Assembly (NCBI GenBank): GCA_963746775.1 | Contig: CAVVCK010000001.1 | Location: 19,050-83,049 of the forward strand | DNA length: 64,000 nucleotides | Direction: 5' to 3' | Source of the DNA: an uncultured bacterium | GTDB lineage: Bacteria; Patescibacteriota; JABMPQ01; CAVVCK01 | Part shown: positions 1-64,000 of the stretch, piece by piece | Position numbering within the stretch: the stretch's first letter is position 1 | Layout: each line of letters starts with the position of its first letter | Program-made: the position numbers and the translations under genes | Notes under the pieces: generated by a model | Told to the model about the DNA's origin: nothing | Databases searched by the model: none | What the model saw: the letters and a program-made list of their open reading frames with translations, nothing else

Positions 1-1
1 T

Positions 2-787
2 GAAGATTTTGGCTATCAAACAGTTTCATTTGAAAAAGGAACAACAACAATGGATGGCGATTTAGCTTTAAAATACGCTAGATCAAGACACGGAGTCGTT
101 ACCGATGGTGAAGAAAGCGAAGGATCTGATTTTGCCAGAGCAAAAAGACAACAACAAATACTGACTTCTCTAAAAAATAAAGCATTCTCAATTTCCACCC
201 TAACAAATCCTAAAAAAATTAATGAGATACTCAATACCCTGGGTAATCACGTCAGAACCAATATAGAACCTTGGGAAATGTTAAAATTAAAAGATATTGC
301 CCAAGATGTAGATAATGAAAAAATAATAAATAAAGTTATCGATCAAGAAAGTGGCTTACTACAAGCAACCAAAGGTAGAAATAATGCTTACTTATTAATG
401 CCAAACGATAAAGAATACTCAGAGATTAAACAAGTTTTTCTTAATATTTTTAACCCTGAAGAGCTAAATAAAGAAAAAAATCAAGCTAGCGTAGCCATAT
501 TAAATGGTACCTCAATCGCAGGCTTAGCAAATAAAAATGCGAATAAATTATTAAATGAAAAATATAAAATTATTCATACTGGCAATGCCACTAATAATGA
601 TTATGAAAAAACAGTTATTTATGATCTTACAGCAGGTAAAATGCCTAGTGTATTGGCAAATTTAATAGAGAAATTCAATGCTAATCTATCTACTACTAAT
701 TTTACTGAAAATTTATCTAAAAATCCTATAAAAAACATCGAGGGAATAAACTTTATTGTTATATTAGGATCAAACTCTAATATCTAA
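2..787 (+). CDS. LytR-CpsA-Psr (LCP) family protein, C-terminal part; 5' end lies outside the window
   Basis: The reading frame is open from base 2. LCP-like motif ...RSRHG...GSDFARAKRQQQIL. The first Met at 50 is internal. Confidence 0.5.
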   Translation, partial: EDFGYQTVSFEKGTTTMDGDLALKYARSRHGVVTDGEESEGSDFARAKRQQQILTSLKNKAFSISTLTNPKKINEILNTLGNHVRTNIEPWEMLKLKDIAQDVDNEKIINKVIDQESGLLQATKGRNNAYLLMPNDKEYSEIKQVFLNIFNPEELNKEKNQASVAILNGTSIAGLANKNANKLLNEKYKIIHTGNATNNDYEKTVIYDLTAGKMPSVLANLIEKFNANLSTTNFTENLSKNPIKNIEGINFIVILGSNSNI

Positions 788-799
788 TATATTATAAAT

Positions 800-2119
800 A
801 TGAAAAATACTGTTGCTATTATAGGAAAGCCCAATACAGGAAAATCAACCCTCTTTAATAAAATATTAGGTAGAAGAGAATCTATAACCAGTAAAGATAT
901 TGGAACTACTCGCGACATAATAATTCGAGATACAGCTTGGCAAGGAGTAAATTTTCAAATATTTGATACAGGAGGAATAGATTTAAAGACAAAAACAAAC
1001 CTTGAAGAAAATATTCAGCTACAAACAAGAATTGCTATTGATAGAGCGAATGTTATTTTACTCCTTATTAATATAAAAGAAGGCATAAAATTAGAAGATA
1101 TAGAAATTATAAATAAACTAAAAAAAACTAAAAATAATATAATTTTAGTAGCTAGCAAAGCTGATACTGAATTATTACGTGAAGAATCTTTAAATTTATA
1201 TAAGCTAGGCTTAGATAAGCCATTCCCAATTTCAGCAACAAACGGATCAGGCGTTGGTGATTTGCTAGATAAAATAGTTTCTTACTTTAATAAAAATGAA
1301 CATAAAATTGAAAGTGAAAGTGGCATAAAGGTTAGTATTTTAGGAAAACCAAATGCTGGTAAATCATCTTTATTTAACGCCATATCAAAGGAAAACAAAG
1401 TAATAGTTTCTGAAGAAGAAGGTACAACTAGGGATACAATAAATACCATAATCAAATATAAAGACAATAATATTATAATTACAGATACAGCTGGACTTCG
1501 CAGAAAATCAAAAATTAAATCTGATATTGAAAAAATAAGCTCTTTTAATAGTATCCATAATATTAAAAATTCTGATATTTGTTTACTTATAACTGACGCA
1601 ACTAAAAATTTATCACATCAAGATACCAGAATTATTACAAGAATTCTAGAAAATAAAAAAAGTATAATATTAGTAGTCAATAAATGGGATAAAATAAGGA
1701 TAAATAAAACCAAAACTGAAAATAAAATCCAAATTAAAAAACATATAAAATACATTAAATCTTATTTCCCATTTGTTGATTGGGCACCCTTAATCTTTAT
1801 ATCTGCTAAGAAAAAAGAAAATATAAGCGATTTACTAGAATCAATATTACTTGTTAATAAAGAAAGGGGTAAAATAATAGATGAAAAAGAATTGGATACC
1901 CTATTTAAAACAGTCACTAGAGATTTTTACAACAAAAAAGAGAAAAAGCGTTCGAACAATTATTTTATTCAGTCTAACAGTAATCGAAAAAAATTTATTT
2001 TATATACAAAGAAAGAAAAAGAAATACCAATCGCTTATTTAAATTTTTTAGAAAAAGCTATAAGAAAAGAATTTGGTTTTATAGGAACTCCAATTGAAAT
2101 AAACATTAATAAAATATAA
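800..2119 (+). CDS. der: Ribosome-biogenesis GTPase Der (EngA), with two tandem GTPase domains
   Basis: Two G1 P-loops, GKPNTGKST and GKPNAGKSS. DTGG/DTAG and NKxD motifs are present. C-terminal KH-like domain. Confidence 0.9.
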   Translation: MKNTVAIIGKPNTGKSTLFNKILGRRESITSKDIGTTRDIIIRDTAWQGVNFQIFDTGGIDLKTKTNLEENIQLQTRIAIDRANVILLLINIKEGIKLEDIEIINKLKKTKNNIILVASKADTELLREESLNLYKLGLDKPFPISATNGSGVGDLLDKIVSYFNKNEHKIESESGIKVSILGKPNAGKSSLFNAISKENKVIVSEEEGTTRDTINTIIKYKDNNIIITDTAGLRRKSKIKSDIEKISSFNSIHNIKNSDICLLITDATKNLSHQDTRIITRILENKKSIILVVNKWDKIRINKTKTENKIQIKKHIKYIKSYFPFVDWAPLIFISAKKKENISDLLESILLVNKERGKIIDEKELDTLFKTVTRDFYNKKEKKRSNNYFIQSNSNRKKFILYTKKEKEIPIAYLNFLEKAIRKEFGFIGTPIEININKI

Positions 2120-2129
2120 CCCCCTAATT

Positions 2130-2684
2130 ATGAAACTAATAGTAGGATTAGGAAATCCTGATTTAAAATACCATACAACAAGACATAATATAGGTTTTAT
2201 GGCCCTGGATTATATTAAAAAAAGATTTAACAGTGAAGGATCTTCTTTTGAAAATTTTATTTTTGACAAGAATTCAAATGCAAAAATATCCGAAGGAGTA
2301 TTTGATTCAGAAAAATTATTATTAGTAAAACCTCAAACCTATATGAATAATTCTGGTTTTTCAGTAGAAAAACTCGTTAATTATTACAAGATTAATTTCA
2401 AAAATAATTTGATTATTATTTACGATGATATAGATTTACCTTTTGGTAATATAAAAATAAAGGGGCAAAGCTCCGGAGGACACAAAGGGATGCAGTCTAT
2501 AATTGATAATATAAAAACTGATGAAATCCCCAGAATAAGAATAGGAATTCTTAACAAAGATAAAGATAAGATCAAAGACACTGCTTCGTATGTACTACAA
2601 AATTTTAATAAATCAGAAAAAGAAAAACTAGAAAACATCTTTGAGAATGTTCTGAACTCACTTAAAAAACTTTTAAACATTTAA
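2130..2684 (+). CDS. pth: Peptidyl-tRNA hydrolase
   Basis: N-terminus LIVGLGNP...HTRHNIGF is typical of Pth. The size, 184 aa, fits. Confidence 0.9.
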   Translation: MKLIVGLGNPDLKYHTTRHNIGFMALDYIKKRFNSEGSSFENFIFDKNSNAKISEGVFDSEKLLLVKPQTYMNNSGFSVEKLVNYYKINFKNNLIIIYDDIDLPFGNIKIKGQSSGGHKGMQSIIDNIKTDEIPRIRIGILNKDKDKIKDTASYVLQNFNKSEKEKLENIFENVLNSLKKLLNI

Positions 2685-2692
2685 TATATAAA

Positions 2693-2722
2693 AACAATCC
2701 ATCAAATACGGATTGTTTTTAT
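2693..2722 (+). terminator. Rho-independent terminator after pth
   Basis: 8-bp stem aacaatcc/ggattgtt with a 9-nt loop, followed by a T-run. Confidence 0.65.
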
Positions 2723-2873
2723 AATAAAATAACACCTATTATCCTACCCGTGATTGGCCGATAAGACGTAAGGAGGGTTGTCTTACAAAACCTTTCACAG
2801 ATAGGATATTAAGTGCTATTTACTTGAGACACTTTATTATATACAATCAACCTTTAATGTCAATATTTTTTAT

Positions 2874-5800
2874 ATGCCTCTAGAAAATATATTTAGAAAT
2901 TCTTTAGAAATTATTCCGAAAAAAGAAATTAAAACAAATATAGCAAGTTTAGATGATAAATTTAAGCCTTATTTTATATTAAATTTGCTAAATTTTACTA
3001 AATGCCTTGAAAATCCTTTACTAATATTTGCCTCAGAAGAAAGCAAAATAAATCTGTTATTTAACACATTTGCTTACTGGAATAAGTTTCTGTCACAAAT
3101 TTTAAAATTTGAAACCGCTTCTATTTATAACTACACTTTTAACAAAGAACATCTAGCTACAGAAGAAAAAATAAATTTTTCTAATGCAAAAATTATAGCC
3201 AATCTCTTCTCTAGAAATAAAGGCATTTACCTCTTCCCTATTGAATCAATTACAGAAAAAACTATATCTATAAATTCCTATAACAGCAAGATTTTAAAAT
3301 TAAAAAAAAATCAAGATGTAGATCTTGATCAATTACTCAAAAACTTAGTTACTCTCGGCTATAAAACTGAAAATGGTACTTTTATTCCTGGTTATTTTGA
3401 AAAGAGAGGTGGAATAGTTAACATTTTCCCTATTAATTATAAAAATCCAATAAAATTAGATTTGTATGGAAATAAAATTGAGAATATAAAGACTTTTAAT
3501 ATTAAAAGTAAAATAACAAGTAAAAACTTAGACCTAATTAATATATACCCCGCTCAAACAAATAGTTTAGAAAATAAAAACAGTTCTCTTATTCTTGATT
3601 ATTTAAATATTTATAAACCAAATATAATTTTAGATAATCCAGATACTTTTGAAAATTATTTAGATTTTAGCCAAACTGACAGATTAGCAACTTTTAAGAA
3701 AATAACCGATGAATGTAAGAGTATAGTTTTTAATAATCTTCCCTTAAATTCTAAAAACAATCATTTTTTAAACTATCAGAAGATTACACCCTACAGGAAA
3801 AATATAGCTTTATTTAAAAATAACATAATCAAAAAACAAAAAGATAATTATCAAATTATAATTATTACTGATTTTGAAAAACAATTTAAAAATATATTTA
3901 AAAATTTAAAAAATATTTATTTTGTCAAAAAGAAAAAAGTATGTTTTGAAAATATTAATCTAGTGTCAGGCTTTGATAATAAAAAGACAAAAACTCTACT
4001 CATCTTTGATCAAGAAATTTTAGGTGAAGAAATTGATATTAAAAAAAGAAAAAAAATAGATGAAGTGTTTATTTCAGATTTAAACCCGGAAGATTTTATA
4101 GTGCATATAGATCATGGTATTGGCATATTTAAGGGCGTAATTCAGCTAAATGTAGATGAAGGTCTAAGAGAATTTCTAATAATTGAATATGCTAAAGGTG
4201 ATAAATTATATTTGCCAGCTGAATATACCGACAAGGTTAGTAAATATATAGGTGCTGGTAAGCCTAAAATAAACCGTCTTCATGAAATTTCCTGGAAAGA
4301 ACTTAGAAAGAAAGTAAAAGCAGATGCGGAAAAACAAGCAAAAGAACTATTGCAAATTTATGCACAAAGAGAAACATCTTCTGGCTTTATGTTTTCTAAA
4401 GACACCCCCGAACAAAAGTTACTAGACAGCTCATTTGAATATCAAGAAACCCCAGATCAATTAAAAATTATAAAAGAGATTAAAGCTGATATGGAAGGAG
4501 GAGATATGCTTTTTAAAGAATTTAATATTAAGAAACCAATGGACAGGCTTGTTTGCGGTGATGTTGGTTTTGGGAAAACAGAGATAGCTATACGAGTTAG
4601 TTTTAAAGCAACTCAAGACAAGAAACAAGTAGCTATACTATGCCCTACTACTATTTTAGCAGAACAACATTTTGAGACTTTCTCAAAAAGATTAAATAAT
4701 TTTCCCTGTAAAATTGGAGTATTGTCTAGATTTAAAACAAAAAAAGAACAAAAAGAAATAGTTCAGAAATTAGCTGCTGGAAAAATTGATATTATTATTG
4801 GCACTCATAGATTATTATCAAACGATATAAAATTTAGTGATTTAGGTCTAATTATAATTGACGAGGAACAAAGATTTGGCGTAAAACACAAAGAAAAATT
4901 AAAAAAATTAAGACCAAGGGTTGATATTATTACACTTAGTGCCACTCCTATTCCTCGTACTTTAAATTTAGCCTTATCAAAACTAAAAAACATAAATATT
5001 CTGGAAACTCCGCCTGAGGGAAGATTAGCGGTAGAAACTCATATTCTCCCATACGATGATAAAAAAATTATTGAGGCTATTCAATTTGAAATAAAAAGAA
5101 ATGGTCAAGTTTATTATCTCCATAATCGTGTAGCAACTATTGATGTAGAGTTAAAGAGATTAAAAAAACTAATACCTAACGCTTCCTTCGGAATAATACA
5201 TGGACAATTATCTGAAAAAGAAATAGCTAATATGATGGATAAATTTAACAGAAAAAAAGAAATTGATGTCTTAATCTGTTCTTCAATTATTGAAAATGGT
5301 CTTGATTTACCAAATGTAAACACCTTAATCGTAGATAATGCTATTATGTTTGGACTGGCAGATTTGCATCAATTAAGAGGGCGAATTGGCAGAAGTAAAA
5401 GAAAAGCTTATGCCTATTTCTTTTACAAAAGTCAAAAATTAAAGAAAAAAGCGCATCAAAGATTAGAAGCCTTGCTTTCAGCCAAAGAATTAGGGGCAGG
5501 TTTTCAAATTGCTATGCAAGATTTAGAAATAAGAGGTGCTGGAAATATCTTAGGTGAACAACAGTCGGGTAATATTAAATCAGTAGGCTTAAATCTCTAT
5601 TGCCAATTATTAAATCAGGCAGTCAAAGAACTTGAAACTGGTGAGGTAGAAGAATTAGCTCTAGATATAACTATAGATTTACCCATATCAGCCTATATCC
5701 CTAAAACTATGATTCAAGATTCCAAGAAGAGAATAAAATTATATCAAGAATTAGCCAAAATACATGATTTAAACGAATTAATAATTTCAAAAAGAAAACT

Positions 5801-6107
5801 TAATGATCAATATAAGAATAACTCCGTAGAATTTAGAAATTTATTTAAAATTTTAGAATTTAAAATTCTGGCTAAAAATGCTAATATAAAAAGTATTGAT
5901 TCCAAAAAAATAATAAAATACGGAGATGAAATCTATCGACTAACTTTAGAATTTAGTAAAATTCCACCTTTTAAAAAAATAAGAAGTTTAATAGATAGAA
6001 ATATAGATTTTACTATTGATAATAATTTATTAAAAATTGATTCTAATAACTTAGACAAAAATAATTTGTTAAGCTTATTAAAAAACATTTTAATTTCTTT
6101 AAAATAA
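2874..6107 (+). CDS. mfd: Transcription-repair coupling factor Mfd
   Basis: RecG-like SF2 helicase core: GDVGFGKTE Walker A, DEEQRFG, and TATPIPRTL motif. Central ...FIVHIDHGIGIFKG... (Mfd D4/KOW-like region). The TRG-type C-terminal region is present. Confidence 0.85.
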   Translation: MPLENIFRNSLEIIPKKEIKTNIASLDDKFKPYFILNLLNFTKCLENPLLIFASEESKINLLFNTFAYWNKFLSQILKFETASIYNYTFNKEHLATEEKINFSNAKIIANLFSRNKGIYLFPIESITEKTISINSYNSKILKLKKNQDVDLDQLLKNLVTLGYKTENGTFIPGYFEKRGGIVNIFPINYKNPIKLDLYGNKIENIKTFNIKSKITSKNLDLINIYPAQTNSLENKNSSLILDYLNIYKPNIILDNPDTFENYLDFSQTDRLATFKKITDECKSIVFNNLPLNSKNNHFLNYQKITPYRKNIALFKNNIIKKQKDNYQIIIITDFEKQFKNIFKNLKNIYFVKKKKVCFENINLVSGFDNKKTKTLLIFDQEILGEEIDIKKRKKIDEVFISDLNPEDFIVHIDHGIGIFKGVIQLNVDEGLREFLIIEYAKGDKLYLPAEYTDKVSKYIGAGKPKINRLHEISWKELRKKVKADAEKQAKELLQIYAQRETSSGFMFSKDTPEQKLLDSSFEYQETPDQLKIIKEIKADMEGGDMLFKEFNIKKPMDRLVCGDVGFGKTEIAIRVSFKATQDKKQVAILCPTTILAEQHFETFSKRLNNFPCKIGVLSRFKTKKEQKEIVQKLAAGKIDIIIGTHRLLSNDIKFSDLGLIIIDEEQRFGVKHKEKLKKLRPRVDIITLSATPIPRTLNLALSKLKNINILETPPEGRLAVETHILPYDDKKIIEAIQFEIKRNGQVYYLHNRVATIDVELKRLKKLIPNASFGIIHGQLSEKEIANMMDKFNRKKEIDVLICSSIIENGLDLPNVNTLIVDNAIMFGLADLHQLRGRIGRSKRKAYAYFFYKSQKLKKKAHQRLEALLSAKELGAGFQIAMQDLEIRGAGNILGEQQSGNIKSVGLNLYCQLLNQAVKELETGEVEELALDITIDLPISAYIPKTMIQDSKKRIKLYQELAKIHDLNELIISKRKLNDQYKNNSVEFRNLFKILEFKILAKNANIKSIDSKKIIKYGDEIYRLTLEFSKIPPFKKIRSLIDRNIDFTIDNNLLKIDSNNLDKNNLLSLLKNILISLK

Positions 6108-6112
6108 ATATA

Positions 6113-7204
6113 ATGCAGGAGGATTTAAAGTATTGGAACGCTATTAATTTAAATACTAGAATAGGTCCGGTAAAATTTAAAAAGCTTTACAATTACTTCG
6201 ATACAATGGAAGAAGTTTGGCAAACTGATTCTTTGAAACTTTTAAAATGTGGCTTAAAAGAAAAGGATATAAACTATTTTTTGGCCAAAAGACAATCAAT
6301 TGATGCAAATAGTGAATTTGAAAAATTATTAAAAGAAAATATAGAGCTTATCTCTATCAAGGACAAAAAATACCCAAAATTATTAAAAGAAATATTTGCT
6401 CCACCGCCTCTCCTTTATGTTCGAGGTAATATAGATACTAACCCTTGTATTGGAGTAGTAGGCACCAGAAAATACTCTTCTTATGGTAAACAAGTAGTTG
6501 AAAATATAGTAAAAGATTTAGCATTATCAAAAATTACTATAGTTTCTGGACTAGCCCTAGGTATAGATGCTCTAGCTCATCAGGAAACTCTTAACAATAA
6601 TGGCCAAACTTATGCTATCCTGGGATCAGGAGTGAACCAAGGAAGTATTTATCCCTCAAATAATAGAATAATCGCCGATAAGATATTAGAAAAAGGTGGA
6701 GCTATTATATCTGAATATCCCTATGGAACACCACCACTAAAACAGAATTTTCCTGCTAGAAATAGGATAATATCAGGCTTATCCCTGGCTACTTTAGTAA
6801 TTGAAGCTCCTAAAGAATCTGGTGCTCTGATCACGGCTAATTTCGCCCTTGAACAAAATAGGGATGTTTTTGCAGTACCTGGTAATATTTTCAGCAAAAA
6901 CTCTGAAGGAACAAATAATTTGATCAAGAAAGGAGCAGCTATGGTTACTTCTGCAGCTGATATTTTAGAAGAACTAAATTTAAAAGAAATAATCAATACA
7001 GGCATTAAAAAAGAAATCATGCCAGATAGCCCGGAGGAAGAAAAAATAGTCTCTTCCTTATCACAAGATCCTATCCATATCGATAAAATTGCTAAAATAA
7101 CTGGTTTAAATATAAAAAATGTATCATCTACTCTAACCATAATGGAAATAAAAGGTATGGTAAAAAATATGGGTAATATGGAATATATTTTGGTTTATAA
7201 ATAG
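6113..7204 (+). CDS. dprA: DNA-processing protein DprA (Smf)
   Basis: Rossmann-like DprA core: GVVGTRKYSSYG...SGLALGIDALAH...VIEAPKESGALITA. Has a C-terminal winged-helix-like tail. Confidence 0.85.
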   Translation: MQEDLKYWNAINLNTRIGPVKFKKLYNYFDTMEEVWQTDSLKLLKCGLKEKDINYFLAKRQSIDANSEFEKLLKENIELISIKDKKYPKLLKEIFAPPPLLYVRGNIDTNPCIGVVGTRKYSSYGKQVVENIVKDLALSKITIVSGLALGIDALAHQETLNNNGQTYAILGSGVNQGSIYPSNNRIIADKILEKGGAIISEYPYGTPPLKQNFPARNRIISGLSLATLVIEAPKESGALITANFALEQNRDVFAVPGNIFSKNSEGTNNLIKKGAAMVTSAADILEELNLKEIINTGIKKEIMPDSPEEEKIVSSLSQDPIHIDKIAKITGLNIKNVSSTLTIMEIKGMVKNMGNMEYILVYK

Positions 7205-7274
7205 CAAATTTGCATTTTATAGAATAAAAACTATAATTTAAAGTTATAGAACATAAAATTAATAAAGTTTAACT

Positions 7275-9509
7275 ATGAAATTAATTATCGTTGAATCCCC
7301 CACAAAAGCTAAAACTATATCACGCTTTTTAGGTAAAGATTATAAAGTAGAATCCTCTTATGGACATTTGCGTGATTTACCAAAAAAAGAAATAGGTGTT
7401 GATGTTGAAAATGATTTTAAACCTACTTATATTGCCATACCTAAAGCTAAAAAAAGGATAGCTGAACTTAAAAAATTAGTGAAAAACTCTACTGAAGTAA
7501 TACTTGCTTCTGATGAAGACCGGGAAGGAGAAGCTATCGCTTGGCATATTATTCACATCCTAGATCTATCAAAAAATGGTAAGAAAAAATATTCCCGTAT
7601 TGTATTCCATGAAATTACTAAAGATGCCATAGAAAAAGCTCTAGAAAACCCCAGAGACATAGATTTTAAATTAGTTAATGCCCAACAAGCCAGAAGAATT
7701 CTGGATAGACTAGTTGGTTATAAATTATCTCCTCTTCTGTGGAAAAAGGTAAAAATGGGATTATCCGCGGGAAGAGTCCAATCAGTAGCTGTAAGGTTAA
7801 TTTGCGATCGAGAAGAAGACATCAATAAATTTAAACCTCAAGAATATTGGACTATTGAAGCAGATCTAAACAAATCAGGAGAAAAAGATAAACCGTTTGT
7901 CGCCAGGCTAGCAAAGAAAGATGATAAGGCTCTATCTAAATTGGGTATAAATAATAAAAAAGAAGCTAATAAAATACTAGATGATTTAAAAAAGGCTACT
8001 TATAAAGTAGTTAATATAGAAAAGAAGGAAGTAAGAAAATCTCCCCCACCTCCTTTTATTACCAGCACCCTACAACAAGCTGCTATTAGAAATTTGGGTT
8101 TTTCTGCCAAACAGACTATGATGTTAGCCCAACAACTATATGAAGGTATTGAAATAAACGACAAGTCTGAAGGTTTAATTACTTACATGAGAACAGATTC
8201 ATATAATTTAGCTGAAACTGCTCTTAATTCCATTAAATCATTAATAGAAAAAGAATATGGTCAGAGTTATTCATTGTCTGCCCCTAGATTTTACAAGAAA
8301 AAATCAAAAAATGCTCAGGAAGCTCATGAAGCAATTAGACCAACAGATTTTGCAAAAAGTCCAGAAAGTATCAAGAGTTTTTTAGAACCAAGACAATATA
8401 GACTTTACAATTTAATCTGGAAAAGAGCTATAGCTTGCCAAATGCAAGATGCTATACTTGATTCAACCGCTATTGACATCAAGGCTAATAATTACACTTT
8501 CAGGGCTAATGGATCAATTGTTAAATTTGACGGATTTAGTAAAATTTACTCAGAAAATAAAGACATATTTAAAGAAGCTCTTCTACCTAATTTGGAATTA
8601 GATGAAATACTAGAATTAATTAAATTAAATCCAGCTCAACATTTCACAGAACCTCCAGCTAGATACTCCGAAGCATCGCTAGTAGCGGCTTTAGAAAAAT
8701 ACGGCATAGGACGCCCTTCTACTTATGCTCCTACCCTAAGTACTATCCAAGATAGAGGCTATGTAGAAAAAATAGAGAAAAAATTCCATCCCAAAGAAAT
8801 AGGTACCCTAGTAAACAAAATATTAAAAGAACATTTTCCCAATATAGTCGACATAGAATTTACCGCCCAAATGGAAGAAGATTTGGATCTAGTCGCTCAA
8901 GATAAAAAAGAATGGGTTAAAACTTTATCTGATTTTTATAATCCTTTTATAAAAAATATCAAAAAGAAAGAGAAAGAATTATCCAAGAAAAAATTAACTG
9001 AAGAAAAAACCGATAAAAAATGCCCTAAATGCGGAAAACCAGTAGTCATTAAATTAGGAAGATTTGGAAAATTTTATGCTTGTTCTAACTACCCCGATTG
9101 TAAACATACAGAGCCATTAGAAGAAGAAAAGAAGGAGAAAGAAAAGATAAATGAAAAATGCGAAAAATGCGGAAGCCCGATGGAATTAAAAATAGGAAGA
9201 TTTGGAAAATTCTTAGCTTGTTCAAAATATCCAGATTGCAAAAACACTAAACCTTTTACTGTATCTTTAAATGTAAAATGTCCTAAATGTAAAATTGGTG
9301 AAATTGTTGAAAAAAGAACTAAAAAAGGGAGAAACTTCTATGCTTGTAATAAATATCCAGACTGTGATTTTGCTATGTGGCAAAAACCTTCTGGTAAAAA
9401 ATGTCCAAAATGTGATAGTCTTTTAATATACGCTGGTAAAAATAAAATTAAATGTAGTAAAAAAGAATGTGGTTATGAAGAAGAAAATAACGATAATGAT
9501 AAAACATAA
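7275..9509 (+). CDS. topA: DNA topoisomerase I with C-terminal tandem zinc ribbons
   Basis: TOPRIM N-terminus MKLIIVESPTKAKTI, with EGEAIAWH. Active-site region ITYMRTDS. Four C-terminal C-x2-C...C-x2-C zinc-ribbon repeats. Confidence 0.9.
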   Translation: MKLIIVESPTKAKTISRFLGKDYKVESSYGHLRDLPKKEIGVDVENDFKPTYIAIPKAKKRIAELKKLVKNSTEVILASDEDREGEAIAWHIIHILDLSKNGKKKYSRIVFHEITKDAIEKALENPRDIDFKLVNAQQARRILDRLVGYKLSPLLWKKVKMGLSAGRVQSVAVRLICDREEDINKFKPQEYWTIEADLNKSGEKDKPFVARLAKKDDKALSKLGINNKKEANKILDDLKKATYKVVNIEKKEVRKSPPPPFITSTLQQAAIRNLGFSAKQTMMLAQQLYEGIEINDKSEGLITYMRTDSYNLAETALNSIKSLIEKEYGQSYSLSAPRFYKKKSKNAQEAHEAIRPTDFAKSPESIKSFLEPRQYRLYNLIWKRAIACQMQDAILDSTAIDIKANNYTFRANGSIVKFDGFSKIYSENKDIFKEALLPNLELDEILELIKLNPAQHFTEPPARYSEASLVAALEKYGIGRPSTYAPTLSTIQDRGYVEKIEKKFHPKEIGTLVNKILKEHFPNIVDIEFTAQMEEDLDLVAQDKKEWVKTLSDFYNPFIKNIKKKEKELSKKKLTEEKTDKKCPKCGKPVVIKLGRFGKFYACSNYPDCKHTEPLEEEKKEKEKINEKCEKCGSPMELKIGRFGKFLACSKYPDCKNTKPFTVSLNVKCPKCKIGEIVEKRTKKGRNFYACNKYPDCDFAMWQKPSGKKCPKCDSLLIYAGKNKIKCSKKECGYEEENNDNDKT

Positions 9510-9539
9510 TTTCAAAAATTATATTATAATTCTTAACTA

Positions 9540-11690
9540 ATGTTAACTATAGATCAACTTATAAAAAAAATTGAAAAGAACTCTACAGATGTTGATCTAG
9601 AAGAGGTTAAAAAGGCTTACGAATTTGCAGCTAAATACCATAAAGATCAAAAAAGAAGAAGTGGTGTCCCCTTTGTTCAACATCCTCTAAGCGTAGCTTA
9701 TCAACTAGCTAGTTTTAAGTTTGATACAGCTACTTTTGTGGCTGCTCTCCTGCACGATGTTGTAGAAGATACTAAAGCAACCCCTAAATTAGTAAATAAA
9801 ATATTTGGGAGAGAAGTATTAAAATTAGTTTTAGGTGTTACAAAATTATCTAAAATTCAATTAGGCGAAAAAGCTGAGGAATATACTATTGAAAACTTAA
9901 GAAAAATGTTTTTGGCTATGGCTCAAGACATAAGAGTCGTAATTATTAAACTGGCAGATCGTTATCATAATCTAAAAACACTAAAATACTTAGATTCAGA
10001 GAAAAAAATACAAAAAGCTAGAGAAACAATGGAAATATATGCACCCCTAGCTAATAGACTGGGTATGGGAGAATTAAAAGGAGAACTTGAAGATCTTGCT
10101 TTTCTCCATTTATACCCCAAAGAATATAAGTGGGTTAGAGATTTAGTAGAAGAAGAAATCGAGAGAAGAAAAAAATATGTGGAAAAAATAAAAAAAGATT
10201 TGAAATTAAAGCTTAACGAAAATAATATAAAATATGTAGATATCCACGGTAGAGCGAAGCATTATTATAGTTTATATAAAAAATTAAAAAAACATGACAA
10301 TAATATTAATAAGATATATGACCTCACCGCTTTAAGAATTATCGTAGAAACTATTTCAGACTGCTATAAAACTCTGGGAATAATACACCAAAATTGGAGA
10401 CCCTTGCTTGGCAGAATTAAAGATTATATTTCTATACCCAAAAATAATGGTTATCAGTCACTACATACTACTGTTCTCTATCCTCCTGATATAACCATGG
10501 AAATTCAAATTAGAACTCCTCAAATGCATATTGAGGCAGAGTATGGAGTAGCTGCTGCTTGGCATTATTCTGAAAAAGATAAACCTAATGCAGGCGCTAT
10601 AGTACCTAAAAAACTTTCCTGGATTAATGAACTTATTAAGTGGCAAGATGAACTTAAAGATAATAAAAAGTTTGCGGAAGTCCTAAGAATTGATTTCTTT
10701 ATTGATAGAATATTTGTTTTTACACCAAAAGGAGAAGTATTTGATCTACCCGAAGAATCAACCCCTATTGATTTTGCTTATCAAATACATACAGACATAG
10801 GTAATCACTGCTATATGGCTAAAGTTAATAATAAAATCGCTCCCCTAGATTATAAACTTAGAAATGGTGATGTAATAGAAATACTAACTTCAGAAAAAAT
10901 AAAACCAAAAAGAGATTGGCTGAGTTTTGTACATACTAATCTAGCTAAAAACAGAATCAAAGATTGGCTAAAAAAACAAAATAAAGATAAAAATTTAAAA
11001 ATAGGAAAAATAATATTCAATCAGGAATTATCAAAAATAAAAAAGAAATCTTTAAAATTATCTATAGGATATAAAAATAGGCTAAATAAAACATTAACAG
11101 CTCTGAATTATAAAAATTTTGATGATCTATTGGTTGGTATTGCCCAGGGCGATATTACAGCTAACCAATTTATCAAAATTTTTTATTCTGAAAATGAAAT
11201 GTTACCGCCGGTTAAAAAATTTAAAAAATTTATTTTTTTTGAAAATAAAGAACATGAAAGAAAAGCAATCATAGAGAATGAAGAAGGCTTGCTGACTAAT
11301 ATAGCTAAGTGTTGTAATCCCAAATTAACAGACTCAATTGTAGCTCATATTACTAGAAATAAAGGAGCCAGTATTCATAAGGCCAATTGCAAAGAATTAA
11401 AGAAAAAAGAAAAAGGCAGAATAGTAAAAGCTAAATGGATTGAAAATAACCAAGATCAAAGAATAATAAAATTAAGATTAATCACTCTTGATCGAATTGG
11501 TTTAATTAGTGATATTTCCTCTCTAATTTCAAATTTACAAATAAGCATAGAAAACATCAAATCATTAAAATTAAACAATGACACTATTAATTTAATGATA
11601 AACATTGGTATAAATAATATAGAACAATTATCTTCAGTTATGGAAAGTCTAAACAAGGTTAAAGGAGTGCTAGAAGTAAAAAGAATGTAA
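9540..11690 (+). CDS. rel: Bifunctional (p)ppGpp synthetase/hydrolase (RelA/SpoT family)
   Basis: The HD hydrolase motif LLHDVVEDT is present. The protein has a RelA_SpoT synthetase domain and TGS and ACT-like C-terminal regions. Length 716 aa. Confidence 0.85.
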   Translation: MLTIDQLIKKIEKNSTDVDLEEVKKAYEFAAKYHKDQKRRSGVPFVQHPLSVAYQLASFKFDTATFVAALLHDVVEDTKATPKLVNKIFGREVLKLVLGVTKLSKIQLGEKAEEYTIENLRKMFLAMAQDIRVVIIKLADRYHNLKTLKYLDSEKKIQKARETMEIYAPLANRLGMGELKGELEDLAFLHLYPKEYKWVRDLVEEEIERRKKYVEKIKKDLKLKLNENNIKYVDIHGRAKHYYSLYKKLKKHDNNINKIYDLTALRIIVETISDCYKTLGIIHQNWRPLLGRIKDYISIPKNNGYQSLHTTVLYPPDITMEIQIRTPQMHIEAEYGVAAAWHYSEKDKPNAGAIVPKKLSWINELIKWQDELKDNKKFAEVLRIDFFIDRIFVFTPKGEVFDLPEESTPIDFAYQIHTDIGNHCYMAKVNNKIAPLDYKLRNGDVIEILTSEKIKPKRDWLSFVHTNLAKNRIKDWLKKQNKDKNLKIGKIIFNQELSKIKKKSLKLSIGYKNRLNKTLTALNYKNFDDLLVGIAQGDITANQFIKIFYSENEMLPPVKKFKKFIFFENKEHERKAIIENEEGLLTNIAKCCNPKLTDSIVAHITRNKGASIHKANCKELKKKEKGRIVKAKWIENNQDQRIIKLRLITLDRIGLISDISSLISNLQISIENIKSLKLNNDTINLMINIGINNIEQLSSVMESLNKVKGVLEVKRM

Positions 11691-11691
11691 A

Positions 11692-11718
11692 AATAACCTA
11701 CTAATAGGTTATTTTTAC
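11692..11718. terminator. Bidirectional hairpin terminator between the convergent genes rel and parB
   Basis: Stem aataacct/aggttatt with T-runs on both strands. Confidence 0.55.
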
Positions 11719-11735
11719 ATTCTTTTTACAAATCA

Positions 11736-12629
11736 TTATATTGAAAAATCGTCTTTTCCAATAATTTTGTCGATAAGATTATATAGTTCTTCATTAGAAT
11801 AAAATTCAATCGAAATCTGTCCTCCTTTTCCTCTTTTTTTTATTTCTACTTTAGTAGATAAATAATCTTTTAATTTTTCTTCTAAACCTAATATCTCTGC
11901 ATTCTTTACTTTTATTTTTCTAGAATGACTCTTTACACTTACTTTTTTAACTTGATTTTCTGTCTCTCTAACAGAAAATTTTTCATTCACTATTCTATTA
12001 AAAAGTTCTTTTTGTAATTTTTCCTCTTGTAATGCTAAAATTGCCTTAGCATGGCCCATGGTTATTTTTTCTTCAGATAAAGCTTCCTGTATTTCACTGG
12101 GTAATTTAAATAATCTTAAATGATTAGTTACCCAACTTCTATTTTTTCCTACTCTATCAGCTACCGTATCTTGTGTTAAATTAAATTCATTAATTAATTT
12201 TTGATATGAAAATGCTTCCTCGATGGGATTGAGATTTTTTCTTTGAATATTTTCCACTAGTGCTAATTCTAACTTTTGCTGTTTAGAAGCAGTTCTAATA
12301 ATTGCTGGAACACTCTTTAATCCTATTAATTTAGATGCCTTCAGCCTTCTCTCTCCGGCAAGCACCTGATATTGATCATCTTCTGTTTCTGTTTTTACTA
12401 ATATTAGTGGTTGCAAAATGCCATGTTCTCTAATTGATTTAGCTAGTCCTTCAATTGGTTCTTGTTCAAAATTTTGTCTAGGTTGATAAGGATTGGGAAT
12501 TATTTTCTCAACATCAACTTCAACTATATTATTTTTAACATCTTCTTTAATTGATTTTACCTGTATCTTTTTAGTGCCTATTGTTTTGGGAATTAGTGAT
12601 TCTAATCCACGACCTAATCTTTTATCCAT
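11736..12629 (-). CDS. parB: Chromosome partitioning protein ParB
   Basis: ParB box LAGERRLKAS. N-terminal ParB/Srx domain plus HTH. Confidence 0.85.
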   Translation of the reverse strand: MDKRLGRGLESLIPKTIGTKKIQVKSIKEDVKNNIVEVDVEKIIPNPYQPRQNFEQEPIEGLAKSIREHGILQPLILVKTETEDDQYQVLAGERRLKASKLIGLKSVPAIIRTASKQQKLELALVENIQRKNLNPIEEAFSYQKLINEFNLTQDTVADRVGKNRSWVTNHLRLFKLPSEIQEALSEEKITMGHAKAILALQEEKLQKELFNRIVNEKFSVRETENQVKKVSVKSHSRKIKVKNAEILGLEEKLKDYLSTKVEIKKRGKGGQISIEFYSNEELYNLIDKIIGKDDFSI

Positions 12630-12648
12630 ATATATTTAAATTAATTTA

Positions 12649-13410
12649 TTATTCAAAACTTACTATTTCCTTGGCTAAATCATTATAAGCCTTAGCCCCA
12701 GTAGAACTTGCAGCATAATCTATAATAGATTTACCAAATGAAGGAGCCTCAGCTAGACTTATATTTCTTGGGATAGATGTTTTAAATACTCTATAAGGAA
12801 AATTTTTTCTGACTTCATTTACTACTTCCTTAGCTAATCTGAGCCTAGCATGGTGCATAGTTAAAACAACTCCTAAAACATGTAAGTCTGGTTGCAAATT
12901 TTTCCAAATCATATTAACTGTATTCAAAAGCTGACCCAACCCTTCTAATGAATAATATTCACATTGCACTGGCACTAAAATATCTCTTGAAGCTACTATA
13001 CCATTTATAGTAATAATTCCAAGGCTTGGCGGGCAATCGATAAATATATAATCATATTTATCTTTAATTAAATTTATCTTTTTCTCTAACAAAAATTCCC
13101 TGCTCTCAGTATTCACAAATTCTATATTAGCTCCAGCTAATGATTCAGTGGCTGGCATAATATCTAAATTATCTATATATGTATGCTTTATAACTTCTGC
13201 TGGTGTTTTTTGATCACATAAAACTTCATAAATTCCATAATCATTTTCACCTAATTTAACACCTATACCGCTAGTAGCATTCCCCTGAGGATCAAAATCT
13301 ACAATTAAAACTTTCTTACCTAGACGCGCCAAAGAAGCAGATAAGTTAACTGTTGTTGTTGTTTTTCCTGTTCCTCCTTTTTGATTTACTACTGATACTA
13401 TTCTATTCAT
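12649..13410 (-). CDS. parA: Chromosome partitioning ATPase ParA/Soj
   Basis: Deviant Walker A NQKGGTGKTTTTVNL. The stop is 17 nt upstream of the parB start, so parAB form an operon. Confidence 0.9.
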   Translation of the reverse strand: MNRIVSVVNQKGGTGKTTTTVNLSASLARLGKKVLIVDFDPQGNATSGIGVKLGENDYGIYEVLCDQKTPAEVIKHTYIDNLDIMPATESLAGANIEFVNTESREFLLEKKINLIKDKYDYIFIDCPPSLGIITINGIVASRDILVPVQCEYYSLEGLGQLLNTVNMIWKNLQPDLHVLGVVLTMHHARLRLAKEVVNEVRKNFPYRVFKTSIPRNISLAEAPSFGKSIIDYAASSTGAKAYNDLAKEIVSFE

Positions 13411-13461
13411 TATTAAAAATTATACTTATTACTACTTACTATTATAAATTATTTTCTTAAA

Positions 13462-13490
13462 TTGACAAGATAGCTTTTTAAAACTATAAT
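13462..13490 (+). promoter_or_regulatory. Consensus sigma70-type promoter upstream of tRNA-Leu
   Basis: TTGACA (13462-13467), a 17-bp spacer, then TATAAT (13485-13490). About 65 nt upstream of the tRNA 5' end. Confidence 0.5.
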
Positions 13491-13555
13491 TTTTATACTC
13501 ATATCGGTTCTAGACGATTAAAAGTATAAATTATTAATTATTTTATTATTAATTA

Positions 13556-13639
13556 GCCGCGGTGGCGGAATTGGCAGACGCGCTGGATTCAAAATCCAGT
13601 GGAGGCAACTTCATGAGGGTTCAACTCCCTCCCGCGGCA
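13556..13639 (+). tRNA. tRNA-Leu (anticodon CAA), long variable arm, CCA not encoded
   Basis: Hand-folded cloverleaf. Acceptor GCCGCGG/CCGCGGC. Anticodon stem CTGGA/TCCAG with loop TTCAAAA, giving anticodon CAA. Long variable arm. T-arm GGTTCAACTCC. Confidence 0.85.
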
Positions 13640-13646
13640 TATTAAA

Positions 13647-13676
13647 ACACAGGAATTTAACTTCCTGTGTTTTTTA
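13647..13676. terminator. Rho-independent terminator after tRNA-Leu; also lies downstream of glyA on the opposite strand
   Basis: 9-bp stem acacaggaa/ttcctgtgt, 6-nt loop, then TTTTT. Confidence 0.7.
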
Positions 13677-13694
13677 TTGTTTTCTGTAAAAAAA

Positions 13695-14942
13695 CTAATC
13701 AACTCCCGGCATACTATATTGCAAACAAAATTTTTCTACTTCTTTCTTAATTTCTTTTATTTTTTTATCATTATTAATATTTTCAACCACTTCATTCGTC
13801 CAATAAGCCATTTTTTTCATTTCTTCTTCTCGCATACCACGAGATGTCATTGCAGGTGTACCCAATCTAATCCCTGAGGGATCAAAAGGAGATCTTTTAT
13901 CAAATGGAACAGTATTAAAATTACATATTATATTTGCCTGAGCTAATGCTTTAGCAGTTTCTTTGCCTGAAATTTTCTTGCTACTCATATCTATAAGCAA
14001 AAGATGATTATCCGTGCCTCCAGTAACCAAATCAAAGCCATAATTTCCTAGTTCTTCTGCTAAAACTTTAGCATTTTTCACAATCTGCTTCGCATACTCC
14101 TTAAAATTAACTTCCCTAGCCTCTTTCAGGGCAACAGCTATAGCAGCCGTTGTATGATTATGGGGACCTCCTTGAAGCCCTGGAAAAACCGCTTTGTCTA
14201 TTTGATCAGCAATTTCTTTTTTGCATAAAATCATAGCTCCTCTTGGACCACGCAATGATTTATGGGTAGTAGTAGTCACTACATCTGCATAAGGAATTGG
14301 GCTAGGATGCTCTCCAGTAGCAACTAAACCAGCTATATGAGCTATATCAGCCATTAAATATGCACCAACACTATCAGCTATCTCTCTAAACTTTTTGAAA
14401 TCAATTAATCGCGGATAAGCCGTAGCTCCGCAAACAATTATTTTAGGCTTTTCTTCTTTAGCAAGCTTAGCAATCTCTACATAATCTAATAACTTCGTCT
14501 TTTCATTAACTTTATATTGAACTGATTCAAAAAACTTTGAAGTAAATGACACTTTAAATCCATGAGTTAAATGACCACCATGGAATAAATTCATACCCAT
14601 TATTTTCTCTCCAGGCTTAATTAAAGCACAATAGGCTGCTAAGTTAGCCGGACTACCAGAATAAGGCTGCACATTAGCATGATCAGCTCCAAAGAGCTCA
14701 CTAGCCCTATCACATGCTATCTCCTCTATCTGATCAATATACTCTTGTCCTTCATAATAACGCTTCCTGGCATACCCTTCAGAATATTTATTAGTTAAAA
14801 TTGAACCAGTAGCTTCTAGAACTGCTTTGGATACATAATTCTCAGATGGTATTAGTCTAATACTTTTTCTTTGTCTCTCGAGTTCACCCTGAATTAAATT
14901 AAATATTTTTTTGTCTTCTTTTTCTAAAGATGTTATTTTCAT
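13695..14942 (-). CDS. glyA: Serine hydroxymethyltransferase
   Basis: LIPSENYVS..., the PLP-lysine region TTTTHKSLRGPRG, and 415 aa are all typical of SHMT. Confidence 0.9.
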   Translation of the reverse strand: MKITSLEKEDKKIFNLIQGELERQRKSIRLIPSENYVSKAVLEATGSILTNKYSEGYARKRYYEGQEYIDQIEEIACDRASELFGADHANVQPYSGSPANLAAYCALIKPGEKIMGMNLFHGGHLTHGFKVSFTSKFFESVQYKVNEKTKLLDYVEIAKLAKEEKPKIIVCGATAYPRLIDFKKFREIADSVGAYLMADIAHIAGLVATGEHPSPIPYADVVTTTTHKSLRGPRGAMILCKKEIADQIDKAVFPGLQGGPHNHTTAAIAVALKEAREVNFKEYAKQIVKNAKVLAEELGNYGFDLVTGGTDNHLLLIDMSSKKISGKETAKALAQANIICNFNTVPFDKRSPFDPSGIRLGTPAMTSRGMREEEMKKMAYWTNEVVENINNDKKIKEIKKEVEKFCLQYSMPGVD

Positions 14943-14979
14943 GTAATTAAAAAATTAAAATTTATAATAGAGTTCTTAT

Positions 14980-15618
14980 TTAATTTTTTAAATAATTTAC
15001 AACATCTTTATATTTTATTGGACCAGATCTAATTAATTTTATTTTTTTATCACTTAAATCAATGATGGTTGATGATCTATTTTTAGACAAAATTCCAATA
15101 TCAACAACCAAATCTGGCTTATTTTTCTTCTTTTTGTATTGTCTAAAAATCGCTTCAGCTGAATATGAATCTTTTTCTCCTGATATATTAGCACTTGTAG
15201 CTGAAATTGGAAAATCTATTTTTTCCATCACTTTTTCTATAATCTTACTTTTCGGCATTCTTAGCCCAACCGAATTTCCTCCAGCTAATAAAATAGTAGG
15301 TAATTTCTCCTTCTTTTGCGCAATTATTGTCAATCTCCCTGGTAAAAATTTATTGAACAATTTTTTTGTTCTTTTATCTATTACACTGTACTTCTTAGCC
15401 TGAGCAATATTTTTTACAATAATAGATAATGGTTTTTTCTTATCTCTGTCTTTTATTCTATAAATCTTATTTATAGCCTTTGAATCTAGAGCATTTACAG
15501 CCATTCCATAAGAAGTGTCTGTAGGCAAAACAACTACTTTCCCCCTTTTTAAGTAATCCACAATATAATTAATCTTTTTTTTATCAATTCTTTCAGGATC
15601 TATTTTAATTACTTCCAT
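14980..15618 (-). CDS. tsaC: L-threonylcarbamoyladenylate synthase (TsaC/YrdC/Sua5 family)
   Basis: YrdC-fold signatures: LPTDTSYG, KxR, and SATSANISG. Confidence 0.75.
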   Translation of the reverse strand: MEVIKIDPERIDKKKINYIVDYLKRGKVVVLPTDTSYGMAVNALDSKAINKIYRIKDRDKKKPLSIIVKNIAQAKKYSVIDKRTKKLFNKFLPGRLTIIAQKKEKLPTILLAGGNSVGLRMPKSKIIEKVMEKIDFPISATSANISGEKDSYSAEAIFRQYKKKKNKPDLVVDIGILSKNRSSTIIDLSDKKIKLIRSGPIKYKDVVNYLKN

Positions 15619-16333
15619 AATTATATTCTTTCTCTATAAAATTTTCTAAATTTTCTATATCTTCTGGTTTTCCAAAATCTTTCCAATAATCTTCTAAATT
15701 CTTTACTTTAACCTTCTTTTCTTTAGCTAATATATTTACTGCATCTGTTATTTCATACTCTCCTCGCTCAGACTTACCTACTTTGTTTATTGCTTCAAAT
15801 ATGTCCGCAGTAAATTTAAAAAGATTTATATTAACTAGATTACCATAAAATTCTTTCGGTTTTTCAATAATTTTAGTTACAAAGTCTCCTTCTATATTTA
15901 AAACACCATATAACTCAGGATTTTTACTTTCAAAGCCTGCTACATAACAAAAATCATCCTCTATTCTAAAAGCTTCTAAATCTTTTGAAGAATATAAATT
16001 ATCACCATTTACAGAAACAAAATCTTCATTTCCAATCAAATCTTTTGCGCTTAAAATAGGACAAACTGTACCGTATCTTTCTTCTCCTAATTTTTCAAAC
16101 TGATTAACTGTTTGAATACTACTATCATAATCTTTTAAAAATTCCTCGACCTTTTCGCTTTTATAACCAGTTACAACAATAATCTCAGAAAAACCTGCCA
16201 ATTTTATATTTTCTAATAAATAATACAAAAAGGGTTTTCCTCTAACCTCAAGTAGTGGTTTGGGAATATCTTTAGTTAAATCCCCCATTCTAGTTCCCCT
16301 ACCTGCTGTTGATATAACAATTTTATTAATCAT
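15605..16333 (-). CDS. Sugar-1-phosphate nucleotidyltransferase (NTP_transferase fold)
   Basis: N-terminal G-x-G-T-R motif STAGRGTRMGDLTKDIPKPLL. Its 3' end overlaps the tsaC start. Confidence 0.7.
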   Translation of the reverse strand: MINKIVISTAGRGTRMGDLTKDIPKPLLEVRGKPFLYYLLENIKLAGFSEIIVVTGYKSEKVEEFLKDYDSSIQTVNQFEKLGEERYGTVCPILSAKDLIGNEDFVSVNGDNLYSSKDLEAFRIEDDFCYVAGFESKNPELYGVLNIEGDFVTKIIEKPKEFYGNLVNINLFKFTADIFEAINKVGKSERGEYEITDAVNILAKEKKVKVKNLEDYWKDFGKPEDIENLENFIEKEYNYGSN

Positions 16334-16335
16334 AG

Positions 16336-19300
16336 CTATATATTTAGACCTTCAGCTAATATATTTAATAATCTGTCTTTTACTAAAATTAGTTTATAAA
16401 CTTTTTTACCCTCTAAATACTTTTCAATTTTGCCTTTTTTTTGGGCCATTTGATAAATTTCTGAATCAGTTAATCCACGTTTTGCTATTATTTTATCTCT
16501 AAATTTGCCATTAATTTGAATAATTATAGTAACCTTATCTTCTTTTATCAATTTATCATTATATTCAGGCCATTTTTCTTTAAAAATGCTTTCTTTATTT
16601 TTATCCGCTGAAGTTTTAACGGAAGCGGAGCCCAATTTTTCCCATAATTCTTCTGTAATATGAGGTGCAAAAGGCGACAAAATTAATAAAAACTTCTCTA
16701 AAGTATATTTTGTAATTTCCTTATTTTCCAATAATTTATTTAATAAAACCATCATGGAAGAAATGGCTGTATTAAAATTAAAACTTTCAATATCTTCAGT
16801 TACTTTTTTAATTGTTTTATGAAGTAACTTTTTAATTTCTAAATTTTCATCTTTTGAACTAGGGGTTTGATTTTCTTCATATAAATTCCAAACCCTATCT
16901 AAAAATCTCCTAATTCCTTTAATGCTCTGCGTATCCCAAGGCTTAACCTCTTCAAAAGACCCCATAAACATTTCATACATTCTTAAAGTATCCGCTCCAT
17001 ATTCTACCACCACTTCATCAGGATTAATTACATTGCCTCTAGACTTGCTCATTTTTTGATGATCTTCTCCTAAAATCATCCCTTGATTTTTTAATTTCTG
17101 GAAAGGTTCATCATGATCTACTTTAGAATTTATTTTTATAAATCCTAAATCTTTTAAGGCTTTATAGAAAAATCTAGCGTAAATCAAATGCAAACAAGCA
17201 TGTTCTGCTCCCCCAACATATAAATCAACTGGCATCCACTGCTTTAATTTTTTATTGTCAGCAAATTTTTCTTTATTTTTAGGATCGCAATATCTTAAAT
17301 AATACCAAGAAGAACAAACAAAAGTATCCATAGTATCTACTTCTCTTTTTACACCCTCAGAAGCTCCACATTTTGGACATTTAACCTTATGAAAGCTTTT
17401 AGAATCTTTCAAGGGAGATTCGCCAGTAGGCTTAAAATCAACATCTTCCGGTAATTTTACCGGCAATTGTTCCTCCGGAACCGGAACCTCGCCACATTTA
17501 TCACAATAGATTATAGGAATAGGCGCTCCCCAATAGCGCTGTCTAGATATTAACCAATCTCTTAACTTGTAATTAGTAGTAATTTTTCCTCCTACTTTTT
17601 CCGTAATTTTCTTCTTCGCCTCCATAGAATCCATACTATTAAACTCATCTGAATTAGTTAAATTTCCAGTACCTGCATAAACCTTCTCTCCATTTAACAA
17701 AATATTCATATACCATTCATGACTATTCAAATTAATATATTTTTCTAATTTATCTTTTTCTATCCATTCTTCTTTATGGTGTCTAACATGCTCTTCTTCT
17801 GGCTCTACATACTCCCCATCTGCTAATTCTACATAATACCCCTCTAGAATTGTGTCCCTATTTACCCCCTTATGCATAGCATAAAATTTAGTAGCAATCT
17901 TACCTCCTAATTTTTTTATAGACTTTATATTTTGATAACCAGATTCTTCCTTCATTTCCCTTATAGCTGCTTCTTCATAACTTTCTCCATTCTTCACCCC
18001 ACCAATAACAAAAGATTTCCAGCCATATTTGACCCAATCAAGACAATAATATTTATCTTCTTGCCAATGTTTAATTATAACAATTACATTATTTCTTTTT
18101 ACAGTCTCTTTGTCCTCTCTTGGTAGATCTTTTTCAAAATTTGTTTTAAGAAATGGAATTATAACTTGTTTAATTGGTATGTTATATTTTTTAGCAAATT
18201 CAAAATCCCTTTCATCGTGAGCTGGTACCGCCATTATTGCTCCTGTTCCATAGGAAGATAGAACATAATCAGCTATATAGATTGGTATTTCTTCTTCATT
18301 TGCTGGATTAATAGCCTTAACGCCTTTAATTTGAACACCCGTCTTTTCTTTTTGCAACTCTGTTCGTTCTAAATCAGACTTACCTTTTGCTTGCTCCTTA
18401 TATTTATAGATTTCTTCTAAATTCTCAATTCTAGATTCTAAATTCTTAATTAATTCATATTCAGGAGCTAAAACCATATAGGTAGCACCATATAGCGTAT
18501 CTGCTCTGGTAGTAAATATTTTTATATTTGGAATAATATTTTTTAAAATAATGGGTTCTTTTTCACCATTAAAATGACTACCTTGAGTCTCTGATTCAAT
18601 AAGTTCAGCATTTAATTCCCTGGATAAAGTTTTCCCTTCTTCCCTGGGCACTGCATGATCATTAAGAGAGCTTAATATTTTAATAAAGCCAGCTTTTTTC
18701 TTTATATCTTCATAATCATAATCCCAATTGAATTTATCTTTAAATGGTCTATCTATATCTTTAAATTTAGCCTTTGTAAAACCTCCTGCCAAAACCAACC
18801 TAGTAATATTATGAGGTAATTTTTCTACTACTTTCATAGCCACTACTGCCCCTAAACTATGACCAAATAAAATAGTACTTTCACTAAATTTAATATTTTT
18901 TAAGACATAATTGACTTGTTCTTCTTCTGTGGGATTATCAGAATTAGGCATATCGGGTACATCAACTTTGTAACCTCTATTTTCTAGTTCCTTTTTTAAC
19001 CAAGGGAAAAAATTGCTTTTAGAATTACTACCAAAACCATGTAACAAAACAAAATGAAAATCAGATTTTACTTCGAAATCTATTTCAGAACCTTCTGATC
19101 TTCCTATCCACTCCCTCTGCATTAATTTAATAGGCTCCGGCCAATCCATATTGTCTAAATCATCAAGCAATCTTTGTGCATATTTTGTAGTTTTAAAAAA
19201 CCATTGCTTTAAATCTTTTTGAATAACTTCATTCTTACAACGTTCACATTTTCCATTTATTACTTGTTCATTAGCAAGTACAGTCTTGCAAGATTCACAC

Positions 19301-19773
19301 CAATTAACTGCTGCCTTCTTTTTGTAGGCCAAACCATTTTTATATAATTGCAAAAATATCCATTGCGTCCATTTATAATATTCTGGATCAGAAGTAGCTA
19401 TTTCTCTGTCCCAATCATAACTAAAACCAAGAGACTTTATCTGTCTTCTGAATGTTTTAATACTATCTCCTGTTGTTTTTTTAGGATGTACTCCTGTTTT
19501 TATAGCATAATTTTCAGCTGGCAATCCAAAAGCGTCCCAACCCATTGGATGCATTACTTCTCTGCCCTTCATCCTCATATATCGAGAAAAAATATCTGTA
19601 GCTGTATAGCCTTCTGGATGACCAACGTGAAGTCCAGCAGCTGAAGGATAAGGAAACATATCTAGACAATAAAATTTCTCTTTTTTAGAATTATCATCAG
19701 CTTTATATAATTCTTCTTCCTCCCATTTCTTTTGCCATTTTTTCTCTATTTTCTTTGGATTATACTTTCCCAT
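16336..19773 (-). CDS. leuS: Leucyl-tRNA synthetase with two inserted accessory domains (alpha/beta serine hydrolase and Nudix)
   Basis: HVGH (HIGH) and KMSKS motifs. Editing-domain motifs TTRADTLYGATYMVLAPE and GTGAIMAVPAHDERD. Extra domain at about aa 235-412 carries GHSLG (a GxSxG motif; RBBP9/YdeN-like serine hydrolase). Extra domain at about aa 540-697 carries the Nudix box GGVKNGESYEEAAIREMKEESG. Total 1145 aa, versus about 800-870 for a typical LeuRS. Confidence 0.9.
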   Translation of the reverse strand: MGKYNPKKIEKKWQKKWEEEELYKADDNSKKEKFYCLDMFPYPSAAGLHVGHPEGYTATDIFSRYMRMKGREVMHPMGWDAFGLPAENYAIKTGVHPKKTTGDSIKTFRRQIKSLGFSYDWDREIATSDPEYYKWTQWIFLQLYKNGLAYKKKAAVNWCESCKTVLANEQVINGKCERCKNEVIQKDLKQWFFKTTKYAQRLLDDLDNMDWPEPIKLMQREWIGRSEGSEIDFEVKSDFHFVLLHGFGSNSKSNFFPWLKKELENRGYKVDVPDMPNSDNPTEEEQVNYVLKNIKFSESTILFGHSLGAVVAMKVVEKLPHNITRLVLAGGFTKAKFKDIDRPFKDKFNWDYDYEDIKKKAGFIKILSSLNDHAVPREEGKTLSRELNAELIESETQGSHFNGEKEPIILKNIIPNIKIFTTRADTLYGATYMVLAPEYELIKNLESRIENLEEIYKYKEQAKGKSDLERTELQKEKTGVQIKGVKAINPANEEEIPIYIADYVLSSYGTGAIMAVPAHDERDFEFAKKYNIPIKQVIIPFLKTNFEKDLPREDKETVKRNNVIVIIKHWQEDKYYCLDWVKYGWKSFVIGGVKNGESYEEAAIREMKEESGYQNIKSIKKLGGKIATKFYAMHKGVNRDTILEGYYVELADGEYVEPEEEHVRHHKEEWIEKDKLEKYINLNSHEWYMNILLNGEKVYAGTGNLTNSDEFNSMDSMEAKKKITEKVGGKITTNYKLRDWLISRQRYWGAPIPIIYCDKCGEVPVPEEQLPVKLPEDVDFKPTGESPLKDSKSFHKVKCPKCGASEGVKREVDTMDTFVCSSWYYLRYCDPKNKEKFADNKKLKQWMPVDLYVGGAEHACLHLIYARFFYKALKDLGFIKINSKVDHDEPFQKLKNQGMILGEDHQKMSKSRGNVINPDEVVVEYGADTLRMYEMFMGSFEEVKPWDTQSIKGIRRFLDRVWNLYEENQTPSSKDENLEIKKLLHKTIKKVTEDIESFNFNTAISSMMVLLNKLLENKEITKYTLEKFLLILSPFAPHITEELWEKLGSASVKTSADKNKESIFKEKWPEYNDKLIKEDKVTIIIQINGKFRDKIIAKRGLTDSEIYQMAQKKGKIEKYLEGKKVYKLILVKDRLLNILAEGLNI

Positions 19774-19785
19774 AATTAAAATTTA

Positions 19786-20544
19786 TTATAAATTAAAAAA
19801 TTTAATTGCATTATTTGTGGTAATCTTAGCTACTTCTTCAAAACTTACTCCTTTTATTTCAGCTACTTTCTCAGCCACATACTTTATATAAGCTGGTTCA
19901 TTTCTCTCTCCTCGATAAGGTTCTGGCGCTAATAGAGGCGCATCTGTTTCAATCATTATCCGATCCAGAGGAGTGGCTTCCACTGCTTTACAGGACCCAA
20001 TATCATAAGTAATAAGCCCAGTATAGGATATAAATAATCCTTTTTCAATAATACTACTTACCTTTTTGTAGCTTGAAGAATAGCAATGAATAACTGCCTT
20101 ATTTTTATGCCAATCATATTTACTTAAAATATTCATGACATTTTCAAAAGCATCTCTTATATGTAAAATTACCGGCAGCTTTAATTCTATAGCTAAACTA
20201 AGTTGTTTTTCAAAAACTTCTATTTGCTTTTCTTTTGAAACACTACCCGCATGATAATCAAGCCCTATCTCTCCAATAGCAACTACTTTTTTACTTTGTG
20301 CTATTTTTCTAAATAAATTCAAAACTTCTTCATCCAACACCAATGCTTCCTCTGGATGAATGCCTATAGCAGCATATACACCTTCATATTTTTTAGCTAA
20401 TTCTGGTCCTTTTTTAGAACCTTCTAAAGATGCGCCTATAGTTATAATTTTTTCAACTTGATTTTTACGTGCTCTATTTATAACTTCTACAAGATCATTT
20501 TCATAATCTTCCAGATCTAAATGAGCATGGGTATCAATTAACAT
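19786..20544 (-). CDS. tatD: TatD-family metal-dependent deoxyribonuclease
   Basis: N-terminal IDTHAHLD; conserved His and Glu TIM-barrel residues. Commonly linked to metG. Confidence 0.85.
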   Translation of the reverse strand: MLIDTHAHLDLEDYENDLVEVINRARKNQVEKIITIGASLEGSKKGPELAKKYEGVYAAIGIHPEEALVLDEEVLNLFRKIAQSKKVVAIGEIGLDYHAGSVSKEKQIEVFEKQLSLAIELKLPVILHIRDAFENVMNILSKYDWHKNKAVIHCYSSSYKKVSSIIEKGLFISYTGLITYDIGSCKAVEATPLDRIMIETDAPLLAPEPYRGERNEPAYIKYVAEKVAEIKGVSFEEVAKITTNNAIKFFNL

Positions 20545-20559
20545 CTATTTAAATTATCC

Positions 20560-20590
20560 CGCGCTTGCCCGCCGAAGAGGCGGATCTATC
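20560..20590. repeat. Copy of small GC-rich palindromic element (REP-C: TGCCCGCCG-N-AGAGGCGG)
   Basis: cttgcccgccgaagaggcggatc is near-identical to segments at 42403 and 45972, and related to 44806 and 45781. Confidence 0.4.
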
Positions 20591-20606
20591 CGCCTGTATT
20601 ATCGAA

Positions 20607-20948
20607 TTAACAAGTTAAATGGAAACAACCAATTACTTGAACACTCTCTTTTTCTAATTTATTATATTCCTCAACCGCACCATTAGTATTTTTGGCAATA
20701 AAATCTATTTTATTTTTCTTAACATAATCTAACACCTCTGGCATAATTCTCATTTTCCCATCTTGACCAGTACCAATCACAACTACTTCCGGCTCACTTT
20801 TTAATACTTTCTCTATGTCGGATAAAGTTAGTTTATGACCATCTTCTCGCCACCAATTTTCGCTAACTGATTTTGGTGTAACAATAACATCTGTATTATA
20901 AGTTTTGCCATTGATAGTAATTGAGCTAAATTGATATTTTTCTATCAT
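20607..20948 (-). CDS. Mth938-like (DUF498) domain protein
   Basis: Pattern ITINGKTY..DVIV...WW...HKL...PEVVVIGTGQ resembles the Mth938/NDUFAF3 fold. Confidence 0.45.
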   Translation of the reverse strand: MIEKYQFSSITINGKTYNTDVIVTPKSVSENWWREDGHKLTLSDIEKVLKSEPEVVVIGTGQDGKMRIMPEVLDYVKKNKIDFIAKNTNGAVEEYNKLEKESVQVIGCFHLTC

Positions 20949-20952
20949 AAAA

Positions 20953-22449
20953 TTAGATACGTGGAAATAACATTATTCCCTCTTTTATTTTTTCTATCCT
21001 AAATTTTCTCCATTGCTTAATTTCATCAAATGCTAATTTTTTATCATCCAAACATCCAATTTGTTCAATAATTTTATTAGAGGTATCTGGCATAAAAGGA
21101 TTAATCATAAAAGCAATGTGCCTGATCATTTCTAGAAGTGAAATCATTAGACTAGAAAATTCTTCTTGATTGGTTTTCTTTAACTCCCAAGGTTTTTTTT
21201 CATCAATATATTTATTACCAAAATCCATCAAAGCTCTTACGCTATTTAAACTTTTATCAATTTTAAAATCATTCATTGTTTCTGTATATTCCGTCCAAGC
21301 ATTTAGAGTCTTTTCTTTTATTTTCTCATCAATTTTAACCTCAGAATTCTCTACGCTTTGAGCTAATTTTAATACTCTACTAAATAAATTACCTAAATTA
21401 TTAGCTAATTGATTATTATATTGCTCATCAAATTTGTCTGCTTTTATATCACCATCTTGACCAAAAGGAAATTGAGATAATATTAAATATCTAGCTGCAT
21501 CTGCCCCATATTTTTCAATTAAATCATTGGGGTCTATTACATTACCTATAGTTTTACTCATTTTCTGTCCATCTATAGTAAAAAATCCATGAGCAAAAAT
21601 CGTTTTAGGCATAGGTAGGCCTGCAGCTAAGAGCATTGCTGGCCAATAAATAATATGAAACTTTATAATGTCCTTGGCCATCAATTGTACATCTGCCGGC
21701 CAAAACTTATTAAACATTTCTTGATCATTTTCATACCCTATAGTAGAAATATAAATTTGTAAGGCCTCTATCCAAACATATGAAACCTGATTTTCATCAA
21801 AAGGAAGTTTAATTCCCCATTTTACTGATTCCCTAGATATAGAAAAATCTTGCAAATCTTGCTTAAATAAACCCAGCACTTCTTTCTTAATATGCTCTGG
21901 CTCTACTTTTATTTCATTTGATTCTATTTTCTCCTTAACTTCTTTTAAATAATCTTTTAGCTTAAAAAAATAATTTTCTTCTGAAATTTTCTCTGGTTTT
22001 TTTTGATGATCTGGACACTTGTTATCAACTAGTTCTTTTTCTGTTATAAATTTTTCACAACCCGTACAATAAAGTCCTTCGTATTTATCCATGTATATAG
22101 CATCTTTATTCTTTAATAGAGTATAAAATTTTTCTACAGATTTTTTATGTTTTTCATTGGTGGTTCTAGCAAAAACATCATTAGAAATATTTAGACTGTC
22201 CCAAGTTCTCTCAAACCTTGCAGCCACTTCATCGCAAAATATTTGAGGCTCTTTTCCAGCCTTCTCTGCTGCCTGAGCAATTTTAGCACCATGCTCATCA
22301 GTTCCAGCCAAAAAAAATACTTCTTTACCCAATAAACGATTATAGCGCGCCAAAACATCAGCCGCAATCGTAGTATAGGCATGTCCTATGTGTGGCTTAT
22401 CATTTACATAATATATTGGTGTGGTGATATAGAATTTATTTTTATTCAT
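20953..22449 (-). CDS. metG: Methionyl-tRNA synthetase (short form, no C-terminal tRNA-binding domain)
   Basis: PIYYVNDKPHIGHAYTT (HIGH) and KMSKTIGN (KMSKS). CxxC...CxxC zinc knuckle. 498 aa. Confidence 0.9.
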   Translation of the reverse strand: MNKNKFYITTPIYYVNDKPHIGHAYTTIAADVLARYNRLLGKEVFFLAGTDEHGAKIAQAAEKAGKEPQIFCDEVAARFERTWDSLNISNDVFARTTNEKHKKSVEKFYTLLKNKDAIYMDKYEGLYCTGCEKFITEKELVDNKCPDHQKKPEKISEENYFFKLKDYLKEVKEKIESNEIKVEPEHIKKEVLGLFKQDLQDFSISRESVKWGIKLPFDENQVSYVWIEALQIYISTIGYENDQEMFNKFWPADVQLMAKDIIKFHIIYWPAMLLAAGLPMPKTIFAHGFFTIDGQKMSKTIGNVIDPNDLIEKYGADAARYLILSQFPFGQDGDIKADKFDEQYNNQLANNLGNLFSRVLKLAQSVENSEVKIDEKIKEKTLNAWTEYTETMNDFKIDKSLNSVRALMDFGNKYIDEKKPWELKKTNQEEFSSLMISLLEMIRHIAFMINPFMPDTSNKIIEQIGCLDDKKLAFDEIKQWRKFRIEKIKEGIMLFPRI

Positions 22450-22891
22450 TTTTACTTTCTAATAATTTTTTATATGCAAATCCTTTTTTAATCATACGCA
22501 AAGCATTTGGCCACACAAACTTATAATTTTTCGATTCTTCTTCGGTAACCCATTTAAACCGATTGTGTTCATTACTTAACTTTATTTTATCACTATCATT
22601 TTTAATTAAACTAGCAATACCGCACACAGAAGTTCCAATATCAGTATACCAGATATCATAATCAACAACCTCAATTTTATTAAAACTTGAAAAATCTAAT
22701 TCTTCTTTGATTTCTCTCTTAAAAGCTTCCTTGCCTGATTCACCCCTATCTAATCTTCCTCCAGGTAATCCCCAATATCCTAATCTATCGGCAAACTCTA
22801 AAATTAAACACTTATTATCTCTAATCAAAACACCAACCTGACTAATGGTAAATTTTTCAAACTCTTTTGCCATATTATTTTTTACCTTCAA
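22442..22891 (-). CDS. Nudix hydrolase
   Basis: Nudix box GGRLDRGESGKEAFKREIKEELD. Its 3' end overlaps the metG start by 8 nt. Confidence 0.75.
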   Translation of the reverse strand: MKVKNNMAKEFEKFTISQVGVLIRDNKCLILEFADRLGYWGLPGGRLDRGESGKEAFKREIKEELDFSSFNKIEVVDYDIWYTDIGTSVCGIASLIKNDSDKIKLSNEHNRFKWVTEEESKNYKFVWPNALRMIKKGFAYKKLLESKNE

Positions 22892-23546
22892 TTATTACTA
22901 CAAATTCTCCTTTTATTTTATCTTTATTATTTTCAAAATAATTTAAAGCATCTTCGCTGCTGCCTCTAATAATTTCTTCAAACATTTTGGTTAATTCCCG
23001 ACAAACAACAACTTTTCTATTACCTACATTTAAACTTTCTAAAGTTTTTAAAATTCTATGTACAGATTCATAAAATACTACTGTTTTTTCTTCCTCTGCT
23101 ATTTCCCTAAAAATAGTTTCTCTTCCTTTTTTAGTAGGTAGAAAACCTAAGAACACAAATTTATCAGTATTTAACCCCGATACGCTCAGAGCAGTAATTA
23201 TGGCTGATGGCCCAGGAATAGGTACTATTTTTATTTTGTTTATCTTTTCAACCGCCTCTACTAATTTTCTTCCAGGATCTGATATGCCAGGCGTACCCGC
23301 ATCAGATACCAAAGCTAAATTCTTACCTTCTGTTAAACTATTTACGATATAATCAATTTTAGTAATTTTGCTATGTTGATGATATGAAATTAACTTTTTA
23401 TCTATTTTGTAATGATCTAATAATACTTTAGTTTTTCTGGTATCTTCACATAAAATATAATCAACTTTCTTTAATATTTCTAAGGCCCTTATAGTAATAT
23501 CATCTAAGTTACCAATGGGCGTAGCTACTATATATAAAATTCCCAT
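22875..23546 (-). CDS. rsmI: 16S rRNA (cytidine1402-2'-O)-methyltransferase RsmI
   Basis: Tetrapyrrole-methylase-fold N-terminus LYIVATPIGNLDDIT...ILCEDTR is typical of RsmI. Confidence 0.85.
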   Translation of the reverse strand: MGILYIVATPIGNLDDITIRALEILKKVDYILCEDTRKTKVLLDHYKIDKKLISYHQHSKITKIDYIVNSLTEGKNLALVSDAGTPGISDPGRKLVEAVEKINKIKIVPIPGPSAIITALSVSGLNTDKFVFLGFLPTKKGRETIFREIAEEEKTVVFYESVHRILKTLESLNVGNRKVVVCRELTKMFEEIIRGSSEDALNYFENNKDKIKGEFVVIIEGKK

Positions 23547-23567
23547 AATAATTTACTTTTTACCAAA

Positions 23568-24731
23568 TTATTTTTTTCTATTGATAGGGCAAATCATCCC
23601 CTTTAACTTTTTCTTTTGCTCTATTTCTTTTTCAGTTAAACCTTCTATTTCCACCTTATCATTTGAACATATTTGTTCTTTCAATTCCGCCACTTCACGC
23701 GCATCTTTCATTTCAAAAATATCTTTCAGAAAAACTTGCAAGGCTGTAGCAATAGGCACAGCTATAATAGCTCCCATAATTCCTGCTATTTTACTGCCAA
23801 CTAATATAACTAATATTACAATCAAAGGATTTAAGCCAACTGTTTTTCCCATTACTTTAGGTACGATAATGTGATTCTCCAGCTGCTGAACAACAAGATA
23901 AAGGACTATTACTGAGAGACCAGCCACAGGAGATTGGTTAAAAGCTAGAAATACAGCCGGAATAGCAGCCATAATAGGACCAATATATGGCACTATCTCA
24001 AATATAGCTGCTAATAATGCTAAAATTAAAGCATACTTTACATTTAAAACAGTTAAACCTATAAAAATAAAAACACCAACAATCAACCCTAAGGTTAACT
24101 GGCCTCTAAGCCATAAGCCTATTTGCCCCTGTATTCTTTTCACTAAATCTTCAATATATGGCCTATGCTTAGTGGGAGTAATTGACCTGATGAATTTTTT
24201 AAAATTATTTTCTTCAACTGTAAAGTAAAATGATAAAACAAATATTATAATTAATGTAAATATACCTCCCAAAAATCCCGATAAAGTAGCATATATGTTA
24301 GTTGCTAAATCTCCAACCTTGCCTGTGAGTGTTTTAGTTAATTCTTCTGCATTGCCAATCCCTTGCTCAAATATATTAAAATTTTCTCCTAAATAATTAG
24401 ATACTATCTCAAAATACTGGGGCAATATTATAATCAACTGCTGCATTTGATCTATAATGGGCGGTACTAAAACATAAATTATTAAAGCAACTATAGCTAC
24501 TAGAAAAATATAAACTACCAACAAAGAAATAGTCCTTGGAATTCTTCTCTTCTGAAAAAAATCTATCAAAGGATCAAGTCCCGAAGCAATTACAATTGCT
24601 ACAAATATTATTAAAAGCAAATCTCTAACTAAATAAAGAAATATAACTAGAATTACAAAAGCAATTAATTTAAAAAAGGAATGAGAAGATAAGTCGAATA
24701 CTATTTTCTTATTTTCAGTATTGGTTGCCAT
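23568..24731 (-). CDS. AI-2E family transporter (PerM/YhhT-like permease)
   Basis: Polytopic membrane protein with conserved C-terminal region GIMGAIIAVPIATALQVFLKD. Confidence 0.65.
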   Translation of the reverse strand: MATNTENKKIVFDLSSHSFFKLIAFVILVIFLYLVRDLLLIIFVAIVIASGLDPLIDFFQKRRIPRTISLLVVYIFLVAIVALIIYVLVPPIIDQMQQLIIILPQYFEIVSNYLGENFNIFEQGIGNAEELTKTLTGKVGDLATNIYATLSGFLGGIFTLIIIFVLSFYFTVEENNFKKFIRSITPTKHRPYIEDLVKRIQGQIGLWLRGQLTLGLIVGVFIFIGLTVLNVKYALILALLAAIFEIVPYIGPIMAAIPAVFLAFNQSPVAGLSVIVLYLVVQQLENHIIVPKVMGKTVGLNPLIVILVILVGSKIAGIMGAIIAVPIATALQVFLKDIFEMKDAREVAELKEQICSNDKVEIEGLTEKEIEQKKKLKGMICPINRKK

Positions 24732-24733
24732 TT

Positions 24734-25996
24734 TTATATTTTTAATATTTTTTCAAACTTATTTTTGTCCTGATGAGGACCAATAATTGATAAATTTAAT
24801 TTATTATTTAAAAACACATCACTAGCCACATTCTCTATCTCTTTCGCAGTAACATTTTCTATATTTTTAAATAATTGTTCCTCAGTCTCTATCTCATCTT
24901 TTAAAATCTTTTGATTGGTTAGAAAAGAAGCAAGTTCATCTGAAGTCTCCAAGCCTATCATCATTTTCCCTCTAATATTCTCCTTGGCTTTATTGATTTC
25001 TTTAATAGATACGCCCTTGCTTAAAACTTTTTTAAATTCATTAATACTGGCTTCTATAGCTTTTATAGCCTTTTTATTATCTACCCCGGCTTGCACCACA
25101 AAATAGCCTGAGTCTGTAAATGTCTCAATGCCAGATCTAATATAATAAGCAAGCCCTAATTTCTCCCTAACTTCAAGAAATAGCTTAGAGCTCATAGTTT
25201 CACCTAGTATTGTAGATAGAATTTTTAAAGCATATTTATTCTTATTAAAAACATCATAAGCTCTAAAACCTAAGCAAAAATGTGTCTGATCAGTTTTTTT
25301 GTTCATTAAATAAAAAGCTGGTTTAATTTGTTTTTCAGTTACTTTTTTCTTTCTCTCTGGCTTACCCTGCTTAATATTTTTAAAATATTTTTCTGTCAAA
25401 CTTTTAAATTTGTTTTCACTAATATCACCAGCTAAGCATAAGACTGTATTTTCTGCCAAATAATGTTTTTTGTAATATTTAACAAAATTATCTCTTTTCA
25501 TAGAATTAACACTTTTCTTATCCCCTATTATCAACCTGCCAGCAGGTTGTCCTTTATAAAGTAATTCCTCAAATTTTTCACCGACATAGGCCATTGGATT
25601 ATCTTGGTACATATTCATCTCCTCAATAATTACACCCTTTTCTCTTTCGATATCTTCTGATCTAAATTTTGAATTAAGCAAAATATCTGATATAAAATCA
25701 AAGGCTCTTTCAATATGTTCCGTAGCTACTTTGGCATAAAATCCGGTATATTCTTTGGAAGTAAAAGCATTATATTCTCCACCTATTTCATCTAAATACT
25801 CCGATATTGTCTTAGTATTCGGTCTTTTAGCAGTACCTTTAAAAAACATGTGTTCTAAAAAATGCGATAAACCTGCTATTTTATCTTCTTCGTATTTTGA
25901 GCCAACTTTAACCATAACTAATAACGTCGCTGCTTTGCTTTTTATAGGCGCGTGTATTAAGTTTAATCCTGATTTTAATCTATATTCTTTAAACAT
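24734..25996 (-). CDS. M16-family (pitrilysin/insulinase-like) zinc peptidase
   Basis: Inverted zinc motif HFLEHMFFKGT (HxxEH) followed by a downstream Glu-containing region. Confidence 0.8.
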   Translation of the reverse strand: MFKEYRLKSGLNLIHAPIKSKAATLLVMVKVGSKYEEDKIAGLSHFLEHMFFKGTAKRPNTKTISEYLDEIGGEYNAFTSKEYTGFYAKVATEHIERAFDFISDILLNSKFRSEDIEREKGVIIEEMNMYQDNPMAYVGEKFEELLYKGQPAGRLIIGDKKSVNSMKRDNFVKYYKKHYLAENTVLCLAGDISENKFKSLTEKYFKNIKQGKPERKKKVTEKQIKPAFYLMNKKTDQTHFCLGFRAYDVFNKNKYALKILSTILGETMSSKLFLEVREKLGLAYYIRSGIETFTDSGYFVVQAGVDNKKAIKAIEASINEFKKVLSKGVSIKEINKAKENIRGKMMIGLETSDELASFLTNQKILKDEIETEEQLFKNIENVTAKEIENVASDVFLNNKLNLSIIGPHQDKNKFEKILKI

Positions 25997-25997
25997 T

Positions 25998-27389
25998 TTA
26001 TTTAGTTTTAAATAATTCTTCTTTTAAATAATTTTTCAAATCTTTTATGTCCTTTCTTTTTTGCTCCATACTATCTCTATCTCTTACAGTAACTGTATTA
26101 TTTCCCAAACTATCAAAATCAACCGTTACACAATAAGGTGTACCAATTTCATCTTGTCTTCTATATCTTTTTCCAATATTGCCATTATCATCAAATTCAC
26201 AGACAAAATCGTCTTTCAAATCATTAAATATTTCTTTTGCCTTACTTACTAATTCTGGTTTGTTCTTTAATAGAGGAAAAATTGCTACTTTAACTGGAGC
26301 TAATTCCTTTCTAAATTTCATAACAATTCTTGTATCCCCTTTTTCAGTTTTTTCTTCAGTATAAGCCGAAAGCATGGCCACTAATAATGCTCTATCTACT
26401 CCAAAAGTAGGCTCTAGCACATGTGGTACATATCTTTTATTTGTTTTAGGATCTAGATATTCTAATTTTTGTCCTGAAAATTTAGCATGTTGTGTTAAAT
26501 CGAAATCACCTCTATGAGCCAGTCCAAAAAGTTCACTAAAGCCAAAAGGGAAATCATATTCAATATCTACGGTTTTTTTAGAATAATGAGATAATTTTTC
26601 TTTAGGGTGTTCATACTCTCTTATCTTTTTACCTTGCTTACCGTCAGTTAAAATATTATTTACAAAACCCTTTTGTTTACTTAACCATTCCTCAAATAAT
26701 CTTTCCCAATCAGCTTCAGGATCTATAAAGTATTCAATTTCCATCTGTTCAAATTCTCGAAGACGAAATATAAAGTTACCAGCCACAATTTCATTGCGAA
26801 AGGCTTTACCGATCTGAGCTATGCCGAAGGGAACCTTCATCCTGGTCGAATCCAAAATATTTTTAAATTCAATAAATATAGCCTGGGCTGTCTCTGGTCT
26901 CAAATAAACATTTTCTTCTTTCACTCCATTCATTTGAGTTTTAAACATCATGTTGAAATTTCTCACCTCAGTCCAACTAGAACTCCCGCAATCAGGACAT
27001 CTAACCTTTTCCTCCTGTAAAATTTTAGTCATTTCATCTAATTTTCCCTCTAAATCTTTGCCTGTAGCTTCTTCCACTAAATGATCTGCTCTAAATCTGT
27101 TTTTACATTTTTTACAATCTACCATAGCATCATTAAAACTCTCCGTATGGCCTGATGCTTCCCAAACCTTGGGATGTAAAATAATGGGTCCATCAATACC
27201 TACTATATCCTCTCTATCATGCACAAACATTTTCCACCAAGTAGATTTTATATTATTTTTAAGCTCTACACCATAAGGACCATAAGTATAAGTATTAGCA
27301 AAACCACCATAAATATCCGAAGAAGGAAATATAAAACCCCTACGCTTAGCTAATGATATGATTTTTTCCATTAAATTTTGTTTTTCCAT
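25998..27389 (-). CDS. glyQS: Glycyl-tRNA synthetase, alpha2 (eukaryote/archaeal-like) type
   Basis: Class II motifs; N-terminus FIFPSSDIYGGFANTYTYGPYGVELK. C-terminal anticodon-binding domain. 463 aa. Confidence 0.9.
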   Translation of the reverse strand: MEKQNLMEKIISLAKRRGFIFPSSDIYGGFANTYTYGPYGVELKNNIKSTWWKMFVHDREDIVGIDGPIILHPKVWEASGHTESFNDAMVDCKKCKNRFRADHLVEEATGKDLEGKLDEMTKILQEEKVRCPDCGSSSWTEVRNFNMMFKTQMNGVKEENVYLRPETAQAIFIEFKNILDSTRMKVPFGIAQIGKAFRNEIVAGNFIFRLREFEQMEIEYFIDPEADWERLFEEWLSKQKGFVNNILTDGKQGKKIREYEHPKEKLSHYSKKTVDIEYDFPFGFSELFGLAHRGDFDLTQHAKFSGQKLEYLDPKTNKRYVPHVLEPTFGVDRALLVAMLSAYTEEKTEKGDTRIVMKFRKELAPVKVAIFPLLKNKPELVSKAKEIFNDLKDDFVCEFDDNGNIGKRYRRQDEIGTPYCVTVDFDSLGNNTVTVRDRDSMEQKRKDIKDLKNYLKEELFKTK

Positions 27390-27474
27390 TTTTTAAATCG
27401 TTTAGTATTTTTTCAAACACAAAAACTCATATATGATTAAATTATATCACGAAAAAAATAATAATAAAGCCAAA

Positions 27475-28563
27475 CTAAGCTAAACTAGCTCTTATTTTTT
27501 CCATTAAACGCATATAAAATCTTACATTATGAATTGTAGCCAATCTTTGGACCAAATAATCTTCAGACATAAATAGATGGCGCAAATAGGCTTTAGTATA
27601 ATTCTGACAAGTTAAACAGTCACATTTCGAATCAAGCGGAGTAAAATCATTTTTATATTTTTCGTTTAATATTTTAATTGTTTTATATTTTAAATTATTG
27701 AGGCTATCAAATTTTAGTTCAGCAAACAAAAATCCATGCCGTGCATTCCTTGATGGTATCACACAATCAAACATATCAATACCACACTTTACTGCTTCGG
27801 TTATATCTTCCGGCATACCAACCCCCATCAAATATCTAGGCTTGTTTTTAGGCAATAAGTCAGTAGTAAAATTAGCTATTTTGTACATTTCATTTTTAGA
27901 CTCCCCGACAGCTAATCCTCCAATAGCATAGCCATCAAATCCTATATCAATTAAATCCTCAACACTTTTCTCCCTTAAATCTTTAAATGTTCCTCCTTGA
28001 ACAATACCAAATAATAAAGGTTTTTTGTTTTTTAATTTATTATTTTCTTTTTTACATCTTTGAGCCCATCTGGTAGTTAGCTCAACTGAATCCTGGATAT
28101 ATTCATACTCAGCAGGTAACGCTACGCATTCATCTAAAACCATAATAATATCTGATCCTAGGTCTCTTTGTATTCTTATAGCTTTCTCAGGTGTTAATAC
28201 ATACTCATGACCATCGATATGAGATTTAAATTTTACTCCTTCTTCACTAATTCTTCTAAATTTAGCTAAACTAAATACTTGAAAACCTCCACTATCGGTT
28301 AGAATCGGTTTATCCCAATTCATAAATCCATGCAATCCGCCTGCTTTTTTTATTATCTTCTCCCCAGGTCTTAATAATAAATGATAGGTATTACTTAATA
28401 ATATTTGCGTACCAAGATCTTCCATATCCAAAGAAGAAAGACCTTTGACTGCTCCTTTAGTTGCAATCGGCATAAAAAAAGGGGTTTCAATTTTACCATG
28501 CCTAGTGGTCAATCTACCCCTTCTTGCTTTTGAATTTTTATCTTCTTTAATTAATTTAAACAT
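27475..28563 (-). CDS. tgt: Queuine tRNA-ribosyltransferase
   Basis: GKIETPFFMPIATKG, DSGGFQ and C-terminal zinc-site cysteines CDCLTCQNYT. Confidence 0.9.
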   Translation of the reverse strand: MFKLIKEDKNSKARRGRLTTRHGKIETPFFMPIATKGAVKGLSSLDMEDLGTQILLSNTYHLLLRPGEKIIKKAGGLHGFMNWDKPILTDSGGFQVFSLAKFRRISEEGVKFKSHIDGHEYVLTPEKAIRIQRDLGSDIIMVLDECVALPAEYEYIQDSVELTTRWAQRCKKENNKLKNKKPLLFGIVQGGTFKDLREKSVEDLIDIGFDGYAIGGLAVGESKNEMYKIANFTTDLLPKNKPRYLMGVGMPEDITEAVKCGIDMFDCVIPSRNARHGFLFAELKFDSLNNLKYKTIKILNEKYKNDFTPLDSKCDCLTCQNYTKAYLRHLFMSEDYLVQRLATIHNVRFYMRLMEKIRASLA

Positions 28564-28597
28564 TTTCTATTTTAATGTGGATTACAAAATAAATAAT

Positions 28598-28676
28598 TAT
28601 CCGCGATATCCGCTATAATCCGCTTATCCGTAATACTATAAAAAGTAGATTTGGCGAATTTATGCGGATAAGCGGA
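28598..28676. promoter_or_regulatory. Cluster of direct and inverted ATCCGC / TTATCCG(C/T) repeats upstream of tgt
   Basis: ttatccgcg, atccgctat, aatccgctt, ttatccgta, then the inverted atgcggataagcgg. Possibly an operator; the repeats are also DnaA-box-like (TTATCCACA). Confidence 0.3.
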
Positions 28677-28708
28677 AAAATATATAAGGAATTTCGTAAT
28701 TCTCACAT

Positions 28709-30481
28709 TTATAAATCACTAACTTTTTCACTTACTTCAGGATTTTCCTCCGCACCCGCCACAACTTTCCCTTGTTCCTTGGTTATACCCGTATCGCCTT
28801 CCAGAGCTGTTGTTATTGGTTTAGTCTCAAGCTGAACATTTTGTTCCGTATATACATCCTTACCAGTAAAAACAGTTTTATTTACTAGGGTCACTAAATT
28901 ACCTACTTGTTCTTCGGTAGGTGTAATACCAACTTCAAAATTTGCTTCGAGCCTTGATCCCTCACTTACTAAATTTTTATCTATCTTTCCTATGTCCCAA
29001 ACTAATTTTTTATCAATAAAAGAAAGGTTACCTACTCCAACTTCCTTGATTCCTGTCCAAGAAACATTATCAGGCAAGTATACTTCAACTTTTCCATTAA
29101 TTATTTCACTAGTTGTATTACTTACAAAAAGATATATTCTATATTTTGTAGTTTCACCTACTTTAGGAGGCATGAGACCTGACCCAATTTCTACATTATC
29201 AAAATCATAGAAACGTCCAATAGATTCTAATTTTACTAAACTCCCAATTTTAATTTCTATTTCATTACTTTCTCTCTCTAGATTTATGCCAGTTTCTGAA
29301 TTTAAGCTAATAAATTTCACTTTACTTTTTAGAACAGGGTTCTCTATCATGCCAGAATCAATATTATTTTTTATTTTTGCACTAAATTTTAATTCTCCAC
29401 TACTATCTTTTTTTAAATTTTTTAAAGAAGGAATACCTGAACTATCCCAGGTTATTTTACCATCTAAATATTTTCCACCTTCAATTTTTATACTCTCTTC
29501 ATCTAAAAATTCCTTATCAATTGTAGCTTCAACTTTTGCTTCCGGTAAATTTTCTGTTCCAGTATTTTTATATTGTATTTTATAATTCAACTCTTGCCCC
29601 TGAGCTGCAGCAATACTGTCCTGCTCATTTACTGTATACTTCAAATCAACATCTATTTTGGAAATTTTTGTACTAAAGATTTCTTCTTTTTGCTTATAAT
29701 AAATTCCTTTTTGATCAAAAACTCCAGCTTCTACATTTAAATCCTTTTTATCTTCAAGTTCTCCCTGAACTTTGTGTTCAATTTTTATTTCTTTTTCTTC
29801 TCCAGCAGCAATTTTAGTAAAATCCCAAATTTTATTGTCAGAGGTAGGCTCAGGAGAAGCTTTTACAAATTCAAAATCTTTAGGATTTTCTATTTTTATT
29901 CTTAAATTTGAAATATCAAAATTTTCTTCATTTTTAACTTTAATACTATAATCTAGCGTATCTTCTTGAGAAACAAACTTAGGAAAATTAGAAGAAATAC
30001 TTAAATTTGTCTTTAGCATTTTTACATCAATTTCTGCTTCCTTTTGATAACTACTAGCTATACCTGTTGGAGTGTAGTCAAAAATTGCTTTAATATTTTT
30101 CATATCACTTGGATTTCCATATAATTTTCCTGTAATAGAAATTTCTTTCTTCTCTCCTGGAGATATTTTTCTTATCTTCCATTTATTACCATCATTGTTT
30201 TCTGGTTTTTCACTGCTTGATTCATACATAAACCCATCAGGATAAATCATTGTAATCTCAACATCTTTTAAAGAAGTCCCCTCCTGGTTGTCATATAAAA
30301 TTCTGTATTCAACTAAACCTCCGCTTTGGATGTTTCTAGAACCAGCAATATCAAAAGAAACTCTATCGCCAGTAAAATTTGGTTTTCTGTTAAATAAAAA
30401 CCAAACAAGAAGGCTTAAAACTATTATAATTATCATAGCCAGTATGATAAATAATTTATTTTTACCGATTTTATTAGTCAT
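28709..30481 (-). CDS. Membrane-anchored extracellular protein with repeated beta-rich domains (DUF11/CARDB-like); function unknown
   Basis: N-terminal TM helix LFIILAMIIIIVLSLLVWFLF followed by about 550 aa of repetitive beta-strand-type sequence. Confidence 0.4.
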   Translation of the reverse strand: MTNKIGKNKLFIILAMIIIIVLSLLVWFLFNRKPNFTGDRVSFDIAGSRNIQSGGLVEYRILYDNQEGTSLKDVEITMIYPDGFMYESSSEKPENNDGNKWKIRKISPGEKKEISITGKLYGNPSDMKNIKAIFDYTPTGIASSYQKEAEIDVKMLKTNLSISSNFPKFVSQEDTLDYSIKVKNEENFDISNLRIKIENPKDFEFVKASPEPTSDNKIWDFTKIAAGEEKEIKIEHKVQGELEDKKDLNVEAGVFDQKGIYYKQKEEIFSTKISKIDVDLKYTVNEQDSIAAAQGQELNYKIQYKNTGTENLPEAKVEATIDKEFLDEESIKIEGGKYLDGKITWDSSGIPSLKNLKKDSSGELKFSAKIKNNIDSGMIENPVLKSKVKFISLNSETGINLERESNEIEIKIGSLVKLESIGRFYDFDNVEIGSGLMPPKVGETTKYRIYLFVSNTTSEIINGKVEVYLPDNVSWTGIKEVGVGNLSFIDKKLVWDIGKIDKNLVSEGSRLEANFEVGITPTEEQVGNLVTLVNKTVFTGKDVYTEQNVQLETKPITTALEGDTGITKEQGKVVAGAEENPEVSEKVSDL

Positions 30482-30524
30482 TTAATTTATTAACATCATC
30501 ATTAATTCATCCATTTACATAAAG

Positions 30525-31172
30525 TTATATATTTCTAATTTTTCCTAAATTACCTCTTATTTTTTTCTTTTTTAATTTAATATTTGAAAAAATAAACAAA
30601 AAGATAAATACAGATACTAGAATCACTACAAAGACTAGTGAACTATATTTATTTTTTTCATTATTTCCCATCTTATATTCTCCTAAAATAGCTGCCATCA
30701 AAGCCTTATTTCCTTTTTCTAATCCTTCCAAGTACATACTCTCCTGAAAGCTAGGACTTATTTCATTTTCAATGATGTTTTGATTAATTTCAGAAGTAAC
30801 TGTACTTAATAGCCCATACCCGACTTTAATATATATTTTCTTATCTTGCAAGCAAACAACGATTAATACTCCATCATCCTTGTCTCTGCCTACTCTCCAT
30901 TTATCATAAAGTTTGTCTGCATATCTATCAATACTGGCATCTTCCAAAGTATTTAAGACGGTGATATTTATTCTACTAGAAGTATTTTTTTCAAATTTCT
31001 CAATTTCTGCTTCTAGGGAAGAAGTATCACCTAAAACATTTGTAAAATCATTAACATATTCTTGTTTTTTTTCAGGATATAAAACTTGTGCACTGGAGAC
31101 AAGCGGAAACAAAATTAATATAGAAATTATAAATATTATCTTTTTCATATAGAAAAATAGATTATATACCAA
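30525..31172 (-). CDS. TPM-domain (YgcG/Repair_PSII-like) membrane protein
   Basis: Signal peptide. TPM motifs VNDFTNVL...INITVL...DDGVLIVVCLQDKKIYIKVGYGL. C-terminal TM helix. Confidence 0.6.
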   Translation of the reverse strand: MVYNLFFYMKKIIFIISILILFPLVSSAQVLYPEKKQEYVNDFTNVLGDTSSLEAEIEKFEKNTSSRINITVLNTLEDASIDRYADKLYDKWRVGRDKDDGVLIVVCLQDKKIYIKVGYGLLSTVTSEINQNIIENEISPSFQESMYLEGLEKGNKALMAAILGEYKMGNNEKNKYSSLVFVVILVSVFIFLFIFSNIKLKKKKIRGNLGKIRNI

Positions 31173-31947
31173 ATTGCTTTTCTAAAGAATTAATCTTTTC
31201 TAAAAATTCAGAAGACTTTATTTTTTTATTCATTAAATATAATATGTAGCGATCAATCAATTCTTTTATAATAAATCCTTGTTTGTTTTCTATCTTAAGA
31301 CTAATTAAAACCTCCGTGTTGCCTCTATATATTTTATCAATCAAGCTCACAATAACCTCGTCTACCTGATAAGAATATGCTCTGCTGTCATTATCACAAT
31401 TAGAACAAATAAAACCTCCTGAAGTAAAATCAAAATAATTACTATCTTTAATTATATTTTTTCCACATTTCACACAACTCCCTACCTCTGGCAAAAATCC
31501 CAACAAGCTTAGGAGCTTTAATTCAAAAGACCAAAATAAAACTCTAATTTGTATCAAATTTTCAATATCAGGTACATTCAAAGTTATAAAAAAATAGTAC
31601 AATAATCTATAAATTCTGGTATCTTTATAATCTTCTAATAAAAAATTATCCAAAAGCTCACTGGCATAAAAAGCTATACCTGTTTTTGTAAGATTACTTT
31701 TTATGTTTTTAAAACTATCTAACGCATTAGCATAAACTAGAGTGGGCATGCTCTTACCTTTTGCTAAAACCAGATTTGAATTTGTGAATAAATCTAAATG
31801 ACCTCCTAATTTTGAATTTATCTTACCCGTACTTCTACCATAAGCCTGTATTTTTCCTAAATTATCAGTAATAATAGTAAAAATCTTGTCAGCTTCTCTT
31901 ACTTTTTTATTTTTTATAATAATACCCCTTGCTCTAAATGTAGGCAC
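31162..31947 (-). CDS. recO: DNA repair protein RecO
   Basis: N-terminal OB-fold region. C-terminal Cys4 motif CVKCGKN...CSNCD. Low-identity call. Confidence 0.6.
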   Translation of the reverse strand: MPTFRARGIIIKNKKVREADKIFTIITDNLGKIQAYGRSTGKINSKLGGHLDLFTNSNLVLAKGKSMPTLVYANALDSFKNIKSNLTKTGIAFYASELLDNFLLEDYKDTRIYRLLYYFFITLNVPDIENLIQIRVLFWSFELKLLSLLGFLPEVGSCVKCGKNIIKDSNYFDFTSGGFICSNCDNDSRAYSYQVDEVIVSLIDKIYRGNTEVLISLKIENKQGFIIKELIDRYILYLMNKKIKSSEFLEKINSLEKQFGI

Positions 31948-31949
31948 GT

Positions 31950-34900
31950 TTATTTTTTTACTCCTAATTTTATTTTCATCTTGTTAATCTCAAATTCTTT
32001 TTCCAAATCCATCTTTCCATTTTCCACTATCTCCTCAGCCAAGACTTCTTTTTTAATAATTGTGCTTATTTCTTCCAGATCTATACCACTAATTTTTATT
32101 TTAATCCTATCTTCAACATTATAACCTGCTTCTTTCCGCATTTCTTGAATATGTCTAATAATATCACGAGCAACACCTTCTTTTTCTAGCTCAGGTGTTA
32201 TATTAGTATCCAAAATAACTACTAATTCCCCGTCAACTTGAATCTCAATATTTTTATGCCCTTCCTTCGACTCATAATTCATTTCCCATTCATCAGATAG
32301 CAATGTATATTTATTTAAAATTAAATTATCACCTGTCACTTTATATTTACCTTGACCAAATAATTTCTGAATTTCTTTCAAATCAGCACCATATTTTTTC
32401 CCTAATATTGGAAAATTCAATTTAACCTTAGTTTCAACATATTTTTCCATCATTGACTTACTTTCAAATTCATCAAATAACTGAACATTTTTCACATTAA
32501 GTTCATTAACCAATAATTTAACCAAATCCTCGCCTAATTTAGTACCACCTATTATTTTTATATCATTTAACGGTTGTCTGGCTTTAATATGAGCTTTATC
32601 ACGAGCAGCATGACCTAGCGTCACAACCCGCAAAACTATATCCATTTCTGTATTTAATTTCTTATCAATTAATTCATTATCAACTTTAGGCCAATCTTCT
32701 AAATGGACTGATTCATTCCCTGTTAAATTTCTATAAATATCTTCAGTTAGAAATGGAAGCATGGGCGATAATATCTTTGATAACTCTATTAAACAAGTAT
32801 GAAGTGTCTGATAAGCTTCTGATTTATCCTTATCATTTTCAGACTTCCAAAATCTTCTACGTGATTGCCTTACATACCAATTAGATAAATTATCAATAAA
32901 TTTCTCCACTTTCTCCATTACCTTGTAGACTCTAAATTCATCTAAATTTTCTTCAGCATTTTTAATTAATTCATGAAGGCTCGAAATAATCCACTTATCT
33001 AATAAATTATTTGATTCTAAATTCTTGATTCCCCCTACGGGGCTCGTAAAGCTAGATTCTTGATTCTCCCATTTATCAATATTAGCATACATAATAAAGA
33101 AAGAATAAGTATTCCATAATGTTATAATCCTCTTTTTAACCTCATCAGCAACTTTATAGCCAAACCTCAAATTAAATTCGGGGTTTTGTGAACAATATAA
33201 AAAGCGCATAATATCTACTCCCATTTTATCGGCCGCCTCATCAAACCAAATAGCATTACCTTTTGATTTATGCATTTCTTCGCCCTTATCATCACGAACC
33301 AAAGAATGACCTAGTAATGTCTTAAAGGGATTGGTATTTTCTAAAACAGTACTCATCGCTATTAACGAATAAAACCAATTTTTAAACTGGCCAGGAAAAC
33401 ACTCCGTAATAAAATCTGCCGGAAACCATTTTTCCCAATATTCATGGTCTTCAAAATATTTCATAGTTGAAAAAGGCACAATACCAGCATCAAGCCAGGG
33501 ATTACCAACATCAGGAATACGTGATATTTTTTTACCGCATTTTGAACATTTAATTTTTACTTTATCAATAAAGGGCTTATGAGGAGAATTTCCTTCAAAT
33601 TCTTCCCATCCCTCTACTGCCTTCTCTTTTAATTCTTTTTTTGATCCAATTACTTCGAAATGTCCGCAAGAACATTCGTAAATAGGTAGAGCCAATCCCC
33701 AATAACGTTTTTTTGATATCATCCAATCATCCATATTTTTCAACCAATCCAACTCTCTATCCAGACCAAAAGATGGAATCCATTTTATCTTTTTAGCTAC
33801 TTCCATCATTTTTGGACGTAATTTATCCATTGATATATACCATTCATTTACTACCCGCCAAACTAACTCCTCCTTACAGCGCCAACAAGTAGGATATCTG
33901 TGGGTATAATTTTGAATTTTAAATAAATATTTACCATTCTCTTTATTCTTCAAATATTCAAATATAATTTTAGGATTTTGCTTAGCATTCTTCCCACTAA
34001 ATTCATTCATCCCATCTAAATAGATGGCTTCATCATTAATAACTGCTATAACTGGCAAATTCTTATCCTTACTTAATTTAAAATCTTCAGCTCCAGCACC
34101 TGGAGCTATATGTACAATACCAGTACCCTCCTCAGCAGTTACTAATTCTTCTGCTTCAATCACAGTATGAAATGTCTGATTATTTTCATCTCTGGCTTCT
34201 TTTACTCTATCTAAATAATCAAAGGGTCCCTCATATTTTAAACCCACCAAATCCCTACCCTTAAACTCTTTTTCTAACTCGTATTCATCTTTTAATACCT
34301 TCTCGGCTAAATCCTTCAACATAATTAAACTTTCTTGGCCATTATTATATAATCCATATTTAAAATCAGGATGAATGGCAACTGCAACATTAGCAGGAAT
34401 TGTCCAAGGTGTAGTAGTCCAAACTAAGAATTTTGTATTTTCAAATTTACTATCTAAAATTGGCAATTTAAAAAATACAGAATCATGCGTTATTTGTTTG
34501 TATTCTTCAGTTAAAATTTCATGCTGTGAAATAGCAGTAGCACATCTCGGACACCAAGGTACACTATCTTTGCCTTTGTATAAATATCCTTTTTCCTTAC
34601 ACTTTTTCAGAAAATGCCAAATAGTATAATTATTAACATCAGACATAGTATAATAGGAATTCTCCCAATCCATCCATTGACCCAATCTTATTGATTGCTC
34701 AGTTTGAATATCTGAATATTTTTTAACCCTATCCTTACATTTTTGTACAAATTCGGCTACCCCATATTCTTCAATATCTTTCTTAGTTTTAAATCCTAAT
34801 TCTTTTTCAACTTCTACTTCCACCCAAAGACCCTGACAATCAAAACCATTTTGATACCTCAAATCATAACCTTGCATAGCTTTATATCTCTGAAAAGTAT

Positions 34901-35096
34901 CTTTGAGAGTTCTTCCCCAAGCATGGTGGACTCCCATAGGATTATTCGCAGTTATTGGACCATCCAAAAAAGACCAAGGCTTATTGCCCTTATTTTTCTC
35001 TTGAAGTTTCTGGAAAGTATTATTACTTTTCCAATAATCTAGAACTTCGTGCTCTAATTTTACAAAATCTTGCTTAGGATTAACGGATTTAAACAT
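31950..35096 (-). CDS. ileS: Isoleucyl-tRNA synthetase
   Basis: A class I HIGH-like region (PMGVHHAWG) and KMSKSKGN. Also has a CP1 editing domain and a C-terminal zinc-binding region. 1048 aa. Confidence 0.9.
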   Translation of the reverse strand: MFKSVNPKQDFVKLEHEVLDYWKSNNTFQKLQEKNKGNKPWSFLDGPITANNPMGVHHAWGRTLKDTFQRYKAMQGYDLRYQNGFDCQGLWVEVEVEKELGFKTKKDIEEYGVAEFVQKCKDRVKKYSDIQTEQSIRLGQWMDWENSYYTMSDVNNYTIWHFLKKCKEKGYLYKGKDSVPWCPRCATAISQHEILTEEYKQITHDSVFFKLPILDSKFENTKFLVWTTTPWTIPANVAVAIHPDFKYGLYNNGQESLIMLKDLAEKVLKDEYELEKEFKGRDLVGLKYEGPFDYLDRVKEARDENNQTFHTVIEAEELVTAEEGTGIVHIAPGAGAEDFKLSKDKNLPVIAVINDEAIYLDGMNEFSGKNAKQNPKIIFEYLKNKENGKYLFKIQNYTHRYPTCWRCKEELVWRVVNEWYISMDKLRPKMMEVAKKIKWIPSFGLDRELDWLKNMDDWMISKKRYWGLALPIYECSCGHFEVIGSKKELKEKAVEGWEEFEGNSPHKPFIDKVKIKCSKCGKKISRIPDVGNPWLDAGIVPFSTMKYFEDHEYWEKWFPADFITECFPGQFKNWFYSLIAMSTVLENTNPFKTLLGHSLVRDDKGEEMHKSKGNAIWFDEAADKMGVDIMRFLYCSQNPEFNLRFGYKVADEVKKRIITLWNTYSFFIMYANIDKWENQESSFTSPVGGIKNLESNNLLDKWIISSLHELIKNAEENLDEFRVYKVMEKVEKFIDNLSNWYVRQSRRRFWKSENDKDKSEAYQTLHTCLIELSKILSPMLPFLTEDIYRNLTGNESVHLEDWPKVDNELIDKKLNTEMDIVLRVVTLGHAARDKAHIKARQPLNDIKIIGGTKLGEDLVKLLVNELNVKNVQLFDEFESKSMMEKYVETKVKLNFPILGKKYGADLKEIQKLFGQGKYKVTGDNLILNKYTLLSDEWEMNYESKEGHKNIEIQVDGELVVILDTNITPELEKEGVARDIIRHIQEMRKEAGYNVEDRIKIKISGIDLEEISTIIKKEVLAEEIVENGKMDLEKEFEINKMKIKLGVKK

Positions 35097-35345
35097 AATA
35101 TTATTAAATGACTAATAACTAAATTAAAACAAGTACTTAATTAATTATTTTATTATTGAATTTCTAATATCTAATATCCAATACCTAATAAAATTTTTAA
35201 TGCTAAAATTTAAATAACAAACAATCTCTAATTATTTATTTGTCATTTTAGTTTTTTATTAGAAATTGGTAATTAAAAATTATGAATTACAAACCATAAT
35301 CAGTACAAAAACTGAATTTAAATATTTAGATCAAATTTACTCAAG

Positions 35346-36722
35346 CTAAACTATACATACCATAACTATATCTCCCACATTTATTCCAGTATACCCAGTC
35401 TTAATAAGTTCATCAAGTCCTTTAAAAAATTTATAGGAATCATTATTGGCTAAAAATTTATCTATATTAATTTTTTCACTTGAAATTCTATTTAATGTCA
35501 CTATATCAGCTATCGCTCCTGCCACAGGCTCAGGAGTTTGCCCATCTACACCATCTGTAGCAAAAGACACTAATGTTATATCTTCTTTTAAATTTTTTAC
35601 TCCCGCCATAACTAATTCTTGATTTCTGCCACCACAGCCATTTCCTTTTAAATTAAGAGTTGTTTCCCCTCCAGCAATTAAAATAGCTGGCTTTTTAGCC
35701 GGTTTATTATTTTTTTTCACTTTAATAGCCAGAGATATTAAATCTTTGGCAACTCTATGCACTTCTCCCTGAAGAAAACTACTTACTATATAACAATTAT
35801 AACCTAATTTGCTTATTTTATGGCAAGCTATAGCTAAAGCCTTCTTGTTACCGCTAATAATATAGTTGAACACTTTATTTGTTCTAAATATTTTATTACT
35901 ACTTTTAGGAGTTTCTAGGGTTTTATCGTTTAAACCAAAATTAAGATGTTCTTCAATAGATTTTGGAATTTTAGACCAAATTTTATACTTTTTTAAAATA
36001 TTTACTGCTTCCTTAAAAGTAGAATCATCCGCTGCTGTTGGCCCCGAAGCAATAGTATCTAACCTATCACCTACCACATCAGAGACATATAGAGAAACAA
36101 TTGTTGCTGGATATGCAATTTCTGCCATTCTACCACCTTTAATTTGGGAAATATGTTTTCTAACTATATTTATTTCTGTTATCGGAGCTCTAGATTTTAC
36201 TAATAGACTAGAAATTAATTTTAAATCTTCTAAATTTATCTCCTCGACCGGTAGTGGCATCAAGGCAGAACCTCCGCCTGATATTAAATTTATTATTAAA
36301 TCCTCTTTGTCAGCTTTTCTTAAAATTTCTGCTATTTTTCTAGACCCTTTAATACCTGCCTTATCTGGTATAGGATGAGAAGCAATATTTATATTTATAT
36401 ATTTTAATTTTTTACCTAGAATTTCTGGAACATTAATTAATCCATCTTTTATCCTCCTAGTTAAAATTTTCTCTAAAGATAAAGCCATATAATAGGTTGC
36501 CTTACCAGCGCCTACTACATATATATTTTTATACTTCTTTAAATTAAATTTTTTTCCTTCAATTTTTAAATTACTGTCCTGTAAAATAACACTATTTTTT
36601 ATTATTTTTTCAGGATTAATTTCCTTAATTACTTTTTCTAAAATATCCAATAAATCACCTCTAACTTTTCTCTGTTCGGGTGTTTTTCCGTTTGCAATTA
36701 ATTGTTTTTTATTTTTGATCAT
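35346..36722 (-). CDS. Glycerate 2-kinase (MOFRL family, GckA/TtuD-like)
   Basis: DUF4147-like N-terminus. Glycine-rich LISGGGSALMPLP. MOFRL-like C-terminal domain. Confidence 0.65.
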   Translation of the reverse strand: MIKNKKQLIANGKTPEQRKVRGDLLDILEKVIKEINPEKIIKNSVILQDSNLKIEGKKFNLKKYKNIYVVGAGKATYYMALSLEKILTRRIKDGLINVPEILGKKLKYININIASHPIPDKAGIKGSRKIAEILRKADKEDLIINLISGGGSALMPLPVEEINLEDLKLISSLLVKSRAPITEINIVRKHISQIKGGRMAEIAYPATIVSLYVSDVVGDRLDTIASGPTAADDSTFKEAVNILKKYKIWSKIPKSIEEHLNFGLNDKTLETPKSSNKIFRTNKVFNYIISGNKKALAIACHKISKLGYNCYIVSSFLQGEVHRVAKDLISLAIKVKKNNKPAKKPAILIAGGETTLNLKGNGCGGRNQELVMAGVKNLKEDITLVSFATDGVDGQTPEPVAGAIADIVTLNRISSEKINIDKFLANNDSYKFFKGLDELIKTGYTGINVGDIVMVCIV

Positions 36723-36809
36723 TTATTTAGATAGACATTAGCAAATTAGACATTGGTCATCAGCTCACATTTTAATAATATTTGCTAATTACTAATGTCT
36801 AATGTCAAA

Positions 36810-37952
36810 TTAACTCATTATTTTATTATAAACTTCTAAGGTTTCTACCGCGCATTTCTCCCAAGAAAACTTTTTAACACGGACGTATCCTTTTTGCATT
36901 AAACTTCTTCTTAAATTTTCATCGCCTAGCATTTTTTTTATAGCTTGCATTATAGAAGAAGATTTGTAGGGATCAACTAATAAAGCTGCTTCCCCTGCTA
37001 TTTCTTTAGTGGATGTTATATTTGAAGTAATCACTGGCGTTCCTTGCTGCATAGCCTCCAGTATTGATAAACCAAAGCCCTCGTAAAAGGAAGGAAAACA
37101 AAAACAAGAAGCAGCGTTAAGTAATCTAATTTTATCTTCCTTAGTTATATAATTAGTAAAAATAACTTTTTTGGTTAGTCCTTTTTCTCTTACTTTTTCA
37201 AATATACTCTCATAATTCCATCCTTTTTTGCCAGCAATAACTAATTGATAATTTTCAAATACTTTAGTACCTCTCAATCTATCAAAAGCCGATATTAAAC
37301 CTCCTATATTCTTCCTAGGCTGAAGAGTTCCAATAAATAAAATAAAGTCTTGTTTTATATCAAATTTTTGCTTAATTTTCTCTTTGTCTTCTGGATTTTT
37401 ATTACCAACGTCTTCTCTCTCTTCTATACCGTTCAAAACTACTGCAATTTTTTCTGCTGAAATTTTTAGAATATTTATCAAATCAGCTTTAGTATATTCA
37501 GAGACGGCAATTATTTTTTTAGCTTTCTTTAAACTCTGAGGCACAGATATTTTAGTGCTAAAATATTGCTTAGGAAACCATTTGGGATTCTTATAAATAG
37601 CTAGATCATGAATAGTTATAACTGCATTTTTACTATAGGCTAGCGGAATAGTTGAGGCTGGAGAATGGAAAACATCTAAATTTTCTCGTGAAACAAAAGA
37701 AGATATTAATAAATGAGAATAAGCAATTGGTAAAAACTTCTTATATTCTTTGTAAGGGAAAAATTTAATCTCACTATTTTTTTGTTTAAAACTACCCGCA
37801 TCACCTACACCTTTGTCAAAAAATAAAATATATTTATTTTTTTTATCCAATTCCAAAAGGTTCTTAACCAAATGATAAGTATAATGACCAACACCAGCTG
37901 CCTCTCCTGCTTTAGGATCTAAGATTGTACGACAGTCGATACCGATTTTCAT
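36810..37952 (-). CDS. GT4-family glycosyltransferase
   Basis: C-terminal GT-B motif EGFGLSILEAMQQGTPVITSN (E-x7-E). Confidence 0.75.
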   Translation of the reverse strand: MKIGIDCRTILDPKAGEAAGVGHYTYHLVKNLLELDKKNKYILFFDKGVGDAGSFKQKNSEIKFFPYKEYKKFLPIAYSHLLISSFVSRENLDVFHSPASTIPLAYSKNAVITIHDLAIYKNPKWFPKQYFSTKISVPQSLKKAKKIIAVSEYTKADLINILKISAEKIAVVLNGIEEREDVGNKNPEDKEKIKQKFDIKQDFILFIGTLQPRKNIGGLISAFDRLRGTKVFENYQLVIAGKKGWNYESIFEKVREKGLTKKVIFTNYITKEDKIRLLNAASCFCFPSFYEGFGLSILEAMQQGTPVITSNITSTKEIAGEAALLVDPYKSSSIMQAIKKMLGDENLRRSLMQKGYVRVKKFSWEKCAVETLEVYNKIMS

Positions 37953-38062
37953 ATCTTTAATATTAGTAATTGGATTTGTAGGGGCTCAAAATTTTAAGCC
38001 CCTACAGAAAATTTTGAGCCTCTACAAATAAATTTTTACCAACATATAATAACTACCAGCCT

Positions 38063-38740
38063 TTAAATAACATAATAGCTCTCCTCAAACTCCTTATCTT
38101 TATTTCCTACAAACTGTACTCTAAACCCTAAACTCTGTTTTTTAATTTCTTTCTTTATTTTATTAAAATCCTCATCCGAAATTTTCAACTCTTCTGCAAA
38201 TCTTTTCGCTTTCCCTTCAGCCTTAAATTGAAACAAACGCCACTTATATATATCTTCTGGCAGAACATTACTTATACTGCTTATAAAATACTTATTTTTA
38301 GAGGTTACTACCGTTGAGATTATAACTCGAATGGGACTTTTTTTCAATAAATAAAGTAAATTCATAATTTTTTTAAAATGTCCAGGCAAGCGCATCTTAC
38401 TATTAGTTTTTTCATCATACCCATCAAGCGGTAAATTAATTTGATCAACTATTTTTTCTAATATTTTTATTTTATCCCAATTTAGGAGTAAACCGTTAGT
38501 GTGTAAAATTACAAACATGCCCTTGTCTTTGGCATATTTTAATAATTTAAAGACAAAAGAACAAAGTAGTGGTTCCCCTCCAGTAAAAACAATCTTTTTA
38601 ATACCCCCTGAAACTGCTTCGTCAATTATTTTAATACCTTGTTTTTCTGTAATTCCACTATCACCTTTCTTCGGTCCAAAACAAAACTGACAATCCATAT
38701 TGCATTTGGGAGTTATATTGAGGACTAGTATTTTATTCAT
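38063..38740 (-). CDS. Small radical SAM enzyme (4Fe-4S/AdoMet)
   Basis: CNMDCQFC, a Cx3Cx2C motif, near the N-terminus. Glycine-rich GGEPLL. 225 aa with no SPASM domain. Confidence 0.6.
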   Translation of the reverse strand: MNKILVLNITPKCNMDCQFCFGPKKGDSGITEKQGIKIIDEAVSGGIKKIVFTGGEPLLCSFVFKLLKYAKDKGMFVILHTNGLLLNWDKIKILEKIVDQINLPLDGYDEKTNSKMRLPGHFKKIMNLLYLLKKSPIRVIISTVVTSKNKYFISSISNVLPEDIYKWRLFQFKAEGKAKRFAEELKISDEDFNKIKKEIKKQSLGFRVQFVGNKDKEFEESYYVI

Positions 38741-38755
38741 AAAATATCTAAAAAT

Positions 38756-38780
38756 GATTTATTTACCTGGCTTTAGTCAG
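38756..38780. repeat. REP-A element copy (GATTTATTTACCTGGCTTTAGTCAG; palindromic core ctgRctttagYcag)
   Basis: Matches the copies at 39386-39489, 40868-40926 and 48143-48165, the last in opposite orientation. Confidence 0.65.
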
Positions 38781-39307
38781 CTCTTACCAGTTTTAAACTT
38801 AGAGCTATCTTCTAAATCTAATTTTATAACATTTTTAACTATTTCCACAGTAAATTCAAGTCCATGTTCTCTAACAGCTTGTGAAAAACTAGAATATGGC
38901 GATTTATTTAATTCGCTAAAATCCTGCACTTCTTTATATTTTAGCAAATTACCAATAATATATCCCCAAACATTATAGAACATTCTTTCTTCTAAAATAA
39001 TTTTTGTCCAATAATTATCCCATATCCTACGATTTATGCCATCTATTTTGTTTAACACAAATGAACTTCCACCGTTTATTACCCTGATAATATCTTTTAA
39101 CCTATTTTTATCTTCTAAATAAAATAATAAGTGATAATGATCATAAGCTATACTATAAGCATAGATAGAAATCTTAAATTTATTTTTTATATTATTTAAC
39201 TGCTTTAAAATAATATTTTTCTTTTTATTAGTATTAAAATATTTCTCATGATTAAAAGTTGGTGTGGTTAAAAAATAGTAAGAATTATTTAGAATAACTC
39301 GTGGCAT
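38777..39307 (-). mobile_element. IS200/IS605-like Y1 (HuH) transposase, REP-associated tyrosine transposase type (RAYT-1)
   Basis: HuH motif DHYHLLFYL. Downstream region with Tyr-containing WDNYWTKII. 176 aa. Flanked on both sides by REP-A palindromes. Confidence 0.6.
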
Positions 39308-39320
39308 ACAATTTTAATAT

Positions 39321-39489
39321 CCGGCTAAAGCCGGGGAAATTACTTTTTTAAAAATTCATTAAAGCGATTTGTTTTATATAAAAATGATTTATTCACCTGA
39401 CTTTAGTCAGCCTATTCTTAAAAGTGATTTATTTACCTAACTTTAGTCAGCCTATTCTTAAAAGTGATTTATTTACCTGACTTTAGTCA
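39321..39489. repeat. REP-A cluster: hairpin ccggctaaagccgg plus 3 tandem ~39-bp units
   Basis: Units at 39386-39410, 39425-39449 and 39465-39489 (gatttattYacctRactttagtcag), each followed by the identical cctattcttaaaagt. Confidence 0.7.
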
Positions 39490-39590
39490 GTTATTTTATT
39501 ATACCAAATAACCATATACCTACACAAAATCTATTTTTCTGTTAAAATATTAGCATAATTAGTATTAATTAGTATATTAGCATCGACCCA

Positions 39591-40811
39591 ATGAAAATCC
39601 TCCTAGCCAATAAATTCTACTATCTAAAAGGCGGAGCCGAACGCCACTTATTTGATTTGAAAGAATTATTAGAAGAAAACGGTCACAAGACTATTCCTTT
39701 TGCTATGCAGGATAATAAAAACGTCAACTCATCTTATTCTAAATATTTGGTAAGCCCGGTTAATTTAGAAAAATCTAGCTTTTCTCTGGAAGGAATAAAA
39801 GCAGCCGGACGAATAATTTATTCTTTTGAAGCTAGATCAAAAATGGAGGATCTAATTAAGACCGAAAAACCTGATATAGCCCATATTCATAATATTTATC
39901 ATCAAATTTCGCCTTCTATTCTAACTCCGCTCAAAAAAGCAGGTATTCCTATTGTAATGACCGTCCATGATTTTAAATTGATGTGCCCTAATTATATTTT
40001 TTATACCCAAAATAGGGTTTGTGAGCGCTGCAAAAAATATAAATACTATAATTGTGTAATCCACAAATGTGTTAAAGATTCTTATGCAGCCAGCAAGATT
40101 AATATGCTAGAAATGTATTATCACAGATTTTTAAAGATTTATAAAAATAATATTGATTTATATATTACACCCAGCCAATTTGTCAAAGACAAACTTATAG
40201 AATTTGGCTTTAATAGAAATAAAATTGAAGTTTTACCTCATTTTATAAAACAAGAACAAATTATTGAACAAAACAATTATTCAGAAAATTATATCTTATA
40301 TTTTGGCCGCCTTTCTAAAGAAAAAGGACCAGTAGTTTTATTAAAAGCAATGCAAAAGGTTAAAAATATAAAATTAAAATTAGCTGGCACAGGACCGCAA
40401 GAAAAAGAATTAAAGGATTATGTACAAAAAAATAATATGGATAATGTTGAATTCTTGGGATATTTAAAAGGTGAAAAGCTTAAAGAAGCTATTCTAAATT
40501 CCCTTTTTGTAATTATGCCCTCGGTATTTTATGAGACTTTTGGTCTAACTGTGCTAGAATCTTATACCTATGGAAAATCTGTTATAGCCTCTAATATAGG
40601 TGCTCTGCCAGAATTAGTACAAGAAGGTAAAACTGGCCTATTGTTTGAAAGTGGTAACAGTGATAACTTAGCTCAAAAAATTAATAAAATGCTTCAAAGT
40701 AGAGAAAAAATAGAAAATATGGGAAGTATGGGAAAAGAATTTAGTAAGAAATTTAATAGAGATGATTATTATGAGAAAATAAAGGAAATTTATAAGAGAA
40801 TAACCGGCTAA
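39591..40811 (+). CDS. GT4-family glycosyltransferase
   Basis: C-terminal ETFGLTVLESYTYGKSVIASNIGALPE GT-B motif. Flanked by REP-A clusters. Confidence 0.75.
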   Translation: MKILLANKFYYLKGGAERHLFDLKELLEENGHKTIPFAMQDNKNVNSSYSKYLVSPVNLEKSSFSLEGIKAAGRIIYSFEARSKMEDLIKTEKPDIAHIHNIYHQISPSILTPLKKAGIPIVMTVHDFKLMCPNYIFYTQNRVCERCKKYKYYNCVIHKCVKDSYAASKINMLEMYYHRFLKIYKNNIDLYITPSQFVKDKLIEFGFNRNKIEVLPHFIKQEQIIEQNNYSENYILYFGRLSKEKGPVVLLKAMQKVKNIKLKLAGTGPQEKELKDYVQKNNMDNVEFLGYLKGEKLKEAILNSLFVIMPSVFYETFGLTVLESYTYGKSVIASNIGALPELVQEGKTGLLFESGNSDNLAQKINKMLQSREKIENMGSMGKEFSKKFNRDDYYEKIKEIYKRITG

Positions 40812-40926
40812 AGCCGGGAAAATAACTTTTTAAAACTTACTAATACAACTTACTTAATATAAAAAGTAATTTATTTACCTGGCTTTAGTCAGATTAAAAA
40901 TGTTTTATTGGCCTGGCTTTAGCCAG
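40804..40926. repeat. REP-A cluster (ccggctaaagccgg; aatttatttacctggctttagtcag; cctggctttagccagc)
   Basis: Three palindromic copies of the same family, immediately 3' of the glycosyltransferase. Confidence 0.65.
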
Positions 40927-40951
40927 CTTTTTATTTATTATTTCTAAAAAA

Positions 40952-40976
40952 ATAGCCCCATCAGGGCTATTTTATA
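40952..40976 (+). terminator. Rho-independent terminator
   Basis: Stem atagccc/gggctat with loop catca, followed by a T-rich tail. Confidence 0.55.
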
Positions 40977-41063
40977 TTGAAACTAATTATATTAATTGGG
41001 AAGCCCACTTTCAAACGCTAATCCAGGACGGATCAACTAGGTGGGCAATTTTTCGGTAGGTTA

Positions 41064-41810
41064 TTACTCACGAGAGATGGGCGGGGTGTGCGGGGTCCAG
41101 CAGATGGAATAGCAGCCCCGATATTCCCTCTCATCGAAGCGTGGTTGTGCCAAGTATCCCTCAATTCCGCTGGAAAGACCAGCCTCCCATTCCTCGCAAG
41201 TAGGGGTTGGAGTCTCAAAATCCCAGCAGTCACCCTCGAACAACAGGGCGACGCCAGTCACGTATTCCAGAGGGCATTCACATGTTCCCGAAAACGCGAA
41301 ACCTCTCCAACCAGGCTCACTATGAGACTCATCGTCCCAAGGAAACCCGGCCAGACGGTCCCAGTCTTCACATTGTGCCTCTGAGGAAGAATCGCAGATG
41401 GGCAAATCGCTATCGGAGTCAGTGTCGTCATCAAAGTCGAAATCAGAATCGGCGTCACCGTCCGTGTCTCCGTCTACATCACCGCCACCATCTCCATCGC
41501 TATCCAAATCAGAGTCGCTGTCGGAGTCACCATCACCATCCACTTCCATATCACTGTCCGAGTCCGTATCACCGTCAGAATCACTGCCTCCATCGCTATC
41601 CATATCTCCGTCAATATCCGAGTCGCTATCGGAGTCAACATCGCTATCGCTGTCTACGTCTCCATCGACATCGCTATCGACATCCGCATCCGCATCTGCA
41701 TCATTATTTCGTGATGCATGTCCACATGCTGCCACGACCGAAGCCGCGACAACCAACATGGTCAAAAACACTACGCCCCAAAGGGCCTTCTCTTGCTGAT
41801 GCTTTCGCAT
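41064..41810 (-). CDS. GC-rich secreted lipoprotein A: conserved leader, poly-Asp/Ser/Gly acidic repeat, C-terminal 6-Cys domain
   Basis: The probable start is the second Met (41810), with RBS gaggaggaaggg upstream. Signal peptide plus lipobox (VVAACG). Repeats (DSDVDGDVDSDSD)n. The Cys-rich C-terminal domain is paralogous to that of 43142..43894. About 53% GC by eye. Confidence 0.5.
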   Translation of the reverse strand: MRKHQQEKALWGVVFLTMLVVAASVVAACGHASRNNDADADADVDSDVDGDVDSDSDVDSDSDSDIDGDMDSDGGSDSDGDTDSDSDMEVDGDGDSDSDSDLDSDGDGGGDVDGDTDGDADSDFDFDDDTDSDSDLPICDSSSEAQCEDWDRLAGFPWDDESHSEPGWRGFAFSGTCECPLEYVTGVALLFEGDCWDFETPTPTCEEWEAGLSSGIEGYLAQPRFDEREYRGCYSICWTPHTPPISRE

Positions 41811-41944
41811 CCCTTCCTCCTCAGCCCCGGAGGGCTTCATCTATAACCTACTACGAAAAGATAAAGAGCTTTCCATAGTAATTTAAGCCTTAATTTATTA
41901 TAAAATAACGATTTAAAGCCTAAATTCCTACTTTAAGATATTAA

Positions 41945-41973
41945 ATTGTGTCAATTTATAATATATTTGTCAA
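41945..41973 (-). promoter_or_regulatory. Minus-strand sigma70-like promoter of lipoprotein A (conserved module TATTGACAAATAT)
   Basis: On the minus strand: TTGACA (41968-41973), a 17-bp spacer, then CACAAT (41945-41950). The -35 module is the same as at 44063 and 46119. Confidence 0.4.
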
Positions 41974-42015
41974 TATTTTTAAGTGCTCTATATTTTAGTT
42001 CACTACTATTATAGC

Positions 42016-42747
42016 CTAAATATCCTCATCACTATAATCCAATATAGGATAATCCTCGAAACTAGAATTTATCCATTCTCTCCCCTTTTTCCTAATCCAA
42101 GTATTAAAGCTAGAAAAATTATAAAGATTTAGTTCTTCTATATTTTTTACTTTTTTGTGTTTAATAGAGTTGTTATGTATATAGTTGAAATGCTTATAGA
42201 AATCTTCTTCATCGCGAATGCAATGGTCCCAATATTGATACCATATTTTACGTTTTGAAGTATTATTTATTTTATTTAAAATCCTGGAACTATCTTTATG
42301 TATTTTTCTAATAAATTCTACTAGTTGATATTTAGACGCGAAATTCGTTTCACTCATTTCGCTATTCCTTAATTCATCACCTCTAGGATTAGCAAATTGA
42401 CTGGCCTGCCCGCCGGAGAGGCGGGAAGGAAATTTGCGTTCTGCAGCTGACGCGAAATTCACTCCGTTCATTTCGCTATTCCTTAAATCACTTTCTTTAG
42501 GATTAGCAAATTGAGCGAAGCGAAATTTGCGCTTTATATGAAATAATAAATGATAATGATTATCCATTATTACCCAAGCATAGATTTTTATATTAAATCT
42601 TTGAATAGATTTAATTAGTACGCTTTTTAATACTTCTTTTCTATTATCAGTATTAAAATAACAAATCTCTTCGTGCGTTCTAGAAGTTAAAAAATAAATC
42701 TGATTATCTCTATAAATATGTGGCGGACGATGTTTTTCTTTTGGCAT
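42016..42747 (-). mobile_element. IS200-like HuH tyrosine transposase (RAYT-2) carrying an in-frame insertion of its own REP-B palindromes
   Basis: HuH motif DNHYHLLFH. C-terminal WYQYWDHCIRDEEDFYKHFNYIHNN is RAYT-like. A roughly 70-aa segment (aa 72-140, nt 42328-42534) is encoded by two tandem REP-B units (FAQFANP appears twice). Possibly a pseudogene. Confidence 0.55.
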
Positions 42748-42756
42748 ATTTTTGTT

Positions 42757-42960
42757 TTTAGGATTAGCAAATTAAGTATAACAAAATTTGTGCTCTTTAA
42801 AATTACTAGGATTAGCAAATTGAGCTATTTATCCGCCAAAGAGGAGGAATGCGAAATTTGCGCTTTGTAAATTACCAGGATTAGCAAATTGACTGGAAGG
42901 AAATTTGCGCTACGTGTAGTAAGCGCGAAATTCCCCATTAGGGTCATTTCGCTAGTCCTG
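42757..42960. repeat. REP-B array: 3 units of AGGATTAGCAAATTGA...GGAAATTTGCGCT
   Basis: Palindromic arms GCAAATT/AATTTGC. Further copies at 42330-42545 (2 units), 45955-46070, and cores at 7205 and 36735. Confidence 0.65.
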
Positions 42961-43141
42961 ATTTTATTATTATATCAAAAAAACAGCCTATTTGCTGCTT
43001 ATGTGAAATGCTTAACTAATTGATGTGGAATTGTGAGCCCGCGTAAGATTGGATGTCTCTTACGCGGGTGTTCAAGAATGAACATGGGCTCCAGCTACCC
43101 GGGGTTACACTGGATTTTGGTAGGATTCGTTTTTTTGACGA

Positions 43142-43894
43142 CTAGAACCACTCGGGGTGGCAGTCACCGCCAGGGGGGAGGTCGCAGTAGGCGACGTTCA
43201 AGCACTCCCCGCCGGTCCTGCCGAGTGCCCGTTCCCCAGCGATCGCGTCCACCGACCCGTACGCAGCCTCAGCTTCGACGCAAGCGTCTCCGCTGTCTCC
43301 AGGACCCCAGTTCGTCGGAACCCAACATCCGTCGGGGAAACGGATAATGATCTGGGTTCCACCGGGAGTGACCTCGACAGCACCGGGACACCCTCCCCAA
43401 GCACCTGCTGCCCGCGGATGATCGAAAGCTTGACATTGCGAAATGTCGGCTTCCTCACACATGGGCTCGGGCTCGATCGGGGTCGTATCACCGTCGGAAT
43501 CGCCATCGCTGTCGGAGTCCGCGTCGCCGTCGCCGCCGTTGAGGTTGTTCTCGACGTTGACGTCGACATCGACGTTCACGTCGATCTCGGCACAATCCGC
43601 GACCCCGTTGCCGTCCTCGTCGGCGAAGCCCTCGTCGATCTGCCCGTCGCAGTCGTCGTCGATGTTGTTGCAAATCTCCGGAGCGCCGGGATAGACCGAG
43701 GGGTTGCTGTCGTTGCAGTCGCGGCCACCGTCGCCGACGGCCTCGAAGCTGTCCTGGTCGAGATCGTACACGTACGTCTCGATCGTATCCGGCCCGCAGC
43801 CGGTGTTGAAGGTCACCACGACCAGAAGGGTCGCGATGAGCGTTGCGGTTTCGATCAACTTGCCCCGAAGGGCCTTCTCGTGATGCTCTTGCAT
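43142..43894 (-). CDS. GC-rich secreted lipoprotein B: conserved leader, MopE-like Cys-rich metal-binding motif, acidic repeat, 6-Cys C-terminal domain
   Basis: Leader MQEHHEKALRG, compared with A's MRKHQQEKALWG. Lipobox FNTGCG. Motif RDCNDSNPSVYPGAPEICNNIDDDCDGQIDE. (DVNVDVDV)(DGDADSDSDGDSDGD) repeats. C-terminus aligns with A. About 65% GC by eye. Confidence 0.55.
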   Translation of the reverse strand: MQEHHEKALRGKLIETATLIATLLVVVTFNTGCGPDTIETYVYDLDQDSFEAVGDGGRDCNDSNPSVYPGAPEICNNIDDDCDGQIDEGFADEDGNGVADCAEIDVNVDVDVNVENNLNGGDGDADSDSDGDSDGDTTPIEPEPMCEEADISQCQAFDHPRAAGAWGGCPGAVEVTPGGTQIIIRFPDGCWVPTNWGPGDSGDACVEAEAAYGSVDAIAGERALGRTGGECLNVAYCDLPPGGDCHPEWF

Positions 43895-44044
43895 CTCTCT
43901 TCTCCTTGCGGCCCCTTGGGTCCGCCTTGTTTCCTCAAAAAAATCCTAGAAGGTACACCTTAAATTATTATTTATAATATTTTAAGGTGTAACTTCATTT
44001 AATTGCTATTTTTAAAGTACTACACTATTTTATTTTAACACTAT

Positions 44045-44073
44045 ATTATATCACTTTTTACTATATTTGTCAA
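44045..44073 (-). promoter_or_regulatory. Minus-strand consensus sigma70 promoter of lipoprotein B
   Basis: On the minus strand: TTGACA (44068-44073), a 17-bp spacer, then TATAAT (44045-44050). Confidence 0.55.
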
Positions 44074-44291
44074 TAGATTTCTTAATAATTCTTTATACCA
44101 GATACTAGCTTCTAAATACTATATTCTTGCCTTTTAGCAGCTCATATTTAGCATAAATCCCCTCCCTTATTATCTTGTTCTTGTGTTATCTTGTTATTTT
44201 GATTTAAGGAGGGTATTTTGCGTCAGCACAAGTATGATCTTTTTAATTTGATCAACTGTGCTGACGCAGGTGGGATTTTTGAGGTGGGAAA

Positions 44292-44624
44292 TTACCGGTG
44301 AGTGACAACCGTATGGTCGCCGTCAGACGCCTCCACGGCGCCCCATGTGCCGAGACCGACACCGGCACCGAGAGCTACGCTCCCGAAGCCGATGAGCAGC
44401 CCACAGGCCACTCGGTTCCGGTGACACCAGTCCGGCTGGGTTTCCACGGTCGTCGGACCTTCCACGTCGTCGGGAAGGGGGGTCGAGGTGACCTCGCCGT
44501 CCTCGTCCAGACCAAACTGAACGGGACGATCCTCGCGCACCACCTGAAAGGTGGACACGCCGCAACCGACCGAGCCGAACACCACGACCATCGCGATCGC
44601 CGCCAACTTCGTCATGTCTCTCAT
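44292..44624 (-). CDS. GC-rich small lipoprotein C
   Basis: Likely start MRDMTKL, with RBS aaggagaaggaaag upstream. Signal peptide plus lipobox FGSVGCG. About 60% GC by eye. The first Met at 44696 is less likely. Confidence 0.4.
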   Translation of the reverse strand: MRDMTKLAAIAMVVVFGSVGCGVSTFQVVREDRPVQFGLDEDGEVTSTPLPDDVEGPTTVETQPDWCHRNRVACGLLIGFGSVALGAGVGLGTWGAVEASDGDHTVVTHR

Positions 44625-44974
44625 CTTTCCTTCTCCTTCGTTCCTTGACCCTGCCATGACCCCCCTCTTTCTCAAGAGGAGGTCGGTTATGACCACCCTA
44701 AGGGGGGCCGTGTTTCCTTACCTCAAAATGTGAAATGTACTAACCTTGAAGGTATACCTAGAATTATTATATTTATAACAACTTAAGGCATAACTTCCCT
44801 TGTTCGCCGAAGCCTAATGGCGTAGGCGGATATTTTCTTCCTAATCTCTACTCCCTACTAACTACTAACTACTCACTAATAAAGAATTGGAAGCACCCGC
44901 GCATCAGTAGACATGGTAGGAACGAACCGAAGTTCGTCTATGTCATACTATAATGATGCGCGGGGCTTTTGAGG

Positions 44975-45655
44975 CTAGGGGCAGACTCGAGTATGCTGAC
45001 CACCGAAGTGAGTCAGCTCGATGCACCGTCGTCCGCGAGGACGGGGCGGCGCTTCTGCCACCTTCGTGGGGGTGGGGGGAACGGTGGGCTCCTCGGCGAC
45101 CGGGGTGGGCGGATTCGGCAGCCTTGGCGCAGGAGGCGTCTTGTTCGGGCTTGGGGCCTTCGCATGATCGTCCTCGTCGCAGTCGCCGCACTCTTCGATA
45201 CGGGTCAGAATTTCTTCCGCCCGGTCATCGATGTGTCCATTGACCGCTCCGACTCCTCTGTCGACCTCACTCGAGACGTGACCCTTGATGTCCGTCGCGA
45301 CACCGTCGGTGTGGGAATTGACGGCGTTGACCGTCTTTCCCAACTCCGACCGGAGCTGACCGAGGGTCACGCCGGTCGGCTGTCCCTTGACGGGTGCCGG
45401 CGCGGGGTTCGTCGGCGGGGGCGGCCGGTCGGGGGTCAGCGTGTTGTCCGCCTCCTGCGCTTCCGCGTCGCCACCGAACAGCCCGAGGGCCCAAGCTCCT
45501 CCGAATCCAAGCCCCACCAGAAGCACAACCATTACGATCGCCCACTTCCAGTGGGTCCTCACGTTGGCCGCGGCCCTGCGGATGCGCCCGGGCTGCGGTT
45601 CTTCGGTCACCGTCTCTGTCTCGGTCCCTTCTTCGGTCCCTGTCTCGTCGGCCAT
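44975..45655 (-). CDS. GC-rich single-pass membrane protein D with Pro-rich extracytoplasmic region (anti-sigma-factor-like topology)
   Basis: RBS aaaggagg. Acidic N-terminus. TM helix WAIVMVVLLVGLGFGGAWALGLF. Pro-rich segments PDRPPPPTNPAPAP and PPAPRLPNPPTP. Confidence 0.4.
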   Translation of the reverse strand: MADETGTEEGTETETVTEEPQPGRIRRAAANVRTHWKWAIVMVVLLVGLGFGGAWALGLFGGDAEAQEADNTLTPDRPPPPTNPAPAPVKGQPTGVTLGQLRSELGKTVNAVNSHTDGVATDIKGHVSSEVDRGVGAVNGHIDDRAEEILTRIEECGDCDEDDHAKAPSPNKTPPAPRLPNPPTPVAEEPTVPPTPTKVAEAPPRPRGRRCIELTHFGGQHTRVCP

Positions 45656-45954
45656 TTCTGGCCTCCTTTCTTTCTATCGTTTCCAACAATGAACTTCCAT
45701 CTTTCTTTCGATTGATTGAAGTCCGCGATTTTAAGAAACAATATTTATATTATTCCCTAAAAGCGAAACTCCAACCGTGTCCGCCAAAGCCTAATGGCGT
45801 AGGCGGATTTTTCATATAGCCTCAATTTATAAAATGTGCTCTCTTTAAAAAACAAATATCGTTTTATTAATCTTTCTTAATTAAGCTTTATTTGTCTTTT
45901 AATTATATGGATTTTAATGTGCAAGTTCTCACTAGCTCATTTCCTTAATCCTTA

Positions 45955-46070
45955 TCCCAGGATTAGCAAATTGACTGGCTTGCCCGCCGTCAGAGGCGGG
46001 AAGGAAATTTGCGTTTCGTACAGTAGGCGCGAAATTCGCTTCACTCATTTCGCTATTCCTTGATTCCAAA
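45955..46070. repeat. REP-B composite unit (isolated copy)
   Basis: caggattagcaaattgactggcttgcccgccgtcagaggcgggaaggaaatttgcg...gcgaaattcgcttcactcatttcgc matches the units at 42330-42545. Confidence 0.6.
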
Positions 46071-46100
46071 TTCCTAATTCCGTATTTTCAATAACACCGC

Positions 46101-46129
46101 AGTATAGCATATTGTAACATATTTGTCAA
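46101..46129 (-). promoter_or_regulatory. Minus-strand sigma70-like promoter upstream of protein D
   Basis: On the minus strand: TTGACA (46124-46129), a 17-bp spacer, then TATACT (46101-46106). Confidence 0.45.
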
Positions 46130-46430
46130 TACTATTTACCCACCTTTTTATATACTAAAAACAAGGCTTTTTTTGGGCTTAAATTAGACTACTCCAGATT
46201 AGACTTTTCTAAAAACATTGTTTTTATATAAAATATCTTTTTGCAAAATATTCGTAACAGCCTTACGGCTGTTAATCTTGATAATATTATTTTTTAGGAC
46301 TACCACTCGTAATGATGTTATTGTTTTAATAAAATTCTACATTCTAATGGATTTTTGCCCGCGCCAGAACTTATTAAGTTAAGACGCGGGCTATGAGATG
46401 CAGCGAACTAGTCGCTGCTTTGAGGTAGGA

Positions 46431-47420
46431 TCATGGAGGTGCTGCCCGGTAGGCTATCCCTATCTTGTCTTGCACCACGGCTTGACCGAGGTGCTCTGGA
46501 GTATCAGGTGGAATTTCTGAAATGTACGTATTCCACCCTGCTCCACAGACCGATAGGAAGAGATAGCGATCTCCCCTGCCGCGCAGCTCAGCGTACTGCC
46601 AGCCTCTCCATTGCCCCCGGCTTATCAACTGCCCAGGGATAAATGTCGGACTGACGTCTTCGCCAAAAACTGCTACGCAGGAGAAATACTCACTTCTCCA
46701 CCAAAGCCCCCGACCCCTACGGAAAATATTATCTACCGAGCCTTGATAGGTGGGGCTTTTCAACACCAGATTCCGTGGAGGTGGCGAACGCGGCTCAATC
46801 CGCTTGGAAGCCTGCTTTTTCGCCTTTGTCGCCTGAATCGGCCGACGCACCACCTTGCTGTGCGACAAACCCAGAGACTGAAACCACGGAGAAGGAGAAG
46901 GCACAGAAATCCAAATAATATAACCCAAACCAGCCAAAATCGATACTAGGCAAAAACCGACGAAAACACGCAATTTCCAAGGCGAGGGCTGCCAGCCCAT
47001 ATAATCAATCTCGATTTCTTTTTCAGAAGAGTCATCTTCACTATCTGAATCAGAACCAGTCTTGACGTCGCCATGGTCTTCTTCAAAATCAGCACTATTG
47101 ACACTCTCTTCCGGAGAGCTACCATCACTCTGATTTTCCGAGTTGGCTCCCCCCTTGCCATCTTGACTTTCTCCAATCCCGATTATTGACTTCCAAGTTA
47201 AATCCTCGGGGTCAATTCCGGAATATCCCGGCACTGTGCTATCCCCTCTCAGGGGACTTTCCGAACATATTCTCACAGAACGGGGAGGCTCCGGCGGCCT
47301 TAAGATATGACGAGAAGGAGGAACAAGCCCCCTTAACTCAGACATACAATATCCACAATTCGTACAAAAAGCATATTCTACCTCATGTCCACACTTCGGA
47401 CACTTTTTCATCTCACTCAT
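46431..47420 (-). CDS. Zinc-ribbon membrane protein E
   Basis: N-terminal zinc ribbon CPKCGHEVEYAFCTNCGYC. Acidic S/D/E segment. One TM helix VFVGFCLVSILAGLGYIIWISV. C-terminal domain of unknown function. About 50% GC by eye. Confidence 0.4.
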   Translation of the reverse strand: MSEMKKCPKCGHEVEYAFCTNCGYCMSELRGLVPPSRHILRPPEPPRSVRICSESPLRGDSTVPGYSGIDPEDLTWKSIIGIGESQDGKGGANSENQSDGSSPEESVNSADFEEDHGDVKTGSDSDSEDDSSEKEIEIDYMGWQPSPWKLRVFVGFCLVSILAGLGYIIWISVPSPSPWFQSLGLSHSKVVRRPIQATKAKKQASKRIEPRSPPPRNLVLKSPTYQGSVDNIFRRGRGLWWRSEYFSCVAVFGEDVSPTFIPGQLISRGQWRGWQYAELRGRGDRYLFLSVCGAGWNTYISEIPPDTPEHLGQAVVQDKIGIAYRAAPP

Positions 47421-47883
47421 GACTATCCCCTTCCCATCTCCATGGAGGTTTTGTTGTTTGCAAATTAATAAAAATACCTAATTATTCACAATAAGCTGCA
47501 AACAACTTTTTTACTCACCAATTCCAATTCTACATTATAAATTATACATTTTGCATTCATTTATCTACCTCAATTTTAAAAAAGAACGCTCTTATCCTAT
47601 GACATATAACCAAAGTCTTCGAATACATACACCTTTTACTTTAAATTAAAGAATAAAAATTTTATTCAAAAATGTTTAATAACTTTTGACTAAGGCTGTA
47701 TTTTTAAGATAAAAGAACATTATATTTAATCATAAAATAATAATATGTCAAACCCAAAAAGGTTAAAAACAGCTGTCTATTTAAAATCTTATAAAATTTA
47801 AAAAACGGTGGATAATTTATCTTTGATTCAAATTAAATTTTACATTAAAATAATAAGCACCTCTAAAAAATAACTACAAAAAA

Positions 47884-48138
47884 ATGGTACAAAATAAAAA
47901 GAAAACTAAGCAAAAAACTCAAAAAGAAATAGCTCTAGAATTAATAAAATTAATGCCCGATAGCATTGAATGGAGTGATATAAACAGTATTTTCTATGAG
48001 AAAGGAAGATTAGAGAAAACATTGAATGATGCTTTTGAAAAAGGAATTTTAACTAAAAAAGAAGCCCTGAAGCGCTATAATATGTTAGATAAGACAATAA
48101 TTACCGATTGGCTTAAAAATAAGTATGGTTTTGAATAA
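47884..48138 (+). CDS. Small hypothetical protein (84 aa)
   Basis: The ORF has native AT-rich codon usage. No recognisable domain. Confidence 0.3.
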   Translation: MVQNKKKTKQKTQKEIALELIKLMPDSIEWSDINSIFYEKGRLEKTLNDAFEKGILTKKEALKRYNMLDKTIITDWLKNKYGFE

Positions 48139-48298
48139 GAAGCTGGCTAAAGCCAGGTAAATAAAAACACTTTTTACCACGTACGAAATTTCAAGAATAC
48201 TTATAAAATTTTACATAATCCACAAAATTTCGTACGTGGTTTACTAAAAATAAAAAATGTGCTAACTTATAAATATTATACAAAAATAATCAATTTCT

Positions 48299-48691
48299 AT
48301 GGATAAGGAATTAAAAAACGAATTTGAAAAAATTAATAAACATTTCGAAAAAGTTGACAAGCGATTTGATAAAATAAATTCTCAAATTGAAATTTTAGCC
48401 GCTACTATTAATAACGATGTAGCTAAAAAAGAAGATTTAGAAAATTTAGAGAAAAAAATGGACACTGGCTTTGAAAAAATGAATAAAAAATTTAAAGATC
48501 TAGAAGAAAATGTAAACGACATATCTGCTAAAGTACAAATACAAAAAAACGTCCCCATTATTAGAAAAGTTAATGAGAAAGTAAACAAACATATTGAAAT
48601 TCATGAAAAAAGAGGAAATATAACTAAAGAAGATATAGCTGTAATTAGTAAAATTAATCCCTTCCCAAGCAAAGAAGCTCTAGCCCAATAA
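48299..48691 (+). CDS. Hypothetical coiled-coil protein (130 aa)
   Basis: Heptad-like K/E-rich sequence. The ORF is followed by a clear terminator. Confidence 0.35.
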   Translation: MDKELKNEFEKINKHFEKVDKRFDKINSQIEILAATINNDVAKKEDLENLEKKMDTGFEKMNKKFKDLEENVNDISAKVQIQKNVPIIRKVNEKVNKHIEIHEKRGNITKEDIAVISKINPFPSKEALAQ

Positions 48692-48703
48692 TAATTTCTA
48701 TAA

Positions 48704-48741
48704 AACCTACTTGAAAGATAAATTTATAAGTAGGTTTTTTT
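48704..48741 (+). terminator. Rho-independent terminator
   Basis: 9-bp stem aacctactt/aagtaggtt followed by TTTTTT. Confidence 0.7.
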
Positions 48742-48834
48742 AATTGTAAGGTATATAAATAATTTAATCCCCTATAAAAGCAAAACAGACCGGGCGGATG
48801 CCAGATCTGAACTCTAGGAAGGTGCAAAAAAGAA

Positions 48835-49242
48835 CTAATATTTCAACAACAAAAATCCAAAAATAGCTAAAATCAATAATGCAGTAATGATACCGGCGAT
48901 AGCCTTAATCCTGCCCTGTGCCATCCCGGGCACAATAATTTCCTCCTCTGAGAACTCTTCTTTCTTCATTGCCTCTTTAGTCTCATCATCATCAATAAAA
49001 ACATTTTCTTGTTGAGCTCCTTCCAGAAGCTCAAACCCCCGTTGGGTTGTCCTGGGATCCTCTACTGCTTTCAAAACAACCTTAGGGGCCATGCCATTAG
49101 GAGATTGTATTCTAGGAGTCGGCATCCCCATGGTGGTACCCATATGGGGGCGCTCTGGGAGAGCTTCTAATCTTTTTGGCTTTTCTCCTTTCTTTCCAAC
49201 GCCTTTACCGATAACCTTGATTGGCTTTCCATTAGAAGACAT
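48835..49242 (-). CDS. Hypothetical tail-anchored membrane protein (135 aa)
   Basis: A single C-terminal TM helix IAGIITALLILAIFGFLLL. No recognisable domain. Confidence 0.3.
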   Translation of the reverse strand: MSSNGKPIKVIGKGVGKKGEKPKRLEALPERPHMGTTMGMPTPRIQSPNGMAPKVVLKAVEDPRTTQRGFELLEGAQQENVFIDDDETKEAMKKEEFSEEEIIVPGMAQGRIKAIAGIITALLILAIFGFLLLKY

Positions 49243-49390
49243 GATTCCTCTCTTCTCCCCTTAGGGATTATGCGTGTTATTACAACATGCTATTACACCA
49301 TTTTGATATTAAAAAATCAATAAATTATATTAAATAATGACAATTTAATTAAATTTATATATTATAACAAGGACTTAATAAACTATAATT

Positions 49391-50518
49391 ATGATACACA
49401 ATTCATTACTTTTAACCAAATTCTTTCCGCCAGACAAAGGCGGTATCCAAAATTATTTATACAATATTTGTAAAAATTTAGAAAATAATAAAATATTTGT
49501 ATTAACGGAAAAAGAAGCTAAAAATAAAGAAGATTTTAAAATTTTTAGCTATAAAACAAAAAAAATATATTCATATTTAAACTTAAGCTTTTTGCCTGTC
49601 CTCCTTGAAGCTTCAAAAATAATAAAAAATAATAATATAGAAAATCTACTTTTAGGCCATTTCTATGTTCCCTACGCCCTATCTGCCCTAATTTTAAAAA
49701 AATTTAAAAAAATACCCTATACCATATTCACTCACGGATTAGAAATATTAGAAACAAAAAATAGCCGTAAAACGGATTATATTCTAAAGCTCTGTTTTAA
49801 AAATGCTCAAAATATTATTGTTACGACAGATTATTTAAAAAGAGAAATTATTAATAAATACCCCAATCTTAATTTAGATAAAAAAATAATAAAAATACCA
49901 CCCGGAGTTGATTCTGATTTTTTTAAACCTAATTTGGACATATCAAATTTAAGAAAATATCATAACCTGGAAGATAAAAAAATAATCTTTACCTGCGGAA
50001 GATTGGTTAAAAGAAAAAATCATCAGCTCATCATAAAAGCTCTGCCAGAAATTATAGAAAAAGTTCCTAATATTATTTATTTAATTGGAGGAGTGGGCCC
50101 CGAGGAAGAAAACTTAAAAAAACAAGTAATCACGCTTAATCTGGAAAATAACATAAAATTCCTAGGAGAAGTTAAAAATAAAGATTTGCCCCTATTTTAC
50201 AATTTAGCTGACATCTTCTGCATGCCTTCTACCTACAATAAAGAAAAAGGCGATGTTGAAGGCTTTGGCTTAGTCTTTATAGAAGCGCAGGCCTGTGAAA
50301 CTCCCACTATAGGTTCAAATACAGGAGGCATCCCTGATGCTATTATTAATAATATAGATGGATACCTTATAAATCCAGACTCAAGCCAAGAATTAGCTCA
50401 AAAAGTTATAGAGCTATTATTGAACAACAATTTAGCTCAACAATTTGGAAGAGCTGGCAGAGAGAAAGTTGTAAGAGAGCATAATTGGAGCAAGTTAGTT
50501 AAGAAGTTACCACGGTGA
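49391..50518 (+). CDS. GT4-family glycosyltransferase
   Basis: C-terminal EGFGLVFIEAQACETPTIGSNTGGIPD GT-B motif. Confidence 0.75.
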   Translation: MIHNSLLLTKFFPPDKGGIQNYLYNICKNLENNKIFVLTEKEAKNKEDFKIFSYKTKKIYSYLNLSFLPVLLEASKIIKNNNIENLLLGHFYVPYALSALILKKFKKIPYTIFTHGLEILETKNSRKTDYILKLCFKNAQNIIVTTDYLKREIINKYPNLNLDKKIIKIPPGVDSDFFKPNLDISNLRKYHNLEDKKIIFTCGRLVKRKNHQLIIKALPEIIEKVPNIIYLIGGVGPEEENLKKQVITLNLENNIKFLGEVKNKDLPLFYNLADIFCMPSTYNKEKGDVEGFGLVFIEAQACETPTIGSNTGGIPDAIINNIDGYLINPDSSQELAQKVIELLLNNNLAQQFGRAGREKVVREHNWSKLVKKLPR

Positions 50519-50721
50519 CATCCGAGATTGCCAATGTTAAATTAAAGTAGGTTGGGTTGAGTAATCGAAACCCAACAAATAAACTCTGAGTTACGCTTCG
50601 CTCAACCCAAACTACTAAATAATATAATCCTCAATAATTCACATCAACAGCACCAATCTTAGAAATCCTCTTCTGACTCCTCTTTTTTAAAGGAGGAGGG
50701 CTAGAGTAATTTTCTCACCAA

Positions 50722-50750
50722 TAAAAAAACCGCCAATAAGGCGGTTTTAA
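50722..50750. terminator. Bidirectional terminator between convergent genes
   Basis: Stem aaccgcc/ggcggtt with loop aataa, flanked by A-run and T-run. Confidence 0.65.
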
Positions 50751-50766
50751 AATATTCAAATTCTAA

Positions 50767-51411
50767 TTAAACCTTATCGCTTAATTTATACGCTTCGCTT
50801 TTTTCTACTTTCTTAGAACCCATCAACACAGTTATAACTATTGACAATAATATTCCTAAAGCCAAACCGGCAAAAGTATTTAATAATATATTAGGTCTAA
50901 CAGTCTTCTCTGAGGTAATAGGTAAATCCACCATTTTAATTTCAATCTGAGAGCCTCCACCATGATAATATTGACCATAATTGATCATGGTATAAGCTAT
51001 GCCAAAAGCAATTTGTTCCGCTTGTTTCTGATCTTCATTATAAACACTAATTTGAATAGAACCCGTTTCGTCGCTTAACTTTACCTTAACTCTATCTTCC
51101 CATTTCTTTTTTCTTTTCTCTGGATCAGAACCAAAATCATCATTTATATCAAATTTAGAAGTTAAAACTCTATCAAAAAAACTGGAGGTATAAACCATTT
51201 TAGAGATAACCTCACCAACTGTCTGAGCAGATCTAGCCGCCGTATAAGCATCAAGCCTTTGACCTTGATTCTGTATAACTAAAAGCTTTACATCAGATCT
51301 GTACTCAGGCTTCTGCACCGCACTAATACCAAAACTAGAAACAGTAATTAATACTGTTAATAGCAGGAAAAGATGCCAATATTTTTTAAGTATTTCAATA
51401 TAAATATTCAC
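50767..51411 (-). CDS. Polysaccharide co-polymerase / chain-length determinant-like protein (Wzz/CapA-YveK type)
   Basis: Two TM helices, one N-terminal and one C-terminal (GLALGILLSIVITVL), around a periplasmic-type domain. Adjacent to GT4 genes. Confidence 0.45.
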   Translation of the reverse strand: MNIYIEILKKYWHLFLLLTVLITVSSFGISAVQKPEYRSDVKLLVIQNQGQRLDAYTAARSAQTVGEVISKMVYTSSFFDRVLTSKFDINDDFGSDPEKRKKKWEDRVKVKLSDETGSIQISVYNEDQKQAEQIAFGIAYTMINYGQYYHGGGSQIEIKMVDLPITSEKTVRPNILLNTFAGLALGILLSIVITVLMGSKKVEKSEAYKLSDKV

Positions 51412-51503
51412 TTTTTTATAATTTAAAAATTATACTTTATTTAAACAAAAATTATTATAACATATAAACTATAAAAAATCAAGACTAAATTGTAATTTTT
51501 GTT

Positions 51504-52703
51504 TTATTCCCCTAATTTAAGCCTAGATGAAAGCTCTTGATTATCTCTAATGTACTTTATTTCTACTTCATCCCCTATATTATAATTTTCTAAGATTTGA
51601 ACTAAATCTTTATTCTGGTTTATTTCTATATCATTAATAGCATAGATTAAATCATCTTTCATAAGACCTGCCTTGTCAGCTGGGCCATTAGGAATAACGG
51701 CATCATCGTTTAATAGATACAGACCATAATCTTTAGGAAGTTCTATCTCTTCCACTAAATAAGGTGTAATTTTAACATATTTGATACCTAATTTTGGCCT
51801 TACTATTTTATTATCTTCAATTACACTATTTAGAGAATTTTTAATTAAATCTATAGGTAAAATATAATTTGATACCTTATTATCTTTATCTCCACTAACA
51901 TTAATACCTACTACCTTACCAGATAAGTCTATTAGCGGTCCGCCTGAATTCACCATATTAATTTCAGTATCTGCTAAAATCATCGCATTCACCTGCTCAT
52001 TATTTTCATTATTCATTATAAATGAATTTACGTTATTTATTATGCCTAGGCTAGCCTGATTTTGAAAATTATTACCACTATATCCTAGTGATATTACTTT
52101 TTGACCTAATTTAAGATCTTTTGAAATACCCAAAGATACTACTGGCAGATTATCCGCTTTAATTTTCAAAAATATTAAGCTAGAAGCATTATCAATGTGT
52201 ATAATATCAACATCATAGCTTTTACCATCCTGGGCAAAAACAATATATTTATCCTGATTATTATCTACTACATGGCTATTAGTTACAATCAATCCGTCAG
52301 AAGTAATTACAAAACCAGAACCATATGCTTGAGGCTGCGGTTTATTTTCATCCTTTATAATAGTTACTACTGCAGGCTTAACTTTATTGATAGCTTCATT
52401 TATAACACTACTTTCGTCAATTTTTACTGTTTCTTTTTCCTGAACAATAATTTTTGTCTCTTCTGGCTTTAAAAATTCATATTTCTCGAAAAAAGAAGTG
52501 GCAGCTAAATAAGGAAATAAAAATTTATCAACTAATACCCCACTTCCACCTCCAATAACTACTACAAATAAAAAAACAAATGTTGCTTTAAATATTTTTT
52601 TTATAATCCCAGGCTTTTTTTCTTTGCCCTTTATAGTTTCGACAGAAGAAGGCTTTTCCTCTTTATTATTATCTTCCAATGATTTTATTTTAATATTAGA
52701 CAT
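51504..52703 (-). CDS. htrA: HtrA/DegP-family serine protease with PDZ domain
   Basis: N-terminal TM helix. Trypsin-like core AYGSGFVITSDGLIVTNSHVV. Active-site Ser region GGPLIDLSGKVVGIN. C-terminal PDZ domain. Confidence 0.8.
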   Translation of the reverse strand: MSNIKIKSLEDNNKEEKPSSVETIKGKEKKPGIIKKIFKATFVFLFVVVIGGGSGVLVDKFLFPYLAATSFFEKYEFLKPEETKIIVQEKETVKIDESSVINEAINKVKPAVVTIIKDENKPQPQAYGSGFVITSDGLIVTNSHVVDNNQDKYIVFAQDGKSYDVDIIHIDNASSLIFLKIKADNLPVVSLGISKDLKLGQKVISLGYSGNNFQNQASLGIINNVNSFIMNNENNEQVNAMILADTEINMVNSGGPLIDLSGKVVGINVSGDKDNKVSNYILPIDLIKNSLNSVIEDNKIVRPKLGIKYVKITPYLVEEIELPKDYGLYLLNDDAVIPNGPADKAGLMKDDLIYAINDIEINQNKDLVQILENYNIGDEVEIKYIRDNQELSSRLKLGE

Positions 52704-52770
52704 TTCAAATAATTAAACTATTTCTCAAAAATTTTGTTATCTTACTCTTGTGTTTTAATGTTTTTTCGAC

Positions 52771-53538
52771 TTAAAACGTCCACTTGGTAGTACTTAAAAT
52801 AATGGCTAAAGAAACAAAGGCTACTATTAAATGTTCTTTAACAACTTTTTTATTTAGGGTTTTATTAAAGTAGTTTTTAATCAACCCGGCAAATACATAG
52901 AACATGATAAATAAAACCATTCCTCTGGATATAAAACCTGTCGGCCAAAAAGACAGCGCCCAAGCCATTTCACAAGAAATAAGCCCAAATACAGAATAAA
53001 ATATTAGATTCTGACTTAATTGAATTTTGTTATAACAAAAATGAAAATAAGCTGCAAAAACTGAAATAAGTAAGGTTTGTAGCATTAAAATCCAAGTTGG
53101 AAGATTTAAAAATAAGTAAAAACCAAATATACAAGCATATGAGAAAAAGGCATAAACTAAAATACTTATTTCCCCCAAAGAATAATATTTGTGTTTAGAA
53201 TCTAGGGTTATTCTCTTGGCTGCTAGATTACCAGTATAGAAAGTAAGTAAGGCATAAACTAAGCTACCTATGGCAGCAAATATATGACGGAATAAATCTC
53301 CGGGGATAAAGACAAAGAAACCAATCAAACTAGCTAAAAACAAGATAGGAAATAAAGCAAAAGCCATTTTATCAGACTGAATCCTGCCTTTTCTTACAAA
53401 ACTAACAGATATTATAAAAGATAAAGTAATTAATAAAGCCGCCACTAAATAAACACGAGATTTATCATGGGAAATATATTCCAGTCCTCCTAAAACAGCT
53501 ATAAATACTAAAATTGATTTTATAAAAGAAGAAATCAT
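52771..53538 (-). CDS. Hypothetical polytopic membrane protein
   Basis: About 7 predicted TM helices. No recognisable domain. Confidence 0.35.
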   Translation of the reverse strand: MISSFIKSILVFIAVLGGLEYISHDKSRVYLVAALLITLSFIISVSFVRKGRIQSDKMAFALFPILFLASLIGFFVFIPGDLFRHIFAAIGSLVYALLTFYTGNLAAKRITLDSKHKYYSLGEISILVYAFFSYACIFGFYLFLNLPTWILMLQTLLISVFAAYFHFCYNKIQLSQNLIFYSVFGLISCEMAWALSFWPTGFISRGMVLFIMFYVFAGLIKNYFNKTLNKKVVKEHLIVAFVSLAIILSTTKWTF

Positions 53539-53875
53539 AAATTTTTTTATTTTCTTTCTTTCTATATTTTATATTCTATCAGATTTGCTATAATAAAAAA
53601 AGTACTAATTAAATAAAAAACAATGGGATTATTTTCTTCAGACAAAAAGACAAAACATCTAAGCAGCAAGGAAGTACACAAAGCGCTATTTGGTATATCC
53701 GGCGTTAACAGATCAGAAAGAGAACCAGATTATGGATGCCCTAGAACCTGATAAAGATATGGGTGGCATTACTGAATTTGAATTGGAGAGAACCTTAAGA
53801 AGATTAGCTAGTCAGGGTATTATATCCAAAGGACGTATCGAAAGGATAAAAAAGAAATTATTAAAATAAATCACT

Positions 53876-53946
53876 CTGCCGGACATGGATTCGAACCATG
53901 ATTGACGGCTTCAAAGGCCGCTGTCCTACCATTAGACGATCCGGCA
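53876..53946 (-). tRNA. tRNA-Gln (anticodon TTG)
   Basis: Hand-folded. Acceptor TGCCGGA/TCCGGCA. D-stem GTCT/GGAC. Anticodon stem GCGGC/GCCGT with loop CTTTGAA. T-arm CATGG-TTCGAAT-CCATG. Confidence 0.8.
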
Positions 53947-54022
53947 TAATTAAAACATTAAAACACAAATAAAAAAACTTGATAGATTCAATCTATTATA
54001 TCTTTATTTTTCTAAAAATCAA

Positions 54023-54493
54023 TTAAATATTATTAAAAAATGGCAAATTAAACTTGTCTTTTTTATATTCTAAATATAATTCTATATTTTCATAGTGATC
54101 AAAAGCTACTTCATCTTTTTTTGGTAAATCATTAAAATCAAACCATTTAACCTCAGCTACTTCTTTGTCATGTTCACCTGTTTTTTCTAAGGTTTTAACT
54201 AAAAAAATAAAATCTACATTTCCCTTGTCCCTCTTGGGATTTCCATTAATCCTAAATAATGTTACAACCCCAGAGTCATAACCAGTTTCTTCTTTCACTT
54301 CTCTTAAAATTCCTTTTTCTATAGTTTCCCCTTGATCCAAATAACCCCCAGGCAAACAATATAAATTTGGCATATACATTTTAGATGATCTTTTAACTAA
54401 AAGAATCTTATTATCTTTTTCAATAATAGCATTAGTAGTTACGTGTCTAAAATTCAATTTTTTATCACTATTTTCAAAATGACATGTGATCAT
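54023..54493 (-). CDS. Nudix hydrolase
   Basis: Nudix box GGYLDQGETIEKGILREVKEETGY. Confidence 0.75.
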   Translation of the reverse strand: MITCHFENSDKKLNFRHVTTNAIIEKDNKILLVKRSSKMYMPNLYCLPGGYLDQGETIEKGILREVKEETGYDSGVVTLFRINGNPKRDKGNVDFIFLVKTLEKTGEHDKEVAEVKWFDFNDLPKKDEVAFDHYENIELYLEYKKDKFNLPFFNNI

Positions 54494-54571
54494 TTTTTTT
54501 AATTATTTAAGGTTTAAATTAATAATATCCTACATCCCTTTATTCTAAATTCAAGATTTAGATTCTATACT

Positions 54572-56533
54572 CTAATTCACCCCATGATAGTTATCTATTA
54601 CCGCTATCCCCACTCCATTGCGAAGTGCCTCATCGCCAAAAGCAAAAAAATTAGGCCAGGATCGAAGTTTACCTGAGGGCTCATAAGCTAATACTTGAGG
54701 ACCATTAGAGCCTATGGGAGAGACTAATAATTCATCAACACCGTCTAGATCTATATCTCCGGCAACATTAGTGTAATCACCTCTAATATGTTCTTGATAA
54801 GCCCACCAGAAGTTCTTTCTATTTCCATTTTTGTCAAAGACATTTATTTGGGAAGAACCGTTATTAGGAGTAGTATAGATTCGATCTTGAATACCAGATG
54901 CTGTTAATCCCTGATTAATAGGAGCATCATAAGCCCAAAAGTCTTTCTTGAGAGTACCGCCTACTGTATACATCCAAACTTTAGGTTCAGCTAAACCATG
55001 ATTAGGAGTAATTAGCAGTTCTTCTGCTCCGTCATCATATTGAAATGTACCTAAATTACAGCCAGCAGCACCAAAAGCAGCATCAAATTGGTTAATTAAT
55101 TTCCAGTTATCTATACCAGAAACGTCTCTAAAAATTTTTACTCGCGGATTATAATCTCCTGTCAAACAAAAAGCCGCATCATCTTGATAACCATCATTGT
55201 CAAAATCTCCACTCATTGCAGAGAGACCATCTCTGATAGAAGAATCAAAGACAAATTGTTGTCCTAGGTAGGAAACACTTTTATCTTCTTTAATACCAAT
55301 TACTCTAGCTTGTGGTCCACCATTGTTAATAGCAAAGATTAAAGCTTGATCCTTTACCCCATTATTATTAGCATCAATTGGAACCATACCAGCACCACCA
55401 GCGTAGGAATCAGGAAATAACCCGGTAATAACATCTCCCGTAGCAACACCTTTTCTATCATAGACTTGCGCTCTGGTTACCTCTCCGGGACCAGAAGTAG
55501 TGATTATTTTAGGAGAAATAGTGTTACCTTCTTCAGTGGTACGAGAGGCGGTGTCTTCAGTTGTTGTTGAAGCATCTGAGGAATTATCAGAAGAATCGTC
55601 TGAAGTATCGTCAGAAGAATCATCGGAAGTATCAGAAGAATCATCACTATCATCTCCAGTATCTTCTCCATCTTCACCACTATCTTCATCTTCTAAACAT
55701 ACGATAGGATAGCTGTTATAAGCCCACACATCTCCACTATCCTGGGCTATATAAATATTAGAGGAAGTAGAAGGACAAGAAGATACTACGCTTACACCCT
55801 CTTGACTATCACCTGGTAAATTATAAATATGGACAACCGTACCATCCGGTTCCATTTCCACTAATAAATTAAGAGTATCATAAATAGCATAAACCAATCC
55901 TGTTTCACTATTATAATCTAATCCTGAAATATCCGTGTAAGAATCATTAACGGTAATAGTATCAATATAAGTCACTGACCCACTTGTAGACAAATCAACA
56001 TCAAAGACATATATTTTCCCATCGTATTGTAAGCCAGCATAAAAAAATCCTCCTGAACTGCTATTCTTGTTAGTATAAGGATGCGCACCATTAGGTACAA
56101 AGGTTAAGGCTTCTAATCCTGAATTTGGATCTCCTGTCATCCAAGAGGTTAAATCCCACTGTTTCTCTCCGTAAGCTTTAGTGGATAAATTAAAACTTTT
56201 AATACTATCCGGATTTTCCACACCCACATAAACGTAATCTGTATTTGGATCTGCAATAGCAACACCTTCCAGATCATTACTAGTATCCGACCAGGTGTCT
56301 ACGCCAGATCCATCAATATTTATGGTGGTAATATCTCCGCCATCGCCTACTAAAACTAATTTATCAAGACGACTATGGTAAGCCAGTCCACTTGGTTCAT
56401 ATTCAAACCCTAAATTAGTTCCATCTCCAATAACTACTCCACTGTCACCTGGCCAATCTGCTGCGTATACTGAAATAGAAAATGATAAAATTACAACAAG
56501 AACAAAACTGGTAATTAATTTTAATTTTCGCAT
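54572..56533 (-). CDS. Secreted protein: N-terminal beta-propeller-like domain, acidic D/S linker, C-terminal FG-GAP repeats
   Basis: Signal peptide. Repeated D.EG(V/L) blade-like motifs. Linker DDSDDSSDTSDDSSDDTSDDSSD. FG-GAP-like DFDNDGYQDD and DIDLDGVDELLV. Confidence 0.45.
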   Translation of the reverse strand: MRKLKLITSFVLVVILSFSISVYAADWPGDSGVVIGDGTNLGFEYEPSGLAYHSRLDKLVLVGDGGDITTINIDGSGVDTWSDTSNDLEGVAIADPNTDYVYVGVENPDSIKSFNLSTKAYGEKQWDLTSWMTGDPNSGLEALTFVPNGAHPYTNKNSSSGGFFYAGLQYDGKIYVFDVDLSTSGSVTYIDTITVNDSYTDISGLDYNSETGLVYAIYDTLNLLVEMEPDGTVVHIYNLPGDSQEGVSVVSSCPSTSSNIYIAQDSGDVWAYNSYPIVCLEDEDSGEDGEDTGDDSDDSSDTSDDSSDDTSDDSSDNSSDASTTTEDTASRTTEEGNTISPKIITTSGPGEVTRAQVYDRKGVATGDVITGLFPDSYAGGAGMVPIDANNNGVKDQALIFAINNGGPQARVIGIKEDKSVSYLGQQFVFDSSIRDGLSAMSGDFDNDGYQDDAAFCLTGDYNPRVKIFRDVSGIDNWKLINQFDAAFGAAGCNLGTFQYDDGAEELLITPNHGLAEPKVWMYTVGGTLKKDFWAYDAPINQGLTASGIQDRIYTTPNNGSSQINVFDKNGNRKNFWWAYQEHIRGDYTNVAGDIDLDGVDELLVSPIGSNGPQVLAYEPSGKLRSWPNFFAFGDEALRNGVGIAVIDNYHGVN

Positions 56534-56600
56534 TGCTTTTTTAATTTTATTTTGTATTTATTATAACAAAAAATCTCGAAATTTACGAGATTTTTATATT

Positions 56601-56671
56601 CTGCCGGACCAGGATTCGAACCTAGATTAGCGGAGCCAGAGTCCGCTGTCCTACCATTAGACGATCCGGCA
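56601..56671 (-). tRNA. tRNA-Gln (anticodon CTG)
   Basis: The 5' 29 nt are identical to the tRNA at 53876-53946. Anticodon stem GCGGA/TCCGC with loop CTCTGGC. T-arm CTAGG-TTCGAAT-CCTGG. Confidence 0.8.
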
Positions 56672-57211
56672 TTATTTATTATTGGGCAATACCTTCCCCT
56701 TAAAAATTAACCAATTTCCTTTCTTTGGATCTGATTCACCTTCTTCTTTTTCCCAACTAAATATGTTACCGCCCACACCAATAGCCCAGTCCTTCAATGA
56801 CTTATGCTGAGTTTCTAAAAGTAAAGTAGATATTTTTTTATTGACACATGAATAATTTTCTAATATTTTTTTTGTAGCTTCAAATAGGAGTGTTGTTTGC
56901 TTTTCTTTTCTTCTCTTATCTCCACTTGAACCAACGTCTATGTCGGTTATATAAACACCGAAAACATCTTTTCCAAGCTCTCTGGTCAACTTAATTCTTC
57001 TATTGCCATACTCCAAATTATAATGTATTTTTCCTCTTTTCCCCTCCTCTAAATATTTTTGCTCTAATTTATGTAGCTCATCAAAACTTTCAGGATATTC
57101 ATAACTTTCTTCCAACGAAACATCTAATCTAACATTTTTATATATTCCATTAATAATTTCTTCTTCTAATCCTCTCTCTGAATTTTCTAAATATCTATAA
57201 TTCTCGACCAT
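56672..57211 (-). CDS. Hypothetical protein (179 aa)
   Basis: ORF only, with no confident domain. Abuts tRNA-Gln. Confidence 0.3.
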   Translation of the reverse strand: MVENYRYLENSERGLEEEIINGIYKNVRLDVSLEESYEYPESFDELHKLEQKYLEEGKRGKIHYNLEYGNRRIKLTRELGKDVFGVYITDIDVGSSGDKRRKEKQTTLLFEATKKILENYSCVNKKISTLLLETQHKSLKDWAIGVGGNIFSWEKEEGESDPKKGNWLIFKGKVLPNNK

Positions 57212-57224
57212 AATTAATAAATTA

Positions 57225-58142
57225 TTAAACTTTCAAATACTTTCTTATAGCAACATAGGTAGATATTATACTAAGTAATATGCCTAAACCTAATTGTAAT
57301 AAAATCAAATACCATAATCTCTCGTTAGTAAAAGATACTATATCTAATTGGTCATTTCCAATAAATTCAATTATATAAGGAGAAATGTATCTTAACAAAA
57401 AATATAACACTATGCTAGATAAAATACTGGCTATTAGGGCATAAATAATGCCTTCAATAAAAAATGGTACCCTAATAAATAAATTTTTTGCTCCAATAAG
57501 ACGCATTACTTTTATTTCATCTTTCTGTGCATATATGGCTAACCTAATAGTATTAAACATAAAAATAACAGTAATAAAGCTAAATATAATACCAGCTATC
57601 ACTCCTGCTTTTTCAACAAATTTAGTAGTGTTATTGATCTTATTAATAACGTTCTCATTATCATCAAAAGTAATTTTATCTACAATATTTGCATATTTAT
57701 CTCCTTTTAAATAACCAGAAATAATTGAGTAGTCCTCTGGATATCGAGCTTTAATAGTAAAAGAAGCTTGAAGCGGATTCTTATCTAGTTCTTCAATTGA
57801 TGAAATTATTAAAGAATTATCCTGATGCTTTTCTTTAAACAAATCCAGGGCTTCTTCTTTAGAAATATATTCAATAGATCTAACCTCAGGCATTACCTCT
57901 AGGTTATTTTTTATTTCACTTATTTCATTCTCCTTAATCTCAGGATTTAAATAAACACTAATATCAACTCTCTCTTTTACAGAAATTAGAGCAGATTCAC
58001 CAATCATACTTAAAATTATTAGGCTGCTAACAGTAAATAAAGCTAAAAACATAACTAAGGTAGTAGCTAGAGATAACCAAATATTTCTATAAAAATTTTT
58101 CAGACCAAATTTTAAAACTCTAAACAATGATACTAATTTCAT
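57225..58142 (-). CDS. ftsX: Cell-division ABC transporter permease FtsX
   Basis: Four-TM FtsX topology with a large extracytoplasmic loop. Directly downstream of ftsE. Confidence 0.8.
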   Translation of the reverse strand: MKLVSLFRVLKFGLKNFYRNIWLSLATTLVMFLALFTVSSLIILSMIGESALISVKERVDISVYLNPEIKENEISEIKNNLEVMPEVRSIEYISKEEALDLFKEKHQDNSLIISSIEELDKNPLQASFTIKARYPEDYSIISGYLKGDKYANIVDKITFDDNENVINKINNTTKFVEKAGVIAGIIFSFITVIFMFNTIRLAIYAQKDEIKVMRLIGAKNLFIRVPFFIEGIIYALIASILSSIVLYFLLRYISPYIIEFIGNDQLDIVSFTNERLWYLILLQLGLGILLSIISTYVAIRKYLKV

Positions 58143-58240
58143 TATGTGTGATGCTAATATACTAATGCATACGAATTATACGAATAAATTTATTAGTATT
58201 ATTAGTATCAATTCGTATATTGGCATCGAAATATTCGTAT

Positions 58241-58936
58241 TTATAACATATAGTCTCCCTTTACCCTGTCTCTTAATATTTTTCCTTCTTCTAGGGTAAT
58301 AACCCTTTTTTGTAATCTATTTACTATATCCCTATCGTGTGTTGATAAAAAAATAGTCGTTCCTAATTTATTTATTTTTAATAAAATTTCCATAATTTCC
58401 CAAGAATAAATAGCATCTAGCTCTCCTGTTAACTCATCAGCTATTAATATTTCCGGATGATGAATAAAAGCGCGGGCAATAGCTACTCTCTGCTGCTCTC
58501 CACCTGATAATTCATATGGAAAAGCCTTTTCCTTGCCAGATAAACCCACTAGACTTAAAACTTCTGGTACAACTTTTTTTATTAAACTATTTTTTTCTTC
58601 ACAAACCATCATAGCAAAAGCTACATTTTCATAAATTGTTTTTTTGTTGAGCAATTTAAAGTCCTGAAAAACAACCCCAATTTGCCTCCTAAATTCAGAT
58701 ATTTTTCTTTTTCTAATTTTTTTTAAATCCCACCCTAAGACATTAATTTCTCCCCTAGTTGGCCGCACTTCTGCTATTAATAATTTTACCAAAGTAGTTT
58801 TCCCTGTGCCAGATCTGCCAACAATTGAAACAAATTCCCCTTTCTTAATTTCTATATTTATATCTTGTAAAGCTAAAATATCCTCCGAATAAGCCTTACT
58901 AATATTTTTTAATTCTATAACATTTTCCTCACTCAT
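58241..58936 (-). CDS. ftsE: Cell-division ABC transporter ATPase FtsE
   Basis: Walker A GRSGTGKTT. ABC signature LSGGEQQRVAIARA. Walker B ILIADE. Confidence 0.85.
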   Translation of the reverse strand: MSEENVIELKNISKAYSEDILALQDINIEIKKGEFVSIVGRSGTGKTTLVKLLIAEVRPTRGEINVLGWDLKKIRKRKISEFRRQIGVVFQDFKLLNKKTIYENVAFAMMVCEEKNSLIKKVVPEVLSLVGLSGKEKAFPYELSGGEQQRVAIARAFIHHPEILIADELTGELDAIYSWEIMEILLKINKLGTTIFLSTHDRDIVNRLQKRVITLEEGKILRDRVKGDYML

Positions 58937-60028
58937 TTATTTTTAGTTTTTAAATATGATTCAATAAATTTTTGTATATTGCCATCTAAAACTTCTTCAG
59001 CATTTTTAACTTCCATTTTAGTTCGATGATCTTTAACCATTTTATAAGGATGTAATACATAAGATCTAATTTGATTACCCCAACTAGCGTCAACATGCTT
59101 ACCTCGTGCTTCTAATTTTTCTTTTTCCGATTTATCAATTAAATTTTTATATAATTTTGATTTTAAAATTTTCATAGCAGTTTCCTTGTTTTGTGCTTGT
59201 GACCTCTCTGTTTGACAGGTAACTACTATATTTTGAGGCAAATAAGTAATCCTGACTGCCGATGATGTTTTGTTAACACTCTGCCCCCCTGCACCCGATG
59301 ATCTAAAAGTATCAATTTTTAAATCTTCCGATTTTAGCACAATTTCTTTATCATCCTCAATAACCGGAAAAACCTCTACTAAAGCAAAGGAAGTGTGTCT
59401 AGCATGATCAGCATCGAAGGGAGATTGGCGAACAAGACGATGCGTGCCTCCTTCTGCCTTTAAATAGCCATAAACATATTTACCCGTAACTTCTATAGTT
59501 ACGCTCTTGATCCCAGCTTCATTACCCATTATTTTATCACTAATCCTAGCCTTCCATTTTCTACTTTCAATATAGCGCAAATACATGCGCATTAGCATTT
59601 CTGCCCAATCTTGCGCATCTACACCACCAGATCCTGCATGAATTATTAAAATAGCATCACCTCTATCATATCTTTTATCCATTATAAACTCCAGTTCTGC
59701 CTGAACAAATACTTTATTCAACTTTTTGTATCTTTCTTCTACTTCCTTAAGTATGCCATTGTCTTCTTCTAATTCTGCCATTTCAGCAAGTTCCAGAAGA
59801 TCATCTTTTTCTTTATTAATATTCTGCCAAAATTCTATTTCTTTCTCTAAATCACCCAATTCTTGAGATATTCTATGTGCTTCCTTAACATCATCCCAAA
59901 AACCAGGTTTTAATATTTTTTCTTTTAATTTTTCGATTTGATCTTTTTTTTCATCTAAATCAAAGACAGTCCATTAATTTTTGAACCTTATCTCTAAAAA
60001 TCTTTAATTGTTGAATCAAGTTCTCCAT
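58933..60028 (-). CDS. prfB: Peptide chain release factor 2 with programmed +1 frameshift
   Basis: The protein has the SPF tripeptide (RQSPFD) and the GGQ motif. Upstream ORF0 is MENLIQQLKIFRDKVQKLMDCL, ending in CTT TGA (stop codon at 59960-59962). The +1 frame then reads DLDEKKDQIEKL... and joins the main ORF. Confidence 0.8.
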
Positions 60029-60051
60029 ACCTATAATATTACATTAAAAAT

Positions 60052-60909
60052 TTATCTTTGACAAACGGGACAATAATGCGTTCCACGACCGCAAATTTTA
60101 ATTCTCTTTATTTTCCCTCCACATTTGAAACATTTCTCACCTTCTCTTTGATATACTTTTAATAATTTCGTAAAATTACCCCTATTTCCGCTACCATCAA
60201 CATAATTACTAAAAGTAGTACCTCTATACGTTATAGCTTTCTTTAATATTTTGTTTATTGCTAAATAAATTTTTTCTTTTTCTAGTCTTGATAATGAAAT
60301 AATATTCCTAGTAGGTTTTATTTTGGCATTAAATAATATTTCATCAGCATAAATATTACCAATACCAGCAATATATTTTTGATTAAGTAGAAATGCTTTA
60401 ATATTGGTTTTCTTGTTCTTAATGGTTTCCAAAAAATCACTTTTTATAAATTTACTATTTATAGGATCTAGGCCAAAATTAGATTTTATTTCTTTTAATT
60501 CATTTTTATTAACTATCTTCATATAACCAAATTGCCTGATATCATTATAGAAAAGCTTTGACTTGTCTTGAAAAGTAAAAATAATATGGCTGAATTTATT
60601 GGGTAACTTATCTATCTTTGGATAATTATGGCCCCCTGAAATAATATTCTTCCCAGATATATAAATAAGCTGACCAGTCATTTTTAAATGTACTAGTAAA
60701 AATTTATCCGTTTTATTTAAAACAAAAATCATTAATTTACCAATTCTATCTATTTTTTTAAAATAGCTGCCCTCTAAACTATTCTTAAAATTTATAAGAC
60801 TGCTTTTTACTATTTTAGGTTTAGAGATTTTAATGCTTACTATTTTTTTATTTAAAATACTTTTACTTAAATCATTTCTAATTGTTTCTACTTCTGGTAA
60901 TTCTGGCAT
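60052..60909 (-). CDS. fpg: Formamidopyrimidine-DNA glycosylase (Fpg/Nei family)
   Basis: N-terminus MPELPEVE (catalytic Pro2/Glu3). H2TH domain. C-terminal zinc finger CFKCGGKIKRIKICGRGTHYCPVC. Confidence 0.8.
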   Translation of the reverse strand: MPELPEVETIRNDLSKSILNKKIVSIKISKPKIVKSSLINFKNSLEGSYFKKIDRIGKLMIFVLNKTDKFLLVHLKMTGQLIYISGKNIISGGHNYPKIDKLPNKFSHIIFTFQDKSKLFYNDIRQFGYMKIVNKNELKEIKSNFGLDPINSKFIKSDFLETIKNKKTNIKAFLLNQKYIAGIGNIYADEILFNAKIKPTRNIISLSRLEKEKIYLAINKILKKAITYRGTTFSNYVDGSGNRGNFTKLLKVYQREGEKCFKCGGKIKRIKICGRGTHYCPVCQR

Positions 60910-60914
60910 AAATT

Positions 60915-62102
60915 TTATTTTAATATCCTACAATAATAAGTACTGCTACCATATTTATTTTCTACATTTTCAATCTCTGTTTTTACAACCCTAGATTCAA
61001 TCCCAGCATCTAAAACCAAATTTGGCTTATCTATAAATAAAGAAACGTGGCTGATATTACTGTTATTTTCATAAAAAACTATATCGCCTATTTGTAAATC
61101 ATCGTTAAAAATTAAATCTTTATTTTTACAATAATTATATAAATTCTCCGTTCGGTCACTAAATAAATAATCCTTATTAGGTGTTCCTATGTAATTATTG
61201 GGTTCTTTTTTAAAATCTTCTCCTATTTCATTTTTCAAAAATATTCCCGCATAATCATAAGATTTATAAATAACATCAATATTGCTTAAAAAACCAAATC
61301 GTGAAAAAAGTCCATATAAACCTTCCTCTGTACTGTCATAATAAACTCCCCTCATCTTTTCTGCTGTTTCTATTAAATCACTAAGATTACTCTTCTCATT
61401 ATTATTAGCATCTACATCTTCTAAATTTATTATATTATCCCCATCTATATCTAAATCCTTCATATTCATAATCCCGTCTGAATCCAAATCACCATAATAA
61501 ACATTGGAATTTATAGAAAACATGTGCTGATTTATATAAAATAATATGGATATTAAAATAACAGTAAAAAGTGAAGTAGCTATTATAATGCTTGTTTTTA
61601 ATTTTTTAAATTTTATAAAAAACAATAAGTTTAAAAATACTACTAATATCGAAATTTCAATAGAATAATTAATAGCAAAAAAATTCTCTCCGTAAAAGCC
61701 CTCGCTCAACGAAGAAAAACTTAAAAGTCCATAAGGCAGCTTATCAAAAGGATAAAGCCAAGCCACACCAGATCCTATTGAATCTAATAATAGGTGGGAA
61801 AAAGAAGAAATCAATATTATAAATGAAATAAATTTTACAATTCTCTTTTTTGTAAAATAACCAACTAAAAATACGATTAGAGAAATAGCCAGATATAAAA
61901 TAGGTGTATGAGTAATTAATGCCCGATGAGTTTCTGAAGCTGATATAAAATAATAATAAAACAAATCCAAATCAGGAAAAATTGCAAAAATAATTCCAAA
62001 TAAAAAAATCCAAAACGTTTGCTTTTTGGTAAATTTAATTTTAGAAATTTTTGAAGAAAAATAAGTAATAATATATCCAGCTGGTGCGTGAGAAAAAATC
62101 AT
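60915..62102 (-). CDS. Membrane protein: DUF457/YdjM-like metal-dependent hydrolase domain, then dockerin-like Ca-binding repeats, then a C-terminal papain-like (DUF1287-like) domain
   Basis: N-terminus MIFSHAPAGY plus about 6 TM helices. Repeats DLDSDGIMNMKD and DIDGDNIINLED. C-terminal ...GDIVFYENNSNISHVSLFID. Confidence 0.35.
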   Translation of the reverse strand: MIFSHAPAGYIITYFSSKISKIKFTKKQTFWIFLFGIIFAIFPDLDLFYYYFISASETHRALITHTPILYLAISLIVFLVGYFTKKRIVKFISFIILISSFSHLLLDSIGSGVAWLYPFDKLPYGLLSFSSLSEGFYGENFFAINYSIEISILVVFLNLLFFIKFKKLKTSIIIATSLFTVILISILFYINQHMFSINSNVYYGDLDSDGIMNMKDLDIDGDNIINLEDVDANNNEKSNLSDLIETAEKMRGVYYDSTEEGLYGLFSRFGFLSNIDVIYKSYDYAGIFLKNEIGEDFKKEPNNYIGTPNKDYLFSDRTENLYNYCKNKDLIFNDDLQIGDIVFYENNSNISHVSLFIDKPNLVLDAGIESRVVKTEIENVENKYGSSTYYCRILK

Positions 62103-63193
62103 TATTTAAAATGTTTACTTAAACGAGGCCCTCTTTGCGTATGATAATGAGAACCAAGACTACCAACACCATATACTAATTCCGGATATTCTACTAATGA
62201 TTCGTAAACCACCTTACAGATAGGCTGTCCATCGCGTAAAACAAAATCATTGTCATTAGTAAAAACTTCTAAAACTAATGGTGTTCCTTTTACTTCACCG
62301 TTTTTTCCATATCCCCAGCCCGGATCAATAAAACCAGCATAATGAGATCTATATTCACCTTTGGAAGTATCATAAGCAATCATTTCCATGGCATATTCAC
62401 AAGGTACTCGAACATATTCTTTGGTGGATAAAATATAAAAATGATCTTTCTTTAAAACTACAGTTCCATCTTTTGGCCTTATTATAGATTCAAAAAAGTC
62501 TAAAGGATCATGAGAAAATTCATTAAAATCCAATACTTTTTCAGCTTGAGGTATACATTTATATCCCACAATATCTTGATCTAAATCAACAGTCATCGTC
62601 AAACCTCCGCCGCTGTCAAACTCAATTTCACTACAATCTATTGGTTTGCCTTGGCTATTATATAACAGATTATATTTTCTATATAAAGCCCCATGCTCCT
62701 TTTCTGTAAGTCTGGCATCAATATCAAAAAACATCATTTGATTTAGGGCATTGCCTGGTTTTAATTTTACGGCAAAAGATTTAGGACTGACTAAAGCCCA
62801 CAAATCACCTTTATATCCACGAGGTATCTTATCAAATTTCGAAACACCGTCCGCTAAGATTCTTACTTGCAAGTTTATTCTGCCCGTTGAGCTCTTATTA
62901 TTTGTTAGAGCAAATATTTGGCTGGAAAGATTTAGCGATTCGTTAAGTTTAATCATATAAACTCCTTCACATTCCAGAGGTTTATTAAGATCAGTTTTAT
63001 ACAGAGAACCAGTTTTAATAATATCAATTACTTTTTCATGCTTTCTAGGTAAAAATATTCCTTTCATCTTATAAATCTCATCAGAAATCGACAAATCTAA
63101 TGAGGCAGGCTGTAAATTTTTTTCATCTGCTCCTAATATCAATTTCTCTTCAATTAATTTTTTAATAGCTTGAGAAGGATAAGCACCTAACAT
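62102..63193 (-). CDS. dCTP deaminase-like protein (long-form DCD family)
   Basis: The dUTPase/dCTP-deaminase-type motif QPASLDLSI is present. The beta-rich fold and the length, 363 aa, match the long DCD family. Confidence 0.5.
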   Translation of the reverse strand: MLGAYPSQAIKKLIEEKLILGADEKNLQPASLDLSISDEIYKMKGIFLPRKHEKVIDIIKTGSLYKTDLNKPLECEGVYMIKLNESLNLSSQIFALTNNKSSTGRINLQVRILADGVSKFDKIPRGYKGDLWALVSPKSFAVKLKPGNALNQMMFFDIDARLTEKEHGALYRKYNLLYNSQGKPIDCSEIEFDSGGGLTMTVDLDQDIVGYKCIPQAEKVLDFNEFSHDPLDFFESIIRPKDGTVVLKKDHFYILSTKEYVRVPCEYAMEMIAYDTSKGEYRSHYAGFIDPGWGYGKNGEVKGTPLVLEVFTNDNDFVLRDGQPICKVVYESLVEYPELVYGVGSLGSHYHTQRGPRLSKHFK

Positions 63194-63194
63194 T

Positions 63195-63812
63195 TTAATT
63201 TTTTATTTTTATAATTTTTTTACTAACTACTGCGACTTTACTTAACTTTAAAATAATAGCCAAACTAAGGCTTGCTACTAATATAATAGTTAAATTTGCA
63301 AAAAGATTCATTTTAAAAAAAGGTAAACCCATAATATAGCATTGTATCAATCCAGATAAAGTATGAGGATACATATCCCAGCCAAGCCAAACACCAAAAT
63401 TAGTCCAAATAAAAAAAACTATTGATGATACAATTCCCATACCTGTCATTTTTAATCCAAAAGATAAACTATCTTTTTTACTTTTTCTTAATACTAAACC
63501 AAGCAAACCAATAATCGCCCAAGCAGACCAAGTGTAAAATAGAATTGAAGTATTACCAATATACATGTCAGATATAGCAACTACGGATAAGGGTACAATT
63601 AATGCATACGAAAACCCCAAGAACGATCCAGCTAAAAGAGAAACTAAGGTTATTAGTTCCACATTATACAATCCTGGGAAAAAATGAATTCTAATTATAC
63701 GCCCTCCTACTCCTAAAGTTATTAGTAGTAAAGCTATAACTAACTTCTTTTTATTAATTTTTTTTAAATTTTCTAAAAAATTCATATTATTTAAATTATT
63801 CCTAAACACCAA
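63195..63812 (-). CDS. Hypothetical membrane protein (possibly an ECF-type S component)
   Basis: About 6 TM helices. No confident family assignment. Confidence 0.3.
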   Translation of the reverse strand: MVFRNNLNNMNFLENLKKINKKKLVIALLLITLGVGGRIIRIHFFPGLYNVELITLVSLLAGSFLGFSYALIVPLSVVAISDMYIGNTSILFYTWSAWAIIGLLGLVLRKSKKDSLSFGLKMTGMGIVSSIVFFIWTNFGVWLGWDMYPHTLSGLIQCYIMGLPFFKMNLFANLTIILVASLSLAIILKLSKVAVVSKKIIKIKN

Positions 63813-64000
63813 ATTGTAACTGATATCCGAAACCCTGTAGGATTCCGGATACCTTTTATTCTAAATTTTTCTTAACCTATTCAAATCTGCTTGTATCCTT
63901 ACATGGTACTCGCTTCATACTTAAATTCTACCTTCATACCTTCAGTTAGTATTTGTTTATCCGCTGCAACTGGAGAAGTTGTACCATCAATATAATACAT

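Follow-up and report, generated by a model that had tools for sequence, protein, structure and literature searches.

Genes A and B of an uncultured Patescibacteria bacterium: diverged paralogues encoding candidate surface lipoproteins with a shared 5' element and a six-cysteine C-terminal domain

The Vsp, Vlp and Vsa systems of mycoplasmas consist of lipoprotein paralogues in which the 5' region and signal peptide are conserved in nucleotide sequence and the mature part is repetitive and variable. Elements of mRNA that occlude the RBS or the start codon represent another relevant group, of which RNA thermometers are an example. A third group comprises the Cys-rich secreted proteins and lipoproteins with the MopE-type motif (PF11617). 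In the fourth group, the staphylococcal Sdr/Clf adhesins, the cited reports describe the SD repeats as a stalk that is glycosylated by SdgA and SdgB (PMC8561734, PMC9881980).

Attachment to host cells is the presumed way of life of Patescibacteria, but hardly any surface molecules are known from them. The host of the locus analyzed here, an uncultured Patescibacteria (Paceibacteria-like) bacterium, is a presumed episymbiont. The locus, found in a window of 64,000 nucleotides (the whole stretch of DNA analyzed) belonging to a contig of at least 547 kb, resembles the Vsp/Vlp/Vsa systems in its conserved 5' ends and variable middles, as well as in belonging to a small-genome, AT-rich, surface-dependent bacterium; it differs from them in that both proteins end in a conserved Cys-rich domain, which those systems lack. 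The following features were identified.

41064..41810, minus strand: gene A, 248-aa lipoprotein (ORF list; SD and start conserved in orthologues)
41724..41810, minus strand: A signal peptide, canonical lipobox VAAC, Cys29 (both lipobox patterns passed)
41406..41708, minus strand: acidic array of A, rich in Asp/Ser/Gly (aa 35-135), a putative stalk of degenerate, low-complexity sequence (composition, TRF)
41067..41405, minus strand: A C-terminal Cys-rich domain, aa 136-248 (8 Cys, six family-invariant)
41945..41973, minus strand: A promoter-like site TTGACA-17-CACAAT with TG (consensus scan 10/12; repeat family D5)
40945..40970, minus strand: terminator-like hairpin and T-run after A, ATAGCCCTGATGGGGCTATTTTTTT (direct reading of the sequence)
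43142..43894, minus strand: gene B (= P0001), 250-aa probable lipoprotein (ORF list; homologues P0002, P0036)
43796..43894, minus strand: B signal peptide, atypical lipobox NTGC, Cys33 (hydrophobic core, GC|GPD)
43631..43720, minus strand: B MopE-type Cys motif, aa 59-88 (PF11617, E=5.8e-13)
43487..43588, minus strand: B short acidic arrays, (DVNV)n then DGDADSDSDGDSDGD, aa 103-136
43145..43468, minus strand: B C-terminal domain, aa 143-250, a diverged six-Cys copy (profile search)
44045..44073, minus strand: B promoter-like site TTGACA-17-TATAAT with TG (consensus scan 12/12; repeat family D5)
42981..43000, minus strand: terminator-like hairpin after B
42016..42747, minus strand: AT-rich gene for a REP-associated tyrosine transposase (RAYT), located between B and A (Pfam Y1_Tnp, NF047646)

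A and B share a common plan: a 5' block of putative regulatory function and a lipoprotein-type signal peptide come first, the middle varies freely, and the C-terminal domain of ~100 aa contains six invariant Cys. The coordinates and strand given for both genes in the initial annotation, as well as the purine-rich SDs (RBSs) preceding them, proved correct. The ORF of A (41064-41840, minus strand) is longer than its coding part, and the start was assigned to ATG 41810 because the SD GAGGAGGAAGGG is located immediately upstream and the L003 orthologue has no upstream ATG; this start is conserved in the orthologues L003:11878 and L090:68. The GC and GC3 values were 0.54 and 0.51 for A and 0.63 and 0.77 for B, respectively. 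Each gene forms a separate predicted unit with a sigma70-like promoter-like site and a terminator-like hairpin to itself, and the promoter arrangement of A recurred ahead of the A-type genes of both L003 and L005.

Lipoboxes were assessed within approximately the first 40 residues by a PS51257-type pattern and a strict pattern, [LVI][ASTVI][GAS]C, together with a charged N-region and a hydrophobic core. By these lipobox criteria, A is a predicted bacterial lipoprotein and putative substrate of Lgt/LspA, and its orthologues also passed the patterns. A signal peptide with lipobox had been proposed for both genes; in B the signal peptide was retained, whereas the lipobox failed both patterns because of the N at -3. 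The Cys of B and the following GPD align with the L003 orthologue (LVGC) and with a B-type relative in L089 (LSGC), both of which passed, while the L005 copy failed as B did.

A and B were upheld as paralogues whose ends are conserved and whose modular middles vary. Direct comparison was not significant (BLASTP E=3.6); against shuffled controls, the N-terminal peptides aligned with z=5 (0 of 2000 shuffles equally good), and the C-termini aligned weakly (Smith-Waterman z=2.2, 67 of 2000). Homology is therefore based on bridging proteins from two syntenic relatives and on profile tests. B matched P0002 from the signal peptide into the C-terminal domain (E=4e-28) and P0036 over its full length (E=8e-5), and A matched P0036 across the C-terminal domain (E=4e-7). 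A profile built from P0036 and P0002 only, without A or B, served as the independent test of membership and detected A with 27 bits (E=2.7e-10) and B with 12.9 bits (E=6e-6; 0 of 1000 shuffles equally good). Lower E-values were obtained with profiles that included A and B themselves, namely, 8.5e-37 and 1.7e-24 for the window ORFs containing A and B, respectively, and, in the census search, where B was one of the four sequences building the profile, 8.3e-19 for P0001 (aa 143-242) and 1.2e-19 for the A orthologue P0061.

The nine-member alignment (A, B, P0036, P0002 and P0060-P0064) contained six invariant Cys together with Q11, W33 and P45, so that the six conserved Cys proposed earlier stand at family level; in A-domain numbering, the invariant positions of this domain are C4, Q11-C12, W33, C44-P45, C60, C70 and C98. 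An exhaustive profile search of 1.84e9 representatives yielded 10 matches, eight of them apparently real (~8 clusters), and exactly two domain copies were found per locus; further members, sought as the initial annotation suggested, were thus present in related genomes, and the family appears to be tiny, rare and lineage-restricted. No Pfam or NCBIfam model covered the C-terminal domain, and no structural match to it was found. In A, this domain had a dN of 0.22 with saturated dS and is evidently under purifying selection. The A-type and B-type copies flank one RAYT gene in the window, L003 and L005, the position of which is alike in all three genomes (NCBIfam NF047646, 86.5 bits; cut-off 80). 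Judging from these matching syntenic positions, the duplication of A and B is old.

The middles of A and B differ in length and composition, as had been described. The A array comprises 101 aa (48% D, 18% S and 13% G), and that of B 34 aa of DVNV/DGDADSD; across the family, Asp/Ser/Gly acidic arrays of differing lengths occur, sometimes with MopE-type motifs (Pfam-tested). By eye, Asp-rich stretches resembling thrombospondin type 3 repeats were also seen in some family middles. The MopE-type motif of B, which was missing from the initial annotation, scored 49.3 bits against a gathering cut-off of 27. Like the MopE-motif proteins, which dominated the database matches of B, the family members B, P0002, P0062 and P0060 carry PF11617 above threshold, as does a 1079-aa neighbour in L005; unlike them, A and P0036 have no PF11617 match. 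Since A lacks it, PF11617 is an optional module that does not define the family.

In the NCBIfam search, aa 37-145 of A aligned to the SD-repeat regions of SdrD, SdrC, ClfA and ClfB (E from 1e-13 to 1e-15), with scores of 48-56 bits for the repeat region only against cut-offs of 999-2500. A was rejected as an MSCRAMM Sdr/Clf adhesin in view of these scores, the lack of an A-domain match and the absence of LPXTG on inspection (A ends ...WTPHTPPISRE). As in Sdr/Clf, a long Asp/Ser-rich low-complexity array is placed between the anchor and the globular part; however, in Sdr/Clf the anchor is a C-terminal LPXTG and the A domain is N-terminal, whereas A would have an N-terminal lipid anchor and a C-terminal head, and its repeats are mixtures of DSD, DGD and DVD rather than strict SD dipeptides. 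A further likeness concerns glycosyltransferases: three GT4 genes flank the island in which A and B lie, and SdgA/SdgB glycosylation of staphylococcal SD repeats is described in the cited report (PMC8561734). Any glycosylation of A is putative, and the GT4 genes may simply be part of a glycan locus, given the Wzz and radical SAM genes nearby.

Taken together, we consider it rather probable that A and B arose by an ancient duplication within a very small family of cell-surface lipoproteins restricted to this lineage; this estimate takes in the stalk and the 5' element. The lipidated N-terminal Cys would hold the protein in the membrane; by analogy, the acidic array may form an extended stalk, possibly Ca2+-binding or glycosylated, and the disulfide-bonded C-terminal domain may be a distal head contacting a ligand, plausibly on the host cell. 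The locus would provide two concrete and very rare candidates for attachment proteins, in each of which an anchor is combined with an acidic stalk and a Cys-rich head.

The near-identity of the 5' starts at the nucleotide level was confirmed by a repeat search, in which family D18 paired 41775-41798 with 43862-43885 (88% over 24 nt). The 5' modules consist of the following parts.

41775..41836, minus strand: A 5' module (invariant columns, hairpin energies, folds)
41823-41836, minus strand: A hairpin 1
41811-41822, minus strand: A SD
41798-41811, minus strand: A AUG-containing hairpin GAUGC-GAAA-GCAUC
41775-41787, minus strand: A hairpin 3 GGCCC-UUUG-GGGC
43862..43925, minus strand: B 5' module, including the SD (alignment, hairpin energies, fold)
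43908-43925, minus strand: B hairpin 1
43882-43895, minus strand: B AUG hairpin GAUGC-AAGA-GCAUC
43862-43874, minus strand: B hairpin 3 GGCCC-UUCG-GGGC

Exact copies of AAGGCCCTNNGGGGC in the 64 kb occurred only at A and B; with two mismatches allowed, three matches were obtained (0.4 expected), the additional site being A's own upstream hairpin. In the alignment of five sequences (A, B and three orthologues), 26 of the 37 columns from the G before ATG to +36 were invariant, versus 4 of the next 38. The stems were identical in all five sequences, including synonymous sites of GCC, GGC and CAT, whereas third positions in loops and unpaired stretches varied (CGA/CGC/CGG/CAA, CAG/CAT/CAA/CAC, CTT/CTC, T/C/A-GG), and fourfold sites elsewhere in A were saturated even between orthologues (identity 0.33, expected 0.29). 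In the start region, conservation extends to single bases in two paralogues whose kinship can hardly be recognized elsewhere. Local hairpin energies were -7 to -10 kcal/mol in the A module and -6.4 to -12.3 kcal/mol for the 5' element overall. RNAalifold retained the AUG hairpin in 5 of 5 sequences with an unfavourable covariation term (+1.68); the stems never vary and so offer almost no covariation, and the one compensatory change was found in hairpin 1, between B and L003_B (GCGG/CCGC and GUGG/CCAC). Among Rfam models, only tRNAs reached the gathering score, with no relevant match at E<=1 in 40800-49500. Both L005 copies lack the module, so the family can do without it.

The 5' block common to A and B is most likely a nucleic-acid element acting in mRNA, composed of a GC hairpin, the SD, a 5-bp AUG-containing hairpin and a second GC hairpin; in an alternative predicted fold, the outer two hairpins would pair together, enclosing the SD and AUG. 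It would probably throttle or co-regulate translation initiation or mRNA stability of both paralogues. As in mRNA elements that occlude the RBS or start, short stable hairpins surround the SD and AUG, one stem holds the start codon, and long-range pairing enclosing the RBS is also possible; unlike them, the module has no Rfam match and its SD is unpaired in the local-hairpin fold, and its control role is putative.

An alternative that we regard as unlikely, but still to be reckoned with, is that the block works as DNA, in the form of palindromic operators (GCCC-N4-GGGC twice, ATGC-N4-GCAT) for a dimeric regulator, or as a peptide, in the form of an export N-region (M-R/Q-K/E-H-...-KAL-R/W-G). 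All three hairpins are indeed perfect DNA palindromes, invariant stems make RNA and DNA constraint indistinguishable, and the block is located at the extreme N-terminus of the signal peptide. However, its elements are placed on either side of the SD and AUG, in the manner of translational control elements, charge-changing or radical replacements (K/E, R/Q, R/W) are tolerated exactly at loop positions, and the L005 members are exported-type proteins without the block; the frozen synonymous stem positions argue against a purely peptide constraint.

Genes A and B lie within a conserved island of six genes with GC3 of 0.41-0.77, compared with ~0.2 for the neighbours; the other four are listed below.

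44292..44624, minus strand: gene C, small lipoprotein, C-terminal hydrophobic segment, GC3 0.77 (orthologue L005:9270-9680)
44975..45655, minus strand: gene D, Pro-rich membrane protein with an N-terminal anchor, GC3 0.76 (orthologues L003:8199-8837, L005:8336-9001)
46431..47420, minus strand: gene E, mid-protein hydrophobic segment, GC3 0.47 (orthologue L003:6025-6861), with weak N-terminal zinc-ribbon similarity below the Pfam threshold (E ~0.01)
48835..49242, minus strand: gene F, small protein, C-terminal hydrophobic tail, GC3 0.41 (orthologue L003:5267-5725)

This GC3 contrast would be expected if the genes were recent xenologues, that is, a GC-rich block acquired from a GC-rich (Myxococcota-like) donor and decaying neutrally, the 5' block being a functionless leftover of the donor or of the duplication. 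The MopE-motif proteins among the matches of B are labelled Myxococcota and Polarisedimenticolia, among others, and the family member P0060 has GC-rich flanks on a contig whose GC is 0.51. Nevertheless, such an origin is distinctly unlikely: the island genes have the same order in three genomes, interleaved with AT-rich genes, and the genes flanking the island have dS of 1.4 or more, or are saturated. The island genes are themselves saturated or nearly so, yet their GC4 is 0.46-0.87 in both lineages, whereas a two-state decay estimate under our own assumptions leaves only ~20% of the initial GC3 excess. The intergenic spacers in the island are AT-rich, like the rest of the genome, and the 5' block is conserved far beyond what saturated synonymous sites allow. 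The island thus remained GC-rich in a 30% GC genome across synonymous saturation, which simple amelioration after transfer does not predict.

Tentatively, we propose instead that A and B belong to a compositionally insulated compartment of six membrane or surface genes in which GC-richness is actively maintained rather than being a decaying trace of transfer; this is a possibility that we put below even odds. One cause could be selection on GC-rich structured mRNAs with common control elements, candidates for which are the hairpin-bracketed RBS/AUG and an anti-SD-like box just 3' of the stop that would pair with the 5' leader; another could be GC-biased gene conversion at frequently recombining host-interaction genes. 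If GC-richness is actively maintained, the locus would lend itself to studies of how selection or biased conversion acts on base composition when the genome is reduced.

The initial annotation had also read the conserved ends around possibly slippage-prone repeats as those of phase- or size-variable contingency antigens, whose unit number shifts within populations. This reading recalls the Vsp/Vlp/Vsa arrangement of a conserved 5' end and signal peptide before a variable repeat middle; array length does differ among orthologues (modestly in the A type, 91-118 aa; 15-34 aa in the B type), and the island proteins evolve 2-4x faster than their neighbours (dN 0.22-0.75 and 0.10-0.20, respectively). 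The arrays, however, are degenerate, and the reading was not sustained; we consider it very unlikely. TRF found only short arrays (period 6, 12 or 24, 70-75% matches, scores 30-60; in B, period 6, 71-73% matches), and the longest exact DNA repeat was 15 nt in A, in two non-tandem copies 96 nt apart, and 8 nt in the B arrays, on which grounds a size-variable antigen built of near-identical tandem units was rejected. A simple-sequence contingency locus was likewise rejected, as no dinucleotide tracts were found in the promoter, leader or CDS of A or B, and the only homopolymers there were T7 (B leader) and C6 (near the 3' end of the B CDS). Because every unit length is divisible by 3, slippage would alter size without turning expression on or off.

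Unlike Vsp/Vlp/Vsa, the locus has only two family genes in direct orientation, both with imperfect repeats and a promoter-like site of their own, and has no invertible element, invertase or promoter simple-sequence tract; the adjacent recombinase is the RAYT, no inverted repeats flanking either promoter-like site were found, and a mycoplasma-type invertible system was rejected. In the sole independent assembly (Logan ERR11571143), the sequence was 100% identical across A. The arrays would change through ordinary indels and substitutions in low-complexity sequence rather than by programmed slippage, and protein-level repeats alone are an insufficient ground for calling repeat-rich surface genes phase-variable.

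Finally, the abrupt GC steps from 0.25 to 0.65 along the contig might suggest an assembly chimera, with GC-rich pieces of a second organism joined into an AT-rich contig, the probability of which is practically negligible, since the separate Logan assembly reproduces 39449-43672, AT/GC junctions included, at 100% identity, the mosaic recurs in independent samples (ERZ1757541/ERR4921265, ERZ24794656/ERZ24794648 and SRR28370465), and the promoter-like sites of the GC-rich genes are AT-rich and of one common type. The RAYT gene of the window contains a 38-aa in-frame REP-like insertion relative to that of L003.

The window has a GC content of about 30%, and a string of GC-rich segments lies at 41.0–49.3 kb, each corresponding to one gene on the minus strand. 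These genes, A to F, are set apart by AT-rich spacers, and an AT-rich gene for a REP-associated tyrosine transposase (RAYT) and a coiled-coil ORF are interleaved among them:

41064–41810, minus strand: A, lipoprotein; GC3 0.51
42016–42747, minus strand: AT-rich RAYT gene between B and A
43142–43894, minus strand: B, probable lipoprotein; GC3 0.77
44292–44624, minus strand: C, small lipoprotein; GC3 0.77
44975–45655, minus strand: D, N-terminal hydrophobic segment; GC3 0.76
46431–47420, minus strand: E, weak zinc-ribbon similarity and a hydrophobic segment; GC3 0.47
48299–48691, plus strand: coiled-coil ORF
48835–49242, minus strand: F, C-terminal hydrophobic tail; GC3 0.41

The membrane topologies of C–F were read from the sequences by eye. 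The GC3 of all genes neighbouring the island was 0.17–0.25. An assembly artefact was ruled out as the source of the GC mosaic, since positions 39449–43672 were matched exactly by a Logan assembly and the same arrangement was seen in other samples. The six membrane or surface protein genes were found in one gene order in three related genomes (41000–49300 in the window, and L003:5267–12615 and L005:5942–17616 on other contigs), and one syntenic relative was located on a contig of 1.05 Mb (ERZ1757541 contig_6554). Among the GTDB species genomes, the closest relatives of the IleRS (60–66% identical) were labelled Patescibacteria, Staskawiczbacteria, Wildermuthbacteria or Paceibacterota; in these genomes, more distant than the syntenic relative, no GC islands were found beside IleRS. 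Three glycosyltransferase (GT4) genes flank the island; with genes for Wzz and radical SAM proteins close by, they may equally be part of a glycan locus.

A second RAYT gene is located at 38777–39307, and the RAYT gene at 42016–42747 carries REP-like units in frame, with one 114-nt unit (38 aa) more than its L003 orthologue; the unit was also found in the D leader and immediately upstream of this RAYT gene (associated repeats at 42335–42400, 42449–42514, 42757–42967 and 45959–46091). Short hairpins CTGGCTTTAGCCAG/CCGGCTTTAGCCGG (inverted-repeat pairs I1, I2 and I7), resembling terminators or REP-type elements, recur intergenically at both island edges (40806–40935 and 48134–48166). At the A-side edge, L005:14377–17616 and L006:7039–10449 (both minus strand) contain an extra GC-rich lipoprotein-like gene of 1079–1136 aa encoding 10 or more MopE-type Cys repeats (PF11617, E = 1.2 × 10−48), which had no counterpart in the window.

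Neutral amelioration is predicted to erase most of the GC-richness of the island, yet the island remains GC-rich with synonymous sites saturated between genomes. In the comparison with L003, the flanking genes had a protein identity of 71–81% and an NG86 dS of at least 1.4 or undefined, and their 4-fold identity was at saturation level in four of five, GT4d being higher (0.50 versus 0.30 expected). The two RAYT genes were less diverged (4-fold identity 0.68–0.69; the copy between A and B had a dS of 0.72). Among the island genes, A and E were saturated and B and D nearly so (dS 1.09 and 1.33, respectively), and a GC4 of 0.46–0.87 was kept in both lineages. According to a two-state estimate, with equilibrium GC3 set at 0.2 and GC–AT exchanges at about 0.5 per site per lineage, only about one-fifth of any initial GC3 excess would survive, so that even a gene that began at a GC3 of 1.0 would by now have fallen to about 0.37, against the observed 0.7–0.77. 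Under these assumptions, therefore, the GC-richness is not simply what is left of one old transfer; it must owe something to selection, biased gene conversion or repeated replacement. A test that polarised GC-to-AT and AT-to-GC changes by parsimony was set aside, as an AT-rich control gene showed the artefact known for parsimony at this divergence. The locus is an unusual, persistently GC-rich island in which A and B have a hairpin module conserved at their start sites.

Genes A (248 aa) and B (250 aa) had been annotated initially as paralogues with a common C-terminal domain. Direct comparison of the C-termini was not significant (BLASTP E = 3.6; Smith–Waterman z = 2.2, a score equalled by 67 of 2000 shuffles), so intermediates were required, and a search with B turned up two bridging proteins. 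P0002, from L005, combines a B-like N-terminal half (MopE motif, DVNV, DGDADSD) with an A-like C-terminal domain (E = 4 × 10−28 with B), and P0036, from L003, joins the 5' peptide found in A and B to an A-like C-terminal domain (E = 8 × 10−5 with B and 4 × 10−7 with A). A profile of P0036 and P0002 matched A with E = 2.7 × 10−10 and B with E = 6 × 10−6 (none of 1000 shuffles equally good). Weak as the direct alignment is, these bridges and profile tests establish the paralogy, and the six conserved cysteines proposed initially are invariant in a nine-member alignment. The proposed architecture of shared ends and differing middles was likewise supported. Signal peptides were found in both proteins; a canonical lipobox was found in A (VAAC), whereas that of B (NTGC) fails the standard patterns, which most B relatives pass. 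In each of the three genomes, one A-type and one B-type copy flank the same RAYT gene, so the duplication is older than the divergence of these genomes.

When 1.84 billion cluster representatives were searched exhaustively by profile, 10 matches were obtained, 8 of them convincing: P0061 and P0062 of the A type; P0001 (B itself), P0036, P0002, P0063 and P0064 of the B type; and P0060, a lipoprotein-like protein of 725 aa in which the domain occurs twice, encoded on a contig with a GC content of 0.51. The P0060 gene (1275–3452 on L088, a contig of JGI 3300037483) also encodes MopE motifs and a weakly glycoside-hydrolase-like N-terminal part; it is the only member found outside an AT-rich Patescibacteria context and may indicate a donor, or else that a second lineage hosts the family. 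A word-index search with the C-terminal domain of A gave no match, and one with the nine-member profile found P0063 only, which reflects a limit of the index, since the exhaustive search did recover the family. No members were found in the GTDB species genomes. Neither the 5' module pattern nor the domain was matched in JGI metagenome contigs, a scan that was not exhaustive, as P0060, itself from a JGI sample, went unrecovered; neither was found in viral contigs, and there is thus no sign of a phage origin. Looked up as exact sequences, a 258-aa call of A and the GT4 next to it were matched, and neither the 248-aa A nor B was. P0059, considered as a length variant of P0002, was rejected because it is merely a longer start call. 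The A/B family is a new and very rare group of putative stalked surface lipoproteins, of which the architecture is of a known kind and the head domain is new.

The middle of A comprises 101 aa (Asp 48%, Ser 18%, Gly 13%; acidic array at 41406–41708), and that of B a MopE motif followed by 34 aa of DVNV/DGDADSD (array at 43487–43588). Middle modules are exchanged among other family members: P0036 has an Asp-rich stretch recalling, by eye, thrombospondin type 3 repeats, and no MopE motif was detected in it by Pfam, whereas the L005 A-type copy has two MopE motifs (Pfam, on its near-identical twin P0062) and a DSD array. The initial annotation regarded the arrays as possibly slippage-prone and the pattern as a hallmark of phase- or size-variable surface antigen families, a mechanism that the sequence does not support. 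TRF reported short arrays only, with matches of 70–75%; the longest exact DNA repeat was 15 nt in A and 8 nt in B; no dinucleotide tracts were found, and the sole homopolymers were T7 in the B leader and C6 near the 3' end of the B coding sequence. Arrays so degenerate at the DNA level, with no simple tracts, are a poor fit to slippage-driven variation. The range of 91 to 118 aa among arrays of A orthologues would fit a linker that slowly turns over by indels.

The SD-repeat stalks of staphylococcal SdrC, SdrD, ClfA and ClfB align with the A array (NCBIfam, E = 10−13 to 10−15), although far below the membership cut-offs of these models. The staphylococcal SD-repeat region is described as a stalk glycosylated by SdgA and SdgB (PMC8561734, PMC9881980); at this locus, the GT4 genes beside the island may offer a parallel. 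In A and B, the lipidated N-terminal cysteine would anchor the protein, the acidic array would form an extended stalk, and the disulfide-rich C-terminal domain would be the exposed head. This proposal draws on the purifying selection on the head (dN 0.22, dS saturated) and on the rapid evolution of the island proteins, whose dN of 0.22–0.75 against 0.10–0.20 in their neighbours is 2–4 times faster; fast evolution is frequent in interaction proteins.

The near-identity of the A and B 5' ends at the DNA level, reported initially, was recovered as repeat family D18 (88% over 24 nt), and the purine-rich Shine–Dalgarno sequences (SDs) are present in both. Alignment of five sequences (A and B, plus the L003 and L090 orthologues, loci on other contigs) resolved the conserved block, which can be written in part as the pattern GATGC-N4-GCATC...AAGGCCCT-NN-GGGGC, into the following elements:

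Hairpin 1, GCCC-N4-GGGC, longer in the B type
SD, between hairpin 1 and the start-codon hairpin
Start-codon hairpin, 5 bp, G-AUGC-N4-GCAU-C, holding the AUG
Hairpin 3, GGCCC-N4-GGGC

The stems are invariant across the five sequences, including third codon positions (GCC for Ala, GGC for Gly and CAT for His), whereas the loops (GAAA, GCGA, AAGA and GGAA in the AUG hairpin; UUUG, UCCG, UUAG and UUCG in hairpin 3) and unpaired third positions vary, with K/E, R/Q and R/W replacements resulting from loop changes. The conservation of the peptide 'M-x-x-H ... KAL-x-G' is thus explained by fixed stems and free loops. As the rest of A is saturated at 4-fold sites even when orthologues are compared, conservation of the module points to a nucleic-acid constraint. 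Each hairpin is stable (−6.4 to −12.3 kcal/mol), and RNAalifold favoured long-range pairing of hairpin 1 with hairpin 3, with the SD and AUG inside the enclosed region. Covariation was almost absent (one compensatory change in hairpin 1, between B and its L003 orthologue), so that the module may act as RNA or as DNA. Both L005 copies lack the module, and nothing relevant to it was found in Rfam.

A and B each have their own promoter-like site and terminator-like hairpin. The promoter-like site of B is TTGACA-17-TATAAT (12/12) and that of A is TTGACA-17-CACAAT, an arrangement shared upstream of the L003 and L005 A-type genes. Three copies of a promoter-like block TATTGACAAATAT... were found, upstream of A (41942–41980), upstream of B (44042–44080) and about 450 nt upstream of D (46098–46136); such a distribution suggests three putative transcription units under a common promoter type.

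A box (C)CTACCTCAAA, also given as CCTACCTCAAA and having an anti-SD-like core, directly follows the stop codons of A (41050–41064), C (44278–44288), D (44970–44978) and E (46419–46429), as well as those of several orthologues. In the window, each box is complementary to a 9–17 nt box in the 5' leader of its own gene (41843–41859, 44717–44727, about 45817–45825 and 47564–47574, respectively), with 4–20 of 300 shuffles equally good per gene versus 17–290 of 300 for AT-rich control genes. Flank pairing was scored by local complementarity; RNAduplex was dropped as uninformative because it permits long loops. In L003 and L005 such pairing is weaker or missing. It could reflect base pairing between the ends of the mRNA, a stem for processing, or inverted repeats of a cassette-like kind.

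Several island leaders contain a conserved AT-rich hairpin, GAAGTTAYRCCTTA...TAAGGYRTACCTTC; it was located in those of B (43949–43996; arms of 23 nt, 91% complementary) and C (about 44770–44815), and in L003 upstream of 10058. A further hairpin, CCGCCTACGCCATTAGGCTTYGGCGG, occurs in two copies with 89% identity, upstream of C (44798–44835) and of D (45775–45812), and a CCGCC...GGCGG hairpin resembling it lies near 49440.

Follow-up and report, generated by a model that had tools for sequence, protein, structure and literature searches.

The window, the whole 64,000-nt (64-kb) stretch analysed here, belongs to a Patescibacteria chromosome of roughly 30% GC. It contains a GC-rich island (~41.0-47.4 kb) in which all genes are co-oriented on the minus strand:

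Gene A, 41064..41810, minus strand: predicted lipoprotein (54% GC), Asp-rich repeats and Cys-rich C-terminal domain, paralogue of B
Gene B, 43142..43894, minus strand: predicted lipoprotein (63% GC, GC3 0.77) with a MopE metal-binding motif (PF11617, 49 bits)
Gene C, 44292..44624, minus strand: small predicted lipoprotein (65% GC), start MRDMTKL...
Gene D, 44975..45655, minus strand: membrane-anchored, Pro-rich orphan protein (67% GC, GC3 0.76)
Gene E, 46431..47420, minus strand: zinc-ribbon membrane protein (50% GC)
REP/BIME-type repeats, 45959..46091, minus strand: families D2, D6, D7, D9 and D10, within the leader between promoter P3 and gene D, outside the promoter

A RAYT (REP-associated Y1 tyrosine transposase) gene also lies within the island, together with the REP elements. 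Signal peptides or lipoboxes could be read straight from the sequences of A, B and C. Only A and B are paralogues, C, D and E being unrelated to them. Homology search with A returned only low-complexity, SD-repeat-like matches far below the cut-off, and D gave only four weak partial matches among 1.84 billion representative proteins. GC3 reaches 0.72-0.77 in B, C and D, compared to 0.18-0.25 in backbone genes. The GC-rich segments run from ~30 nt before each ATG to a GC-rich hairpin past each stop and are separated by AT-rich spacers.

A sequence-only reading of this region had proposed three minus-strand promoters, TTGACA-17-(TATAAT/TATACT/CACAAT), facing genes A, B and D. All three were recovered by motif search and by consensus scan (TTGACA-17-CACAAT, 41973..41945; TTGACA-17-TATAAT, 44073..44045; TTGACA-17-TATACT, 46129..46101). 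They are intergenic and point at the GC-rich ORFs as proposed. A fourth promoter, PE, had been missed, as had the lack of such a promoter for gene C (no TTGACA promoter was found between D and C) and the long distance from P3 to D.

PA, 41945..41975, minus strand: -35 TTGACA (41968-41973), 17-nt spacer ending TGa, -10 CACAAT (41945-41950), from the consensus scan; includes the first 13-mer copy (41963-41975, see below); predicted start ~41938; assigned to gene A
PB, 44045..44075, minus strand: -35 TTGACA (44068-44073), 17-nt spacer ending TGa, -10 TATAAT (44045-44050); 12/12 consensus plus extended -10; predicted start ~44038; assigned to gene B
P3 (PD), 46101..46131, minus strand: -35 TTGACA (46124-46129), 17-nt spacer ending TGc, -10 TATACT (46101-46106); predicted start ~46094; ~439-nt leader to gene D
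PE, 47724..47751, minus strand: TTGACA, 16-nt spacer ending TGa, -10 TTAAAT, then ATAATGTT; ~300 nt upstream of gene E

In PA, PB, P3 and PE the -35 matches TTGACA at six positions of six, and the spacers, 17 bp in the first three and 16 bp in PE, lie within 17 ± 1 bp. PA, PB and P3 carry the TGn extended -10, with TG one base upstream of the hexamer, and TG is found in 7/9 aligned island promoters. TATAAT, TATACT and CACAAT all have the A and the T expected at -10 positions 2 and 6. The PA hexamer is off-consensus at positions 1 and 3, yet the same hexamer is found in the related locus L005; its non-consensus first base was counted against the interpretation preferred below. From the predicted starts, the ATG of A (41810) lies ~128 nt and that of B (43894) ~144 nt downstream, while the ATG of D (45655) is ~439 nt from the P3 start, with REP elements in between.

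Among 55 window sites scoring at least 10/12, PB came first and P3 second, followed by the tRNA-Leu promoter, so that PB and P3 stand level with a tRNA promoter among the sigma-70-like sites of the window. A perfect -35 was present in the best upstream site of 3/6 island units versus 1/25 backbone units (Fisher p = 0.016).

PA, PB and P3 are identical over the -35, the 2 nt before it and the 5 nt after it, giving the 13-mer TATTGACAAATAT. Three exact copies occur in 64 kb against 0.024 expected from base composition on both strands (probability of at least three exact 13-mers, ~2e-6). The plus-strand form, ATATTTGTCAATA, is at 41963-41975, 44063-44075 and 46119-46131, with no further copy in the window even when one mismatch is allowed. 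All copies read on the minus strand, inside the island and in the direction of the genes. No copy was found in 2.07 Mb of other loci; the sole further one belongs to L001, which is the window region itself in a second assembly. Identity over all 13 nt is peculiar to the window genome, the common core being TTGACAAATA in L005 and TTGACAA in L002. The signature common to island promoters is composed of an A-tract, TTGACAA, TGn, the -10 hexamer and N4-TGTT, the last being found in most island promoters and not at tRNA-Leu. The pattern TTGACA-N13-15-TGn-nAnnnT-N3-5-TGTT gave 8 matches in 137 kb of island-bearing loci, where some regions are counted again in a second assembly, compared with 0 in the other 2.07 Mb; signature and motif counts for the source genome cover the 64-kb window.

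The gene order E-D-C-B-RAYT-A is identical in the window, L005 and L002, whose island proteins are 36-63% identical between lineages, with 4-fold sites near saturation. Orthologues of PA were found at L005 11718 (TTGACA-17-CACAAT, with TG) and L002 12781 (TTGACA-17-CATAAT, with TG), and those of P3 at L005 7579 (TATACT, TG) and L002 8026 (TATAGT, TG). PB has an orthologue at L005 9841 (TTGACA-17-TATAAT) and none was found in L002; the pattern of one promoter for each gene thus does not extend to every lineage. L005 therefore keeps all three -10 variants of the window (TATACT, TATAAT and CACAAT) at matching positions. In P3, the stretch ATATGCTATA(C/G)T is identical across the three lineages and the downstream run GCGGTGTTATTGAAAATA is common to the window and L005. 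The PE block TTTGACA..TTTATGATTAAATATA.TGT is unchanged across four lineages (window, L005 5795, L002 6663 and L165 2573). Hexamers and TG thus form invariant blocks in intergenic DNA that has otherwise diverged. Since orthologous positions and -10 variants were kept at 36-63% protein identity, these comparisons indicate that the island promoters are old and selected, not recent repeats, at a shallow phylogenetic depth, the island being known from just three to four lineages. The high GC3 has persisted despite near-saturated synonymous divergence.

Downstream of the promoters, a long AU-rich leader hairpin precedes each GC-rich ORF from A to D, its structure being kept and its sequence not:

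Gene A leader hairpin, 41873..41928, minus strand: AU-rich stem-loop of ~14 bp; z = -4.2
Gene B leader hairpin, 43949..43996, minus strand: 16-bp stem with one conserved U.C mismatch; z = -5.9
Gene C leader hairpin, 44748..44797, minus strand: homologous to the B hairpin; z = -4.1
Gene D leader hairpin, 45714..45774, minus strand: ~26 predicted pairs just upstream of the Shine-Dalgarno (SD) sequence; z = -7.0

Over the three lineages, 12/12 of these A-D hairpins fold as one long stem-loop and 11/12 have z of -3.5 or below, values somewhat inflated as the segments were picked by eye. The counterpart of the A hairpin has z = -4.5 in L005 and folds weakly in L002 (z = -1.7); those of D (L005, z = -6.7; L002, z = -9.2) are alike in structure and differ in sequence; the C hairpin is nearly identical in L005 and L002. 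Downstream of the B hairpin come a U-run, then a small GC hairpin (43908-43926), then the SD. Whole-leader folding gave z = -4.2 for B and -5.5 for the 445-nt leader of D. In the B and C leaders of the three lineages, 19 pairs were counted, 2 with compensatory changes, and the B leader resembles the region upstream of C (similarity z = 13.7). The hairpins start ~40 nt past the predicted transcription start and not at the 5' end, a position that would be unusual for 5' stabilisers in an unprocessed RNA. Similarity between promoter copies is confined to ~-40 to +12 (A versus B, z = 6.5). Past ~+12, the leaders are gene-specific and orthologous and are not mutual copies.

Taken together, these results favour the view, to which we give a probability of about 0.78, that the motifs are functional housekeeping (sigma-70/sigma-A type) promoters of a Patescibacteria (CPR) bacterium which, with PE, head the units of a clade-specific, GC-rich surface-protein island. 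We infer the start sites, promoter strength, D-C co-transcription and the role of the hairpins as follows. The holoenzyme would recognise the perfect -35 TTGACA, the 17-bp spacer, the TGn extended -10 and a -10 hexamer keeping A-11 and T-7, and the upstream A-tract may serve as an UP element. Transcription would start ~7 nt past the -10, in or near the conserved TGTT, and yield an mRNA leader of 130-440 nt with a long AU-rich stem-loop, a small GC hairpin and a strong GGAGG Shine-Dalgarno; the GC-rich hairpin after each ORF would act as terminator. The most likely role of the leader hairpin is in stabilising or processing the transcript. Gene C has such a hairpin and no promoter of its own; it is probably also transcribed from P3, on a D-C transcript. 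As the sequence-only reading had suggested, the promoters are very probably real and strong and belong to a shared expression module, to judge from their rank, shared features, orthologous conservation and structured leaders; its character as a mobile unit is not supported.

The flanking identity could also reflect a common regulator. The promoters would then be real, the sequence beyond the hexamers (TA-TTGACA-AATAT, and TGTT at the start) its site and the island a co-regulated regulon. We regard this as possible but unlikely. The flanking bases shared by all three window promoters (2 nt before the -35, 5 nt after it) fit such a site, as do N4-TGTT, recurrent in the island and absent at tRNA-Leu, and a parallel change in L005, where P3 and PB both have CCC 5' of the -35 instead of the TA of the window and L002. 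However, no operator-like dyad symmetry or direct repeat was found over the core, the flanks differ between orthologues (TA versus CCC; AATAT versus ATAAA), the island contains no regulator gene and an A/T-only alphabet inflates chance identity of the flanks.

As P3 is ~440 nt from D with intervening REPs, it might serve something besides this gene. That it mainly produces a non-coding, REP-containing RNA, gene D using a proximal promoter, is nevertheless quite improbable. The window and L005 agree in all of the first 25 nt past the P3 -10, strong structure is predicted for the 445-nt leader, and a conserved D-proximal block, (G/T)(C/T)ACATTTTATAAATTGAGGCTA, holds -10-like sequences. However, the minus strand from P3 to D showed no terminator-like site, no Rfam family matched and in L002, where the REP present after P3 in the window and L005 is absent, the promoter is ~280 nt from D.

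The sequence-only reading had further raised two possibilities, duplication of the promoter as a unit along with each cassette and insertion of cassettes at the promoter as a target; in the second case foreign GC-rich cassettes would be added behind a fixed promoter, as in an integron. The single orientation of the island genes, the bounds of the GC-rich segments, the similar promoters of the A/B paralogues and the presence of a RAYT gene with REP elements speak for such a system. It is nonetheless very unlikely. Three lineages whose synonymous divergence is near saturation have the same genes in the same order, neither an integron integrase nor any other site-specific recombinase was found in the island, and direct reading of the 3' hairpins showed no RYYYAAC/GTTRRRY cores and no attC-like site. 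Duplication with each cassette is not borne out either: the leaders are not mutual copies, gene C has no promoter copy and, with only A and B paralogous, at most one promoter pair could be similar through gene duplication. The 13-mer is not part of any REP family and no -35 was found within a terminal repeat of an IS, MITE or REP, families D2, D4, D6 and D7 being separate from it and variable in position. The likeness of the promoters reflects common constraint and, for the A/B paralogues, probably shared ancestry, rather than a mobile cassette unit. Functionless chance matches are in effect refuted: although DNA of 30% GC is rich in promoter-like hexamer pairs (38 found versus 24 expected in a 10-kb scan), the excess of exact 13-mers, conservation at orthologous positions, the odd CACAAT included, and co-orientation of all sites with downstream genes stand against them.

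Compared with integron arrays (Pc, attC), the island is similar in that its genes are short, run in one direction, are foreign in composition and each have an imperfect hairpin behind them. It differs by its own promoters, long AT-rich spacers and a cassette content and order that do not vary between the window, L005 and L002, and by the lack of IntI, attI and attC cores. No IntI was detected in Pfam/NCBIfam scans of the island ORFs or in the gene tables of syntenic loci, the one transposase seen being RAYT, and direct reading of the 3' hairpins (e.g. 44896-44964 and 43040-43075) showed CCCGCG.../...CGCGGG stem ends and no attC core.

Other parallels are found among surface-protein genes. Lactobacillus slpA-type S-layer genes have consensus promoters and a long 5' UTR forming a stabilising structure, as described in the review PMC3666127 (section 5, citing Boot et al. 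1996, Narita et al. 2006). They share with the island near-consensus promoters, long stem-loop leaders, strong SD, strong terminators and secreted or surface products, all predicted on the island side; the island leaders, of 128-439 nt, have hairpins whose structural conservation is computational. The island hairpin differs in lying away from the predicted 5' end, and the products are small lipoproteins rather than demonstrated lattice formers. Codon usage is opposite, slp genes using host-preferred codons whereas island genes have GC3 ~0.75 versus 0.2 in the genome. In the tandem lipoprotein cluster lpl of S. aureus, the intergenic region co-evolves with the flanking ORF ends, according to the abstract of PMC2568036. 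The tandem lipoprotein paralogues A and B are alike in their joint conservation of the promoter core and of the signal-peptide 5' end (MR/QxHxxKALRG); unlike lpl, the island has two paralogues only, with C, D and E unrelated, and shows no sign of recombination shuffling.

To our knowledge, no promoter has been mapped in the uncultivated Patescibacteria lineage of the host. Canonical sigma-70/sigma-A extended -10 promoters are known from E. coli and AT-rich Gram-positive bacteria, and the island promoters share with them TTGACA, the 17-bp spacer, TGn at -15/-14, A-11/T-7, the A-rich upstream tract, an intergenic position and co-orientation with genes; the tRNA-Leu promoter of the window follows the same grammar. 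There is no difference in kind, the island extras being TTGACAA, N4-TGTT and a conserved CACAAT in one member. The element is a canonical extended -10 promoter with a structured leader, and it is the gene island served that is odd.

The plus-strand 13-mer ATATTTGTCAATA was found exactly at 41963, 44063 and 46119, as described in the sequence-only reading, and each copy reads TATTGACAAATAT on the minus strand. Three exact occurrences compare with 0.024 expected from base composition (P(>=3) ~2e-6). No further copy was detected in the 64-kb window with one mismatch allowed, nor was the 13-mer found in 2.07 Mb of other fetched loci. A consensus scan recovered the three promoters located before genes A, B and D of the GC-rich block (the island), all with TG ahead of the -10, in agreement with the initial description. 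A fourth promoter, PE, was absent from that description.

Probable promoters of the island, and a high-ranking backbone promoter
41945-41975, minus strand: PA, before gene A, TTGACA-17-CACAAT
44045-44075, minus strand: PB, before gene B, TTGACA-17-TATAAT
46101-46131, minus strand: P3, before gene D, TTGACA-17-TATACT
47751-47724, minus strand: PE, ~300 nt upstream of gene E, TTGACA-16-TGa-TTAAAT
13462-13490, plus strand: tRNA-Leu promoter, ~65 nt upstream of tRNA-Leu(CAA), TTGACA-17-TATAAT

In a ranking of every sigma-70-like site of the window, PB and P3 took the first two places, in that order, followed by the tRNA-Leu promoter, with PA at about sixth. The best upstream site carries a perfect -35 in 3/6 island units compared to 1/25 units of the AT-rich backbone (Fisher p = 0.016), while overall match scores of island and backbone units showed no significant difference (Mann-Whitney p = 0.26). 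The tRNA-Leu(CAA) promoter is the sole 12/12 backbone promoter in the window and can be used as an internal reference for a strong native promoter. We also noted a TTGACA-16-TATAAT site at 2835-2863 (minus strand), in the 189-nt gap before mfd and facing the opposite way. It is directed at the 3' end of ORF 2130-2684 (plus strand), and may be a promoter for antisense or small RNA, or a chance occurrence.

Full-length relatives of protein B occur in two other lineages only. Their contigs (L005 and L006 for one, L002 and L003 for the other) are syntenic with the window, flanked by the same glycosyltransferase, radical-SAM and HtrA genes, and the GC-rich genes are the same in content and order. 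In L005, the promoters lie at orthologous positions with identical -10 variants, TATACT (D), TATAAT (B) and CACAAT (A). In L002, P3 has TATAGT and PA has CATAAT, both with TG; a PB counterpart was not found there, and an additional large MopE gene of this locus has its own TTGACA-17-TAGAGT. For PE, ~40 nt are invariant in four lineages (window, L005 at 5795, L002 at 6663 and a further related locus, L165, at 2573). The invariant blocks in alignments of orthologous regions are the -35, the TG and the -10. Island proteins of the window and L005 share just 36-63% identity, and four-fold degenerate sites are near saturation in island and backbone genes alike. With three to four lineages and a 64-kb stretch of the source genome compared, such conservation despite this divergence indicates that the island promoters are old and under purifying selection.

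Similarity of orthologous promoter-leader regions is strong (z = 8-69); paralogous promoters are alike only from about -40 to +12 (z = 2.8-6.5). Alignment of nine island promoters anchored on the -35 gave an A-tract, TTGACAA, TGn, tAtAnT and N4-TGTT. The pattern TTGACA-N13-15-TGn-nAnnnT-N3-5-TGTT has 8 matches in 137 kb of island-bearing loci, a set which includes second assemblies of the same regions, versus 0 in 2.07 Mb of other loci. The full 13-nt identity is restricted to this genome, the common core being TTGACAAATA in L005 and TTGACAA in L002.

The shared sequence might also hold a candidate site for a common regulator, overlapping the promoter core. This is hinted at by CCC directly 5' of the -35 in both P3 and PB of L005 (7576-7578 and 9838-9840), at a position which reads (G/C/A)TA in the window and L002; the parallel change suggests either co-evolution with a binding factor or gene conversion. 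The CCC common to these two promoters is the one observation in favour of concerted evolution by gene conversion, which is disfavoured since paralogue similarity within the genome (z = 6.2-6.5) was not taken to exceed that across genomes (z = 5.2-5.8). The suggestion that the promoter is a cassette unit or an insertion target is not supported: the genes keep the same order, neither an integrase nor attC cores are present, leaders are gene-specific, and A and B are the only paralogues.

Upstream of every GC-rich ORF from A to D lie, in this order, a long AU-rich stem-loop, a small GC hairpin and a GGAGG Shine-Dalgarno. A single stem-loop fold was obtained for 12/12 hairpins (A-D, three lineages), with z <= -3.5 in 11/12 for segments picked by eye, though their sequences differ. 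When whole leaders were folded, z was -4.2 in the case of B and -5.5 in that of D. The hairpin of B is homologous to that of C (z = 13.7), with compensatory changes at 2/19 aligned pairs. Comparison of the leaders with Rfam (gathering score; E <= 1) returned no family, the one match being a spurious miRNA on a REP hairpin. Gene C has the hairpin without a TTGACA promoter, and for this reason is probably transcribed together with D from P3. A role of hairpin and U-run as attenuator or terminator was rejected, the U-run adjoining the hairpin only in the B leader of the window and being displaced or missing in the others. Another leader motif, (T)GTACAT(T) followed after 8-14 nt by TTGAGG(T/C)A, recurs in front of genes C and D, downstream of the hairpin or REP region and upstream of the Shine-Dalgarno; B and E are preceded by a partial form. 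It could act as a second promoter, in processing or in protein binding.

Copies of the (T)GTACAT(T)...TTGAGG(T/C)A motif
Window 44700-44745, minus strand
Window 45820-45850, minus strand
L005 7828-7850
L005 9010-9040
L002 8190-8225

The window is bacterial chromosome of ~30% GC with housekeeping genes for Mfd, TopA, RelA/SpoT, LeuRS, IleRS and MetRS. The leucyl-tRNA synthetase (1145 aa, 16336-19773, minus strand) is of unusual architecture, with two domains inserted inside the enzyme, an alpha/beta serine-hydrolase (residues 240-403) and a NUDIX domain (583-682). A scan of genome contigs with the flanking glycosyltransferase gave Parcubacteria/Patescibacteria MAGs as the nearest species representatives (best 56% identity), and tblastn found no island homologues in the MAG loci so matched. 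The island itself (41.0-47.4 kb) comprises five GC-rich minus-strand ORFs, a gene for a REP-associated tyrosine transposase (RAYT) and REP elements. The paralogues A and B are predicted lipoproteins that combine Asp-rich repeats with a Cys-rich C-terminal domain, and B has a MopE motif as well; C is a predicted small lipoprotein, D a membrane-anchored, Pro-rich protein and E a membrane protein with a zinc ribbon. Among 1.84 billion representative proteins, D stands as an orphan. For gene A, an orthologue alignment found no relatives among genome contigs, a protein search with the C-terminal domain alone gave no matches, and NCBIfam returned only low-complexity SD-repeat matches far under cut-off. 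Against metagenome contigs, 80/80 loci matched just the low-complexity Asp-rich repeat of A, and tblastn of these loci revealed no true island homologues. The six-sequence A/B family alignment has no segment conserved enough to serve as query, and an AlphaFold2 model of B from a six-sequence alignment reached pLDDT 41 and pTM 0.19.

The RAYT gene (42016-42747, minus strand; NF047646, 86.5 bits) contains REP copies in frame within its own ORF (42335-42514), translated as ...FAQFANPKESDLRNSEMNGVNFAS...; a single insert of this kind is present in L005, and L002 lacks them. Another RAYT gene lies at 38777-39307. In the window and L002, gene D is followed by a long GC-rich composite hairpin, in which an outer stem (CCCGCGCATCA.../...TGATGCGCGGG) encloses an inner stem-loop; L005 has two near-identical copies, after D and C. 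It lacks attC cores and is probably a terminator or 3' stabiliser.

Copies of the composite GC-rich hairpin
Window 44896-44964
L005 8850-8925
L005 9505-9580

The island is bracketed by a 33-nt inverted pair (40903-40935 and 48134-48166, 91% complementary), each arm of which is itself a CTGGCTTTAGCCAG hairpin. Hairpins of the same type occur at 39397, 39477 and 40804, and the family probably consists of bidirectional terminators or REPs, not transposon ends.

More intriguing than the promoters, and still puzzling, is the maintained GC-richness of the ORFs that they serve. GC3 of B, C and D is 0.72-0.77, compared to 0.18-0.25 in the backbone, and the promoter-bearing spacers are AT-rich. For GC4, island genes reach 0.7-0.9 (window) and 0.6-0.75 (L005), while backbone genes are at 0.1-0.4; in L002, island-ORF GC3 is 0.55-0.60 with backbone GC3 ~0.2 (island: window 41030-47420, L005 6400-12600, L002 8300-17600). 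Plain amelioration of an old transfer does not easily fit these values. Since the ORFs remain GC-rich in a reduced genome of 30% GC, although synonymous divergence is near saturation in island and backbone alike, some force seems to maintain their GC. Selection on mRNA stability or translation is one possibility, biased gene conversion among surface-protein genes another. Consensus promoters and stabilising leaders would then have co-evolved with this force for the expression of compositionally alien messages. We regard as unlikely the full form of this proposal, a two-part system in which ORFs are kept GC-rich on purpose and the promoters, with their leader hairpins, make up the AT-rich, host-native half. 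The lasting GC-richness may represent a locally maintained base composition and deserves population-genetic tests.

Taken together, these results are best explained by four canonical extended -10 housekeeping promoters which would stand at the head of transcription units in a surface-protein island specific to this clade. Each promoter is coupled to a structured leader, and the leader probably serves to stabilise or process the mRNA. Patescibacteria (CPR) are nearly all uncultivated. We know of no mapped promoters in this group, and our literature search found nothing on CPR promoters or on GC-rich islands in CPR. The sites suggest that the canonical TTGACA-17-TGnTATAAT grammar is in use in at least this lineage, and offer specific candidates both for the validation of start sites and as strong native promoter-leader parts. 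They also point to probable high expression of a small set of surface lipoproteins (Asp-rich, MopE motif, Cys-rich), which makes these proteins candidates for attachment to the host in an episymbiont.

Although real and conserved, the finding is of an already-known type, sigma-70 extended -10 promoters with structured leaders. Expression of Lactobacillus slpA involves consensus promoters and a stabilising 5' UTR structure (PMC3666127). The island promoters and leaders resemble in function the expression sites of such abundant surface proteins. In contrast to slpA-type genes, the island genes do not use host-preferred codons.

Follow-up and report, generated by a model that had tools for sequence, protein, structure and literature searches.

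A transposase gene of the RAYT/TnpAREP type, here designated RAYT-B, carries four units of its own repeat, REP-B, in frame within a loop of the encoded protein, and the explanation that we consider probable is that of a functional RAYT gene in which these units reached their present number by local copy-number change. The gene lies in the window, which is the whole 64-kb stretch of DNA that was analysed and which has a G+C content of ~30 %, with G+C-rich islands around 41-47 kb. RAYT-B is a RAYT/TnpAREP gene in an AT-rich genome, most relatives of which are Patescibacteria (Magasanikbacteria-like). The 67 residues encoded by the insert would form a disordered excursion in a surface loop that leaves the catalytic core intact, so that the gene would stay functional, and the insert DNA would still behave as REP, its units keeping both the head (AGGAnTAGC) and the 7-bp stem. 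A REP doublet at the loop site is common to all near relatives examined, and the second doublet and a 21-nt nested palindrome would be in-frame local changes, produced by unequal recombination, slippage or REP-mediated addition beside a resident REP. The extra units would give no evidence of genome-wide mobility. By analogy with E. coli TnpAREP, RAYT-B would bind and cleave REP-B single strands.

The RAYT-B open reading frame encodes 243 amino acids plus a stop codon, and carries DNHYHLLFH (residues 62-70) and WYQYWDHCIRDEEDFYKHFNYIHNN. Its main features are as follows.

42016..42747, minus strand: RAYT-B coding sequence, a TnpAREP-type Y1 HUH enzyme (open reading frame list; Pfam, NCBIfam, family profile and Foldseek)
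42538..42564, minus strand: HUH motif DNHYHLLFH, codons 62-70, in strand beta3 (translation; H64 and H66 invariant in 85 homologs)
42331..42531, minus strand: in-frame REP-B cassette, codons 73-139, RKFRFAQFANP...SETNFAS (alignment with insert-less homologs)
42166..42243, minus strand: WYQYWDHCIRDEEDFYKHFNYIHNNS, codons 169-194, the RAYT W/D-H-R motif and the helix of the catalytic Tyr189 (alignment described below)

The protein is a RAYT/TnpAREP, because the HMM scores, the profile match to 4er8_A and the best Foldseek match agree, and its identification as a RAYT in a sequence-only reading, made from its DNHYHLLFH motif and RAYT-like C-terminus, was therefore correct. The NCBIfam model REP_Tyr_transpos (NF047646) scores 86.5 bits (cut-off 80), with two matched stretches that flank the insert, and Pfam Y1_Tnp scores 35 bits (cut-off 23); the NCBIfam model NF033573 transpos_IS200 reaches 19.7 bits, far under its cut-off of 55. 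When a family profile of 85 homologs was compared with the PDB, it matched 4er8_A (E. coli TnpAREP) at E=6.6e-18, and IWYQYWDHCIR was aligned to IWQPRFWEHAIR at the RAYT-specific W..W(E/D)H..R motif. The AlphaFold model of RAYT-B has 4er8_A as its top Foldseek match (target-normalised TM 0.70); its matches also include 2a6m, 2vjv and 2xm3, which have the IS200/IS605 TnpA fold. WYQYWDHCIRDEEDFYKHFNYIHNNS aligns to IWQPRFWEHAIRN...DYIYINPVKHG of E. coli TnpAREP, and Y189 is invariant in the 85 homologs. The HUH motif (NHYH, residues 63-66), Tyr189 and the W/D-H-R motif are all intact, and YIHNNP of the relatives is YIHNNS in the window protein (Pro194 to Ser). The only other Y1 gene of the window, at 38804-39304 on the minus strand, encodes a second RAYT that is 37 % identical to RAYT-B and free of an insert. 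It is flanked by a repeat, CTGACTAAAGTCAGGTAAATAAATCA, that is unrelated to REP-B, so the earlier statement that the two RAYT systems share no repeat family holds.

REP-B consists of two related hairpins, H2 (head AGGATTA, stem GCAAATT/AATTTGC) and, on the opposite strand, H1 (head AGGAATA, stem GCGAAAT/ATTTCGC). An H2 and the H1 after it form an inverted doublet whose heads point outward, the arrangement of REPINs and BIMEs, of which 45959-46060 and 42877-42959 are clean cases. The stems are 7 bp long and A/T-rich, that of H2 having at its base the pairs G-C, C-G, then A-T. The head is AGGA[T/A/C]TAGC, that is, [T/A/C]TAG as against the canonical GT[AG]G; among the relatives, L008 has GGAGTAGC (GTAG) and others have GTGAC. 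In the window, six copies of the 14-mer AGGATTAGCAAATT are present where 0.25 would be expected, and a count of six was reached in none of 100 shuffles. The window holds ten REP-B hairpins, all of them inside 42338-46060 and within 3.8 kb of the gene, and none lies 3' of the RAYT-B stop codon within the 64 kb; REP-B is therefore at most a candidate for a dispersed, high-copy REP family. A blastn comparison of the insert with the remaining window gave E values down to 3e-18. A protein search with the 66-aa insert by itself, aimed at REP-B in other proteins, gave no candidates. A search against Rfam returned solely a miRNA-hairpin match far below threshold, and a scan of metagenome contigs for AGGATTAGCAAATTG, which returned at least 120 single chance matches and no REP-B hairpin among the matches listed, is uninformative on the abundance of REP-B.

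Four of the ten hairpins lie in the gene, four directly 5' of its start codon and two further off.

42338..42369, minus strand: in-gene H1, 9-nt loop
42385..42438, plus strand: in-gene H2, 30-nt loop
42406..42426, no strand assigned: nested G+C-rich mini-palindrome CCTGCCCGCCGGAGAGGCGGG, 21 nt, in the loop of this H2, adding seven codons
42452..42483, minus strand: in-gene H1', head AGGAATA, stem GCGAAAT/ATTTCGC, 9-nt loop
42499..42531, plus strand: in-gene H2', head AGGATTA, stem GCAAATT/AATTTGC, 9-nt loop
42760..42959, no strand assigned: REP-B array directly 5' of the start codon, three H2 and one H1 (H2 42760-42792, degenerate; H2 42808-42862; H2 42877-42909; H1 42925-42959)
42981..43000, minus strand: terminator-like hairpin, then TGATATAAT; sequence conserved in L001, L057 and L059
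45959..46060, no strand assigned: distal REP-B inverted doublet, 3.2 kb off the gene (H2 45959-46013, H1 46029-46060)

The array outside the gene had been described as three REP-B units at 42757-42960; it is present, with four hairpins and the limits 42760-42959. Its final two hairpins (42877-42909 and 42925-42959) form an inverted doublet of REPIN-like form. The terminator-like hairpin is conserved in relatives and lies upstream of the array, which suggests that the array may lie within the RAYT leader transcript. The distal doublet was missing from the earlier description; the loop of its H2 (45959-46013) contains a 22-nt nested hairpin similar to the 42406-42426 palindrome.

The cassette comprises 201 nt and 67 residues, and its site is the loop that joins strand beta3, which carries the HUH motif, to the next helix, alphaC. 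It had been delimited beforehand as 42328-42534; that it is cognate REP DNA and in frame was borne out, and its limits are moved to 42331-42531 by the alignment with insert-less homologs. The peptide FAQFANP, said to be encoded twice, is not; only QFANP is repeated (RFAQFANP, QASQFANP). The four hairpins, in the plus-strand order H1, H2, H1', H2', make up two inverted doublets, with a unit period of 114 nt and 83 % identity between the copies. The nested palindrome at 42406-42426 was recognised when the H2 that contains it was compared with the short H2 of the array (42877-42909) and with L001. At this site most homologs (total length 171-185 aa) have a loop of 2-4 aa, as against residues 73-139 in the window, and the equivalent in E. 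coli TnpAREP is, by profile alignment, a short LPEGDDDF loop. The AlphaFold pLDDT is 94-98 in the core on both sides and 41-62 over residues 72-140, and the segment is predicted to be disordered. Alignment, the confidently modelled core and the disordered insert support the suggestion, also made at the outset, of a tolerated in-frame insertion in a loop after the HUH motif.

The same reading had offered a pseudogene as an alternative, in which the transposase was knocked out by the inserted REPs and has kept an open frame by chance. The insert of 67 aa between the two catalytic motifs, the change of Pro194 to Ser and a stop codon within the equivalent insert of the relative L024 would all suit this. 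When the window is compared with four orthologs, dN/dS of the core is 0.10-0.13, the same level as among the orthologs themselves, and all indels are multiples of three. In a tblastn sample of species-representative genomes, which does not require an intact frame (the protein-database sample being biased toward intact frames), 15 insert-bearing genes could be read, and in 14 of them the frame is uninterrupted across the insert; the other, L024, has an in-frame TAA inside a palindrome nested in an in-gene hairpin loop. Within the window clade, a loop length divisible by three is found in all 18 in-gene units but in 7 of the 17 extragenic ones (Fisher p=1e-4, the units not being independent). 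A pseudogene is unlikely, because core dN/dS is low, the motifs are intact, the frames are open and the loop lengths are multiples of three; together with the confident model of the flanking core, this leads us to regard it as very improbable. RAYT-B still looks functional, the tolerance of the loop being judged from the predicted model and from sequence.

Inside the insert a different pattern of change was found. Where two homologs have the same amino acid, the codons are identical in 89 % of cases in the REP-coded columns and in 65 % in the core, and the REP value is the higher in all 36 pairs, which are phylogenetically dependent. In the REP columns pS is 0-0.30 (0.42-0.67 in the core) and dN/dS is 0.4-1.3. 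Compensatory stem pairs occur across the clade at stem positions 1 (G-C in 7 units, A-T in 8), 3 (A-T or G-C) and 4 (A-T, G-C or C-G), and the double changes show as correlated swaps of amino acids, KF...QF, DF...QS and TF...QC. The in-gene head and stem match the extragenic REPs of the same genome even at 35-60 % protein identity. From these aligned sequences, the insert appears to evolve under nucleotide-level and not peptide-level constraint. The nucleotide conservation would reflect either selection for a function or homogenisation with the neighbouring REPs.

These data bear on the proposal that the segment is an ordinary lineage-specific protein domain, from which the extragenic 'REPs' are copied fragments. 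Its peptide motifs, KF..QFANP and RNSEMS..NFA, do recur in homologs down to ~40 % identity, but the substitutions disregard codon structure, the correlated amino-acid pairs preserve pairing in the DNA, unit number, orientation and stem family vary at the one site, and the segment is predicted to be disordered and is absent from most of the family. We find the proposal scarcely credible. That related transposases normally contain the segment is true in part, since about half of it is shared by the nearest relatives; the wider family mostly has the loop of 2-4 aa.

A further proposal, compatible with the explanation preferred here and adding a function to it, is that selection maintains the cassette for a role in cis. 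It might be an autoregulatory site, with the enzyme binding or cleaving the gene or mRNA that encodes it, an mRNA structure that slows translation, or a protected 'master copy' by which enzyme and repeat are inherited together. The synonymous-site conservation and compensatory stem changes of the in-gene units, and their agreement with the extragenic REPs of each genome, are in its favour, as is the strong fold of the cassette as RNA (-75.3 kcal/mol, against -49.3 +/- 4.2 for shuffles; z=-6.25), and several lineages have REP units at the same loop. Gene conversion with neighbouring REPs, or recent replacement, could equally give the nucleotide conservation, however; the insert is absent in most family members, including the close relatives P0013 and P0019, despite their flanking REP doublets; and L024 shows that a stop codon can come in as the loop grows. 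We therefore hold selection of this kind to be possible but rather doubtful.

The eight closest proteins, P0001 to P0008 (58-83 % identity), all have one or more REP-B doublets at the same loop position, one in P0002, P0003, P0005 and others and two in P0001. These counts disagree with a one-off invasion of the gene, as had been envisaged. Across 20.6 kb, at 70-78 % nucleotide identity, the window is collinear with L001, the locus that encodes P0002. REP-B of L001 occupies the same three positions, namely the gene, an upstream array (9858-9987) and a distal doublet (6592-6672), with no new locus in either. Its single in-gene doublet corresponds to the 3' doublet of the window, with the same loop type and an identical spacer; the GACTGG..AAGG loop of the window H2 at 42385-42438 and the adjacent spacer AGAGGTGATGAATTA also match this single doublet. 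Relative to L001 the window has one more in-gene doublet (30 codons), a nested palindrome (7 codons) and one more upstream H2. The difference between the two is local copy-number change and not dispersal, because L001 carries REP-B at the same three places.

Active mobility had been the other alternative put forward at the outset, namely that REP-B recently transposed into the gene and that the family is now spreading. The additional doublet and upstream H2 of the window could be taken in that way. So could the loop variants of orthologous in-gene H1 units, AGTGAAACG and ACCCCTAAGGGG, which differ among close relatives; since both are also found outside genes, replacement of units is suggested. 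Against mobility, the three REP-B places are syntenic with L001 at ~70-78 % identity and only local copy number differs, the two in-gene units are only 83 % identical, and the two-doublet form is also present in P0001, from an independent assembly. We judge recent invasion or ongoing spread to be improbable.

For the origin of the extra doublet, which we infer from these comparisons, the candidates are tandem duplication, insertion of a heads-out doublet (42385-42483, 99 nt) and recombination between two allelic doublet types with the spacers KESDL and RGDEL. As read from the sequences, the spacers would argue against a simple insertion of the extra doublet into the old spacer. An assembly artefact was also considered as the source of the two-doublet form and was ruled out by the independent assembly (L055/P0001) with the same form. 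In the close insert-less relatives L183 and L184 the doublets are flanking only. When the filled site was compared with the empty sites of L183 and L184, which are AT-rich and ~60 % identical, no target-site motif was recognisable.

Among the species-representative genomes, most relatives belong to Candidatus Magasanikbacteria or other Patescibacteria, and many have 25-116 extra residues at the same loop. The insert DNA of distant relatives matches the flanking repeats of their own genomes: in L008, 46 nt are 96 % identical to a copy just upstream and 30 nt are 100 % identical to a copy just downstream; in L011 there are five in-gene repeats in tandem, and each has a matching copy upstream; and in L014, L018, L020 and L043 the in-gene repeats similarly match their own flanking REPs. 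The heads point inward in the window type and outward in L013, L014, L017 and L022, and unit number, orientation and stem family vary at the same loop site across lineages. In L182 an array of its own flanking REP sits in a different loop. An internal insert of at least 15 aa is present in 31 of the best 82 family cluster representatives, and in a neighbour-joining tree of the core (173 columns) the insert-bearing and insert-less proteins are interleaved, a pattern in which multiple gains and multiple precise losses are not separable. REP inserts appear, from these alignments, to recur at the same site across the wider clade. A broader hypothesis, which we advance tentatively and consider more doubtful than promising, is that a Patescibacteria RAYT lineage apart from subclass 2.4 has repeatedly and independently taken its own REP into the same loop (sometimes a second loop, as in L182), and that the copies are actively maintained as hairpins co-evolving with the specificity of the enzyme, as a self-targeting regulatory site or protected master copy and not as neutral passengers.

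The spread of REPs and the roles of RAYTs in the cell are still poorly understood, and a RAYT gene into which the substrate of the enzyme is built in frame is a compact test case provided by nature. The gain and loss of REP units can be studied at defined junctions in its orthologs, which have one, two or more of them. The synonymous-site conservation and compensatory changes of the in-gene copies suggest that REP hairpins may remain selected at the DNA or RNA level even where they are translated, homogenisation being equally possible. New here are the occurrence of the feature in a lineage of the candidate phyla that does not match the described subclass, quantitative evidence, drawn from sequence comparison, that gene function has probably been retained, and the finding that the window and its ortholog differ by local copy number.

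The main phenomenon has already been reported (Quentin et al. 2018, BMC Genomics 19:475, PMC6006769), where REP sequences in tnpAREP genes are described as a 'unique feature of subclass 2.4' (RAYT group 4); the in-frame REP-B units in RAYT-B are the same phenomenon. The inserts of subclass 2.4 are of variable length and sequence, leave the frame undisrupted and are composed of short repeats at the DNA level, and in the protein a peripheral extension is predicted for them; their REPs are also found on the flanks of the gene, and the hosts are Cyanobacteria, Bacteroidetes and scattered phyla. Patescibacteria do not appear in the supplement of that report, and no selection analyses are reported in it. 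The signature given in its Table 1 is NH[IFV]H, YIxNNP, no tail domain, and long or 'double foot' REPs with GT[AG]G. RAYT-B resembles subclass 2.4 in its variable REP-derived in-frame insert in the beta3:alphaC loop and in its Y motif, which is YIHNNP in most close relatives (YIHDNL in P0004) and YIHNNS in the window. It differs in having NHYH in place of NH[IFV]H (the clade has mostly NHYH, with NHFH in P0016 and P0019 and NHCH in P0011), and in having a conserved C-terminal SS tail, judged by eye and not with the authors' HMMs. Both serines of this tail are invariant in 27 sequences, S213 is present in all 85, and the tail aligns to the FST tail of E. coli TnpAREP. The REPs differ too: subclass 2.4 has three G-C pairs at the stem base or a 'double foot', whereas REP-B has A/T-rich stems of 7 bp and a [T/A/C]TAG head. 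Compared by this published signature, RAYT-B looks like a new Patescibacteria-type lineage that does not cleanly fit subclass 2.4.

With the REPtron of E. coli, TnpAREP/RAYT with REP/BIME (Nunvar 2010; Ton-Hoang 2012, PMC3333891; Messing 2012, PMC3479197, PDB 4ER8), RAYT-B shares the HUH and Tyr single-strand nuclease fold and a gene adjoining cognate hairpins that have a 5' tetranucleotide head and are arranged in inverted, REPIN/BIME-like doublets; the E. coli REPs only flank the gene, whereas here four units are inside the reading frame. The RPEs of Rickettsia and other intragenic REPs (Di Nocera et al. 2013, PMC3733652) are likewise in-frame palindromic repeats, adding 20-82 residues, tolerated in loops and commonly forming dimers or clusters. 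Their hosts are unrelated housekeeping genes, with no transposase found in the supplementary files, whereas the host here is the enzyme thought to act on the repeat. The IS200/IS605 elements have the same enzyme fold and hairpin-based recognition; unlike them, RAYT-B gives no sign of a multi-copy mobile unit, and its locus is syntenic in the diverged L001. REPINs (Bertels and Rainey 2011) consist of two inverted REPs with a short spacer, and this arrangement is found in REP-B at 45959-46060, at 42877-42959 and in the central in-gene pair, 42385-42483.

Some H2 loops of REP-B, the repeat of paired hairpins H1 and H2 found in and around the transposase gene RAYT-B, enclose a small G+C-rich palindrome, CCCGCC-loop-GGCGGG, and a similar one lies in a related hairpin nearby.
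42406-42426, palindrome nested in an H2 loop
42830-42851, degenerate copy nested in an H2 loop
45979-46000, palindrome nested in an H2 loop
45778-45808, similar palindrome in a free-standing related hairpin near 45780
The H2 loops carrying the nested palindrome measure 30 nt within the gene and 31 nt outside it, and the palindrome resembles a distinct mini-element with REP loops as its insertion sites.

Repeats within the RAYT gene were also seen in two relatives. A further palindrome is nested inside the in-gene REP loop of a Magasanikbacteria genome (L024, 3209-3274) and contains an in-frame TAA, past which the frame is otherwise unaltered, so that this RAYT has either been inactivated recently or is a split one. 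The 270-aa RAYT P0027 contains at L182 4380-4560 a tandem array of the REP (GCGCACTCTCGTGCGCTAATCC) that also occupies its flanks (3898-4090 and 4814-5100), placed in a different loop from that of RAYT-B, the one joining helix alphaC to the following strand. The annotated N-terminus of P0027 appears to extend through the upstream REPs. The C-terminal halves of the insert-less homologs P0016 and P0019 are approximately 70% identical to the window protein and their N-terminal halves are far less similar, with the break in similarity close to the insert site, where recombination could have occurred.

The window also encodes a second RAYT, with its own repeat family, REP-A.
38804-39304 (-), second RAYT, without insert, 37% identical to RAYT-B
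38760-38800 and 39390-39510, flanks with REP-A copies (CTGACTAAAGTCAGGTAAATAAATCA), three upstream and one downstream
A REP-A-like hairpin (CCGACTAAAGTCGGGT.AATAAATCA) was observed directly 3' of the stop codon of REP-B-type RAYTs or their insert-less cousins in relatives (L055 1033-1070, L057 1214-1250, L059 1372-1400 and L184 3520-3560). The family of this hairpin is the one that accompanies the second RAYT. No REP-A-like hairpin was found at the corresponding position directly 3' of the RAYT-B stop codon in the window.

Cumulative G-C skew over the whole window climbs until approximately 11 kb and then declines steadily to 64 kb, and strand composition therefore switches near 12 kb. G+C-rich islands (41000-41850 and 43000-47000, 45-58% G+C) stand out from the remainder of the window at approximately 30% G+C. 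Putative transcription signals and two neighbouring genes were located around RAYT-B.
41064-41840 (-), Asp/Ser/Gly-rich ORF with hydrophobic N-terminus
41945-41973 (-), promoter-like site TTGACA-17-CACAAT, downstream of the RAYT-B stop codon
42981-43000 (-), upstream of the REP array, terminator-like hairpin and then TGATATAAT
43142-43894 (-), Asp/Ser/Gly-rich ORF with hydrophobic N-terminus, matching Pfam Cu-binding_MopE (49 bits)
Both signals are kept in relatives, the synteny of the two ORFs is kept in the collinear relative L001, and the RAYT of L184, a close insert-less relative, is also adjoined by MopE-motif genes.
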